Positions 1-64,000 of a stretch of DNA of 64,000 nt are shown here, in pieces (position 1 is the stretch's first letter; each line of letters begins with the position of its first letter). Origin of the DNA: Squalus acanthias. Its lineage: Eukaryota. The notes beneath the pieces were generated by a model, which worked only from the letters and a program-made list of their open reading frames with translations, was not told where the DNA came from and made no database searches. The stretch covers positions 72,292,001 to 72,356,000 of the forward strand of contig CM059435.1 in NCBI GenBank assembly GCA_030390025.1, written 5' to 3'. Position numbers and translations under genes: made by a program.

Positions 1-230
1 AGTTTCGTGGGGGAGGGATTGTAGGAGAGTACATGAGGAGAGGAAGCCATTTAAATGTCAGCTATGGAAATGGGTGATCTCTCTTTTATTTTTTCTCTCT
101 CTTCTCCCCTCCCCTATTCAGCCAAATCAGTTAAAGAAAGAAAGACTTGAAAAACAAAAGCTGAACAGATAACCAGTGTGATTTATTTTCTGTTCAGGTT
201 AATGATAGTGTGCTATACAGACACAAAGGT

Positions 231-325
231 TGTAATTTTGACTTTGTGTGGTAGTGTAAAATGGGTGATGGCGAATCGACAGCCCATTTTACATCTCTCA
301 ATTTAAAAAAAAGTCAGAAGTAACA
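231..325. repeat. Short palindromic MITE-like relic
   Basis: Inner inverted repeat tgtaaaatggg...cccattttaca with weaker outer arms (ttttgacttt / aaagtcagaa). Confidence 0.35.
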
Positions 326-1044
326 TGTAGTAAATGGACTGGCAAAATGATTTACCTTATTGAGGTTTTGTCTCTTCTCCTGACTTTGTTCGTCTCCCTC
401 TCAGGCTGCAGAAATAACTTCCTCTGTTATTGGTTTGGTGCCAATTCCTTCCTTTGAGATTCTAAAGACTTACAGCTGTGCAGCTAGTCACATTGGAGGC
501 ACTATGCATTGTAAATGGTGCTGTAGGACCTAAGGAGAGTCAGGGCGGGAGCGGACCTAGGGGAGAAATGGTTCTAAATTCAATAATTTCCCAATGATAT
601 TGCAATGTTGCTCAGTCACATAAGAACGAGAGTGGGATGTTTCCGTCCTTGTGTTACACCTGCACTCTGTGGAGACAGAAGTGTGATTGTTCTGCGAGTT
701 GAAAGGTGTTGAATTATTAAAGTGTTCTACTAGCCCTGAGAATGCACAAGCTGTTACAAAAATTTAAATGGCTGCAGCTCATGGCACTGAATGCCTTTTC
801 TAGTGGATGCATGCTGCTGCCCTTTTCTGTTCGCCTGCCTCAAGTTGACAATAATCACAAAGTGACGGGCCTTGACTCCAGCAAATGACGCTTTCCTCAG
901 GAAAAAGTAGAGGCGAACCATTTGGCAATAAAACCAGCCAGACATTTCAGTGACTGCGAATGTAATGCTACGTGGAGCTGCTGATTGGCCGTTCAGAGGG
1001 CGCTGCGAACACTCGCATCTACTGGCACAGGAAGATGATTGTGC

Positions 1045-1226
1045 ATTGTCGCTGGGTCAAAATCCTGCAACTCCCTACCCAACAGCACTGTGAGAGCACC
1101 TTCACCACACGGACTGCAGCAGCTCAAAGAGGCTACTCGCCACCGCCTTCTCAAGGGCAACTAGGGATGGGCAATAAATGGCAGCCTTGCTAACGACGCC
1201 CATATTCCGAGAATGAATTAAAAAAA
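1045..1226 (+). mobile_element. 3' end of LINE family B (CR1/L2-group)
   Basis: Matches the 3' end of the 5393-6342 element (gggtcaaaatcc...gggatgggcaataaatg...gaatgaa plus A-tail). Confidence 0.8.
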
Positions 1227-1812
1227 TATACACCGGGAAGTTTTGCAGGAAATGTGACAGCAGAAAGAGATTGATAGCAAAGAAAAAAATGACTTCATTA
1301 GATTAAAAAAAACCTATTGAAAACGATTGAGTTTTCAAGATACCAACAAAAGCAATAGCGCACAGAATCCATTGTATAATGTAAATCTCCAGCACTGTAA
1401 TCAATGGGTCCGAGGACTGTGGTGAAAAAAGTCGTATAATCCAAAATAAATTGTGGGACAGCTGAATGGATATTTTGGTTTCTGAGATTTTGGGTTGAAT
1501 CTAATTGCTAGATGGCAGTGAAGAGACTGTCAGATCGTTTTATTAGTGAGCTGGGATCTGCAGGCTGCACTTTCAACTACAGCTCTCTGCTCACCCACGA
1601 AGGATTAAATTACTTCAAGCCCTGTGAAACAAATGAATACAGATTGTAACGGGCAAGTCCAGTTTGTGCTTCTGTTGTGGAGCATCAGTAAAAATAACAC
1701 AAAACTAATCTGAACCTAACTCTCAATTCAGAATAAACGATGTGGTTGTTCCCAGTGCAACTCTTTTTCAAAACAATCTGAGGATCCTTTCTTTACAGTG
1801 CTGGAGATTTAC

Positions 1813-2375
1813 AGAAAGAAAGAACTTGCATTTATAGGAGATTTGATAGAGGTGTTCAAAATTTTGAGGGGTCTTGATAGAGTAAATAAGGAGAAAGTTT
1901 TTTCCACTGGCAGGAGGGTCGGTGACCAGACGACACCGATTTAAGGTAATTGGCAAAAGAACCAGAGGGGAGAAGAGGAGAATTTTGTTTAAGCAGTGAG
2001 TTATTATGATCTGGAATGCACTGCCTGAAGCAGATTCAGGAGTAACTTTCAAAGGGGAATTGGATAACTAATTGGAAAAAAATTGCAGGGCTATGGGGAA
2101 AGAGCGGGGGAGTGGGACTAATTGGATAGCTCTTTCAAAGAGCCGGCACAGGCACGATGGGCCGAATGGTCTCCTTCTGTGCTGTATGTTTCTATGATTT
2201 CTATATGGCGCCTTTTGCAACCTCAGGACATCCCAAAACTCTTTACAGACAATTAAGTACTTTTGAAGTGTAGTCATTGATAATGTAGGAAAAATGGCAG
2301 CCATTTTGTGCACAGCAAGCTCCTACAAACAGCAATGTGATAATGATCAGATAATCTGTTTTAGTGATGTTGGTC
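1813..2375 (-). mobile_element. Deu-type SINE 3' half, interrupted by a CR1 fragment
   Basis: aaagaaagaacttgcatttata (1813-1836) resumes as tggcgccttt...gatgttggt after 2205; homologous to the 40258-40605 copy. Confidence 0.7.
1837..2204 (+). mobile_element. CR1 LINE 3' fragment
   Basis: Encodes GDLIEVFKILRGLDRV-type CR1 ORF2 C-terminus, then 3' UTR and ttctatgatttctat tail. Confidence 0.85.
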
Positions 2376-2861
2376 GTACAATGGATTCTCTGTGTTATTG
2401 TGTATGTCAGTACTTTGTTTTCTTCAAGTGTTGTTTTGAATTATTTTTGGAAGAGACTGAATAATGCTTTCTAGATAAATGGGCAATGCATAAATATGAT
2501 GCAATTTGACTACATCACTTTTGTTTCCCTGAATTTATTGTAACTAATAGTAAAGATTCTATACCACATCATTGTAAATGATTTTAAACCAATAGTTAAA
2601 GATGGAAGTAGTGCTATATAAAGGGCAACATGCTATTGTTTACCTGTCTTCCACTGGCGTGAACCATTTAATTGCCCAAATGGCATCTTGAGTCCTTTCT
2701 GTCCATTCAAGTATTCTCTAATTTGAAGCAAAATGTTGCGAAGAAATATTTGCATTTACATAGCACCTTATTATGTCTTTGAAAAATGTCTCAAATCACT
2801 TCACACAAATTCCTTTTTGAAATGCGGTCACCGCTATAAAAACAAATACGGCAGCCCATTT

Positions 2862-5026
2862 TAATATGATAAGGCAGGATCTGGCCAAAGTGGATTGGGA
2901 TAAGCTACTTGTAGGAAAATCCACATCAGAGCAGTGGGCGTCTTTCAGAAAGGAAATAGAGAGAGTACAACGCCAACATGTTCCCGTAAAGGTCAAGGGT
3001 GGGACCAACAAGCCCAGGGAATCCTGAATGTCAAGGGGTATACAAGAATGTATTAGAAAAAAAAGGGAGGCTTTTGGCAGATACAAAGGACTAAAAACAG
3101 TGGAAGCCCTAGAGGAGTATAGAAAGTGCAGGGGGGTACTTAAAAAAGAAATTAGGAGAGCGAAGAGGGGGCATGAAAAAACACTGGCGGGCAAAATAAA
3201 GGAAAATCCCAAGGTGTTTTATAAGTATATTAAGGGCAAGAGGATAACCAGGTAAAGAGTAGGGCCCATTAGGGACCACAGTGGCAATCTGTGTGTAGAG
3301 CCGAAAGATGTGAGTGAGGTTTTAAATGAATATTTTGCATCTGTGTTCACTATGGAGAAGGGTGATGTAGGCATAGAAATCAGGCAGGGGGATTATGATA
3401 TACTTGGACAAATTAATACTGAGAGGGAGGAGGTACTAGCGGTTTTAGCGGGCTTAAAAGTGGATAAATCCCCAAGCCCAGACGAGGTGTATCCCAGGCT
3501 GCTGTGTGAGGCAAGGGAGGAGATTGCAGGGGCTCTGACGCAAATTTTCAGAACCTCTCTGGCCACAGGGGAGGTGCCAGAGGATTGGAGGACAGCTAAC
3601 ATAGTACCATTATTCAAGAAGGGTAGTAGGGATAAACCAGGGAATTACAGGCCAGTGAGCCTAACATCAGTGGTAGGGAAATTATTGGAAAAAATTCTGA
3701 GGGACAGAATTAGTCTCCACTTGGAGAGGCAAGGATTAATCAAGGATAGTCAGCATGGCTTTGTCAGGGGGAGATCATGTCTAACCAATTTGATTGAATT
3801 TTTCGAGGGGGTGACTAGGTGTGTGGATGAGGGTAGTGCAGTTGATGTGGTCTACATGGACTTCAGTAAGGCTTTTGACAAAGTCCCACATGGGAGACTG
3901 GTCAAAAAGGTAAGAGCCCATGTGATTCAGGGCAATTTGGCACATTGGATCCAAAATTGGCTTAGTGGCAGGAGGCAGAGGGTGATGGTCGAAGGTTGTT
4001 TTTGTGACTGGAAGCCTGTGTCCAGTGGTGTACCGCAGGGATCGGTGCTGGGTCCTTTGCTGTTTGTAGTGTACATTAATGATTTAGATATGAATGTAGG
4101 AGGTATGATCAGTAAGTTCGCAGATGACACAAAAATTGGTGGGGTGTTAAATAGCGAGGAGGGAAGCCTCAGGCTACAGGACGATATAGATGGGTTGGTC
4201 AGATGGGCAGAACAGGGCAAATGGAATTTAACCCTGAAAAGTGTGAGGTGATGCATTTTGGGAGGACTAACAAGGCAAGGGAATACACAATGAATGGTAG
4301 GACCCTAGGAAGGACAGAGGATCAGAGGGACCTTGGTGTGCATGTACATAGATCCCTGAAGGCAGCAGGACAGGTAGATAAGGTGGTTAAAAAGGCACAT
4401 GGGATACTTGCCTTCATTAGCCGAGGCATAGAATATAAGAGGAGGGAGGTTATGATGGAGCTGTATTAAACGTTAGTTAGGCCACAGCTGGAATACTGTG
4501 TGCAGTTCTGGTCGCCACACTATAGGAAGGATGTGATTGCATTGGAGAGGGTGCAGAGGAGATTCAACAGGATGTTACCTGGGCTGGAGCGCTTCAGCTA
4601 TGAAGAGAGACTGGACAGGCTGGGGTTGTTTTCCTTAGAGCAGAGAAGACTGAGGGGGGACCTGATTGAGGTGTACAAAATTATGAGGGGCATAGATAGG
4701 GTAGATAGAAAGGAACTTTTCCCCTTAGTAGAGGGGTCAATAACCAGGGGGCATAGTTTCAAGGTAAGGGGCAGGAGGGTTAGAGGGGATTTGAGGAAAA
4801 ACTTTTTCACCCAGAGGGTGGTTGGAATCTGGAACTCACTGCCTGAAAGAGGCAGGAACCCTCACAACATTCAAGAAGCATTTAGATGAGCACTTGAAAT
4901 GCCATAGCATACAAGGCTATGGACCAAGTGCTGGAAAATGGGATTGGAATAGATAGGGCTTGATGGCCGGCGCAGACACGATGGGCCGAAGGGCCTCTTT
5001 CTGTGCTGTATAAATCTATGACTCTA
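2862..5026 (+). mobile_element. CR1 LINE, 5'-truncated, disrupted ORF2 (RT)
   Basis: ORF pieces 3028-3255, 3310-4251 (PGNYRPVSLTS, GVPQGSVLGP, SKFADDTK), 4203-4469, 4500-4889; stop at 3253, frameshift near 4215; tctatgactctat tail; inserted in a SINE fragment (ggcagcccattt | ttgcacgcagc). Confidence 0.95.
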
Positions 5027-5051
5027 TTTGCACGCAGCAAGATTTCCTACA

Positions 5052-6843
5052 CAACTAAATATTGGGAAGACCGAAGCCATTGTCTTCGGTCCCTACCACA
5101 AACTCTGTTCCCTGATCACTGTTTCCATCCCTCTCCTTGGCAACAGTCTGAAAGTTCCCAACTGTGGTGTTGTGTTTGACTCCGAGATGAGTTTCCAACT
5201 ACATATCTGCTCTATCAGCAAGACCGCCTACTTCCACCTCCGTAAAATTGCCCGACTCTGATCCTGCCTCAGCTCATCTGCTGCTGAAACCCTCATCCAT
5301 GCCTTTGTTGCCTCTAGACTTGACTATTCCAATGCTCTCCAGGCTGGCTTCCCATCTTCCACCCTGCATAAACTTATGCAGATCCAAAACTCATCAATGC
5401 TTCTGCAATAACCTTCCCTCCATCATAAGGTCACAAGTGGGGATGTTTGCTAATGTATGCACAGTGTTCAGTTCCATTCGCAACTCCTCAGATAATGAAG
5501 CAGTCCATGCCCTCATGCAGTAAGACCTGGATGACATTCAGGCTTCGGCTGATAAGTGAAAAGTAACATTCGCACCGCACAAGTGCCAGGCAATGACTAT
5601 CTCCAACAAGCAAGAGTCTAAACGCCGCCCCTTGACATTCAACATTATAACCATCACAGAATCCCCCACCATCAACATCCTGGGTGTCACTGTTGAACAG
5701 AAAATTAACTGGACCAGCCACATAAATACTGTGGCTGCAAGAGCAGGTCAGAGGCTAGGTATTCTGTGGCGTGTGTCTCACCTCCTGACTCCCCAAATCC
5801 TTTCCACCATCTACAAGACACAAGTCAGGAGTGTGATGGAATACTCTCCACTTGCCTGGATGAGTGCAGCTCCAACAACACTCAAGAAGCTCGACACCAT
5901 CCAGGACAAAGCAGTCCGCTTGATTGGCACTCCATCCACCACCTTAAACATTCACTCCCTCCATCACCGGCGCACCGTGGCTGCAGTTTGTACCATCTAC
6001 AAGATGCACTACAGCAACTTGCCAAGGTTTCTTCGACAGCACTTCCCAAACCCGCGACCTCTACCACCTAGAATGACATGGGCAGCAGTCGCATGGGAAC
6101 ACCATCACCTCCAAGTTCCCCTCTAAGTCACACACCATCCTGACTTGGAAGTATATCGCCATTCCTTCATCGTCACTGGGTCAAAATCCTAGAACTCCCT
6201 CCCTAACAGCACTATGGGAGTACCTTCACCACACGGACTGCAACGGTTCAAGAAGGCAGCTCACCATCACCTTCTCAATGGCAATTAGGGATGGGCAATA
6301 AATGCTGGCCTTGCCAGCGATGCCCCCCGGAACGAATGAAAAAAAACTCTGCTGCTCGTATGTTAACTCGCACCAAGTCCCATTCACCCATCACCCCTGT
6401 GCTTGCTGACCTAAACTGGCTCCCAGTCCAACAATGCCTCAATTTTAAAATCCTCATCCAATTTTTCAAATCCCTCCATGGCCTCGCCCCTCCCTATCTC
6501 TATAACCTTCTCCAGCCCTACAAGCCTTCAAGATCTCTGCGCTCCTCCAATTCTGGCATCTTGCTCAACCCCGATTTTAATCGGTCCAACCTTGGCGGCC
6601 GTGCCATCAGCTGCCTCGGCCGCAAGCTCCGGAATTCCCTCCCTAAACCTTTCCGCCTCACTACCTCTCCTCCTTTAAGATGCTCCTTAAAACCTACCTC
6701 TTTGACCAAGCTTTTGGTTATCTTTTCTGATATCTCCTTCTTTGACTTAGTTTCAACATATTTTTGATAACGCTCCTGTGAAGCGCCTTGGGACGTTTTG
6801 CTCCATTAAAGGCGCTATATAAATGCAATTTGTTGTTGTTGTT
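5052..6843 (+). mobile_element. L2 LINE 3' portion, split by the 5393-6342 insertion
   Basis: QLNIGKTEAIVFG, KTAYFHLRKIARL, NSAARMLTRTK..SPITPVLADLNWLPV motifs; ends taaaggcgctatataaatgcaa followed by (gtt)n. Confidence 0.85.
5393..6342 (+). mobile_element. LINE family B (CR1/L2-group), 5'-truncated, nested in L2
   Basis: RT C-terminal ORF 5593-6126 (YKTQVRSVMEYSPLAW); A-rich tail; 7-bp TSD aaaactc at 5386-5392 and 6343-6349. Confidence 0.9.
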
Positions 6844-7164
6844 GAGATGAATGACCAGTTGATAGTGAGGTGAGTGAGTGAGTAGTTATGATGCTTTACA
6901 ATAAATATGGGAGACAGGGTGCAAAAGCTGCAGCAAGACGATGGGGACTGTGAACAGGAGGATCAAACTGTAGTGGAGCGCGATTTATAAATAGCTGAGG
7001 TGATGTTTGGCTGGTTAATCAATTAGTTGAGCTGTAACTGTCTGTAATTGATTCAGAGCCATACTGGGGGAGGGGAAAATATTGCAGAAAATATATTTGG
7101 CATGGAAGTGTCCACATCTCTGTGATGTAGCCCCGACGCAGACCATGTTGTTATAACATTGTTT

Positions 7165-7380
7165 GTCTCGGCCAACATTTATCCCTCAACCAACATCACC
7201 AAAATAGATTATCTGGTCATTATCTCATTGCTGTTTGTGGGAGCTTGCTGTGTGCAACTTGGCTGCCATGTTTCCTACTTTACAACAGTGACTACACTTC
7301 AAAAGTATTTAATTGACTGTAAAGTGCTTTGGGACATCTTTAGGTTGTGAAAGGCGCTAGATAAAGGGAAGTTTTTTTTT
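7165..7380 (+). mobile_element. Deu-type SINE 3' half
   Basis: ggccaacatttatccctcaaccaacatcac...aaaggcgctagataaa, homologous to 57692-58065. Confidence 0.75.
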
Positions 7381-8589
7381 GCATCATGTAAAGGCTTGAC
7401 AGTTACATAGAAATTATTAGCTGTTGAAATTAGAAATTTAAATAAAGGTCTAGAAGTCCTCAATAACATCTCGTGGCATTTTATATAATGAGTGATCATG
7501 TTTGGTGAGATATCTTCAGTCAAATTTAAATTTCCCTTAGTCATTACAGTCTACTCATTTTTCTCAATGTTCTCCCTCCAACATCCTGTTTTTATTGTTA
7601 CCTCTCACTCTGCGCCATTAAAGAATATACATTTTAAAAACCTGCAATAATCACCCCTTTTAACAGGATCCCACACACCAAAGTGTGACTCGATTTTTTA
7701 TTAAATATGTGTTGTAAATTTAATAACTCGCTTGTGATTTTTTGTTGCTCACAGTGCTGGTGCATCATCCACACATATTTCATAAAAGCCTGCAACAGAA
7801 GTGTTTGTATAAAGTCTGCGGTATGCAATTTTGTTACCCAGCTCGTCATGCTTGTAAAAGGTCCCCATTATAGTTATATAAATATTCACAGTATCAAATT
7901 CAAAATGTATATAAGCCTGCAAATCACACCATGCTATATTATTGTATGAACACTTGATGAATTTTTAGGAAATTCTTTTCTCCATTATTTTAGTGAGAAT
8001 GGGAATTTTAGTGGAATTCTATTGAAGCAGCAGGTAGATCAGTTTGACATGGTTGTAATACACACTTGTAAAATACTATTGCACGGTGTAATATCCAAGC
8101 TCTATATTCTAATTGTACAAACAGAGCGCTGAATGGAAGGCTGCATTCACTTGCAAGGAACCCCTAGTTAACTCACAACTCACAGTCACAGATAATTATC
8201 AGTTATTGGGTGGAGATCACAATAGAAAAAGAGTTTAAAATCCAGCCTCAAGTAAATCTATTTCTCAGCTTAGATCAATACAAATGTTGCAAGGACATTT
8301 CAACCTGGTTTTAGAACTGTAGACCTGAAGAGGAGCCAAACAACATTCAAACAGACGCAAACTGTGTGTTTATTTGTTCAAACTGTTATTTTGGAATTGG
8401 TTGACGGTTATTCAAATCGACAACTGTTGGGGAATATATATGTGAAAGAGCTGAATTAATGGAAGTGAGTTGGAAGAATCTGCTTCGAACTTTGAAGAGT
8501 TAAATCAGGCTCGGTCACCTTCTGTAGTGGTGAGAAATATAAGAAGAAAAGAATCATTGTGTAGATAAAATATTAATTGAAAAGAATCG

Positions 8590-8812
8590 GAACATTAGGA
8601 ACAGGAGGAGGCCATTCAGCCAACCGAGCCTTCTCCGCCATTCAATTAGATCATGGCTGATCGGCACTTCAACTCCATTTACCGGCCTTTGCTCCATATC
8701 CCTTTGATACCCTTACTGAGCTATCGATATCAGTCTGGAAGTTCCACTTGACCCAGCAGCCACAGCCTTTTGGGGGAGAGAATTACAGATTTCTACTACC
8801 CTTTGTGTGAAA
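8590..8812 (-). mobile_element. CR1 3' end fragment
   Basis: ggaacaggaggaggccattcagcc...gatcatggctgatc is the reverse complement of the CR1 3' UTR seen elsewhere in the window. Confidence 0.75.
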
Positions 8813-9887
8813 ACGTCATTTAGGATAGAGATTCTGACCTTTTCTTTTGCGGAACTTCTTTGGAGGAGCTAGATAGTGTAACATCTACTGCAAATCTATA
8901 TGTGCTGTATTAGTGTTAGTCAGTTCACCTTTTGTGTGTGATACAATGCTGTTTATCGAGGATGAGAGAAGAATTGTAGAGGCACGGGTTAATTCCAATA
9001 GCTAAAAATAATTATCAGAAAGGTTTTGCTGTTCATTGTCCTGGACATGTTAACAAAAGCTCGCCTGGAATCCAGGCTGGTGAGGATACTCTTGAAGTGA
9101 CGGGGAGTTGGGACTCTCCTAGAATAGTAATCTCAAATACAGAAGCCATAAAACTTAGAGTAAGGAGGGCGGAAAAGACCCCAAAATGTAACATTCATCA
9201 TAAGGCATGACCAATGGCCATGTCGTATATGAAGCATCAGTGATGAAGAGCTTTGGGAGTCATTTATAACCGTGGAGTGGGCGGATCAGATAACTCATTT
9301 AATGACAGTTGCAAGTGAGTGTGCTGAGTACTCTGACTGAGATATATGCCCACACTCAAGGGTGTACAGAATGTCTGATGTTTCTATTGCGATAGAATAC
9401 TACCAATCTCAATGTGCTAGTCTGCACAGATCAGTAATCTGAATGGGGTGATGTACTGACCAGTTTGAATTAGATGCCATACATCTAAAAATTCAAATGA
9501 ATGCGTCAAGAGAGGCTGGTGAAAGTGACACTTTTGAAGTTCCACTTAAAAGCTAGCAGAATACAATGTAAAAAATAAATAAAAAGGGCTAATTTACCTT
9601 TTTTGGCATGATTTTGTTTGCAACAATCCAGTTGTTATTCCATATCAGGATGGTCAATGCTGTTGGTCCATTCTGGTGCAGAGCTCTGAAATGACGTGTG
9701 ATGACAAGGGAGTGCTGGACACTGAGTATCGTGAGCTTAAAAGAGTACTGCCCACTGGGAGAAGAGTAACAGATCATTGTCTACTGCTGATCTTGGCGTA
9801 AAGTGCTTTCTCATTCTTGCGCAACAGTTCCACTCTGAAAATAACTATTATATGGATTATTACAAGCTAAAGCACAGACAAACTATA

Positions 9888-11612
9888 GGGCTAGAAATTC
9901 ATGTACTCACCGGCACTTCGTAGCGCCATGAAATGCCAATAAAATGCCTCTTCCCCTTTGCGCTGCCGGTAACTGGCAATGCCCTGCAAAAATAAAATGG
10001 CGGAGCGGTGACGTCAATTGGCGTGCAACGCTGACTTAACATCGCCAATGCGACATCGACCCTAGCGCTGAATTCAGCGCTGGGTCCTAAGCACGCTGAC
10101 AGTGGCAATGTTTGCAGCTTTTAAAGGGACACACACATCATTCAGGTAAGTTTGAATTTAAGGGTTTGGACTGGATTTTTTTGATTTTATAGAAGTGGTG
10201 GCTTGTCGAAATAGATGTGAAAAGTTTAATGTGTAGGGAGTGCTGCTGGATGCTTGCAAGGGCTCGAACGGTAAATGAAGGCCTTTGCGAAGACAGAACA
10301 TGCTGCGAATACTCAGCAGATCATGCATCATCCGTAGAGAGAAAAACAGAGTTCACGTCTCAGGTCGACATGCTGCCTGACCAACTGAGTATTTCCAGAA
10401 TTTTATGCTGTCATTTCACATTTACAGCATCCACTTGCAGAGGGAAGAGGAAGACGCAGAAGAGGAGGAATCAGACGGAAGGGTGCATGCCAGACAGCCC
10501 CTTTGTGGCCGGGATATCCGGGATGGAATCCTCTGCCTACGGTCCCACTGGCTGGGCAGGCTGCCTCTTCTTGTTGACCCACTGGCTGGGCAGGCTGAAT
10601 TTCTTGGGTGTGTGAAATGAGGAAGGCACAAGGGTGGAGTTTTGCTGACAGGAGGGCGGGAAAGCAAGAGGTGCATGCCAGAAGGGGGATAACGTATGAG
10701 GATACCCGCATCTTGTATCCTTTCAGCTCCGCTGTTGGCCAAGGGCTCAACCATGCCCCTGCCAAGAATGGCCTGCACCATCTCCTCCAAGGGGATGAGT
10801 TGAGGCTAGAAATGGTAGATGTGCCTCGTCATTGGTGCAGATTGTTGGTAGGTGAGTGATTGGGGGTTGTGCATTGAGCAGTGTGTGAGGCTAGTGGTGC
10901 AGTTGGTAGGTGACGGCTTTTGAAGATGCATTCACTGACCTTGACCAGTAGTCTGAGGTCATGAAGCTTCTTTGGGCACCGGAGCTAGGTGGTGGGGGCG
11001 ACACTGCTGGCAGTGATGGCCTTGGTGATGTACTGTCATATCGTTCTTTCTGGAGGGCCTGTGGGTAGAGGGCCACTCTTGCAGTGTTGACCCCCTGCAC
11101 AAAGCTGGAGTGCTGCGTGTGAGACCCTCGGTGCCCCTTCACTGGCTTGCTGAGCCATTTGTGTTAGAGCTGAGGCAGTTTTCCCATTTGTTGAGGTTGG
11201 GAAGGTAATTCAGCTTTAACAGCTGAATATTCACGTTTGGAACTTCTTTTAAATATTGAATATTTCTTAAAAGGTAGAGAGGGCTGAAAAATGTATTGAT
11301 TCACAGCATTTTATTTTGTATTGCTTCAGTGTGCATGGCCCCTTTAAATCGCAGACCTCTTCATTGCCCACAATTCCTTGAGCTCTACAACTTCGCCCAC
11401 AGAGGCTGTGGGAAGCAGCAACGCTGGACCTGGACAGGAACTTCGTCCCGGATCCCTCCAGCAACGCCACCAGGACGGCGTTGCACGGAAGGTGAGTGCT
11501 GCGCCACCTATCTCCACGCGCCCCCCCCCAGACCAATTTCATTTGGTTAGCGTTGTGGCCATTTCCAGTGGCCGTTAACTGTACTTTGTTGGCGAACACA
11601 AATTTTTCCCCC
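9888..11612. mobile_element. Internally deleted PIF/Harbinger derivative (transposase C-terminal relic on +, Myb/SANT-like gene relic on -)
   Basis: Ends gggctagaaatt / aatttttccccc resemble the MITE TIRs. On +, acidic tail EEEDAEEEESDGRVHARQPLCGRDIRDGIL (~10440-10535). On -, CPKKLHDLRLLVK near 10940-10980 followed by a GT, and LEEMVQAILGRGMVEPLA near 10740-10790. No matching TSD, so it may be composite. Confidence 0.6.
10292..10432. mobile_element. Penelope-type short palindromic insertion
   Basis: Arms tgctgcgaatactcagcag...ctgagtatttccagaa; related to the 39370-39470 fragment. Confidence 0.55.
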
Positions 11613-11754
11613 TATCTTCCTACACAAGGCACACAGAGGAAACCTTCCTCCTAGACATGAAAAGGAATTAATAAAGGATTAGTTTCAAAAGCAAGAATGT
11701 GATGGCATGATTACATCTTGCATGGAAAATGATAGCCTGGAAAGAATATTCTGA

Positions 11755-12521
11755 TGTGTGGGGAAGTGAGGGGTCATCCACTTTGGACTGAAGAAAGATA
11801 GATCAGAGGATTTTCTAAATGGTAAGAAGCTAGGAACTGTGGAGGAACCGAGAGTTTTATGGGTCCAAGTACATAAATCACTAGAAGCTAATGGACAGGT
11901 ACAAAAAATAATTAAAACTGGAATGTTAGCCTTTATCTCAAGAGGGCGTGAATACAAAGGGGTGGAAGTTATGTTACATTTGTATAAAGCTCTGGTTAGA
12001 CTGCAACTTGAGTACTGCGTTCAGTTCTGGGCACTGCCTCTCAGGAAGGATATATGAGCCTTGGAGCAGGTGCAACTCAGATTCACCAGAATGATACCAG
12101 GGCTTAAAGGGTCAAATTATGAGGACAGGTTGCATAGACTAGGCTTGTATTCCCTTGAGTACAGAAGATTAAGGGGTGATAGAAACTATTTCCTCTGGTG
12201 GGGGGAGTCCAGAACAAGGGGGCATAACCTTCAAATTAGAGCTAGGCCGTTCAGGGGTGATGTTCGGAAGCACTTCTTCACATAAAGCTTAGTGGAAATC
12301 TGGAACTCTCTCCCTCAAAAAGCTGTTGAGGCTCGGACAATTGAAAATTTCAAAACAGAGGTATATAGATTTTTGTTGGGTAAGGGTATTAAGGAATATG
12401 GGGCAAAGGCGGGTAAATGGAGTTGAAGTACAGAACAGCAATGATCTAACTGAATGGTGAAAAAGGCTCAAGGGGCTGAATGGTGTCCTCCTGTTCCTAT
12501 ATTCCTTTCTATGTTCCTATG
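11755..12521 (+). mobile_element. CR1 LINE 3' portion, degenerate
   Basis: LYKALVRLQLEYCVQFW, RFTRMIPGLK..YEDRL..LGLYSLE; ttcctat-type tail. Confidence 0.9.
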
Positions 12522-14136
12522 TCTTCAGAGTATCCTCAGACCTAAAATAGATAAACTTAAATTGTTATTAAAGTTTGAAAAATAAATAACATGAAGTAGA
12601 GGGATGTAGATGTGGTAATGTCATGACATCAAAGAAAAGGTAACGTTATCTACAACCAGAAAAAAAATCTTTGAAAAAAACTGTTGTAGTCTAAACCTTG
12701 TTTAGATATATGCAGAGTCAAAATAGTTAAGAATGAATGGATAGTTTGTAGGGTAAAGGGTAAAGGAGATTAAACTCCCTTTAAACAGAGGTAAAAGTAA
12801 CCTATTGAATAAATGTAAAATTTGTTTTGTGTCTGAATTTATACCTCTGGCATAAATAGCATTCACCAATGGAAAGTGACATATACACCTTTTGACATTT
12901 GAGAATAAGTGCTTCATGAGTCACTGTCAAGAAATAAACTTTTCCCCAAATTCTGGTTACGTTCAGGAATTCAGCTGTTTTATTATTCAGTTAATTCCTA
13001 TTCATGTTTTAATCGTGCACTTTACATTCAAATCCGCACATAGTAAGACTATGTTTAATGCAAGAAGCTCTGGTACCGGGCTCTGACTTCCTGTCCGCCA
13101 CCACTAGTTTTCCCCCCTCTCTTTCCTAAACGTCCTGACTCAAACATGGCTATTGCTCCACAGACACTAGCTGCCTTTCAGTATCTTCTTGTGTGCGGCC
13201 AAACATTGAATATCAGCAGATTGTTCAAAAATGAAAATATCACAGTTGAAGTCTTCACCTGAAGTCTGCACACATGCACTTCCTACAGGAATCACTGTAT
13301 TCTGATTGGGATTGGAGACCCTGTTTGAATTCTGCAATTCTTTCCCCCACACCCCCAGCCAGGAGCACTGAAGTCCAGAATCCCAGCACAGGCCATGGAT
13401 TGAACCCTTAAATACAATCATTTTCTGACTCTACAAGTAATATGTGAGCTACCTATCTGGAAATTACATTTGTTCTGAAAACCTTGGCCAATTTTTCTAT
13501 AATATATTGCAAGCCTAACAGAAATGTTTCGGTTACATTTTTTTTCTCCACTGCTCCCCAGATTGGAAATTCTGTCGACCTTTGAGCCACGGCCAACTTC
13601 ACTCGACAGCAGAAAAATGAATGTTTGGATACCCTGCCTGCGATGCTGCTCACCTGCCTATACCATTCACATATAAATAAAAGAAAAACTCATCACCAGC
13701 AAATAATATATGGCATAATTGTTTATACAGAGGGAAAAAAAAATCTTCCTGTTTAATTCACAACAAAGGGTCTTATGCTTTCAAGCCCTGAAGAATCATG
13801 ACATGTAAATTCCATTCTGTGGTGAAGCTATCATTTACAAGGCCTAGTCGATGCCAGAAAGCTAAACAGACAGGAGACATTTAAGAATTGCCCCCAGAGG
13901 AACGAAGCAACATTACTTGGCACTTAATCCTGTTAAGCAAATGCTTGACAGACATAAGGCTGTGATTGCTGCCAATGGAGAGCAAAATGTAATGATAGGT
14001 GATGAGTGTCTAAAAGCCTATTTGCATCTTATGTGACACATAATTAATTCAGTGGAAACCTTGCCTAAAAATCTGTCTTTTTGCTTTTTGTATTTATGTA
14101 CATGGCAGTCAATGGGATTTGCAAGTGATGCCCTCA

Positions 14137-14830
14137 GGGGCAAATTTGCTTTTGCACAATGGTGCTTATTCTGCGGGGTGGGGCCGGGGGCGCTAACGGG
14201 GCGCAAATGGCTTTGCAACCGGGCGCGGCGCTGACATCGACTTTTTGTGGCGTTTTGCGGCGGCGCTACGGTGTTGCGCCCCGATCTCCTTTGCCTGGAG
14301 ATCGTGACGTCATCGCCGTGCGCATCGCCCCCGGTGGCACCCCGGACCCGAAATTGACTGCCGGTCGAAAACACCAACAGCTGCAGGAGGCGTGTGTCGG
14401 GCGGCCGGCCGCTTCGGGGGCGATGATTAAAGGCGAGGTGGCCGAGGTAAGTAAAAAAAGACGTACCTTTCTTGCTCCAGTTTTTTTTGGGGGTCCCTGC
14501 CCGCGATCGATCAGCCACTCTGCTTGAGTGCCGGGCTGATCGCGCGGGATCGCCGCTGCCTTGGTGGTCCAGGTAGGTACTTTATATGTTGCCAAGCCTG
14601 CAGCGATGGCCCTTCCCTTTAAGAGAGGGAAGGAACCTTTGAACGCGGCAGCGCTGCACGGCCCAGTGTGCAGCGCTGCTGAAGTCTCCGCCCCGCCTGC
14701 TGCTGATTGCGCTCCAAGAGGGAAGTGGAGCGCTTGATGTAGCACTCCATTTCCTTCTTGGAGCGCAAATGGTGAATTTTTCAAAAGTTAGAATTCGTTA
14801 GCTTGTCAAACTTTTAAAAATTAGCACCTC
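14137..14830. mobile_element. CpG-rich Harbinger-type MITE (right end degraded)
   Basis: Starts ggggcaaattt; body is the reverse complement of 46235-47012 (gatctcctttgcc.ggagatcgtgacgtcatcgccgtgcgcatcgcccc). Confidence 0.75.
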
Positions 14831-15889
14831 CTAAGTCTCTTTTTTCCAGCAAGAGAAATCTTTTTTTTTAAACTTGCATATTACAATTATTTATATTTTC
14901 TTGTATCTATTCCATTCCTGATGGAAATTTGTGTGTGGGAGTGTTGTGGGGAATGTTCATCTATACGTCCCTTTAGATTGTCTCATATATTCAGTGGCGG
15001 TTACGTAGCCAAATCTTACATGAAAAGTGCAACATGTTTTAAAACATTAAAGTGAAACTTGAGTGAATAAGTGGTGCTTTAGTTAAACCCAAAAGCAAAT
15101 TCAAAAGAACGAATTTGTCTCTTAAAAGAAAGAACTTGAATTTATCGAGCATCTCATCGTGTCTTTAGTCATTTAAAAGAACAATTTTTCACCTTTAACT
15201 TCAGTCTCCCCATGTCATACACCACCTCTGAGTTTGACAGTGGTCAGAAGATCTGCTGCTTTATATCCAGCCACAGGATGGTGTACATTAGCAGATCAGA
15301 CTGACTTGATCTCAGTTTCTGCCCACTTCTCTCACTAGCGCCACCTTGTGCCCCCCAGTTCTCCTGCTCCTCCTCCTTCTTCCCCCATATTGCGATGAAA
15401 GTGGCTGAACTCCACTCTGTGATGATATGACAAAGACTGTGAATCCATATCTGTCTGTTCTATGGGGCAATGTGCTTGACCTCCAACATGCTGCATTACT
15501 GGGTTGTTATCCACTGTGAATTTGCCACTAAGATTACTGCATTGATATTTCAGAATATGGCACTTTTTTATATTTGATTCATATTAAATAATCCACCAGT
15601 TTTATTACTGAATTGATATTAAAGAATTTGTCAGCTTTATTACTAAACTGATGAGAGAGAGCCACCATTTTTATTAGTGAATAATAAAATAGTAAATTCA
15701 TGGCCTTCAGTTGACCTGCCCAACCTCAATAGCCTGCTACCATACATACAGCTCTTGCTTGAACATAGATTGATGATAGCTCGGAAGTGTTTCAACTGTT
15801 CAATCAAAAAGCCGGTGGCCATTTCGTGCTGAAATTTCTAATAAGGAACATTTCTCCGCTATTTCTTCTCAACAAAAAACTCCTCTCTC

Positions 15890-16979
15890 AGAAAACAACT
15901 CTCAGGCACCTTACAGAAAGATGGACAATGAGTAGAAGAAAAAACGGGAAGAGAAACTGGCCATGGGGGGAAACAAAAGCATGGTTGAAGAGAAGGGCAT
16001 TAAGGAAGCTTTTGAAAGCGGTGAGGAAGGTGGCATGATGGAGGGAGCTCCAGAGGACAGGGACAAAATGGCTGAGGTAATGGCCACCAGGCATGCAGTA
16101 GAGGCAGCGGGGAATGAAAAATAGGCCAGTGTTGGAGCAGCACAGACTGTATGCAAGGATGAGACAATTTACGAAGGGTTGAACATGATGATGAAAATCT
16201 TATTGATCTGTTGGGGTATAAGAAGCCAGTGAAACTTGGCAACCAAGAGGTTGTAGGCTGTGCCATTCTGGATAAGTTGTAGTTTGTGAAGGATGGAGGC
16301 GGGGAGGCCAGCAAAGGGAATAGTGGAGAACTCGAGCCATAAGATGATGAAGGCATAGACTAGGATTTCAACAGCGGTGGGGAAGATGTAGGGGCAGAAA
16401 TGGATAATGCTTTGGAGGTGGAAGAAAGCTCAGATCAGAGTTAAGTGAGATGCTGAAGTTTCACTCCTTGGGGCTGAGATTGAGATGGGAGACAGGGAGA
16501 TTGATGGCGGCCAGGGCAGAGGCACAAAGATGCTGGCAGGAGCCAAAAGATGCCTTTGATTTTCCTGACATTAGGTTGGAGGAAGTTGCAACTCATCCAG
16601 ATCTAATTTTAGGCAGGCAGTTGGAGAGGGTGCCAATACCAACAACAACTTGCACCAATAGAATCAATTGTGGAGGTCACAGGTAAAGCTGGGTGTTGCT
16701 GGCATATGGAACTGGGGCAGGAGAGGATCAAGGGAGCCAATGAAGGGGCTTCATGAATATGATCAAGGGGTGGGGGGTGGGGGGGGAGAAAAACTTTGGA
16801 TTGTGGGGAGGACATACAGGTGGGAGCTAGAGGGAAGGGGTGAGGCAGGGGTCAGAAGACACAGAGGCAGCTGTACTGATGACCTAGATTTTGGACATAA
16901 ATTAGTGCCTTAAGTCCTCACATATAATTCCTAAGGTGAGGATGGAAGTAGAGATGTAGGGAGATCAGAGGAAGGTGTG
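15890..16979 (-). mobile_element. Old L2 relic, continues 19312-~19420 beyond the CR1 insertion
   Basis: Purine-rich + strand matching the reverse complement of the L2 3' region (ggttgaagagaagggcattaaggaagcttttgaa; ttgcaactcatccag). Confidence 0.6.
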
Positions 16980-19073
16980 CGAGCGGAATTGAGTAGAGTA
17001 GATTGGGAAAATAGATTAAAGGGTAAGACGACACATGATCAGTGGTGTACATTCAAGGAGTTATTTTACAACTTCCAAAAAAAATATATTCCACTGAAAA
17101 GAAAAGGGTGTAAAAGAAAGGACAGTCATCCGTGGCTAAGTAAAGAAATTAAGGATAGTATTCGACTAAAAACAAGGGCATATAAGGTAGCGAAATCTAG
17201 TGGGAGGACAGAGGATTGGGAAAACTTTAAAAGGCAGCAAAAAATAACAAAAAGATTGATTAAGAAAGGGAAGATAGATTATGAAAGTAAATTAGCAAAA
17301 AATATAAAAACAGATAGTAAGAGTTTTTATAGTTATATAAAAAGAAAAAGGGTGGCTAAAGTAAATGTTGGTCCCTTAGAGGATGAGACCGGGAAATTAA
17401 TGGTGGGAAATATGGAGATGGCAAAAACACTGAATGAATATTTTGTATCAGTCTTTACAGTAGAGGACACTAAGAATATCCCAACACTGGACAAACAGGG
17501 GGCTATAGGGGGAGAGGAGCTAAACACGATCAAAATCACTAAGGAAGTGGTACTCGGTAAAATAATGGGACTCAAGGCGGATAAATCACCTGGACCTGAT
17601 GGCTTACATCCTAGAGTCTTGAAGGAAGTGGCGGTAGGGATTGTAGATGCATTGGTAATAATTTTTCAAAACTCCCTGGATTCCGCTAAGGTCCCGGCAG
17701 ACTGGAAAACTGCTAATGTAACACCCTTATTTAAAAAGGGCAGTAGACAGAAGGCTGGTAACTATAGACCGGTTAGCCTAACATCTGTGGTAGGTAAAAT
17801 TTTGGAGTCCATTATTAAGGAAACAGTAACAGGACATTTGGATAAGCATAATTTAATAGGACAAAGTCAGCATGGTTTTACGAAGGGGAAGTCATGTTTG
17901 ACAAATTTGCTGGAGTTCTTTGAGGAAGTAACATATAGAGTGGATAAAGGGGAACCAGTGGACGTAGTGTATTTAGACTTCCAAAAGGCATTTGACAAGG
18001 TGCCACACAAAAGATTATTGCTTAAGGTAAAAAATCACGGGATTGGGGGTAATATTCTGGCATGGATAGAGGATTGGCTATCTAACAGAAAGCAAAGAGT
18101 TGGGATAAATGGTTCATTCTCAGACTGGCAATCAGTAACTAGTGGTGTTCCACAGGGGTCAGTGCTGGGTCCCCAACTCTTCACAATCTATATTAACGAT
18201 TTGGAGGAAGGGACCAAGTGTAACATATCAAAATTTGCAGATGATACAAAGATGGGAGGGAAAGTAGTGAGTGAGGAGGACATAAAAAACCTGCAAGGGG
18301 ACATAGACAGGCTAAGTAAGTGGGCAGAGATTTGGCAGATGGAACACAACACTGGAAAGTGTGAGGTGATGCACTTTGGCAGGAAAAATCCTAGAGCAAT
18401 TTATTATCTTAATGGCAAGAAACTGGAGAGTACTGAAGTGCAAAGGGATCTGGGGGTCCTGGTGCACGAAACTCAAAAGGTTAGTATGCAGGTGCAGCAA
18501 GTGATTAAGAAGGCAAATGGAATGTTGGCTTTCATTGCTAGGGGGATAGAATATAAAAATAGGGAGGTATTGCTTCAGTTGTACAAGGTATTGGTGAGAC
18601 CGCACCTGGAATACTGCATACAGTTTTGGTGTCCTTACTTAAGGAAAGACATCCTTGCTCTCGAGGCAGTGCAAAAAAGGTTCACTCGGTTAATCCCGGG
18701 GATGAGGGGGTGGTCATATGAGGAGAGGTTGGGTAGATTGGGACTCTACTCATTGGAGTTCAGAAGAATGAGAGGCGATCTTATTGAAACATATAAGATT
18801 GTGAAGGGGTTGGATCGGGTGGATGCGGGGAGGATGTTCCCGATGACGGGTGAGACGAGAACTAGGGGACATAGTCTTAGAATAAGGGGCTGCTCTTTCA
18901 AAACTGAGATGAGGAGGAACTACTTCACTCAGAGGGTGGTAGGTCCATGGAATATGCTGCCACAAAAAGCTGTAGAAGCTACAACATTAATTAAATTTAA
19001 AACAGAAATAGACAGTTTCCTAGAAGTAAAGGGCATTAAGGGTTACGGGGAGCGGGCAGGAATTTGGACATGA
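16977..19073 (+). CDS. CR1 ORF2 fragment (reverse transcriptase and C-terminal domain), 698 codons, no true start
   Basis: KSPGPDGLHPRVLKE, GNYRPVSLTS, YLDFQKAFDKVPH, GVPQGSVLGP, SKFADDTK, RPHLEYC; the APE endonuclease is lost by truncation. Confidence 0.9.
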   Translation: MRAELSRVDWENRLKGKTTHDQWCTFKELFYNFQKKYIPLKRKGCKRKDSHPWLSKEIKDSIRLKTRAYKVAKSSGRTEDWENFKRQQKITKRLIKKGKIDYESKLAKNIKTDSKSFYSYIKRKRVAKVNVGPLEDETGKLMVGNMEMAKTLNEYFVSVFTVEDTKNIPTLDKQGAIGGEELNTIKITKEVVLGKIMGLKADKSPGPDGLHPRVLKEVAVGIVDALVIIFQNSLDSAKVPADWKTANVTPLFKKGSRQKAGNYRPVSLTSVVGKILESIIKETVTGHLDKHNLIGQSQHGFTKGKSCLTNLLEFFEEVTYRVDKGEPVDVVYLDFQKAFDKVPHKRLLLKVKNHGIGGNILAWIEDWLSNRKQRVGINGSFSDWQSVTSGVPQGSVLGPQLFTIYINDLEEGTKCNISKFADDTKMGGKVVSEEDIKNLQGDIDRLSKWAEIWQMEHNTGKCEVMHFGRKNPRAIYYLNGKKLESTEVQRDLGVLVHETQKVSMQVQQVIKKANGMLAFIARGIEYKNREVLLQLYKVLVRPHLEYCIQFWCPYLRKDILALEAVQKRFTRLIPGMRGWSYEERLGRLGLYSLEFRRMRGDLIETYKIVKGLDRVDAGRMFPMTGETRTRGHSLRIRGCSFKTEMRRNYFTQRVVGPWNMLPQKAVEATTLIKFKTEIDSFLEVKGIKGYGERAGIWT

Positions 19074-19311
19074 GTCTAGGTTCGGATCGGTCATGGCCCT
19101 GTGGGTAGTGGAGCGGGCCCAGGGACTGTGTAGCCTGATTCTGCTCCTATTTCGTGTGTGCAATTCTGTTAGATGCAGGAGATGGTTCTGTGATAGATAG
19201 TAGATTGGCGGTTAGGATCAGATCAGCCATGATCTTATTGAATGGCGGAGCAGGCTCGAGGGGCCGATTGGCCTACTCCTGCTCCTATTTCTTATGTTCT
19301 TATGTTCTTAT
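16980..19311 (+). mobile_element. Young CR1 LINE, 5'-truncated
   Basis: 5-bp TSD gtgtg at 16975-16979 and 19312-19316; (ttcttatg)n tail; uninterrupted ORF2. Confidence 0.95.
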
Positions 19312-20056
19312 GTGTGGAGTTGAAGAAGAGGAGTTTGAATTGTTCTTGCTCTCTGGGACACTGTGGGTTTGACCATAGAGAGACAGAACAGTGATGCTCG
19401 TGAATAGCCAGGCTGGTTCCTCCAAATATGTCTTTCAGTGAGATTACTTGAGCTAGTTCCACTTTTTGGTTAATGCAAAATCTTCATTGATTTATATTTT
19501 AGAAATAACTTGTCTACTTAAAATACTTTGTGCTTTCCTTCTCGCCTCATTGTAATCATCCTTTGGGTCTGATAAACATTTAAGTCTTTAAAAGCAAGCT
19601 ATAAAAAAATTATTTTACACACAACCAGAAAAGTAAGAATAATAAACTGAATGTCGCAACTAATAATTTTCAAACATATTTTAAAATATTATTTTCCATA
19701 ACTAAACGCTGGTTTTAATTTCTTGCCATGTTTAGTTCAAGGCTAAAGCATTTTCTTGGTTGAGGCTAGATCCCTGTTTCTTTTTATTCTGCAGTGATGC
19801 TGTCTGATTTATTCTACCACTGCTTGTATCTTGGCTAATAGATCAATGCATCAGTGCATTTCTGCTGAATCTGATAGCTCTGTTGTGTGCTCATAGTTCA
19901 AAATCTGAATCCACAACACAGAATTTTACAACAGTATGTATTTTTTGCAAACTGCATTTTTTCATAGTTTTCCTGCTGAAATCATGTTTGAAACTGATAA
20001 CCTGAAACTGGAATGTTAAACTCCTCTCCAGCCTTCCCCCTCCCATTAAAGACACA

Positions 20057-20827
20057 GGGCGAAAAATTGAGTCGCGCCCCCCTTGGGGCGCTAACTTCGC
20101 CGGGACGCTACTTTTAGTGCCCCGGAAAAATTAGCACCCACACGACCGAAATTGAGTGGTAGCGCCCCAAGAGGGAAGCGTGGTGCTACTGGAAGTGCCC
20201 CGCCTCCCTCTTGGGGCGCTGCGAGGGAATATCGCGGCGCTATGTGCCGCAGCGCCATGCACTGCGGTATGTTGCGCTGCGATATTGCAGGCCTTCCTCC
20301 CCTTCTTAAAGGGGAGGGGCCTTGAGCAGCGCGACCCGGGGCCCAGCTGGGCCCCCGGGAATCGGGAGTGCCGGCAAAAGAGCCCGGCACTCAAGAGAAG
20401 TGCTGGCTCATGGAGCACAGCTGGCACTCTGCAGGGGGGCGTGTAAGGAGGCCGGGGACGGGAGCGGAGGCAGGTGTTGGCAGGCGGCCAGCAACAAAAA
20501 TGGCCGCCCGGCACCTCGCCTTTAAATAGTGCCGCCCTGGCCGCAGGTAGGCCCCCCTGACCCCGTCGGATATAGCGTCCAGCGGTATGTCAGGGGGCGC
20601 TACCGAAGATTGCGGCCGGGGCGTGAGCGGGGCGCTGTGCACAGCGATGATGTCATTGCCGGTGCCGCAGTGCCGCAGGGCACTAACGGTTACCGCCGCC
20701 GCTAACCTCCCGCTGAATTTCGCGGGAGGCGTTGGCGGCGCCGCGCCCGGGCGCTAGTTGATTTGCGCCCCGTTAGCGCCCTCTTAGGGCGCTAACGGGA
20801 GGCGCAAAGCAACTGAATTTTTCCCCC
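20057..20827. mobile_element. CpG-rich Harbinger-type MITE
   Basis: TIRs gggcgaaaaatt / aatttttccccc; flanks aca / ata (3-bp TSD with one mismatch); subterminal hairpin ccgttagcgccctcttagggcgctaacgg. Confidence 0.8.
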
Positions 20828-21059
20828 ATAACCTTTAACCAGATTATTTGCTGCAGAACTTTATTCTTTTCCCAAGAGACATCCCAATGCTTGATCAGTT
20901 CCACTTGTATCATTCAGGTGTACACATCAAAGTGTCAGCACTGGAGTTGTTAGTGATAATTATTTTTTGAAAATATAACTTAAAATGTTTAGAAATGCTC
21001 TTGGTTTATTTCTTAATGACTTTTGGAGAAATGGGAGGTGTTCCTTGATTACCATTGAA

Positions 21060-22490
21060 TGAAGATCTCAATTCAGTATGCATTGTTTGGTCTGCGACTC
21101 TCTATATCTCAGAAACAGGGGTCTAATCCCAGTGAGGTCACTGCATCGTGGTTGCAGTAACGATTGACACGTTATTCCATTGGAAGCTACTCAAGCTGTT
21201 AGGAGGCTCTCCTTATACCAGAGGCTAGTAAAGCTAAGGAACAAGTTGTCGGCTCGTGCTGTGCGTGCTGATTTGCTGCATAGCTTCAAAAGAGAGCTGG
21301 AGCAGTTCCTGGCTGGCAGTGGGATTATCACGGCATACAAGAGGTAGGTGGAATACTAGATAATATGAATCATAGTCAATGTAGTCTAGTTGTGATCGTC
21401 TAAGGGGGTCGGAGAGGAATTTTCCCGATTTCTTTTCTCCCCTAAATTGGCCTTGTTTTTTTAAAAATCTGGGGGGAAAAATTCAGTTGGTTGCGCCTCC
21501 AGTTAGCACCTTAAGAGGGCGCTAATGGGGCGCAAAGCAACTAGCGCCCGGGCGTGGCGATGTTTGCGCCGCTCGCAAAATTAACTAGACATTTTACGAC
21601 GGCGTTAAACACTACCGCCACGATCTCCTGCACCGGCAGATCGTGATGTCAGTCGAGTGCGCAATGCCCCGGTAGCGCCCCGGTGCGGATATTGAGTGGC
21701 GCCCCCTGCCTTACCGCCTGCCGCTAGCAACGACAGGTTGAGGGGAGCGTTTTGCAGTCAGGAAGGGACTGGGGGAGCGCTATTTAAAGGCGACCGCTTC
21801 CTGCCTTTTATTGTTGGTGGCATTTTTGAACCACGCATTCTGAGAGAGAGAGAGACTTCTGGAGAGATTCAACGCTGTGTGAAGGAGTTTTGGGTACTGA
21901 GCAGCACTTTGCAGGTTCATTTTGATTTGCCCTTCCTTGTATCGATTTAGAAGAGACTGTGGGGGCTGCACTCTGAGCTCTTTCCCTGGGCCTCTCCATT
22001 GTTCTTTCCAGCAGATTTGATGTGCAGGTCTCTCCAGGCCGAGATTCAAGGCTGCAATGAGCAGGATGTGGATGGAAAGCAAGATCAACCCTCCCCTTTA
22101 AGAACTGGCCCGTGCCATTGTGTGTGTGTTCCATTGCTGACTGACATCACATGAGCTTCACCAGCGCTCTGAATTAGCGCCTCGCTCCTCGGCCTTTGCG
22201 CCTTAAGACAGGTGTGAAGCGCCTGATTTAGCACTCCAATCACCTCCAGGGGCGATAAAAGTCAAGTTTGCAGTCGGAGGCGATAATTAGCGCCAGGCGC
22301 TAATCTTTGCGCCTGGCCGATAATTGCGCATCAAATGGGGCGATACTGAATTTCTCCCCCCTGGTTTTGAACCTCTCCCAGGAGATTACATGGCTCCTGG
22401 TGGGTGAGTGGATATTGTGAATCGTGAAATTTACGGCGCCATATCTGTGTGGGGCAGGCTCCTTGGACCTGCTGGTCCTTTCATATGTTT
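21060..22490 (+). mobile_element. Old LINE 3' end (family C), split by the 21472-22360 MITE
   Basis: gggggtcggagaggaattttcc...tctg|gttttgaacctctcccaggagat; same family as the minus-strand copy at 29890-30830. Confidence 0.55.
21472..22360. mobile_element. Harbinger-type MITE, 889 bp
   Basis: TIRs GGGGGAAAAATTCAG / CTGAATTTCTCCCCC; perfect 3-bp TSD CTG (21469-21471, 22361-22363); homologous to 62080-62824. Confidence 0.9.
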
Positions 22491-22987
22491 GTAAGCTGAA
22501 GCTAACACTGACACTGGCTATATTTGGATGACTGAAGTTTAGGCCTTATCTATAAAAACTGCATGAAATTATAAAAGGAGAGCTGATGCATCCCACCCAA
22601 CTATTTGGTTTTTAATCCTCCTTTTCAAGGTTGAGCACTTGTCAACACAATATTTTCACATGCTTCCAGTATTTATTAGGTGCACTTTCTTCCTGTGTCT
22701 ATTAAACAGCACCGCATTGCTGTACAACTTGCGCCTGGTGTTTACATCCTTTAATGCAGAAAAATATAATGAATTGCTACCCAAGCACCTGCTAAACAGT
22801 AGGTCATGAAGGGGAAAGCGATGTCAATGAAACGGCTTAATGATTAATGTGACAAATTAGTCAGTACAATGGTGATGACATCATTTGGTTTGCAGGCAGG
22901 TAGCGTATGATTCATAATTTATGCAGTTACTAAAAATCTAAATGACCTCAAATCTATGTTGTCCCAGGAGGTTGTACTTGAACGTCC

Positions 22988-23230
22988 TAGAATCATACAG
23001 CACAGAAGGAGGCCATTCGGCCCATCGTGCCTGTGCCAGGTCATTGAAAGAGCTGTCCAATTAGTGCCACTGCCCTGCTCTCTTCCCATGTCCCTGCAAT
23101 TTATTTTCCTTTTCAAGTATTTATCCAATTCCCTTTTGAAAGTTAGTATTGAATCTGCTTCCACCGCCCCTTCGGGCAGTACATTCCAGATCAAAACAAC
23201 ATGCTACATGCTTTTTCCCCCTCATCTCCC
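22988..23230 (-). mobile_element. CR1 3' end fragment
   Basis: IWNVLPEGAVEADSILTFKRELDKYL on -, with the 3' UTR gaaggaggccattcggccc. Confidence 0.85.
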
Positions 23231-23872
23231 ACGAGTTTAGCAGCAAACCTGGGAGGTGATTTTTCCAAATAATGAATGGAACAATCCTGGGAAGCGCTTT
23301 TGTCCTGATGTCTGGATACATGCTCCCACAGGGTGAGGCACCAGACCAGAGCCTTCCTTTTATTTTTTGGCAGGATTTACAATGGATTTTGATTGATAGT
23401 CCTGATAGAAATGTAAAAATAAAGCGGAATTCAATTATCCCACAGGAATAATTGATAGGAAAATGTCGCAGCAGCAATGCAGATGAGGGTCGTACAGGAA
23501 GGCAGTTAAATTCGGCAAAGTTTTTGTTTCATTATGACAGACTCGGGGAAGGTTTCGTCTGTTTATTTATTTGCAGAAAAATCATGAAAACGTTTTTTTA
23601 TAAATCTCTCCGCTTTTTTACATAGGTTTTGTTGCTCATAATTTGCCAGCAAAACCCCTGACTTTACTCGTCCTGTAATTATTTCTAACTTCAAGCCACT
23701 GCTGTCTTTATTGGCCATATAATTAGCAACCCGCCTCTCAGGAGTGGGTTACTCTGTTAAACCGGAAGTAGATGCGTTCGTGTCATGTTTCCCATTTTTA
23801 AGAATTTAACTCCCCCGCCCCTCTCCTACCCATCCTGGGGTGTTAAAATTCCCCCATATATTTGCCTGGACA

Positions 23873-25637
23873 AATAGAAACATAGAAGATAGGAGCAGGA
23901 GTAGGCCATTCGGCCCCTCAAGCCTGTTCCGCCATTTAATGAGATCATGGCTGATCATCCAAATTCAGTACCCTGTCCCTGCTTTCTCCCCATATCCCTT
24001 GATCCCTTTAGCCTTAAGAAATATATCTAACTCCTTCTTGAATATATTTAATGAATTGGCCTCAACTGCCTTCTGTGGTAGAGAATTCCACAGGTTCACC
24101 ACTCTCTGGGTGAAGAAATTCCTCCTCATCTCAGTCCTAAATGGCTTACCCCTTATCCTTAGACTGTGACCCCTGGTTCTGGACTCCCCCGCCATCGGGA
24201 ACATCCTTCCTGCATCTAGTCTGTCTAGTCCTGTTAGAATTTTATAAGTTTCAATGAGATCCCCTCTCATTCTTCTAAACTCTAGCGAATATAAGCCTAA
24301 TCGACCCAATCTCTCTTCATACGTCATTCCTGCCATCCCCGGTATCAGTCTGGTGAATCTTCGCTGCACTCCCTCCATGGCAAGAACATCCTTCCTCAGA
24401 TAAGGCGACCAAAACTGCACACAATTCTCAAGGTGTGGTCTCACCAAGGCCCTGTACAACTGCAGCAAGACATCCTTGCTCCTGTACTCGAATCCTCTCG
24501 CTATGAAGGCCAACATACCATTTGCCTTCTTAACTGCCTGCTGCACCTGCATGCTTACCTTCAGCGACTGGTGCACAAAGACACCCAGGTCTCGTTGCAC
24601 ATCCCCTTTTCCCAATCTATTGCTGTTCAGATAATAATCTGCCTTCCTGTTTTTGCCACCAAAGTGGATAACCTCGTATTTATCCACATTATACAGCATC
24701 TGCCATGTATCTGCCCAATCACCCAACTTGTCCAAATCATAGTGGAGTTTCTCTGCATCCTCCTCACAGCACACACGCCCACCCAGCTTTGTGTCGTCTG
24801 CAAACTTGGAGATATTACATCTAGTTCCCTCTTCTAGATCATTAATATATATTGTGAATAGCTGGGGTCCTAGCACCGATCCCTGCGGTACCCCACTAGT
24901 CACTGCCTGCCACTCGGAAAAAGACCCGTTTATTCCAACTCTTTGCTTCCTGTCTGCCAACCAGTTCTCTATCCAAGTCAGTACCTTACCCCCAATCCCA
25001 TGTGCTTTAACTTTGCACGCTAATCTCTTATGCAGGACCTTATCGAAAGCCTTCTGAAAGTCCAAATACACCACATCCACTGGTTCTCCCTTATCTATTC
25101 TACCAGTTACATCCTCAAAAAATTCCAGTAGATTAGTCAAGCATGATTTACCTTTAGTAAATCCCTGTTGACTTTGTCCGATCCTGTCACTGTTTTCCAA
25201 ATGCTCTGCTATTACATCTTTTATAATGGACTCTAGCATTTTACACTACCCATGTCCGGCTTACCGGTCTATAATTCCCCATTTTCTCTCTACCACCTTT
25301 TTTAAATAGTGGGGTTACATTAGCTATCCTCCAATCCATGGGAACTGTTCAAGACTCTATAGAATTTTGGAAGATGATCAACAATGCATCTACTATTTCT
25401 AGGGCCACTTCCTTAAGTACCCTAGGATGTAGATTATCAGGCCCTGGGGATTTATCGGCCTTCAATCCCGTCAATTTCCCTAACACCATTTCCCTACAAA
25501 TACTGATTTCATTCAGTTCCTCCCTTTCATTAGACCCTATGTTCCCCGACATCTCTGGGAGGTTATTTGTGTCCTCCTTTGTGAAGACAGAACCAAAGTA
25601 TGTATTTAATTGGTCTGCCATTTCTTTGTTCCCCATT
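23873..25637 (-). mobile_element. CR1 LINE, 5'-truncated, near-intact RT
   Basis: ORF 23965-25239 (424 aa, SKFADDTK) plus upstream frame 25349-25637 (KSPGPDNLHPRVLKE); lesion near 25245; tail atagaaacatagaa on +. Confidence 0.95.
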
Positions 25638-26479
25638 AAGGACATCAAGGACATATTAAACTGCAGCCCAGCCAGGATCTCCAAGGTCATTACTGTCTGC
25701 TGCATACAACATAATTTTGCCTAGTCATTGAGCAGTGGAAGGTACTTGGTACAAGTGGAGTGATTGAACCTGAGTCAGTGAAGTGCCCATTTCTTTTGTG
25801 TCCCTGGGATCTCTGTCTGGTTCTTGCAGAGACTCCTGCAGAAACAGAAGAAGAACGTATCTTAGAATGCTGGTTACAAAACATCACCTCAAATAGTCCT
25901 TGCATAGCAATATACTGTGTGCCGTGGTGTTGCACTGGAATGTATGCACGTAAGTGAGGGGAAAAAAGAAAAGGAAAAGGTTGATACCATCTCTAAGCTT
26001 GGGTGAGGCTCTCAGCGTCCCCTGCCCTACTCCGTCTATAATTACAAGCACAAGAATTTCCAGTGTTGCTTCCTCAAATGTACAGAAGTTTCAGATTCTT
26101 CCTGGGCAGGTTATTCGCCCCACCCCGTCCTGTTGTGTCACTTTGTCCTCCAAGTGGAGAAGTAGATTTGAAATGTTGGCAGTTTGAAGAGCACACCTAA
26201 GTGCTGATGTTGTATCCCAGCATGAGTAAATGAACATGCATCATGCAGCCAGGTTTTGTTGGAAGCTTGCTTTATGAGCTCACCTTTCAAGATATTAGCA
26301 CAATAACAGTGCTGGTGTTACATTGCATCTAGAAAGTTTACCCTGCTGGAGGATGTACATGTAAATAGCTGTACGGTAGAGTGCTTTAAGTATGGCCTCA
26401 GAGAAGGCCCAACAAATTGAAAGGAGACTCTTTTTTGGTGCTATGCATGCTTAGCCTTTCTCCATATTAAGTAGATGGG

Positions 26480-28015
26480 CAAAGCTAGAGAGTATAAGAC
26501 CCCAGGTCCAGATGGATTGGACCTAAAAGAAGCAAGGGAAGAGATAGCAGAGGCACTGTTTTTTATATATATTTATAAAAATTCATTAGAAAAGTGAATA
26601 GTGCAAGAGGACTGGTAGACAGCTAATATTATTCCTATATTTAAAAATAGAGATCGAATAAGTCCAGGGAATTATAGACCAGTTAGCTTAATGTCGGTGA
26701 TAGGAAAGATAATGGAGTCTTTACTCAAAGATGAAATAGTAAAACACCTAGAAAACAAAAATATAATAAAGAATAATCAGCACGGATTCCAAAAGGGAAG
26801 ACCATGCTTGACCAACGTTATTGAATTCTTTGAAGAAGTAACAGAAGGAGTAGATAAGGGTAATGTAGTAGATGTAATATACTTGGATTTTCAAAAGGTA
26901 CTGCATAGTAGACTCATGACAAAGATCAGAACATATTGAGTCAGGATCAAGTAGCAGAATGGATAGCAAACTGGCTACAAAACAGAAAACAGAGACTAGG
27001 GGTTAAAGGTATTTACTCAGACTGGCGGAAGGTAGGAAGTGGTGTTCCACAATGTTGTTCACCATTTATATAAACAATTTGGACTCTGGGATTGGAAGTA
27101 GTTTCAAAATTTGCAGGTGTCACCGAATTGGGGTGTAGTTACTATAGAGGAGGACTGCGACAAAATACAAGCAGATGTTTATAAACATGCAGAATGGGCA
27201 TGTAAATGGGAAATTAATTTCAATATAGATAAGTGTGAGGTGGTGCATTTTGGTATGAAGATTAAGGAGGCCACATACTCCTTGGAAGATAAGAGTCCAA
27301 ATGGGGTAGAGGAGAAAAGGGATCTCGGGGTACAGATACACAAATCATTAAAAGTAGCAACGCAGGATAACAAGGCCATAAATATGCAAACAAAGCACTG
27401 GGGTTCATTTCTAGAGGAATAGAATTGAAAAGCAGAGAAGTTATGTTAAACTTATATAGATCCTTGGTTAGACCATACTGTGCACAGTTCTGGTCTCCTT
27501 ATTACAATAGGATATAGAGGCAAAGGAAAAGGTGCAAAAAAGATTCACAAGGATGATATCAGAACTGAGAGGCTATAACTATCAGGAAAGACTGAACAGG
27601 CTGGGGCTCTTTTCTCTAGAAAGAGAAGACTGAGGGAGTGACCTGATCGAGGTCTTTAAAATTATGAAAGGGTTCGATAGGGTAGACATAGAGAAGATGT
27701 TTCCACTTGTGGCCGAGTCCAAAACAAAGGGTCATAAATCTAAGGTAGTCACTAATAAATCTAATAAGAAATTCAGGAAAAACCTCTTTACCCAGAGAGT
27801 GGTTAGAATGTAGAATTTGCAACCACATGGAGTGGTTGAGGTGAATAGCATAGATGCATTGAAGTGGAGGCTAGATAATTGCATGAGGGATAAAGGAATA
27901 GAAGGATCTGCTGATAGGGTGAAGTGGAGTAGAGTGAGAGGAGGCTCTGGAGCATAAACACTGGCATAGACCAGTTGGGCTGAATGGCCTGTTTCTGTGC
28001 TGTACATTTTATGTA
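26480..28015 (+). mobile_element. Older CR1 copy, many lesions
   Basis: PGNYRPVSL, QHGFQKGRPCLTN, YLDFQK, NIDKCEVVHFG in broken frames; 3' UTR tgaatggcctgtttctgtgctgta. Confidence 0.85.
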
Positions 28016-28023
28016 AAATAGTC

Positions 28024-28230
28024 TTACCTTGGTAGATTTTCTGAGGTTGGCAAACTTCTTCCTCTTAAGCTGAATGTAAGCCATGATGTTGACCCCTTCT
28101 GCCACCACCTCCCTTGCAGACTGGATGGCTCTCCTGTACGGAAGGTGCCCATCAGTGCCAAAAGGGGGAACTCTCGTGTGGCTCAATTCTTGGAAGAACA
28201 GCTCCATAAAATGCATTATATTGCTCCATT
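28024..28230 (-). pseudogene. Myb/SANT-like (Harbinger accessory gene) exon relic
   Basis: ELFFQELSHTRVPPFG...REVVAEGVN...KRKKFANLRKSTK followed by the donor aag|gtaaga. Confidence 0.5.
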
Positions 28231-28829
28231 ACGGAAACTGTGGCAACTTACAGGGCTCATTATTAAATCAAAATTTTCGTAGTTGGCATCCAACCATTTT
28301 CACCAAAATGTATGGACTCCAAAGCAGGATTGATCAATTTTCAACATTTCTAACCATTAAGTGTCTCATTAGTTCCTTGACAAGTATTAAAAAATCATTA
28401 TTACAGGTTGTGATTGGTGTTTTTTCACGGTTACTAACAGAATCGCATTCTTGGAAATTGCACATTTTAAATTCGCCCATTTCTGCGATTTTTCATTCGT
28501 GATTCATTAATCACAAAGAAAAGCAGTCACCTGACACATTATTTATTTAAAGCAAGATGTTTGGCCCTTAGTGTTTTACACAAATACATAATGGTAATTT
28601 TCAATAAACTGTTAAGCTGCTGATATATTTAAAACATCTACAGTATATGATTTATCAAGACCTTTGAACCTACAAGTTTGTATTTATGCTGTGGATAACA
28701 TGGATGACAATCTACAAGCTGTTGTACATTGTAAAATCACCAATGATTAATTACTCAACAGTATATTAGAATTTGCTTTGACAGATTCTGTTTGCTTTTT
28801 CAGGAGTTATATAACTTAATCCTTTTAAG

Positions 28830-29425
28830 TGTCAACTGTGACTCAGTTGGTAGCACACTTGAGTCAGAAGGTTGTGGGTTCAAGTTCGACTCCAGAGGCT
28901 TGAGCACATAATTGAGCAGGTTGGGCCAATACTCATTGGAGTTTAGAAGAATGAGAGGTGATCTTATTGAAACATATAAGATTCTGAGGGGGCTTGACAG
29001 GGTAGATGCAAGGAGGACATTTCCCCTCGTGGGGGAATCTAGAACTAGGGGGCATAGTTTCAGGATAAGGGGTCGCCCATATAAAACGGAGATGAGGAGG
29101 GATTTCTCCTCTCAGAGGGTCATGAATCTTTGGAATTCTCTACCCCAGAGAGCTGTGGAGGCGGAGTCATTGAATATATTCAAGGCGGAGATAGACAGAT
29201 AGTTGAGCTACAGGGGAGTCAACGGTTATGGGGAGCGGGTGGGAAAGTGGAGTTGAGGCCAAGATCAGATCAGCCATGATCTTATTGAATGGTGGAGCAG
29301 GCTCGAGGGGCCAAATGGCCTACTCCTGCTCCTATTTCTTATGTTCTTATATTCTTATAATCTAGGCTGACACTCCAGTGCAATACTGAGGGAGTGCTGC
29401 ACTTTCGGAGGTGCCGTCTTTCAGA
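28830..29425 (+). mobile_element. tRNA-headed Deu-type SINE 5' half, interrupted by CR1
   Basis: A/B-box-like head gtgactcagttggtagc...ggttcaag; resumes ctaggctgacactccagtgc...gaggtgccgtctttcag. Confidence 0.8.
28913..29356 (+). mobile_element. CR1 3' fragment nested in SINE
   Basis: RLGQYSLEFRRMRGDLIETYK; ttcttatg tail; TSD ataat at 28908-28912 and 29357-29361. Confidence 0.9.
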
Positions 29426-29481
29426 ATAGTGCCCACTGCTCTCTGAATAGTGCCCACTGCTCTTCTTCAAATAGTGCCCAC
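29425..29481. repeat. Short tandem triplication
   Basis: aatagtgcccact occurs three times at 21-24 nt spacing, at a junction of opposite-orientation SINE pieces. Confidence 0.8.
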
Positions 29482-29889
29482 TACAGTGTGAAACAACCCC
29501 TAGTGCCCAGTGGTATAAACTTTGAAGTGGGTTGTTAGTATGCCCAGAAAATCCTCTTGTGTGGCAATCTGTGTGCCATCATGTAAGCCAGATTTTATGG
29601 AGTTGTACCCAGTCACAGAATAAATGGATTCAGTGGCATACTTGTTCTGCACCACCAGGTCAATGAGTGAACAATGTTCATAATAAATTTATTTTAAAAA
29701 TCTTTTCTCAGCCAGCCTTACTATAGAGTTTTCAGGCAGGTTCCTCACTTGATTTTCTATACTAAAACATCGGACAGGAAAGATCACTTGGTTCATGTAG
29801 CCTTTCCCATATAGTTGTGATGCTTGATGCATCCCGTCAAGAGACTCCTTACCCCCTAAGTACCATGTAGTCTCTTGGAGAGGGAAAAA

Positions 29890-30830
29890 ACCCAACGGCA
29901 ATTAGGAAAAGAAAACATCTGGAAAATTCCTCTCCGATCCCTCTAGGTGATCAAAACTAGTCCAGGAGATCCTATTGACCATGACTTGTATGATTTGGTA
30001 CCTATCGTAAGATGCAATCTCTGCCCCAGCCAGGAACTGGTCCAGCTCACTCTTGAAGGTATACAATGAATCAACACTTGTTCCATAGGTCTACTAGACT
30101 TGGGGAAAGAAGATCTGCCTAACATCTAACCTACTTCTTCTCTCGCGTAATTTATATGTATGACCGCCCCAATTTATATCTTCCCCACCCTATCTAATTG
30201 TAATAATCTAATTGACACAATCTAATCCTTTCATTACCTCATAGATGTCATTCAAATCGCCCCTGAGTCTACACTTCTCTAAAGTATATAGATCCAGCTC
30301 TTTTAAACCTATCTGGGTAGCTAAGGTGTTCTAGATTGGCAATCATTCTTGTACCCTCCTCTGAACCTTTTCCAAAGCCACAATATCACTCAACATGTGA
30401 ATAGACCAAAACTGGACACAGTATTCTAAATGAGACCTAACCAAAAGTCTTGTACAAAGACCAAATGGTATGTTTTGTTTTGTAATGAATAGTCCTATGA
30501 ATGCAAACCCAGTACCCTATTTGCTTTAGCAATAGCTTCATGGCATTGGTCGTGAACCTTTAGAGTGTTGTGAACTATCATACAAAGATCACTTTCTTTC
30601 ACCACAGGTTTTAGTGCTATTCCTTGGAAGCTGTGCTTAGTGTTGGTCCTGCACACATGCATAACACTACATGTATCTCAGTTAAATACCATTAACCAAA
30701 AGCGGGCCCATTCACCCAATACATTGAGATCTGCTTGCAGTTGTTTCATCTCCTCCACAGTCCTACCACCTACACAAATCTTCGTATCATCCACAAACTT
30801 ACAAATCAATCCCCCCAAACCTTCGTCTAA
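29890..30830 (-). mobile_element. Old CR1-group LINE (family C) 3' region
   Basis: ggaaaattcctctccgatcc 3' UTR; gaccaaaactggacacagtattctaaatgagacctaacc encodes VRSHLEYCVQFW on -; degenerate FVDD near 30785. Confidence 0.7.
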
Positions 30831-31368
30831 GTTTTATTCCCTGCAAACTTTTAAAAAAGCATTCTTAAATTCTCAATTCTTTTTTAAAAGAGAAAAATAA
30901 ATTGTGCTAACCAGAAGAAAACTCCTAATATAATTTCAGGAAAACCTTAAAGACAAGCACTATAAATAATTGATTCTTTGAATTAATAGTGAAATGAAGG
31001 AAACTTCATCGAACACCAGTGAGTAACAAGGGATTAATAGGGGCCTGACTATTCCCCACTGATGGTGTTTATTGATCATTTGTGCTGCTTGAGTGCTTGA
31101 AGTACTTTATGGACATTAAATTGAATCCTAATCTTGTACTAGTTTATCTTCAGCTGAAGAAATGTCCCTATCATATATAGCCCATCGTTAATGGTGCAGT
31201 TGATGAACGGTCAGTCAGGGTTCACCAATCTCTGGTATTGTACAGCGAAATCAGAAGAATTCCAGTCGCTAGAGTACTAGCAAGTATTGGCTCTTAGAAT
31301 ATCTTCTGTCAGTTTTGGTGGGACTTCACATCAACCGTTCATATTACTACAGATTTAACCCAGGGGTT

Positions 31369-31769
31369 AGAACATAAGAACATAAGAAATAGGAGCAGGA
31401 GTAGGCCATTCGGCCCCTTGAGTCTGCTCCACCATTCAATAAGATCATGGCTGATCTTCTACCTCATCTCCACTTTCCTGCACTATCCCCATATCCCTTG
31501 ATTCCCTTAATATCCAAAAATCTATCGATCTCTGTCTTGAATATACTCAACGACTGAGCCTCCACAGCCCTCTGGGGTAGAGAATTCCAAAGATTCACCA
31601 CCCTCTGAGTGAAGAAATTTCTCCTCCTCTCAGTCCTAAATGGTTGACCCCTTATTCTGAGACTGTGACCACTGGTTCTAGGCTCCCCAGCCAGGGGAAA
31701 CATCCTCCCTGTAACTACCCTGTCAAGCCCTGTAAGAATTGTGTATGTTTCAATGAGATCACCTCTCAT
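31369..31769 (-). mobile_element. CR1 3' fragment
   Basis: ORF 31464-31769 MRGDLIETY...WNSLPQRAVEA; agaacataagaacataagaa tail. Confidence 0.9.
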
Positions 31770-31824
31770 CGATTTATAAAAGCTAGCCAGTATATACAGT
31801 AATTGTGAAATGGAATAAGTGAAA

Positions 31825-32037
31825 TGATGTGGAATGCACTACCTGAGAGGATAGTGGAAGCAGATTCAATACTAAATTCCAAAAAGGAATTGGATGTATA
31901 CTTGAAAAGGAAACATTTGCAGGGCTAAGGGGAAAGAACATGGGAGTGGGACTAATTGGATAGCTCTTTCAAAGAGCCTGTACAGGCACGATGGATTGAA
32001 TGGCCTCCTTCTGTGCTGTAAGATTGTATGATTCTAT
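31825..32037 (+). mobile_element. CR1 3' fragment
   Basis: tggaatgcactacctgagagg...gaatggcctccttctgtgctgt...atgattctat. Confidence 0.8.
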
Positions 32038-33599
32038 GTGGTGGGCATGACCCCATATTAAAGATGGCAGGTTATGAATGTGTGGTGTATGTGAGCTCTA
32101 TTGATTTTGGGAGAGAGAAACTGTAGTGACATAGCAGTCAAGTAATGTGCTGCTTTTGATCTGAAAGATGCACTGTAGAAGAAGCCAAAATCAGTTTAGA
32201 AAATGCATAATGCATGACGACCGCAGTGGCAGTATGAAGATTGACAATAACAATTGTGGAGATTTGATGAGCGCGCTTATAGTTGGAATTGTATGAACTA
32301 TGCAGGAGGAGGAGCGGCAGTGGTGATGGCATTGGCAGAGGTTGAGGTAGCAGGCTCTGTACTAGATAAAACTTAAATGTCAGGAGCAGAATGCAAAGCC
32401 GTGGTGGCAGAGGCTGAAGCAATGTAGCAGCACAGGGTGAGAGATAGGCTCAACTTAAACGGTGGGAGGAGCAGAAAGTGGTTGAGGCTGCAGTGGGCAG
32501 GTAGTGAGGAGTGCTGGCACAGGCTCAGTGGTAGGTTGGAGCTGAATGTTGAGAGTAGAGTGGGGAGGAGGGAGAGAGGTGGGGTGGGGGGGGGTGGCGG
32601 AGGATGTTTGAAGTTGCCTGGTTAGTGGGGAAGTAAGTGGCGGGGACTGGGAAGTGGCGGGGGGGGTGAGGCGGGTTGACGTTGAGGTTCGGGATAGCAG
32701 GAGGATGAGGAGCTGGAGTCGAGGTCACACTTTGTGCATGTAGCTTGTGGTGCAGAGCTGCTGGTGGAGTTGTACGGCGTTTCTAATATGCAGAAGGTGG
32801 TGGAATATAAAATAATAATTTGATAAGAAGTGAAACATTAACAATGAAAATGTAAAAGTTATCCATGTTTTCTACTGTTGAGTTATTTGTATATGTGCCA
32901 ATCAGTGGGAAGAAATTTGCATATATGAGCAGTAAATTTGCCTGTAATAAAATTTGACAAGTCTGAGAGAGGTGACTGTAATGCACCAGACAGGAATTTC
33001 GAGCAATATGTACTATTTTTATTATATTATTAGTCAATCTTCTATGGTATAGATCACAGTGAGTTGGATAATGTCTTTTTGTATAAAGTGGGCATCACTG
33101 TTACTAAGCATCGGCAACCCGAACTAACCAATCAGGATTTTAACAAGATCTGTAGAGTTCAATAACATTATTGATTCATTTACTGAGAAATAGGCAAGAA
33201 AAACACTGTTATAAATTGAAAGCCTTAAAATAAATTATATGGAAACTTCTTTATATTCATCCATTTCCTTACTCATGTTTTATTGTCACTGCTCAGTTTC
33301 ATTCATAAATTCTCCCTCCTCCGGCCCTGCGAGCTCAGGACCCTGATACAGTTCGACTCACTCTCCCCCCTCTCATTAACACTGATGATGAGTAGCTGGT
33401 CTGTTTTGTTTCCACTGATTTCAGTGCTTCTTCGCTGCTTTGCCATGTTTGAAACTGAACTCTGGCCCAGCTTAAAGCTATACCCCATCTGCTATTTGTG
33501 CTCAGTTTCCCCAGGGAACTCTCACTCTGTCCTGTCTATTTGGGCATCCCTCACAATTTGCAGATTCTGAACAAGAAGAAGAATTAGAAAAGCCATACA

Positions 33600-35277
33600 A
33601 GGCAAGAGCATGAGATTGTTCATCCTGCATGATGAGTGCCTCAATTTGATTCCTCAACATTTGCAATCCAAACAAGACATACTGCTGTAGATCGGAGCCC
33701 AGCACCTCCAGAGTCCCAGCCAAAGCATTTGTGGAAGGAGCTCATAACCACAGCCAAAAGGGTCGTGGAATGGCTATATTGTCCCTGGTGATCTACAGCT
33801 CGGTTAGATGATCATGCAATATTGTACAGATGTGGGGTTTGGATCTTTCCATAGATATCCCAAACATGTGTAGGTTGCTAGGCATGTTGTCAAAGACTAC
33901 ATTAACTGCTGAGGCTGAACTACCCAACTGTGTTTGTAGGAAGGCTCTGTGAGGTCAAAGCCCTGGGCCCAACAGCTGAAGCAGCACCAGAGCTGGCCCT
34001 CTGGCCTTGGGCCAGCAGGTGGCAGCTCCTCCAATTCCACCTGTATATCCTCATCCTCACTCACCAAATGCTCCCTCCTGCAACGCATTAACTGATTGCT
34101 GTCAGCTGGTGTATCTGTGCCAGCGCTTTCCGCTGTATGAGTGTTGTGTCACAGGGAGCTGTGAGGTACAGGTTAAGTCTACACATTGGGCTCTACCATT
34201 GCCTTCTCTTAGGCACCAAAAGGAGAAGAACGTAGAAAAATGGCAGTGTCAGCCCTTAAAACAGAGCTTATGCGGCAAGACATGTTTGTATTTTATGCCT
34301 TAGCATTGCTGTGTACGCCTATGTGGGATGGAGTGAAGGAGTAAGGGGAGAAAAAATGAAAACCAAAAGATAATGCTAGCCATGAGATAGGGTGGGCTTC
34401 TGACCTCGCCCTCCCCACTCCCTCTGTTGTCTACCCGCCCAGCATCTCCAAGGCGTTCTCTTCGTGAGGAGTCTGGAGTTGTAATGAGATGACCCTCCAA
34501 CAGCCAGTATGTATGCGTTGGCATCTGTTACGTGTGAGCTTCTCTTGCAAGCAGGTAGAAAAGGGATGTATGTTGGAGTAAGGAACAAAACAGAAGATGT
34601 GTGTCGCCCAACCAGTGGCTACTTTCTGTGAATCTGTGAACTTGTGTGTTGGCCGTGTGCTAGGGGTTTGTTGCTTGCCATCTTAACGGCCCGTGGAGCA
34701 AAAACATCATCATAGTAGCAATTCAGAGTGTTCTGGTGAAACACAAGGAGACCTGTGCATTTGAAAAATGCGTTCCCAGTTCCCAAAGCGATGTGCATCC
34801 TCCCTCTGTGAGGCTGCACCAAGCTCACAAAATGCTATTAAGTGTATTGTAAGGAAAAATGTGCCCAGTATTTAGCTCAGCAACCTACCAGAGAGCAGTA
34901 GGTTTCTTCCTCACCTGCTCCCAGGTTCAAGGCACAGGTGAGACATACTTCTTTCAGCCACTCCCATCCAGGCTGCTCTGGCACTGACCACCGGCTCCAA
35001 AAAGGACCATCCTCCCACACCAGCAGCTCCCAACCTGCTTCATTGGACGGAGTAGTTCTAACACAGATCTTGCTATAGCCATTTCTTCCTCTCTTCAGTA
35101 ACAGGGCAATTTTAAGGGACTCTTGTAGCCCTTTAAGAGCTGCAGTCCTTAACCCATGCACTGTGCACAGGGATGCCGCTACGGTGTGCTAATGAGCTGG
35201 CCGTGCATTGTAGCGTGCGATCAGCTCAGTGTTTATGGGCGAGGAGAGCACTGCGCTGGGACTGCATAATTGGCCCC
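33600..35277 (-). mobile_element. Ancient Harbinger relic with Myb/SANT-like exon
   Basis: The - strand at ~34880-35082 gives RMVLFGAGG...TWEQVRKK; ends in TIR-like aattggcccc at 35277. Left boundary uncertain. Confidence 0.45.
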
Positions 35278-35469
35278 TAGATGTTAGACATCAAAGTGAA
35301 TGGTACTCTTACCACCCAGAAAACAGGGAAACATTTCAAGGATCTCTATTATTGCTCTTCCCAACCAGCATTTAATTCACTTTCACAATCATTCTGCTGC
35401 CAGCTGCTAACAGTAACTTTGAAAGAAGGATATTTACTGTTCCAGCACCTGGTCCAAATGATCGCTCTG

Positions 35470-37846
35470 TGCCCATCCCTAATTGCCCTTGAGAAGGTGG
35501 TGGTAAGTCGCCTTCTTGAACCGCTGCAGTCCGTGTGGTGAAGGTAGGGAGGGAGTTCCAGGATTTTATCCAGCGACGATGAAGGAACGGCGATATATTT
35601 CCAAGTCAGGATGGTGTGTGACTTGGAGGGGAACTTGGAGGTGGTGGTGTTCCCATGCGCCTGCTGCCCTTGTCCTTCTAGGTGGAAGAGGTCGCGGGTT
35701 TGGGAGGTGCTGCCAAAGAAGCCTTGCCGAGTTGCTGCAGTGTATCTTGTAGATGGTACACACTACAGCCATGGTACGGAGTGAATGTTTAAGGTGGTGG
35801 ATGGGGTGCCAATCAAGCGGGCTGCTTTGTCCTGGATGGTGTCGAGCTTCTTGAGTGTTGTTGGAGCTGCACTCATCCAGGCAAGTGGAGAGTATTCCAT
35901 CACACTCCTTACTTGTCTCTTGTAGATGGTGGAAAGGCTTTGGGGAGTCAGGTAGGTGAGACACTCACTTGTTGACCTGCTCTTGTTGCCACAGTATTTA
36001 TGTGGCTGGTCCAGTTAAGTTTCTGGTCAATGGTGACCCCCAGGATGTTGATGGTGGGGGATTCGGCGATGGCAATGTCGTTGAATGTCAAGGGGCGGTG
36101 GTTAGACTCTTGCTTGTTGGAGATAGTCATTGCCTGGCACTTCTGTGGTGCGAATGTTACCTGCCACTTATCAGCCCAAGCCTGAACGTCATCCAGGTCT
36201 TGTTGCATGCGGGCATGGACTGCTTCATTATCTGAGGAGTTGTGAATGGCACTGAACACTGTGCAGTCATCAGCGAACATCCCCATTTCTGACCTTATGT
36301 TGGAGGGAAGGTCATTGATGAAGCAGCTGAAGATAGTTGGGCCTAGGACACTGCCCTGAGGAACTCCTGCAGCGATGTCCTGGGGCTGTGATGATTGATC
36401 TCCAACAACCACAACCATCTTCCTTTGTGCTAGGTATGACTCCAGCCACTGGAGAGCTTTCCCCCCATTTCCCATTGACTTCAGTTTTACTAGGGCTCCT
36501 TGATGCCACACTCGGTCAAATGCTGCCTTGATGTCAAGGGCAGTCACTCTCACCTCACCTCTGGAATTCAGCTCCTTTGTCCATGTTTGGACCAAGGCTG
36601 TAATGAGGTCGGGAACCGAGTTGTCTTGGTGGAACCCAAACTGGGAATCAGTGAGCAGGTTATTGGTGAGTAAGTGCCGTTTGATAGCACTGTTGATGCC
36701 ACCTTCCATCACTTTGCTGATGATTCAGAGTAGACTGATGGGGCGGTAATTGGCTGGATTGGATTTGTCCTGCTTTTTGTGGACAGGACATACCTGAGCA
36801 GTTTTCCACATTGTCGGGTAGATGCCAGTGTTGTAGCTGTACTGGAACTGCTTGGCTAGAGGCGCGGCTAGTTCTGGTGCACAAATCTTCAGCACGATAG
36901 CCGGGATGTTGTCGGGGCCCATAGCCTTTGCTGTATCCAGTGCGCTCAGCTGTTTCTTGATATCACGTGGAGTGAATTGAATTGGCTGAAGATTGGCTTC
37001 TGTGATGGTGGCGACCTCAGGAGTAGGCCGATATGGATCATCCACTCGGCACTCCTGGCTGAAGATGGTTGCAAATGCTTCAGCCTTGTCTTTTGCACTC
37101 ACGTGCTGGGCTCCACCATCATTGAGGATGGGGATATTCATGGAGCCTCCTCCTCCCGTTAGTTGTTTAATGGTCCACCACCATTCACCACTGGATGTGG
37201 CAGGACTGCAGAGCTATGATCTGATCCGTTGATTGTGGGATCGCTTAGCCCTGTCTATAGTATGCTGCTTCTGCTTTTTAGCATGCATGTAGTCCTGTGT
37301 TGCAGCTTCCCCAGGTTGGTACCTCATTTTTAGGTACGCCTGGTGCTGCTCCTGGCATGCTCTTCTACATTCCTTATTGAACCAGGGTTGGTCCCCTGGC
37401 TTGATGGTAATGGTAGAGTGAGGGATATGCCGGGCCATGAGGTTACAGATTGTGGTGGAATACATTTCTGCTGCTGCTGATGGCCCACAGCGCCTCATAG
37501 ATGCCCAGTTTTGAGCAGCTAGATCTGTTCTGAATCTATCCCATTTAGCACGGTGGTAGTGCCACACAACACGATGGAGGGTGTCCTCAGTGTGAAGACG
37601 GGACTTTGACTGTGCGGTGGTCACTGCTACCAATACTGTCATGGACAGATGCATCTGCGATGGGTAGATTGGTGAGGACGAGGTCAAGTAGGTTTTTCCC
37701 TCGTGTTGGTGCTCTCACTACCTGTCGCAGGCCCAGACTGGCTGCTTTGTCCTTCAGGACTCGGCCAGCTCAGTCAGTAGTGGTGCTACCGAGCCACTCT
37801 TGGTGATGGACATTGAAGTCCCCCACCCAGAGTACATTCTGTGCCC
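35470..37846 (-). mobile_element. LINE family B, 2.4 kb (APE endonuclease C-terminus and RT), disrupted
   Basis: WVGDFNVHHQEWLGS (APE), KAMGPDNIP, NPANYRPISLL, LDIKAAFDRVWH, GVPQGSVLGP, MFADDCT; same family as 5393-6342. Confidence 0.95.
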
Positions 37847-39369
37847 TGTGCTGTGCAGCGAGGCCTTCAGCGGAGGAGAGATTAAAATAAAATAAAATCA
37901 AGGCATGTATATGTGCATATGCAGACAATTTTATCCCTCTTTTGCTAATTTTACAAAGGTTTTTAATTTTAATTTTTAACAGTGTCAGTGGTTGCTTGTG
38001 GTCCACACTTGAACTGTGTCAGGTCATTTAAGTCATCTTCCTGAGAAAAGCAATGGCCATTTTGTCAATCAAGAGCTTGCTGGCATCGGCCAACTTGTAA
38101 TTGAGTAACGCTGAGGAATTGATTAATAATGCAGGGCTGAGAAAGTGGATTCCTGCTGTGAGTAACCTCTCCAATATGTGCACGCGTTCTTTATCAAGTG
38201 CTCATCCTCATGCCAGAAACTGTTTGCAGAAATAACATTCCTTGTGTTTGTGAAGCAAAATTTTGGCACATGAGTCATTTCTGATAAGAAACTAAAAGTC
38301 CTCCATAGACTTGATCTCAGGATCTTTAGAAGATGATGTTTGTTCATTTTCTAGCATTCAGCATCTACCCAGTAGAAGGTCAGCTGCGCGGTGGCAGATC
38401 GTAAAATGAACAAACAGAAGTAGAAGCACACTGGTGGGGTGTGTGTAGGTTAATGAATCATTAAGATTACATTATTGAATTTCACACCGTAGTACCTGGA
38501 AGGTATTCAAAGGTTATCTGTTTGCTTTGGTATTTGGCATCATCTTCAAGGTATTAGAGAGGATCTCTGGGGTCCACCTACTCCTCAGTCTCATAAATCT
38601 CATTGCCTCACTCTGCTGCTAATAATAACTACTGCTTGGAGTCAACATTTGTTCTTTTTCAGGCAGTTTCATCTGTTTGGTCCTCGAAAATGGTTTAAAT
38701 TTCTTGGTGATTTTGCGTCTTCCTTTATTTCAAATGTCCCAGGCTGATGCTTTGATGCAAAAACAATGTTTTTTTTTAAAATAAAAGCATTTCTGTATCC
38801 AAGATCAACTGCTACAGCACAATTTATTGGAGGGGGCAACAGGGGAGTTGTTAAGGTATAAAGAAAATCTGCAGCCATGACTTCCTTGGATGCTCCCTTT
38901 CCAGCTAAGTAATTTTCATTGGTGATTATGTTTGATTAGCAGGCATAAAATAGTGTGTGAGTTTGTGGATGCGTGCACGCACATAGCTTAAGAAGACCTA
39001 GGGTTCTGGATGACTGTTGGTGTTGCAGGCAGCAATAATCCAGTTGAGGGGCATTTAGTTCGTGCCAGAAACAAAAAGTAGCTAGTTTGTCAGCTGAAGC
39101 TCGGATTTCAGTTTCATAATTCACTGACCGCTATTTGTATCACTTTATAAGATCGAGAGGTTAGTCAGCCTTTCCTTTTGCTATCAGCAAGAAAGGGGAA
39201 TGAAAACATTTACAGCAATGACTCCTGCACGTATACACTTTCAAGTGTGCCTGATGCCCTGCGGTACCTCACCAAAGTGACCAATGTGTGAGTCTAGGCA
39301 GTGGGTGTTGGCAGTCTGTTTGCCTGTGGGAGGGCAACACAGCTGAATCTGAAAGTGCTCTCTTCTGTA

Positions 39370-39470
39370 AAGGAAAGCAAAAACATAAATGTTTCAGGCA
39401 TAGCCCTTCATCGGAAGGTTCTGACAGATGCTGCCTCACTTGCTGAGTGTTTCCAGCATTTTCTGTTTTT
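39370..39470 (-). mobile_element. Penelope-type fragment with degenerate hammerhead-like core
   Basis: The - strand at 39388-39416 reads CCGAUGA-A-GGGC-UAU-GCCU-GAAA-CAUU; followed on + by gatgctgcc...gctgagtgtttccagcattttctgttttt. Confidence 0.5.
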
Positions 39471-40257
39471 GCAGCACGACTCAGCTTGGATCAGTTGAAC
39501 ATTTAAAGAATCTCACCTCCTACTTTTATAGAAACTAAACCGTTATAAAGAATTACAATGGATTTAACTTTTCTTGTTGACTGCTTTGAAGTGTCTTCTT
39601 TAAACAGTAGTTCAGGAGAGCCCAACAGTCCCTGGGAGCTGAATTAACTAACAGAGGGAACACCACAGTGACCCGTGGTGCATCTGTGTTCTTTTATTCT
39701 ATCTGTGCTTGTTCATGGATCTTTCTTACACTGCTAGATTCAGTAACTCTTTCACGCCATTTCCTTTGATGATGTCATCAACTTGAGCAAGAATACTTCA
39801 AAAATAAATGGAGAGAGAGAGAGAAGGGAAAAAAACCTAAAATCAATCCTTTTTTTGCAAAGGCATCGAAAAGAGATGGTGGAATGCAGCATCAACAGAG
39901 AGCACAGGTTCAATCAGTTAGCCTCTCATGATGTACCCAGTATAACAGGGTTTGAGAACACGAAGGCAAGGAGCTAAAACATATTCCATTTTATGTCCCT
40001 ACCTGTCAGCAATGACATTACAGATGCAGAACATTTCAAGAGCATCCTCTCCAGAAAATATAAACAACTTACATAACGCAAATATATCACTTTGTGTATG
40101 AATAACAATAAGTGCCTATGGCAATTCTTCATTGCATGCTTGCAGTTCCAACAAGATATGCAAAAATTCACAGAATTAGCTTTGGATGTATTCACCTGCT
40201 CTTCACGTTTTCTAATCTCCGGAGAAGCTTAAAATCCTGTCTAAAATAGCCCACTAA

Positions 40258-40605
40258 AAGAAAGAAAGAACTTGCATTTATATAACGCCTTTCATGACCT
40301 CAGAACGTCCCTAAGTGCTTTACAGTACTTTTTGGTGTGTAGTCACTGTTGTAATATCGGAAACGCTGCAGCCAATTTGCACAAACAGCAATGTGGTAAT
40401 GACCAGATAATCTGTTTTAGTGATGTTGGTTGAGGGATTAAAATTGGCCAGGACACTGCTCTTCTTCGAAATAGTACCATGGGATCTTTTACGTCCACCT
40501 GAGAGGGCAGACGGGGCCTCGGTTTAATGTCTCATCCAAAAGACGGCACCTCCGTCAGTGCAGCACTCCCTCAGCACTGCACCGGAGTGTCAGTCTGGAT
40601 TTTTA
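40258..40605 (-). mobile_element. Deu-type SINE
   Basis: Reverse complement of the Deu core gaggtgccgtc..ggatgagacattaaaccgaggccccgtctgccctctcaggtggacgtaaaagatccc. Confidence 0.85.
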
Positions 40606-41807
40606 GACTGACTGGCAAACATACCATTTACACCAAATTACAGGGTACGACCAAAGCAGCTCCTGCCATCTCACTGGTAGAACCTGCTTGTAACTCCTAT
40701 GATAGATGTATTGCTACATGTACAATTTTGGAAACGCTCCTTATTTTGCAGTTGTTTAATCAGCTGATATCTCCTGAAAGTTGTGCTGTCAATACAGAAT
40801 ATAAAGTTATTAAAGGTTTAGAGAATTTCTTTGGGAAAAGATGCATTATTTCTACATCTCTTGAATGGTGGTGTAGGATTATAGAACAGGACTTTCCAGA
40901 GAGGGAGGTAGGTCGTGGAATCACATGCAAATGCAACGTGTCTATTCCCTTCATTGTGGTTTATAGGTTTTTCAAATGAGATACCAGATCTCATTATTAT
41001 TCTATTTAACTTTCTGTATCACATGAACTTTGGCCCAGGGACTTTACTGCTATTGCCTTGATTTTTCTCATTTTGGCGAGAGAGAGAGGAATCAATCTCC
41101 CACTTGAGGACCTCTTGGAGGGAGTGATGGCATGGTCACAAGTGCTATTTGCACCAGATGATGCCTCGTCAGAATGTTTTGCTCATTTGACCTAATTCAG
41201 GAATTTTAAGTTCCGACAATTCTTCCAACTAGTCCTGGGACTATAGCAGTGGTGCTGAAGCACTATGTCCACTTTCCTCTTATGCATTGTATTTGTCCAG
41301 TAACCTTCAATCCCTGCAATGGTCGCACAGCATGGCATCATCAGCAAATTTGATGCTGCCACTTTCTGATACCATGTGGAAAAGAAAAAGCATGCGCGGA
41401 GCCCCCTTTCAATTTAAACCACATCTGTAAGGCAGTGGACATTGGGATAAACTGGTAAAAAGAAAGTTTAGGACTGATGTCAGGAAGTATTCATTTACAC
41501 AACTAATGACCTTCCAAGTAGCGCAGTTGAGGGAAAAATACTGGAATCATTCAAAAGGCAATTAGAACTGTAGGTTCAATGGAAGGATGAGTTAGATGGG
41601 CCAAGTGGCCTCCCTCACCTGTACTTTGTCATTGTGACCAGGCATGTGTATTGCAGTAGTTTTGAATTACACAATTTTTACGTCAACAATTGTTTTGGTC
41701 TTAGCTTTTCCATTTGTTTCATAGGCTGTCGTACACACTTTGATCAGAGCTCACTGTTACTGTTAGAAAGTAACGCCCTACTAATTAAGTTATTTCTTTT
41801 TCCAAGA

Positions 41808-42079
41808 TCAGCTTCCAGATAGTTTGTCGGTGGCTGGGCCCTCAATTGCTTGTTGGCCTGTGATGATTTGCTCCATTTCAAGGTGGCATTCGCACATCCT
41901 CCACAATACGAGAGGAACGTTGCACGAACCTTGCGCCAGGTTTGGTCGACAGTCACCACCCGATCTGTCAAAGTGTTCCCACGCCTTCCTCTTGACGTCC
42001 TTCTTCAAGACACATTCCCAGTTTTCTTGCTGTAACTGTTGTTGTTGTATAATCATATCTTTTTCACAGCCAACACAGT
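41808..42079 (-). CDS. Candidate terminal coding exon of an unidentified host gene
   Basis: T10-CAG acceptor at 42080-42092; open frame CVGCEKDMIIQQQQLQQENWECVLKKDVKRKAWEHFDRSGGDCRPN...KLSGS*; 10 CpGs in 41820-42000; not recognisably repetitive. Protein not recognised. Confidence 0.4.
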
Positions 42080-42399
42080 CTGAAAAAAAAAATTGCAGCT
42101 CACAGTAAGTGGGACTGTTTACGTTCTGCTACTGCCAACTAAAAAGATCATTCAAAACCGAGATTGACAGCCTGGCTGTATCTGCCACTTGCACTGATTC
42201 AAATGTTTCATGCACCAACCATCTGTCTAGCAGAGTTTGTTCATTATTATATTTAAATACTTAACTGTTAACAGGTCTAATATCGACTTTTGTCATTTTC
42301 TAAAACTTTCCTTTCATTTAGTTCCCCCTCTTTAGTCTTTAGCTTCTCTCTCACTATCTGGGCCAGTAACAGCCTTGAATTTTCTCCCATGCATTCTTC

Positions 42400-43945
42400 A
42401 AGCTCATCTCACCCATGAGATCTACGTCCTACTCCCTTGACCTTATTCCAATAAACGCCTGACCCCTGCCACCCCCAACCCCCCTTCTCTTTCTGGGCCC
42501 ATGCTAGCTGACATTGCATAAAGAAACACTGACCCCCCCTCCCTTTCAAAACTGCCATCATCAACCTCCCCCAAAAAACAACCCTCAACTCCTATGTCCT
42601 TGCCACGTACCATCCTATTTCCAAACTTCCTATCCTCTCAAGTCCTTGTACATCTGTGCCCATCTGTCATGCAACACCCTGCTTGAATCCCCCCAATTAG
42701 GTTTTCAGCCTCCCACAGAACTGAAACTGCTCTAACCAAACTTGCGAAGGATATTCTCTGTGATAATGACCGCAGTGCATTACCCTCCTTGACCTTCTTA
42801 ATCTCTCTGCAGCCGTTCACAAGGCCAACCACACCATCCTGTTCCAATAGCTCTCCTCCCTCATACAGCTCAGTGACTATGCTTAGTTCCACTCTTATCT
42901 ATCCAATCATAGCCAGAGCATCTCTAGCAATGGCTTTTCCTTCTACATCCAAACTGTAGCTTCAGGAGCCCTCCAGAATCCATGCTTGGACACCTCCCTA
43001 TTCGCATTTATGTCCTACCCCTTGGTAACATCATCCGCCAGCAAGGGATCAGCTTCCAGCTCTTGCTGATGACACCCAGCTCTAACTCTCCACCACCTCT
43101 TTTGATCCCTCCACTGCTTCTGTGTTGTCAGATTGCATGCCTGATATCCAGTCTTGGATGAGCCATACTTTCCTCAAGTTAAAGAGTGAGATGACAGATG
43201 CCATCGTCTTCAGTCCCCACCACAAACTTCGTGTCTTCGTCACCGACTTCATCCCCCTCCCTGGCTACTGTTTAACCCCAAGCTGAGCTTCCTATCCTTT
43301 ATCTTCTCCATCACAAAGACTACTTCTAGCTCCACAACATTGCTAACCTCTGCCCCAGCCATGACCCATCTGCCACTGAAACCTTCCTCCATGCTTTTGT
43401 CACCTCCAGACTCAATTTCTCCAATGATCTCCTGTAAACTTCAGCTCATCCAAAACTCTGCTGCTTGCATCCTATCCAACACCAAGGCCTACTTGCCCAT
43501 CACCCTCACCATTGCTGATCTATATTTGCACTCAGTCCCCCAATGCCTCAAATTTAAAATTCTCATCCTTGTAATTAAATCCCTCAAAGATTTGGCCCTT
43601 TCCTACCTCAGTTGCCTCCTCCTGCACTGCAACCTCCTCCCCCCACCCCCCACCCCTGAACTCTCTGTTCCTCTGACTCGGGATTTGTGCATCCTCCCCT
43701 TTCTTTGCCCACCATTGTTGGCCAAGTCTTCAGCTGCCTAGTACCCACACTCTGGAATTCCTTTCTTAAACCTTGTACCCATCCCTCTCTTCCTTGAAGA
43801 GCTTCCTTAAAACCAATCTCTTTCACCAAGCCTGTAACCATTCATCCTAATATCTCCTCCTTTTGGCTCAGAATCCAGTGTTTCCCCTTGCGATTGGCGA
43901 AGTACCTTAGGATGTTTTTCTTTGTTAAAATGTACCATGCTGTTG
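42400..43945 (+). mobile_element. Old L2 relic (RT to 3' end)
   Basis: Degenerate actgaaactgctcta (TETAL), gctgatgacacccagctcta (ADDTQL), KLQLIQNSAACIL, KFKILIL. Confidence 0.8.
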
Positions 43946-44699
43946 TAATTGACACCTGCAGGTGTGTTTGTTGTAGGCAAAATGTACAATATTTGTTTCT
44001 CTCCCTGAACTCATAAGCTTCACTTCCGTGCAGTGTTTTTCTCTGGCAGTCTGGCCAGATACTGATGAAATTCATCACTAGGTCTGACTGGAATAGACAA
44101 CCAGTCAACAGATCAGAAGAGGAAATCTGTAGCCCCAAGGTTTTGATTTTAGTACTTCAATTACTATCCTGCTAGATTTCTGCTTCTGTATTTTCAGGCG
44201 TGCATGGGAACCCATACTAGAACATGTGCAGTTTGCCTCTGTGCACTTTATTTTGTACCTGAGTGGAACAATGATCCATGCTCAATTGTTGCTTTTGCTA
44301 CGCACCAATATGATCAGGCAACATGACAACCCAGTTTAATATGTGAAGAGGCCGGATTAACTGACTGTGTACCTATTTTTTCTGATGACAACAACTATCA
44401 TAGAATCCTACAGCACAGAAGGTGGCCATTCAGGCCCATCGTTCTGTGCCGGCTCTTTGAAAGAGCTATCCAATTAGTCCCACTCCCCTGCTCAGGAGAA
44501 CCTGATCATTACCCTCCCTCATTCACTAGTTCTGCCTTTCTATAATGGCCAGGCTTCCTCCTGTTTGCTTTATTTGGGATTAAAACTATACAAACTTGTG
44601 TGTGCATAGATACACTACACTGCCTATATTCCTATATTGGGGCTATGTATCAGAACAGCTAAAGGCAAGGATTCCGATTGTAAATCTTATTGTCGGCTT

Positions 44700-45075
44700 A
44701 TAACAACAACAACAACAACAACTTGTATTTATATAGCACCTTTAACATAGTAGAACGTCCCAAGACACTTCATAGGAGCGATTATAAAACAAAATTTGAC
44801 ACTGAGCCACATAAAGAGATATTAGGGCAGAGGACCAAAAGCTTGGTCAAAGAGGTAGGTTTTAAGGAGTGTCTTAAAGGAAGAAAGAGAGGTAGAGAGG
44901 CGAGAGGTTTAGGGAGGGAGTTCCAGAGCTTCGGGCCTAGGCAGCTGAAGGCACGGCCACCAATGGTGGAGTGATTAAAATCGGGGTGCTCAAGAGGAGT
45001 GCCGATATCTCAGGGGGTTGTGGGGCTGGAGGAGATTACAGAGATAGGGAGGGGCGAGGCCATGGAGGGATTTGA
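44700..45075 (-). mobile_element. L2 3' end with (AAC)n tail
   Basis: (aac)7 then ttgtatttatatagcacctttaa; reverse complement of the 6500-6843 L2 end. Confidence 0.85.
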
Positions 45076-45574
45076 TAATGGCGTCTGTCCAAGTGTTTAA
45101 AGCTAAGCCATTTGGTTTGGGTCATTTTGCAGTGACAAAAGTTTGCATTTCCTCTGCCCTTTTTGCTGGTGTAAGCCAGGTTTCACAGTGCACTATTTTT
45201 ACAATCACCCCAAATCAAATAGAAAGTAAATGTGTTTAACAAATTTCGATTTGAAAGTATTTCTTCCCTATTAGCTGCTTGGGATTCAGTTTAAAAGTAT
45301 ATTATATGCCTTCTCTTAAGAGCCAAGCTCCAGCAATTTCACATTGTTTTTCTTTCAACCAAATGTGTTATCAATTGAATGTGTTTATTGGATGAGCAGG
45401 TCCAGCAGCTCCATTAATCTTCGTTAATGTAATCAATATTAGTAAGGAAGGGTGATCATTCATTGTTTAACAAAGTGCTCGGTCAATCATTCAACCACTC
45501 CTGTGCCTACAGTATAATCGTCACAGGGGAACGTTTCTTCTGTGCGCTAGCTATAGTGAAATCATAAATGTGTT

Positions 45575-45862
45575 TCTGGCCTCTTGTGCATCCCCTACTT
45601 CCTTTGCCCCACCATTGGCTGCCATACTTTCAACTGTCTAGGCCCTAAGTGCTGAAATTCCCTCTCCAACCTCTTCACCTCTCTCCCTCTGTCTCCTCTT
45701 TTCAGATGCTACTTAAAACCTGCCTCTTTGACCAAGTGTTTGGCCATCTGTCCTAATATCTACTTCTTTGGATCGGTGTCAATCTTTGGTCTGATTTCGC
45801 TCCTGTAAAGCACCTTGGGACATTTTACTACATTAAAGGTGCTATATAAATGCCAGTTGTTG
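45575..45862 (+). mobile_element. L2 3' end
   Basis: cttaaaacctgcctctttgaccaag...taaaggtgctatataaatgccagttgttgt. Confidence 0.8.
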
Positions 45863-46234
45863 TAAAGAATGAGCTGACACTGGAATTTTGATGCCCATAG
45901 CATTGCTGTATGTCAGAGCTTGGCTCCCTGTTTTTATGGGGCACTGAGGTCTGAGGTAAACTGTGAATCCGATGCTTATTTCTCACAAAAGCCCAACCCA
46001 GAATGTCTGAGGCCCTTGGAGCTTGCACATCAGTTGTGTACTGGCCTTATTAAGGCCACAATTATCATGCAAATTAGGGGAGGCCCCCATAATATTGCTG
46101 CGTACCTGAACATATCGTTGGTTCAGGACCTGTATAAAATCGATGTTGCAAAGGAGGCCTCTTCTCTTTAGTTGGGTCTTTGCTAATTAATTAGATACAT
46201 TGGTGATTCTTTTAGCAGCTGTTTACAACTCACT

Positions 46235-47012
46235 GGGGGAGAAATTCGGTATTGGGGCAATAACTTTTAAAAGTTGAAAAAATTAGCAGCCGGTGCTAAT
46301 GTTTTTCAACTTTAAAAAAATTCAGACACCTCCCTATTCTCATTTATGTCCTACCCCTTGGTAACATCAGGAAGGAAGTGGAGAGCTAAATCAAGCATCC
46401 ACTTCCTTCCTGGAGCGTAACAGGCAGCAGGCGGGGCGGTAGGTGTGCAGCGCTGCACAATGGGCCGTGCAGCACTGCCGTGTTGGAAGGCTCCTTCCCT
46501 CCTTTAAAGGGAAGGGCCATCGCTGCAGGCTCTGCAAGGGGAAAATTTACCTGGTCCCCGACGACAGCCGCGATCTGGCCCGATCAGCCCAATACACTGC
46601 AGCAGAGTGCCGGGCTGATCGATCGCTGGCGAAGAAAAATGAAAAAAAACCACAAACACCATTTGAGAATTTTTCCCACTTACCTCGGCCACCTTGCCTT
46701 TAAATATCGCCCCTGAAGTGCCCGGACTCCCGATGACGCCTCCTGCAGCTGTCGGTGTTGTCGCCCAGCGATGCTGCAGGGGGGCGGAACCGAAGTTCGG
46801 GTCTGGGGCGATGCGCACGGCGATGACGTCACGATCTCCGGGCAAAGGAGATCGGGGCACAACGCCATACCGCCGCCGGAAACCTCCCGCTGAATATAGC
46901 GGGAGTCGATATTCTCGCCACGCCTGGTCAGTAAGTGCTTAGCGCCCCGTTAGCGACCCCCCCCCGCCCCGAGGCGCTAACAGGAGGCGCTAAGGTGCCC
47001 AATTTCTCCCCC
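46235..47012. mobile_element. CpG-rich Harbinger-type MITE
   Basis: Perfect 12-bp TIRs GGGGGAGAAATT / AATTTCTCCCCC; homologous to 14137-14830; TSD not conserved (act / aaa). Confidence 0.85.
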
Positions 47013-48549
47013 AAACTTTCTCTGCTATCTTGTTGGAGAAAGGAAGTAAGCAAAACTTCTTGAAGTCTTACTGATGCCTTCTTAAGACTGTACTGCATTG
47101 GTACCTGCTTCCCCAGCGGTTTGTCTTTGTGTGCTGCTTTGGGAGGTCATATGGGTATTATGTAGGTATACTTCTTTAACAGCTCCTGGAGGAGAAGGAG
47201 GAGGCTCACAAGAGGCATATCAGACAGGGGCAGTTGCACTTTAGACGGTCAATGAGGACTTGTCATTAAGTTGTTATCCATATGTACAGGACCAGGCTAT
47301 TGCACCTGGACATGTCCAAAGAAAACGTATGCTTCAACTATCAGGAAATAGTCCAGTATCAGATGTTACAATTTTACTTAATAGGTGTGTTCAGTGTGCC
47401 TTGCCCCAGTATTTCCCCTTAGTGAAAGTCTACATTGTGTGTCTTGTACTTCCTAACAGCTTCTAAATGTTTCCCCAGTTGATGAAGGAACTGAGGTAGA
47501 TAGCTATTGTCAGTTTCTCTCACTAAGGATGAAGGTATCTCCTTGTGTTGAATCAATATACTGTATGACTCTTTAACTACAGGAGCCATGGGGATTGATG
47601 AAGTGGCTGCCTCGGCCTGCATGCCATGTTACACATTGGTAGTTATTTTAGTGGGGTGGCTGGGAGTTATGGGATGTGACGTTGACCTGAGAGACATCTC
47701 CATAATCTGGGCCAGCTCCTGCCATTCCTCTCCTGCTGGACACTACCTCAGCACAGCTAGTGATCTGTGTGAGAATAGACAAGGTTGTTGAAGTGCTGTC
47801 TCAATTCGATTCCCCAACATGGGGAATCCAGACAAGATGAGCTGCTGCAGATTGGAGCCCAAGGCCTGTAGAGCCCCAGTCATAGTATTCATGGCAGTAG
47901 TTATGCCTGAGCTTAAGAGCTCAGCTAAGGAGACATTGCTGCAGAGGGTGTGGGAGAGGCTATGTTCCCCATCATGGTCTGTAGTTAGGTCAGGCAGCGC
48001 TGCCTAGATCTGGGTTGTGGACTCCTCCATTGATGTCCCCAAACAGTACAGGCTGCACACTCTCAAATGACACCATGACGCGTTGATCCAAACTGCATTT
48101 GTAGGCCGGCCGTGTTGGGTCCACTCCCTGAGCTCAGCAGCTGAAGGAGCCTCAAGATGACCCTCTGGCTAACAGTTGTATCACCAGCACCTGCTCTTCA
48201 GCACTTGTGCTCTGTGCTTCACCAAATATTCCCTCCTTAAACTGACTGAGAGACTGGACATGCTCATGCTGCTGTATGAATGGTTGATGCAGGGTGCTTG
48301 TAGCTGCCTGGTCATGACTCATCAGAAGACATCAACAGCACCGCCTCTTGAGAAAAAGTGAACAGCATATTTTAAAATGCTAGCAGTAAGTCACTCCTTG
48401 AAACATAACTTCACATGATGAGCCAATGTGTTAGGCTGCAATGTATGCCTGTGTGTGAGGGAGTGAATTAGTAGATAAGGAATAAAAAGCAATGGATCCC
48501 AGCCACAAGTTCCCTCTATTGTCTTCACAGCCAGAATTTCTATGGCCCT

Positions 48550-48743
48550 TGTGGTAACACAATACAGCTTCCTGTGACTCGAACTTTATTGCATCACTTC
48601 CTGTGATTAGTCCAGGATAAATACTGGACTGATCAGTTGGATCCTGGAGAGGCATAGAGTAAGACCTCTTTTGTATGTAGCACCTTTTTAGTTGATTAAA
48701 GCTTACTTTAAGTTCACCACGCGTAAGGCTCATTCTTATGACA
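48550..48743 (+). repeat. 5' LTR
   Basis: tgtggtaacac...cttatgaca; differs from the 3' LTR at only 2 positions. Confidence 0.97.
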
Positions 48744-48744
48744 A

Positions 48745-48755
48745 TTTAATCAACT
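48745..48755 (+). other. Non-tRNA primer-binding site candidate (self-complementary to the LTR)
   Basis: tttaatcaact is the exact reverse complement of agttgattaaa at 48690-48700; no TGG follows the LTR directly. Confidence 0.6.
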
Positions 48756-48821
48756 TTGGAAAACTTCGCACTCAAACTTTTTGGACGAACTCGGAACTAA
48801 GGATCCAGGGAATCACCCATC

Positions 48822-51254
48822 ATGGAAAACATCCTTAAACCATCGCGTCTTGACTTGGACCCAAACACCCCAGCAGCCGGTAAGGTGTGGAAACACTGGT
48901 ATCGCACGTTTGACAATTTTCTTGAATATTGCAAGGCTGATGATGACTCAAAGTTGTGGATACTCATCAACTGTGTCACCCCGAATGTATTTCAGTATGT
49001 GGAGGAATGGGGCAGTTACGAGGAGGCAATTCGGACGCTTAAGAGACTATATACTAAGACACCGAATGAGGTCTATGCCAGACATCTACTAGCTACAGCC
49101 CAACAAGGGCCGGAGGAATCCATTGATAAATTCCTCCAAGAGCTTCGCAGACTTAGTATGGACTGTAACTTTCAGGCGGCCTCAGCTGAGCTGTACCGTG
49201 AAGAAATGATCCGTGATGCTTTCATCTGCGGGCTTGCCTCCCCATTTATACGCCAGCGTCTACTGGAAAGTAAGACACTTGAGCTTCAGAGAGCTTATGA
49301 CATGGCTTGCTCTCTAGATCTGGCAAAAAGAAATGCAGACCTTTATACAGTGCCCAGACCTCGGTCTACTGCCTTAACTACAGTCAGGCAATTTAAGAGG
49401 CCACAGGTGAACTCTATTAGGGAGGACTTTATCCCTGATGATCAATCTGATGACTTCACTGATGAAGAGGATGATGACCCCACTGTGGCAGCCTCTTGGC
49501 AATCTAAGAAATGCTTCTTTTGTGGTGATGAGTTTCACCCTCGGAAATTCTGTCCTGCTCGCAATGCGTTTTGCAGTCATTGCAACAAAAAGGGTCATTT
49601 TGCAAAGGTTTGCCTATCAAGAGCCTCTACGAGGGCTTATCAAGCTAAGTCCTACCGAACTGTAAGGGCCTATCAAGATGTTCCAGCTAAAATCTATCGT
49701 GCTTCCTCTCGGGTTTCCTCTCGAAGAAACACACCTAGAGTTTCAGCCACTCTTTGTGCAACGACACCAATTACAGCTGCTTGTCCTCAGAACCTATTCC
49801 ATGCAGCTACGAAAGCATCAATTAATGGACATACTTTAGATGCCTTAATTGACTCAGGTAGCACTGATAGTTTCATTAGGGAACAGATTGTTGCAGAGTT
49901 AAAGCTACATGTTTTCCCATCGGACCAGGCAGTTGCGATGGCTCAGTCATCACTTAATACCAGAATTTCTGGCTTTTGTATGGTTGAAATAACACTTAAT
50001 GGTCACAGGTATCCCTCCACCCAGCTTTCGGTGCTCAAGGACTTATGTAGTGATCTTATCTTAGGGCTGGATTTTCAAAAGCAGCATAAGAAGCTCACCA
50101 TTGAGTTCGGCGGATCCAAACCTGAACTCACTATTTCTAATATACTACCTCGATTACCGTTCTGTGCATTGTCAGCAGCTTCACTGGATGAACCCTCACT
50201 GTTTACCAGTATCCCTCCTCGATGCAAACCGATTATAACAAAGTCACGACGTTTCAGTCAGGAAGACCAGTCTTTTATTGCGGCTGAGATTTCTCGGCTT
50301 TTAGCAGAGGATATCATCGAGCCTTGTTCGTCGCCATGGCGCGCCCAGGTCGTTATTGTTAAGAACCCTCTACAACCTCACAAGAAACGGCTGTGCATTG
50401 ACTATTCACAGACCATCAATCAATATACGGACTTGGACGCATACCCATTGCCGCGCATCGATGATATGGTTAATAAACTGGCTGAGTACACGGTGTTCTC
50501 AACATATGATCTGAAAAGTGCCTATCATCAGGTACCCTTGAAGGTCTCAGACAAGCAGTATACGGCCTTTGAAGCCAATGGACGGCTGTATCAATTTCGT
50601 CGCCTCCCCTTTGGGGTCACTAATGGAGTGGCTGTCTTCCAGCGAGCAATGGATGACCTGGTCAAACAGGAAGACTTGAAGGATACGTTTCCTTATCTGG
50701 ACAATATTACTGTCGCAGGTCGCAATCAGCGGGAACATGACGCCAATCTCCAACGATTTTGGGATGCACTCCAGCACCGTAATTTGACATTAAATGCGGC
50801 TAAATCCATTGAGTCACAACCAACCATCAACATCCTTGGCTATTGTGTGGGCAATGGCATCATTAAACCTGACCCTGAAAGGCTTCGCCCACTCCAAGAA
50901 CTCCCGCCACCTAAGAATCCGGCCTCCTTGCGCCGGGCCCTCGGCCTGTTTGCATACTATGCTAAATGGATTCCTAACTTCTCGGACCGAATCCAACCTC
51001 TACTGAAGGCCAGCACATTCCCACTAGACACAGCAGCTGTTGCAGCCTTTAACCTCCTGAAAAAACAGTTGGAGAAAGCGGCTCTTCACTCCATCGATGA
51101 GAGTCTTCCTTTTGTTGTTGAGTGTGATGCCTCGGAGGTGGCGATCTCGGCCACTCTGAATCAGGAAGGTCGTCCGGTGGCATTTTTGTCAGGACTTTTC
51201 AAGGGGCTGAGCTACATTATCCTCCAGTCGAGAAAGAAGCTACAGCCATCATAG
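48822..51254 (+). CDS. Gag-Pol N-terminal part (Gag, two CCHC knuckles, protease, RT, start of RNase H)
   Basis: CFFCGDEFHPRKFC and CSHCNKKGHFAKVC; LIDSGS protease; RLCIDY, YDLKSAYHQ, LPFGV, PYLDN; VECDASE. Goes out of frame near 51190. Confidence 0.95.
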   Translation: MENILKPSRLDLDPNTPAAGKVWKHWYRTFDNFLEYCKADDDSKLWILINCVTPNVFQYVEEWGSYEEAIRTLKRLYTKTPNEVYARHLLATAQQGPEESIDKFLQELRRLSMDCNFQAASAELYREEMIRDAFICGLASPFIRQRLLESKTLELQRAYDMACSLDLAKRNADLYTVPRPRSTALTTVRQFKRPQVNSIREDFIPDDQSDDFTDEEDDDPTVAASWQSKKCFFCGDEFHPRKFCPARNAFCSHCNKKGHFAKVCLSRASTRAYQAKSYRTVRAYQDVPAKIYRASSRVSSRRNTPRVSATLCATTPITAACPQNLFHAATKASINGHTLDALIDSGSTDSFIREQIVAELKLHVFPSDQAVAMAQSSLNTRISGFCMVEITLNGHRYPSTQLSVLKDLCSDLILGLDFQKQHKKLTIEFGGSKPELTISNILPRLPFCALSAASLDEPSLFTSIPPRCKPIITKSRRFSQEDQSFIAAEISRLLAEDIIEPCSSPWRAQVVIVKNPLQPHKKRLCIDYSQTINQYTDLDAYPLPRIDDMVNKLAEYTVFSTYDLKSAYHQVPLKVSDKQYTAFEANGRLYQFRRLPFGVTNGVAVFQRAMDDLVKQEDLKDTFPYLDNITVAGRNQREHDANLQRFWDALQHRNLTLNAAKSIESQPTINILGYCVGNGIIKPDPERLRPLQELPPPKNPASLRRALGLFAYYAKWIPNFSDRIQPLLKASTFPLDTAAVAAFNLLKKQLEKAALHSIDESLPFVVECDASEVAISATLNQEGRPVAFLSGLFKGLSYIILQSRKKLQPS

Positions 51255-52771
51255 AGGCAGTACGGAAGTGGAGTCATCTCCTAGCTCGCCAGCACTTTAC
51301 CTTAATCACGGACCAGCGATCGGTCGCCTTCATGCTCGATAATCGAAAACGGACCAAAATTAAAAATAATAAAATCCAGCTTTGGCGGCTGGAATTGGCC
51401 TCTTTTGGTTACACCATCCACTATCGACCTGGCAAGGAGAATGTGGCTCCGGATACCCTCACACGAGCATTCTGCTCCGCCATGGCACCCTCTACGCTCG
51501 TAGACATCCATGATGGGTTGTGTCATCTGGGCGTTACTCGCATGCTACACTTCGTGCGGTCCCGAAATCTCCCATTCACTACCGGGGATGTAAAGAAGAT
51601 GTGCTCGGACTGCAGAGTCTGTGCGGAATTGAAACCTCGGTTTTTCCGCCCCTCGGGTGGTATACTCATACATGCGACCCAGCCAATGCAACGGCTTAGC
51701 ATCGATTTTAAGGGGCCGTTGCCCTCTTCAACTCGCAACACTTATCTATTGACCATGGTCGATGAGTATTCCCGTTTTCCGTTTGCCTTTCCCTGCCCCA
51801 ATATGCTGACAACCACGGTTATCAGCTGCCTTGAGCAGGTATTTGCTTTCTGTGGCATGGCATCCTATGTTCATTCGGATCGGGGCCCTTCTTTTATGTC
51901 AGGAGAACTCAAGGCCTATCTCTCGGAACGGGGTATTGCTGCCAGCAAAACGACGCCTTATCATCCGGTCGGGAATGGGCAAGTCGAGCGTTTTAACGCT
52001 ATCATCTGGAATGCAGTACGTCTGGCTTTGAGATCTCGGGGCCTACCCAACCAGCAATGGGAAGCAGTACTTCCAGACGCATTACACTCCACACGGTCCC
52101 TCCTTTCGACCGCCACAAATACGACGCCTCATGAACGGTTCTTCCGATTTCAGCGTCGCTCATCCTATGGGATATCTCTCCCGTCGTGGCTGACTGCACC
52201 GGGACCAGTGCTACTCCGAAGATATGTCCGGGCGTCTAAGAATGACCCCCTGGTAGATGAGGTTGAGCTCACTGACGTCAACCCTACCTACGCCTATATT
52301 CGGTATCCTGACGGTCGGGAATCTACCGTGTCATTGCGGGATCTGGCTCCCTGCCCGCCGAAACATAGAGGGACACCAGGGGATGATATTGTACCAGGCA
52401 CATCTCTGGGCTCGCCAGGTGCCTCTCATCACGATCTGGATCTGACACCGGCTGGTACCTCACTCCAGCGTGCCGACCTGGGGCAAACTGACTATGAGCC
52501 CGTCGGGGCTCGCACGCGCAGCCACGATCCACCCCGTACCGTACGCTCGGAAACGGATCTGCCACAGCCCTGCCCGACACCCGTTCGGGCACCAGTACAC
52601 AGTCAGGATCGTCCTGACCCCTCACAGAGCGGGCTGGATCACTCGGACTCTGGTCCACGGCCCGCGGCGGGTAAACGGGCTAGGGGCCCTCTACCGCTAC
52701 GAGAACCCAAACGGGTGCGGCTCTCCCTCGTCCAGCGGCTACGAAATGGAGGGAGCATCCCGGCCTCCTAA
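51191..52771 (+). CDS. Pol C-terminal part (RNase H and integrase), separated by a 1-nt deletion
   Basis: Frame reads RTFQGAELHYPPVEKEATAIIEAVRKW...TDQRS into ORF 51332-52771; HHCC (HDGLCH...CRVC); D,D,E at SIDFKG, HSDRG, VERFN. Confidence 0.93.
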   Translation, partial: RTFQGAELHYPPVEKEATAIIEAVRKWSHLLARQHFTLITDQRSVAFMLDNRKRTKIKNNKIQLWRLELASFGYTIHYRPGKENVAPDTLTRAFCSAMAPSTLVDIHDGLCHLGVTRMLHFVRSRNLPFTTGDVKKMCSDCRVCAELKPRFFRPSGGILIHATQPMQRLSIDFKGPLPSSTRNTYLLTMVDEYSRFPFAFPCPNMLTTTVISCLEQVFAFCGMASYVHSDRGPSFMSGELKAYLSERGIAASKTTPYHPVGNGQVERFNAIIWNAVRLALRSRGLPNQQWEAVLPDALHSTRSLLSTATNTTPHERFFRFQRRSSYGISLPSWLTAPGPVLLRRYVRASKNDPLVDEVELTDVNPTYAYIRYPDGRESTVSLRDLAPCPPKHRGTPGDDIVPGTSLGSPGASHHDLDLTPAGTSLQRADLGQTDYEPVGARTRSHDPPRTVRSETDLPQPCPTPVRAPVHSQDRPDPSQSGLDHSDSGPRPAAGKRARGPLPLREPKRVRLSLVQRLRNGGSIPAS

Positions 52772-52777
52772 TCTTTT

Positions 52778-52789
52778 GGGGGGGGAGAA
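52778..52789 (+). other. Polypurine tract
   Basis: GGGGGGGGAGAA abutting the 3' LTR, preceded by TTTT. Confidence 0.9.
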
Positions 52790-52983
52790 TGTGGTAACAC
52801 AATACAGCTTCCTGTGACTCGAACTTTATTGCATCACTTCCTGTGATTAGTCCAGGATAAATACTGGACTGATCAGTTGGATCCTGGAGAGGCATAGAGT
52901 AAGACCTCTTTTGTATGTAGCACCTTTTTAGTTGATTAAAGCTTACTTTAAGTTCACCACGTGTAAGGCTCATTCTTACGACA
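52790..52983 (+). repeat. 3' LTR
   Basis: tgtggtaacac...cttacgaca. Confidence 0.97.
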
Positions 52984-53387
52984 GCCCTCTTCTCATAAGG
53001 AGTCAACGATCCACATATGCTGTCTCTGGTTATGCACAAATGTCCCCTGCAAGCAGGTATAATGGGGAAATATGTTGGAATGAAGAATATGAGAGAAGAT
53101 ACCCAAATGCCCAAGCCACCAACCACCTTTATGTGAGCCTGTGAACATGGCACGTTCAGGTACCCTGTGCTGGCATCATACATGGAACTTGTTACTTGCC
53201 ACATTTAAAGGTATGGGAACATTATACAGTGTCCTGGTACAATGTGAGCATGCCTGCACATTTGGAATTACGTGAACAGTTGGCACAATACAGAGTGTTG
53301 TTGCTCTGTGTGATGTTGCATTGAGTTTAGGGTGAAGGGAAGTTAGGGTGAATTGTAAGCTACCATTATCCACATGTCAGCACACTT

Positions 53388-53625
53388 ACTGTGGCAACCT
53401 TGTGCAGCCTAACAACCTTCTTCAGTACTTATTCCCAGGTTGAGGCCAAAGGTGAGACAGCATTCACTCTGTTTGCCACCTCCATGCTCTAGGCTATTCT
53501 TTAGTACATCATGATCCTCATCTCCAAAAAGAGCCATTCTACTTCAAAGAGCCTCCTGTAGCAGGAATGCCAAAGAAGTGTCACTGAATGGTACAGTTCT
53601 CAGATTGTTTTCCTTCAGCTATTTT
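53388..53625 (-). pseudogene. Myb/SANT-like exon relic of an old Harbinger
   Basis: RTVPFSDTSLAFLLQEAL*SRMALFG ... MEVANRVNAVSPLASTWE*VLKKVVRLHKVAT then gtaagt. Confidence 0.65.
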
Positions 53626-53853
53626 TTTTTACCTTGGGTTGCAGGATAGCCCTTGAAGAACAGTGGTACGTTGAGAGGTCATTATTAGCGCTGATATGTT
53701 TGCTACATCTAGCACACAGAGGGAGTATTCACCCACATCTCTCATTTTATTTTAATTTTTTTGCCCTTTTATACCATCCTGGGGTAGAGTTCCACTGTTG
53801 TCAGTAGCCATCTGATACCTCCTCAAATGGCCATTGTTTGTGAACATAGACAA

Positions 53854-54102
53854 TGTCAGTGTGAAGCGGGGCGCACGTTGGCTGTACGTGCGTGGTGTCT
53901 GAGTCATGGTCATATGATTCATTAGGTGATTCGTCAAGTGACTCCTTTGTTCTCCAGTCTCTTTCCTCGGTGTGTGGTCTGGTGAAGCTCCTGCTGTTCC
54001 TGAAACTACTGTAAGTTCACTTATGCTATACGCTTAATAAAATGTTGATACTCTTTCTAACAACTCATGGCTACACCTACTATTTAAAGAGGTATCGACA
54101 CA
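53854..54102 (+). mobile_element. Possible small solo LTR
   Basis: TGTC...GACA(CA) ends, AATAAA near 54037, retained CpGs; TSD imperfect (acaa / acta). Confidence 0.3.
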
Positions 54103-55414
54103 ACTATTTACCCTAAACAGTATCAAGGTTGAGTCTGATTACTGTCCTCAACCAACATCTAAAAGAGACACTTTTCACCAGGAGTCACTGCATGGTAATC
54201 AGGAGTGGAAACCCTGGCAGATATTTCTCCTCTTTGGCCCAGGTCATGTAGAGGAGAATAAAACTCGCTGTATTCTGTCCCAACAATATAACCTCAAACT
54301 ACACCAAAGCGATTTTTACCTTTTCCTACACCAGCCATTCTCTGAGTGAAAATGCAAGTTTATTGCTGAATTAGGATTAGTTTTGAGCTATAGGTCCATG
54401 CCCATAAGGAATCAGATTGAGACTGCACAAACTCATTTCACATAGTACTCTTGAATCCAGCAGAGAGAGGAGATTTTCATCCCAGCAGACTAGTTTGGAA
54501 CTGAACCCAGATCCCACAGGTGAAAGACTAGTGTTTAACACACTGTCCTCTGATTTTTTTGGTTTGCTACTATGCCATGCTTGTTGAAGTTTCTAGGTAT
54601 TTTAGACTTGTTCCTTCTGACTGGGGATTTCTTGGACTAATGTACTACTTGGCCGGTTCTTATGAAGCTGGATCAGGCTCCTAATTACTTTAAGATATCC
54701 CTGTTTCTTGTGTCATCTAGGTACCAATGTGTTGTAAAAATGCAGGGGAGGAATGTCAAAGGCAAACTAGTAATATATAAGCATTCAATATGTGGCATTC
54801 GAAGTCAGCACTATGCAACCTCAGATTAATACTTGCGGCAAAGTGCACAGATACTCATCCTTAGTCATGTAACTGCAAATTATTTATTGAATAATCTATA
54901 ATTTATTTCATTGATCTGTTGTTTAATTAAAGTGATCACATAAATTAAACTGGTAGTGTGATGAGAACAGATCATTGTAGTGACCAATCACGAGCTCTGA
55001 GTCACAGAACTAAGAATTGTCACCATGGGAATAATCTCTGTGACCCTTTTAAAGATTTAATGATAAAATGTTTCAATTATCATTATCATAAAAATGGACA
55101 TGACTTTTTCTAATTATCATCATTATACAATAATGAGCAGGACATGATTTATTCAAAATCATAATTTATTTATGATCCAAAACTCAATTAGGATATCAAA
55201 AAAATCTTGTTCATGATTACTAAAGTAACTATTGTACATTTACAGCAGGGACCTATTTTGCAATTCTCATTTCTCTTGAAAATAAAGGACGGGTTTTAGT
55301 AGATCATTGACCTGAGCTAGCTCAGTAAGGAGCTTTCTGCCAACATAAATTTAATTGAGGGCAGATAGTTAAATGAGAATAGTTAAATGTCCCGCATTAT
55401 TCTTTTATACGGTA

Positions 55415-55685
55415 GCCTGGAGTTCAAATCCCACTATAGCAAGCTGCGAAATACGATTGAATTGAAATGAATTTATGGGTTGACACTAGGGAAAATGGCC
55501 ATGAAAACAGCTAGGTTGTAAAAAAATCCCAACTGGTTCACTAATGTGCAACCTAGTCTGGCCTATATGTGACTCCAGTCCCACACCATGTGGTTGACTC
55601 TTACTGCCCTCAGGGCAAATTGAGATGGTCAAGTAATGCTACTTTGCCAATGTTGCCACATCCCAAGAATAAATAAAAAAAATAA
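55415..55685 (+). mobile_element. Degenerate tRNA-type SINE sharing its 3' tail with LINE family B
   Basis: B-box gagttcaaatccc; tail ctttgccaatgttgccacatcccaagaataaataaaaaa resembles the family B 3' end. Confidence 0.55.
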
Positions 55686-55699
55686 GTCCAGTATCAAAA

Positions 55700-56005
55700 G
55701 ATCCAGGCATTTATATAGCATTATCACAGCTCTCCAGCATCTGAATGCATTTTACCTACAATTAATTATTTTGCAAACCAGTGACTATTGGTATGTAGGC
55801 AAATGTGGCAGCCATTTTGTGCACCACAAGATCCCACAAATGGCAATGAGATGAATGATGAGTTAATCTGTTTTTGGTGATGTTGGTAGAGGGAAGAATA
55901 TTGGGAAGGGCACCAGGAGAACTCGCTGCTCTTCAAATAGTGCTGTGGGATCTTCAGTATCTACCTGAGCTGGCAGGGCCTCTGTTTAGCAATTCATCAG
56001 ATTAC
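55700..56005 (-). mobile_element. Deu-type SINE, degenerate
   Basis: gcatttatatagc...ggcagccattttgtgcac...gctcttcaaatagtgc.gtgggatctt. Confidence 0.7.
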
Positions 56006-56091
56006 ACCAATGCAATCCTGCTTTTCAAATATTTGCCTTTGAACATTTGATGTGTTTGTTAAGGAATTTCAGACAGAGATTTAACAGAAGC

Positions 56092-56750
56092 GGCTGTGGC
56101 TCAGTAATAGCTCTCTCGCCTCTGAGTCAGAAGGTTATGGGTTTAAGTTCCCCTCCAGAGACTTGAGCAGATAATCCAGGCTGATACTCCAGTGCAGTAC
56201 CATGGGAGTGCTGCATTTTGGAAGTGCCGTCTTTCAGATGAGATGAAAGGCCCCATCTGCCCTCTCAGGTGGACATAACAGATTTCATGGCACTATTTGC
56301 AGGAGAGTTCTCCCCGGTGTCCTGGCCAATATTTATCCCTCAACCAAAATCATTGAACAGATTATCTGGTCATTTATTTCATTGCACTTTATGGGAAATA
56401 GTGCCGTGGGAACTTTTACGTCCGCCTGAGAGGGTAGACGGGGCCTTGGTTTAACATCTCATCTGAAAGACGGGTCTCAGTTTGACGTCTCCTCTGAAAG
56501 ACGGCACCTCCAACAATGCAGCACTTCCTCAGTACTGCACTGGAGTGTCAGCCTAGATTTTGTGCTGAAGTCCTGCAGTGGGACTTGATCCCACAGCCTT
56601 CTGACTCAGAGGCGAGAGGCATATTTCTGTGTGCAAATTGGTTGCTGCATTTTCTACATGACAAGTGACTACTCTTCAAAAATACTTCATTGGTTGTAAA
56701 GCGCTTTAGGATATCCTGAGGTCATGAAAAACGTTATATAAATCTTTCAT
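56092..56750 (+). mobile_element. Deu-type SINE containing an inverted copy of the same family (56396-56618)
   Basis: Head and core 56092-56395 on +, antisense head/core 56396-56618, 3' tail resumes at ~56625. Confidence 0.8.
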
Positions 56751-57524
56751 AGAGTCATAAGTCATAGAGTCATAACGGCACAGAAGGAGGCCATTCAGCC
56801 CATTGAGTCCGTGCCGGCATCTTTCAGATTGAAAAGAAACAGGTTAATACAAAATAAGGGACAAAGGAATTTTACATGGACACATTAGAGCCAATTCTGC
56901 ACTCTCGCGCTTCCAGCGAGGAGGTGCTCATGGGAAATTGCGGTTGTGCAGCCTGTGATATTTTCATCCATGAAATCAATTTTGATTCTACCTTTTATTC
57001 AGCTAGAATGTTAGTGGGTAATTTCTGTCTTTGCAGGCAATGAGTGGTACTGGGAAGATTGCACTGAAACACTATTCTTTTCTCTTTAGAAATGAAACAT
57101 GAGTGAGCTAAAAAAAAATACTGGTTATTTATTTATATGAAACTGCATTGCATCCATTCTCAGTAGGAGCTATTTGATGAAAATACTGCCGAGGCTTTAG
57201 TTTCAAGTTTCTGTTCCCCTAAACATGGGAAAGCAATTGTTATATAGCTGATGTAATTAAAAGTAAAGGAGCAATATTGGCCACCTGGCATTAACAATTC
57301 TTCCCAAAGAACATGATTGGTGGAGAAATTCTGCTGAGTATCGTTACAGACTGACAAAAGCAAACACTGTTTATGTTCAGCATTGAAAAATGTTCACAGG
57401 GAAGATTTAGCAAAATTGGGAGTGCATTTATCAAACCCACAGTATGCTCTCGCTGCATCAAGACGATAGAGAATATATTCTCACTTGTCTTGTAGCAAAA
57501 GGGAAATTCTCGTGAGTGAAATCA

Positions 57525-57690
57525 AGAGCAGATGGTAACCTTCAAAAGAGAGTTGGATATATACTTGAAAAGGAAATATTTGCAGGGCTATGGGGCAAGA
57601 GTCGGGGGGGGGGGGGCGGTGCAGTGGGACTACTTGGACAGCTCTTTCAAAGAGTTGGCACAGGACAATGGGTGATTGTCTTCCTTCTCT
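57525..57690 (+). mobile_element. CR1 3' fragment
   Basis: ttcaaaagagagttggatatatacttgaaa...gctctttcaaagag.tggcacagg. Confidence 0.7.
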
Positions 57691-57691
57691 A

Positions 57692-58065
57692 CTGTGGCCC
57701 AGTGGTAGCTCTCTTGCCTCTGAGTCAGAAAGTTGTGGGTTCAAGCCCCACTCCAGGACTTCAGCACATAAATTTAGGCTGACACATCAGTGCAGTACTG
57801 AGGGAGTGCTGCACTGTTGGAGGTGCAATCTTTCAGATGAGATGTCAAACTGAGGCCCCGTAAAAGATCCCAGGACACTATTTTGAAGAAGAGCAGGGGA
57901 GTTCTCCCCGGTGCCCTGGCCAATATTTATCCCTCAACCAACATTGCCTACATGTACTACGTTACAACAGTGACTACACTTCAAACGTACTTCATTGTCT
58001 ATAAAGCGCTTTGGGACATCCTGAGGTTGCGAAAGGCGCTATATAAAGGCAAGTCTTTCTTTTTC
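57692..58065 (+). mobile_element. Near full-length tRNA-headed Deu-type SINE
   Basis: gtggcccagtggtagc...ggttcaagcccc head, Deu core, L2-like end aaaggcgctatataaa plus (tctt)n. Confidence 0.85.
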
Positions 58066-58396
58066 TTTGACTGTTTGATTCTAAGATTCTATTTTTCAGT
58101 GTTTGCCTACTGCCATGTATCAGCGAAACATTGGCATGTTGCCCACAATTTTCTGCCCATTGATTTCAATGGGTGGCAAATTCCGAGCACATCCCCCAAT
58201 TTTCTGATGCGCGCTGGCGATGGGGGAAGTACTTCTCCACAGGAGGGAACTTGGAAAATCTGCCTTGTAAGTGAATTCTCCAATTGTTAAATTGAGCTTC
58301 TTTAGATGTCTTGCCCTGAAACCATTCAGAAAGTTGCAACTCTTTGGCAGTGTCATCAGAACAGAGGCTTCAAAATAATTTCTCTTGAATTCTTTC

Positions 58397-59300
58397 ATAG
58401 AATCATAGAATCTTACAGCACAGAAGGAGGCCATTTGGCCAGTCGTGCCTGTTCCTTTGAAAGAGCTGTCCAATTTAGTCCCACACCCCAACTTTTTCCC
58501 CATAACCCTGTAAATTAGTTCCCTTCAAATACGTGTCCAATTGCCTTTTGAAAGTTCCTATGGAATCTGATTCCACTACCCTTTCAGGTAGTTCATTCCA
58601 GATCTTAACCATCTGTGCAAAGAAATTTCTCCTCAATTCCCCTCTAGTTCTTTTGCCAATTATTTTAAATCCATGACCTCTGGTTACTGATCCACTTGCC
58701 AGAGGAAAATGTTTCTCCCTACTTGCTCTATCAAAACTCCTCATAATTTTGAATACCTCAATTAGGTGTCCCCTTAACCCTCTCTGCTCGAAGGAGAACA
58801 ATCCCAGCTTCTCCAATCTCTTCACATAACTGAAGTCCCTCATCCCCGGTATCATCCTGGTAAACCTCCTCTATACCCTCTCCAAGGCCTTGACATCCTT
58901 CTTAAAGTGTGGTGCCCAGAATTGTGCACAATACTCCAGCTGAGACCTAACCAGTGATTTGTCAAGGTTTAGCATGACTTCCTTGTTTTTGTATTCAGTG
59001 CCCCTATTTACAAAGCCAAGTATCCCATACACTTTCTTAACTGCCTTATCAACTTGCCCTGCCACCTTCAAGGATTTGTGAATATGCACCCCCATATCCC
59101 ACTGCTCTTGCACTCCCCCCTCAAAATATTTAGATTATTCTGCCTCTCCATGTTGTTCCTCCCAGAGTGCATCACTTCACACTTATCCGCATTAAATTGC
59201 ATCTGCCTTGTGTCTGCCCATTTCACCAGTCTGTCTATGTCCTCCTGAAGTCTGCTACTATCCTTCTCACTATTTACTACATTGCCAAGTTTTGTATCAT
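58397..59300 (-). mobile_element. CR1 3' portion
   Basis: ORFs 58475-58855 and 58871-59113 (LEYCAQFWAPH, LGLFSFEQR); catagaatcatagaatc tail. Confidence 0.9.
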
Positions 59301-60044
59301 AGCTTAATTTGTAAAAAGATAACTGTGTGAAATATTTAGTTCAAATAACCGATACATCATTGTTCAAAATCATCAAAATTGTGTGAAGGTTTTATCAAAA
59401 CTGAGAGTTTAGGTTGTTTTGTTAAGATTGTTCAATCTCTCTGGATGATGGTAATCGAGGGAGTTTTGTCCCACAGCCTCGGTTTAATATCTCATCTGAA
59501 AGCCTTCATTTTGCCATGCTTAACTGGGTTATACTTTAGTGGCCCCTTCCAGCTCTGATGACTACATCCCATAACTGTGAAGGATGGTTACTAATACCTG
59601 ACCAGCTGAACCGAGCTATATCACATTATGTGATGCAGTATTGTCATGAGGCTGGGTGAAACCAAACTTCCCAGTTCCATTGATTTATTTTTAAGTAGCC
59701 CGAGTTATTAGGTGTGTGGTTGGGGATATTGAAGGGCTCGCATGGGAACTGTGACTGATGTGTCACCACATCTATTGTAACAAATTGGTGCGAACTTGAG
59801 ATGGTTCTGTGAAAGATTGTTCCAAAAGTGTGAAGTTCTGCTGTGTCTTGATGGTACGTTCATCAGATTGGACAACAAATCCCTTTCTTTCATGGGTGTG
59901 GCTCCAGTTTCCCAGATGTCTGATCATAATATCCTCCTCTGAAATGATCGCCGTGTCTTACAGTCACTCCAAGGGCATGCGACGGGATCAACTAACTTTT
60001 ATCAACTGATCTTGGGCTGTTCATGAACGAACTGAAGGTGCTTT

Positions 60045-60305
60045 GACAGAACCTCCCAAACCCGCAACCTTTACCACCTCACAGGACAAGGTAAGCAGGC
60101 GCATGGGAACACCATCACCTCCAAGTCACACACCATCCTGACTTGGAAATATATTGCCAGAGGCTGCAGAGAGATATAGACAGGTTGACTGAATGGGCAA
60201 GAACATGGCAAATGGAATCCAATGTGGGGAAGTGTGAAGTTATCCACTTTGGTAGGAAAAACAAAAAAGCAGAATATTTTTTGAATGGTGAGCGACTGGG
60301 AAATG
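60045..60305 (+). mobile_element. Fused fragments of LINE family B (to ~60154) and CR1 RT
   Basis: gggaacaccatcacctccaagtcacacaccatcctgacttgg joined to QRLQRDIDRLTEWA..WQME.NVGKCEVIHFG. Confidence 0.7.
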
Positions 60306-60527
60306 TTTTACTTTTTAAGTTGGCATAATTAATCAAATACATGCACCACCTGTATTAGCATAATTCTACTGCTAGATATCGCATGAGTCAAGATGTTGTG
60401 TGAGGTGCCAGGACAGACGAGCTAAGGTATTAAATATCACTTGCATCCACTGGGATGATATCTTCTGTTCTTCATTGTAAGTTGTTGTGGTGATCCTGGC
60501 CAAACCGGAGAGCTCTTTGCTAGCCTC

Positions 60528-61370
60528 TGTAGGCATACACAGACCCTTAATTCTTCATTTTTAATATTTCTTGAAATGCTTTGCCAGGCAAAAAGGATTT
60601 TCCAAGTGAAATAAAGTTGGTGAATGTAACAAGCAGTCTTTCACTGATAAGGCAGGAAACATGGTTGTGACTGCAGGGGGTAGTCATAGACAACAGAGAT
60701 AAACAAACCTCCTTAGATTTTGCAGACATGGTGTCTCTGATGACTTTTTGGAGGTTAAAGGGGAGAAGTTAAACCTTTGAAGTTTTGGAATGCAGAATAC
60801 GACGTAACTCATGATCCTAACCAAGTGGTTTTCTGCCACTTTTGTAAACTTTAGGAGTGAATGAACAATTTTGGGCTGTGATAAAGACAAGCTAATGGAT
60901 AGCGACACAGGATGAGTTCATGTGAACGTTTGACAGCTCAAACAGCTCAGACCAACATTAAAGGAACATTTCACTATCTCTGAATGATTGATTTACTGCA
61001 GAAGACAAGGAAAGCTGTATAAAGCACAGTGGCTAAAGAATATTGGCACTGCAGTCAGAGGAAGGAGGCTTGGCCAGTCATTTCGCCTACGAGGATCAGG
61101 CTGCAGTCAGAAGGAAGGGCCCGGCCAGTCTTTTCGCTTACGAGGACCTTCAATCAATGCTGGACTGATCATCGGTGGGTGGTTGTATGTATGATTTCTT
61201 GTAATATTATTGGTGAACTGCTCGAATAGTGGTTGGGGTTTTGAATCTGTCTTAGGAACAATAAAAGGTTAAAGACAGAACCCGTGTGTCTGGTGTAATT
61301 TCTCATAAGTCTCAAGTCCGAACTTTGTAACCTGTTGGACGGGGCGAGGGGTAATTCCGCACGTCTTACA
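60528..61370 (+). mobile_element. Solo LTR, 843 bp
   Basis: TGTAGG...CTTACA ends; 4-bp TSD CCTC (60524-60527, 61371-61374); TATAAA at 61018; AATAAA at 61260; internal ~47-bp tandem duplication. Confidence 0.75.
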
Positions 61371-62079
61371 CCTCAGATAGATCACTTAATAAGGAGAAGA
61401 TTCTTGGAATATGCACCTTGAGCCAGCACACAGCACATTAAGTTCTCCCTTGAATGCCTCAATCTCGAAGCTGAGAATATTCATACATCAGTTGTTTATT
61501 CTGAACATAGTTAAGCTTGTAATCTGAATCTGTCAAAAAGAAAAGCAAAACTTTTGAGACAGGCTTAGGAATGACAGATGGTACGGCCGGACTAAAATGA
61601 TTCCTGATTTCTCAGGAACATTTAAAATAAAAATAGCTGCAGGCAAGTTTCCAAGGAAGAATTGTACACACTCATTGTAAGTGATCATTCTGTTGCTCTT
61701 TGATAAAACTGTCTCTTTAGAATTGCAGGCTTGTGGGTGTCATTGCTTTTTTACACCTTAAATTACAGCAACAATGAAGTGTGACATCCTAAACCACAAG
61801 ATATTTATTTAAATTACATTCCTTAACTGGATCTCTACTCAGTGGATACTATATTTTACCGTAGCCCTTATAGTTAGCTGACCTTACAGAATATATGGAG
61901 CTGTTTCTAACTGTAACAAAGAAGCTCTGAATTTATGGCTTTAGTATGGAGTTAGAACCAAACTTTACAGTTGTGGGTTTTTTTCTCTGCCAGTATAGAA
62001 ATTCCATGATGCGGAGATGCCGGTGTTGGACTGGGGTGGACAAAAATGAGAAGTCGCACAACACCAGGTTATAGTCCAA

Positions 62080-62824
62080 GGGGTAAAAATTCAGTTGGTT
62101 GCGCCTCCCGTTAGCGCCTTAAGAGGGCGCTAATGGGGCGCAAAGCCGCTAACGCCCGGGCGCAGCGATGTTTGCGCCGCTCGGGAACTTAACTAGAGAT
62201 TGTGCGGTGGCGCTAAACTTTACCGCTGCGACCACCTGCGCGCGCAGATTGTGACGTCATTCCATGGTGCAACGCCCTTGTGGCGCCCCGGAGCGGAAAT
62301 TGAGTGGCGCCCCCTGCCTTACCGCCTGGCGCATCCAACAACCAGAAGACTGGAACGCTATCAATCGCTGTGGGGCTGGGGGGGGGGGCGCTATTTAAAG
62401 GGGGCCTCTTCCTGTCTTTTTCTGTGGTTGACATTTTTGCACCACTCGTTCTGAGAGAGAGAGAGAGATTCGGAGAGAGAGAAAGAGAGACTTCTGCATT
62501 GACTCAACGCTTTGTGAGGTAGTTTTGCCTACTGATCCTAACAGTTGGCCCCCCCCCCGCTTTAAGAACTGGCCGGCGCCAGTGTGTCTGTGTTCCCTCG
62601 CTAACTGGCAGCAGCTGCGCTGCGCTCGCGCGCTGAGTTAGCGCCTCACTGCTCGGCCTTTGCGCCTTAAGACAGGTGTGCAGCGCCTGATTTAGCGCTC
62701 CACTCACCTCTCGGGGCGGTAAAAGTGAAGTTTCCAGTCAGTGGCGATAATTAGCGCCAGGCGCTAATATTTGCGTCCAGACGATATTTGCGCCCCAAAT
62801 GGGGCGCGACCTAATTTTTCCCCC
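62080..62824. mobile_element. Harbinger-type MITE, 745 bp
   Basis: TIRs GGGGTAAAAATT / AATTTTTCCCCC; TSD CAA (62077-62079, 62825-62827). Confidence 0.9.
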
Positions 62825-62845
62825 CAACAGTTTTATTTGAAATTA

Positions 62846-62876
62846 CGAGCTTTCGGAGCTCTGCTCCTTCGTCAGG
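62846..62876 (-). ncRNA. Minimal hammerhead ribozyme core motif
   Basis: CUGACGA-A-GGAGC-AGA-GCUCC-GAAA-GC-UC: both core boxes, 5-bp stem II, palindromic AGCU stem III. Confidence 0.55.
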
Positions 62877-63252
62877 TACAGCGCTCCGAAAGCTCGTAAT
62901 TTCAAATAAAACTGTTGGACTATAACCTGGTGTTGTGCGACTTCTCATTTTTGAAATTTCATGGGCCTTTGATCCCAACATGACTGCTGGGATCTGCCAG
63001 CCAGGAACATCTGCGCTTACCCTGTTTAGATTCTCTAGGGTCAGCGGCAAGTTCTGTCATTTAAATATTAGGTGCACTGGGGCACATTTCTGGCTGGTAC
63101 CAGAATACAGCTAAGGCTGCCCTCTTTGAAGGAGGGGTGGCAGCCCCCCATCTACAACCTCCGAAACACGGCATAATTGTTCCCCCTTCAAAAGGGACCT
63201 GAAAAAATAAACTTAAGAAAAATGAAAATCTTCAGGGTGTAGGCCACAACCC

Positions 63253-63660
63253 ACTTTTTCAAGGAGGCTTTGAGGGTGTCCTTGAAGCGTTTCCTCTGCC
63301 CACCTGGGACTCTCTTGCCGTGCCGGAGCTCCGAGTAGAGCGCTTGTTTTGGGAGTCTCGTATCAGGCATGCGGACAATGTAACCCGTCCATCGGAGCTG
63401 ATCGAGCGTGGTCAAAGCTTCGATGCTGGGGATGTTGGCCTGAGCGAGAACACTGACGTTGGTGCGCCTATCCTGCCAATGGATTTGCAGGATCTTGCGG
63501 AGGCAGCGTTGGTGGTACCTCTCCAGTGCTTTGAGGTGCCTGCTGTACATGGTCCATGTCTCTGAGGCATACAGCAGGGCGGGTATCACTGCTGCTCTGT
63601 AGACCATGAGCTTAGTGCCGGGTTTGAGGTCCTGGTCTTCAAACACTCTCTTCCTCAGGC
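63253..63660 (-). mobile_element. RTE-clade LINE C-terminal fragment
   Basis: TKLMVYRAAVIPALLYASETW, YHQRCLRKILQIHWQD, QLRWTGYIVRMPDTRLPKQALYSEL, GGQRKRFKDTLK. Confidence 0.92.
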
Positions 63661-64000
63661 CACCACAGACCCAATTCACGTACGAACGGGGTCAAGCAGG
63701 TCTTCCTTGCTCTTCTCGCTCTTCTCGATCTTCCTTGCTGCAATGCTCCATCTCACCCTCAGTAAGCTCCCCTCTGGGGTGGAGCTAATTCACAGAACAA
63801 ACGGGAAACTGTTCAACCTCGTCGCCTCCAGTCCAGATCCAAGGTCGTCCCATCCTCTGTCGTCGAATTACAGTATGCAGACGACGCTTGCGTCTGCACT
63901 CACTCGGAGGTCGAACTCCAAACCATCGTCAACACCTTCACCGAAGCGTACGAGAGCATGGGCCTTACACTGAACATCCGTAAGACAAAGGTCCTCTACC
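63661..64000 (+). mobile_element. RTE-clade LINE RT fragment, inverted relative to its neighbour, runs off the window
   Basis: GVKQG (frameshifted), LFSIFLAAML, ELQYADDA, GLTLNIRKTKV. Confidence 0.9.

Follow-up and report, generated by a model that had tools for sequence, protein, structure and literature searches.

Covarying pairing between primer binding site and LTR points to self-primed reverse transcription in a chromodomain-less Ty3/Gypsy lineage

The window, by which we mean the whole 64,000-nucleotide stretch of Squalus acanthias DNA that was analysed, contains a complete Ty3/Gypsy LTR retrotransposon (Table 1). Its TG...CA LTRs, target-site duplication (TSD), polypurine tract and pol domain order (PR-RT-RH-IN) define it as such. 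A domain scan of the element returned no chromodomain match, in agreement with the sequence-only reading, which had seen no evident chromodomain. The six-residue spacing between the two zinc knuckles, which starts with PA, is the commonest arrangement among 140 related proteins. An Rfam search at the LTR gave no real match. Elsewhere in the window (3256-4248, 16935-19070, 23968-25245, 35951-36724; 55900-58000) lie open frames resembling LINE fragments, a type assigned by eye, together with SINE-like dispersed repeats.

Table 1. Features of the retrotransposon, in coordinates of the window
Feature	Position	Strand	Remarks
Left target-site duplication GCCCT	48545..48549	+	5-bp TSD
5' LTR, 194 bp, TG...CA	48550..48743	+	2 differences from 3' LTR
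12-bp hairpin with 8-nt loop formed by TATA-like GATAAATA (48616-48623)	48604..48635	+	
11-mer AGTTGATTAAA, complementary to the PBS, inferred self-primer; ATTAAA at 48695-48700	48690..48700	+	
1-nt spacer A between LTR end and PBS	48744	+	A in 21/24 families
PBS position TTTAATCAACT, without TGG, exact complement of 48690-48700	48745..48755	+	
gag, protease, RT and start of RNase H	48822..51254	+	frameshift within RNase H in the window copy
Two CCHC zinc knuckles, 6 residues between	49512..49613	+	read from sequence
RT catalytic motif YLDN in place of YXDD	50694..50705	+	
Remaining RNase H and integrase; no chromodomain or SH3_Tf2-1 match	51128..52771	+	
Polypurine tract	52778..52789	+	
3' LTR; second 11-mer at 52930-52940, no PBS behind it	52790..52983	+	
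Right target-site duplication GCCCT	52984..52988	+	

The terminal CA of the 5' LTR is followed by a single spacer base and then, where TGG would open a tRNA-type primer binding site (PBS), by TTTAATCAACT, which occurs only once in the window. Its exact complement, AGTTGATTAAA, is found twice, once in each LTR, and the polarity of the pairing is right for the 3' end of the 5' LTR segment to be extended into U5. The sequence-only reading had described this arrangement, and everything it stated about the sequence was confirmed. A perfect 11-nt complement in a 194-bp LTR has a chance expectation of about 1e-4, given the base composition. In folds that start upstream of the helix, the first ten pairs have probabilities of 0.83-1.0 and the terminal pair 0.44. 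A scan of the LTR for AATAAA and ATTAAA bore out the further statement that the ATTAAA within the 11-mer is the only such poly(A)-signal hexamer, and the TATA-like box, placed by that reading about 70 nt before the primer segment, begins 74 nt upstream of it.

The family to which the element belongs is young and abundant in its own genome. A search at the DNA level gave 860 candidates, of which the 40 that were scored are approximately 100% identical, and all 150 scored Gag matches reach 99-100% identity, many of them within open frames of about 1320 codons. Both the PBS and the LTR segment are intact in 30/30 fetched copies. A sister subfamily, represented by 800 LTR matches, has many LTR differences to either side of the 11-mer and none inside it; the same PBS follows 16/16 of its 5' LTRs. 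Among the first 100 of these 800 matches, a search for one type of LTR chimera between the two subfamilies found none. The TATA-like GATAAATA sits exactly in the loop of the hairpin listed in Table 1, and a similar hairpin is present in the sister subfamily. Within the family itself, the one position probed yielded 10 LTR and 4 PBS variants, none of them compensated, and one element carries a change in both LTRs with its PBS unchanged, as expected of a first-generation copy.

Evidence for maintained pairing comes from comparison across families. The pairing spans 13 and 12 nt in two further families of the same genome, where position 12 shows a compensated change, and the LTRs of these families align locally to the window LTR only over 22-28 nt around the 11-mer. 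More distant relatives, where named, come from soft coral, crustaceans, a tunicate, a nematode, catsharks and a stingray; a scan of viral contigs for relatives found none. Of 80 metagenome loci collected, 45 had no usable Gag start, leaving 35 readable loci. A perfect complement of 11-18 nt lies just behind a CA in 26 of these, whereas the longest match in 740 shuffles was 10 nt. The nine non-matching loci, read by eye, comprise five near-matches (one mismatch, wobble, deletion or decayed LTR end), L092 with pairing in a shifted register, L111 without the LTR piece, and L082 and L083, which have TGG and no 3' LTR. In several loci (L049, L055, L058, L062, L067 and L071) the LTR ends were set by repeat and TSD alone, and pairing still extends over 13-17 nt; the match is therefore no artefact of how the ends were chosen. 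L055 and L058 differ by one change, which affects the 5' LTR piece and the PBS alike.

A stricter comparison, in which the register was held fixed, used 24 family representatives (3 own-genome and 21 metagenome). Twelve near-duplicates as well as L082 and L083 were dropped, and several of the remaining representatives are related to one another. All 11 pairs form in 20/24 representatives and 10/11 in three, whereas L092 fails; counting L082 as a miss gives 20/25, and these proportions are biased toward well-paired copies because representatives were chosen after the results were known. The 24 representatives contain 19 distinct PBS sequences, and when each PBS was set against the LTR piece of another family with a differing PBS, complete pairing was reached in 0/536 combinations and 10/11 in 46/536. 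In an alignment of 13 representatives, 143/143 cells are paired, with double changes at 7 of the 11 pairs; slid registers pair only 20-54%. The covariation score of this alignment was attained by 0/500 shuffles, a control that ignores relatedness. The sequence-only reading had named compensatory changes between PBS and LTR in homologous elements as a check on its proposal, and the covariation found across families lends strong support to tRNA-independent self-priming in a Gypsy element without a chromodomain. RT identity among the representatives is 40-94% (median 55%), and self-paired elements are spread over the whole of an RT tree that is unrooted and has no outgroup.

Two sets of loci show individual departures from this pattern. 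In the family of L061, L062, L069 and L099, PBS position 14 is mismatched to the LTR in three of the four members and matched in L061, a hint that templating may not be strict once the pairing exceeds about 13 nt. In the decayed L082 and L083, at about 375-400, CA is followed by A, by TGG and then by an apparent remnant of a self-complementary PBS, and no 3' LTR was found; the TGG possibly marks a switch to a tRNA-type site, or is only the Gag start codon.

The paired segment has a conserved frame. Within its 11-nt core, position 1 is A in 20/24 families and position 2 is G in 23/24, and positions 9-11 are A in 22-23 of the 24; one exception is L046, whose core ends in AGA and is paired to TCT. 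Directly behind the core stands G or A in 23/24 families, followed by C in 22/24. The distance from the start of the core to the LTR end ranges from 31 to 78 nt. Pairing also continues upstream of the core, by a mean of 2.9 nt compared with 0.55 nt in cross-family controls. The 11-mer itself includes a canonical poly(A) hexamer in 12/24 families; three of the other 12 have one further downstream.

Three things are observed directly: the pairing, the covariation that goes with it and a constant register, in which CA is followed by one spacer base and 11 pairs. From these we infer a cut and a primer. The 11-nt LTR piece that pairs with the PBS probably serves as the primer itself, following a predicted cut behind its final AAA. 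Read across the families, the pairing is a genuine, lineage-wide signature of tRNA-independent priming, most likely of self-priming, and the Gypsy lineage concerned falls outside the group for which self-priming is established. About three quarters of our confidence in self-priming goes to a route in which the 5' copy of the segment would fold back onto the PBS over the 31-78-nt span. By analogy with Tf1, a cut just behind the last A (48700), probably made by the element's RNase H, would free a 3'-OH, and from the new 3' end minus-strand synthesis would start one base away from the LTR end. RT would then copy the spacer, U5 and the short part of R behind the cut before transferring to the 3' end of the RNA; the R that remains for strand transfer would be the stretch of 10-30 nt from the cut to the poly(A) site. 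During plus-strand synthesis the primer would in turn be copied, and the PBS thereby rewritten from the LTR, which would explain the lasting match between the two; the parallel change in L055 and L058 fits such rewriting. Several observations stand against self-priming: L092 fails in the fixed register, L082 and L083 have TGG behind the LTR end, the variants at the position probed within the family are uncompensated, the additional duplexes that Tf1 requires do not exceed cross-family controls, and the 11-mer resembles a tRNA D-loop with whose GG most of the PBS could form wobble pairs.

The remainder of the confidence in self-priming belongs to an unlikely but appreciable variant, in which the same 11-mer primes but derives from the 3' copy of R or from a second packaged RNA, the 5' R staying whole. 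An identical 11-mer is indeed present in the 3' LTR, and the variant would suit the absence of the additional duplexes that Tf1 requires (discussed below). A long leader on the primer would be avoided only if that copy were also cut on its 5' side. Against it, the cis helix is highly probable in the folds of most of 23 families, and cutting the 3' R would presumably remove that molecule's own strand-transfer acceptor.

Other readings deny the LTR segment the role of primer. The full 3' end of a tRNA is ruled out, as it requires the TGG that is missing here. A host tRNA fragment from the D-loop region could instead prime through G-U wobble, with the LTR copy merely shielding the PBS, a reading that we regard as improbable. 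The best host tRNA matches do fall at tRNA position 14, in the D-loop, and C or T stands opposite the D-loop GG positions in 17/24 PBS. For the other 7/24, however, pairing with GG is impossible; the 19 different PBS sequences are each matched by Watson-Crick pairs to their own LTR; and the best tRNA duplex reaches -3.4 kcal/mol compared with -9.8 kcal/mol for the self pair. The best host match covers 9/11 positions with wobble, in an incomplete set of 46 tRNA genes of which 41 are Lys or Cys. The 11-mer with the following GC (48690-48702) has what we take to be a resemblance to a tRNA D-loop, presumably a close one in the case of tRNA-Ile; the likeness may reflect an origin from a piece of tRNA or a coincidence with the poly(A) motif. 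A primer built by splicing, as in BEL/Pao, was rejected, since the pairing is contiguous in the DNA and extends upstream of the AG, and since the nearest GT...AG span measures only 33 nt.

It is about equally hard to credit that the helix is only regulatory, hiding the poly(A) signal of the 5' LTR or acting in packaging, while something else primes. ATTAAA is the sole canonical signal of the window LTR, only the 5' copy has a PBS to pair with, and half of the families carry a hexamer within the 11-mer. The other half, however, have a paired piece without a canonical signal, so masking cannot account for the pairing in general. In addition, a masking helix would have no need of a register fixed one base away from the LTR end, and no alternative primer site is present at the PBS position. 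Under self-priming, the helix would hide the 5' ATTAAA and leave free the 3' copy, behind which no PBS stands; masking is thus a plausible bonus in half of the families. The sequence-only reading's suggestion that the duplex masks the 5' signal accordingly holds as a possibility for the window element and does not extend to the families that lack the hexamer in the 11-mer. Chance complementarity, finally, is scarcely credible. The segments are AT-rich and 46/536 cross-family pairs reach 10/11, but the low expectation in the LTR, the shuffle controls and the lack of any complete match among the cross pairs all contradict it, and the covariation refutes it.

The sequence-only reading had the primer appear internal to R, which is a candidate reading rather than an observation. 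Where the RNA begins relative to the primer is about evenly balanced between a start at most a few bases from the 11-mer, as in Tf1, and one 40-60 nt earlier. In favour of a start at the core or close to it are the initiator-like AG with which the 11-mer begins, the lack of a TATA-like box in 17/24 families and the upper limit of 18 nt on the pairing; such a start would also suit plus-strand synthesis, which presumably has to end at the PBS. Only 7/24 families have a TATA-like box 64-114 nt upstream. These include all three own-genome families, in which the box stands 74-92 nt upstream and none is found at 25-35 nt; this placement, together with the pairing upstream of the AG, favours a primer internal to the RNA. 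The mean extension of the pairing upstream suggests that the RNA probably starts somewhat before the AG. When genomic copies beginning at the 11-mer were sought, the sole hit was an LTR that has lost 30 nt internally, and the contigs examined revealed no transcript start, poly(A) end or joint.

The best-characterised self-primers belong to the Tf1/sushi group of chromoviruses. In Tf1, according to the passages cited, the RNA's initial 11 bases pair with the PBS, RNase H cleavage falls between bases 11 and 12 (PMC7175516; PMC10085805), and two additional duplexes forming a pretzel are required (PMC10085805). The literature at hand describes self-priming for Tf1/sushi chromoviruses and predicts it for plant Tcn1 and TAR (PMC6317226, PMC10085805, PMC4600332). 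The present lineage shares with Tf1/Tf2 of S. pombe, Tj1, Tosmo and Tf1/sushi the Ty3/Gypsy affiliation, an LTR-complementary PBS, an 11-nt core and the lack of a tRNA site. In contrast to that group, it has no chromodomain, SH3_Tf2-1 match or pretzel helices, its pairing often exceeds 11 nt, its RT carries YXDN, and its hosts are invertebrates and cartilaginous fish. No chromodomain was found in 21 long relatives scanned or in the precomputed domains of the 120 relatives listed. In a crude energy test for the two pretzel duplexes, own sequences gave -4.4 and -5.8 kcal/mol compared with -4.1 and -5.8 kcal/mol in cross-family controls, and the own duplex ranked best in 1/23 families for each. 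The lineage would work like Tf1 but is probably not Tf1/sushi, given that neither a chromodomain nor pretzel helices above controls were found. As chromovirus references from the same genome, a search by DUF4939 found nothing, and the 20 of 33 SH3_Tf2-1 hits that were retrieved were rejected, since their RTs, where present, are only 22-26% identical and look retrovirus-like. Several retrovirus-like RT matches in this genome (L189-L193, L195, L204 and L208), some of them near LTR pairs, are unrelated to self-priming.

Comparable inferences have been made outside animals. For plants, self-priming has been assigned, in the text cited, to LTR-complementary stretches of at least 10 nt that begin 0-5 bp behind the LTR (PMC6317226). 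The Tcn1 clade (Gypsy) and TAR, Houba and Osr-1 (Copia) are self-primers predicted from the same kind of evidence as is presented here, and they differ in being plant lineages, Tcn1 with a chromodomain. That TAR is a Copia element means that the trait can arise outside chromoviruses. The Conserved Hairpin Site of fungal GalEa Copia elements and bivalve TRIMs likewise lacks a tRNA PBS, and a self-complementary replacement is proposed for it (PMC6934838); its hairpin lies inside the internal region, whereas in the window element one arm lies in the LTR.

As for taxonomic position, the lineage presumably resembles the Cigr-1 clade or Mag in being compact, with short LTRs, two CCHC knuckles and marine hosts, and the two knuckles we assume to be compatible with the Mag lineage. 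Placement in either is a guess from this resemblance. Cigr is reported from tunicates, molluscs and annelids.

In the literature as far as it was covered, self-primed reverse transcription in animals has been tied to Tf1/sushi chromoviruses, and the search yielded no report of it in a non-chromovirus animal Gypsy lineage; Repbase, GyDB or Butler 2001 might record one. A second, very successful lineage would imply either a further origin of the trait or a greater age than has been assumed, with a bearing on which of the two, tRNA priming or self-priming, is the older. Elements of this kind would be independent of host tRNA and likely beyond control by tRNA fragments at the PBS, and annotation based on the PBS would overlook them. 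The conserved frame gives an exact predicted cut site, which makes the mechanism directly testable. A wider and distinctly tentative picture, which we consider possible rather than probable, is that of an animal-wide, chromodomain-less Gypsy lineage in which self-priming evolved independently of Tf1/sushi. Its primer would be cut from inside R, or from the far end of the RNA, at the conserved AG...AAA/(G,A)CC frame and without a pretzel; the helix would mask the 5' poly(A) signal in half of the families; and an RT with YXDN would drive bursts of hundreds to thousands of copies.

The RT motif is itself unusual. YXDN replaces YXDD in 96/120 related proteins and in the highly amplified window family, and a literature search for 'YLDN' found no paper. 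In Ty1, the same change is described in the text cited as keeping polymerase activity and stopping transposition, and partial suppressors of it lie in RNase H (PMC2148107). Three self-pairing families have an RT with YLDD, so YXDN and self-pairing are not strictly tied to each other.
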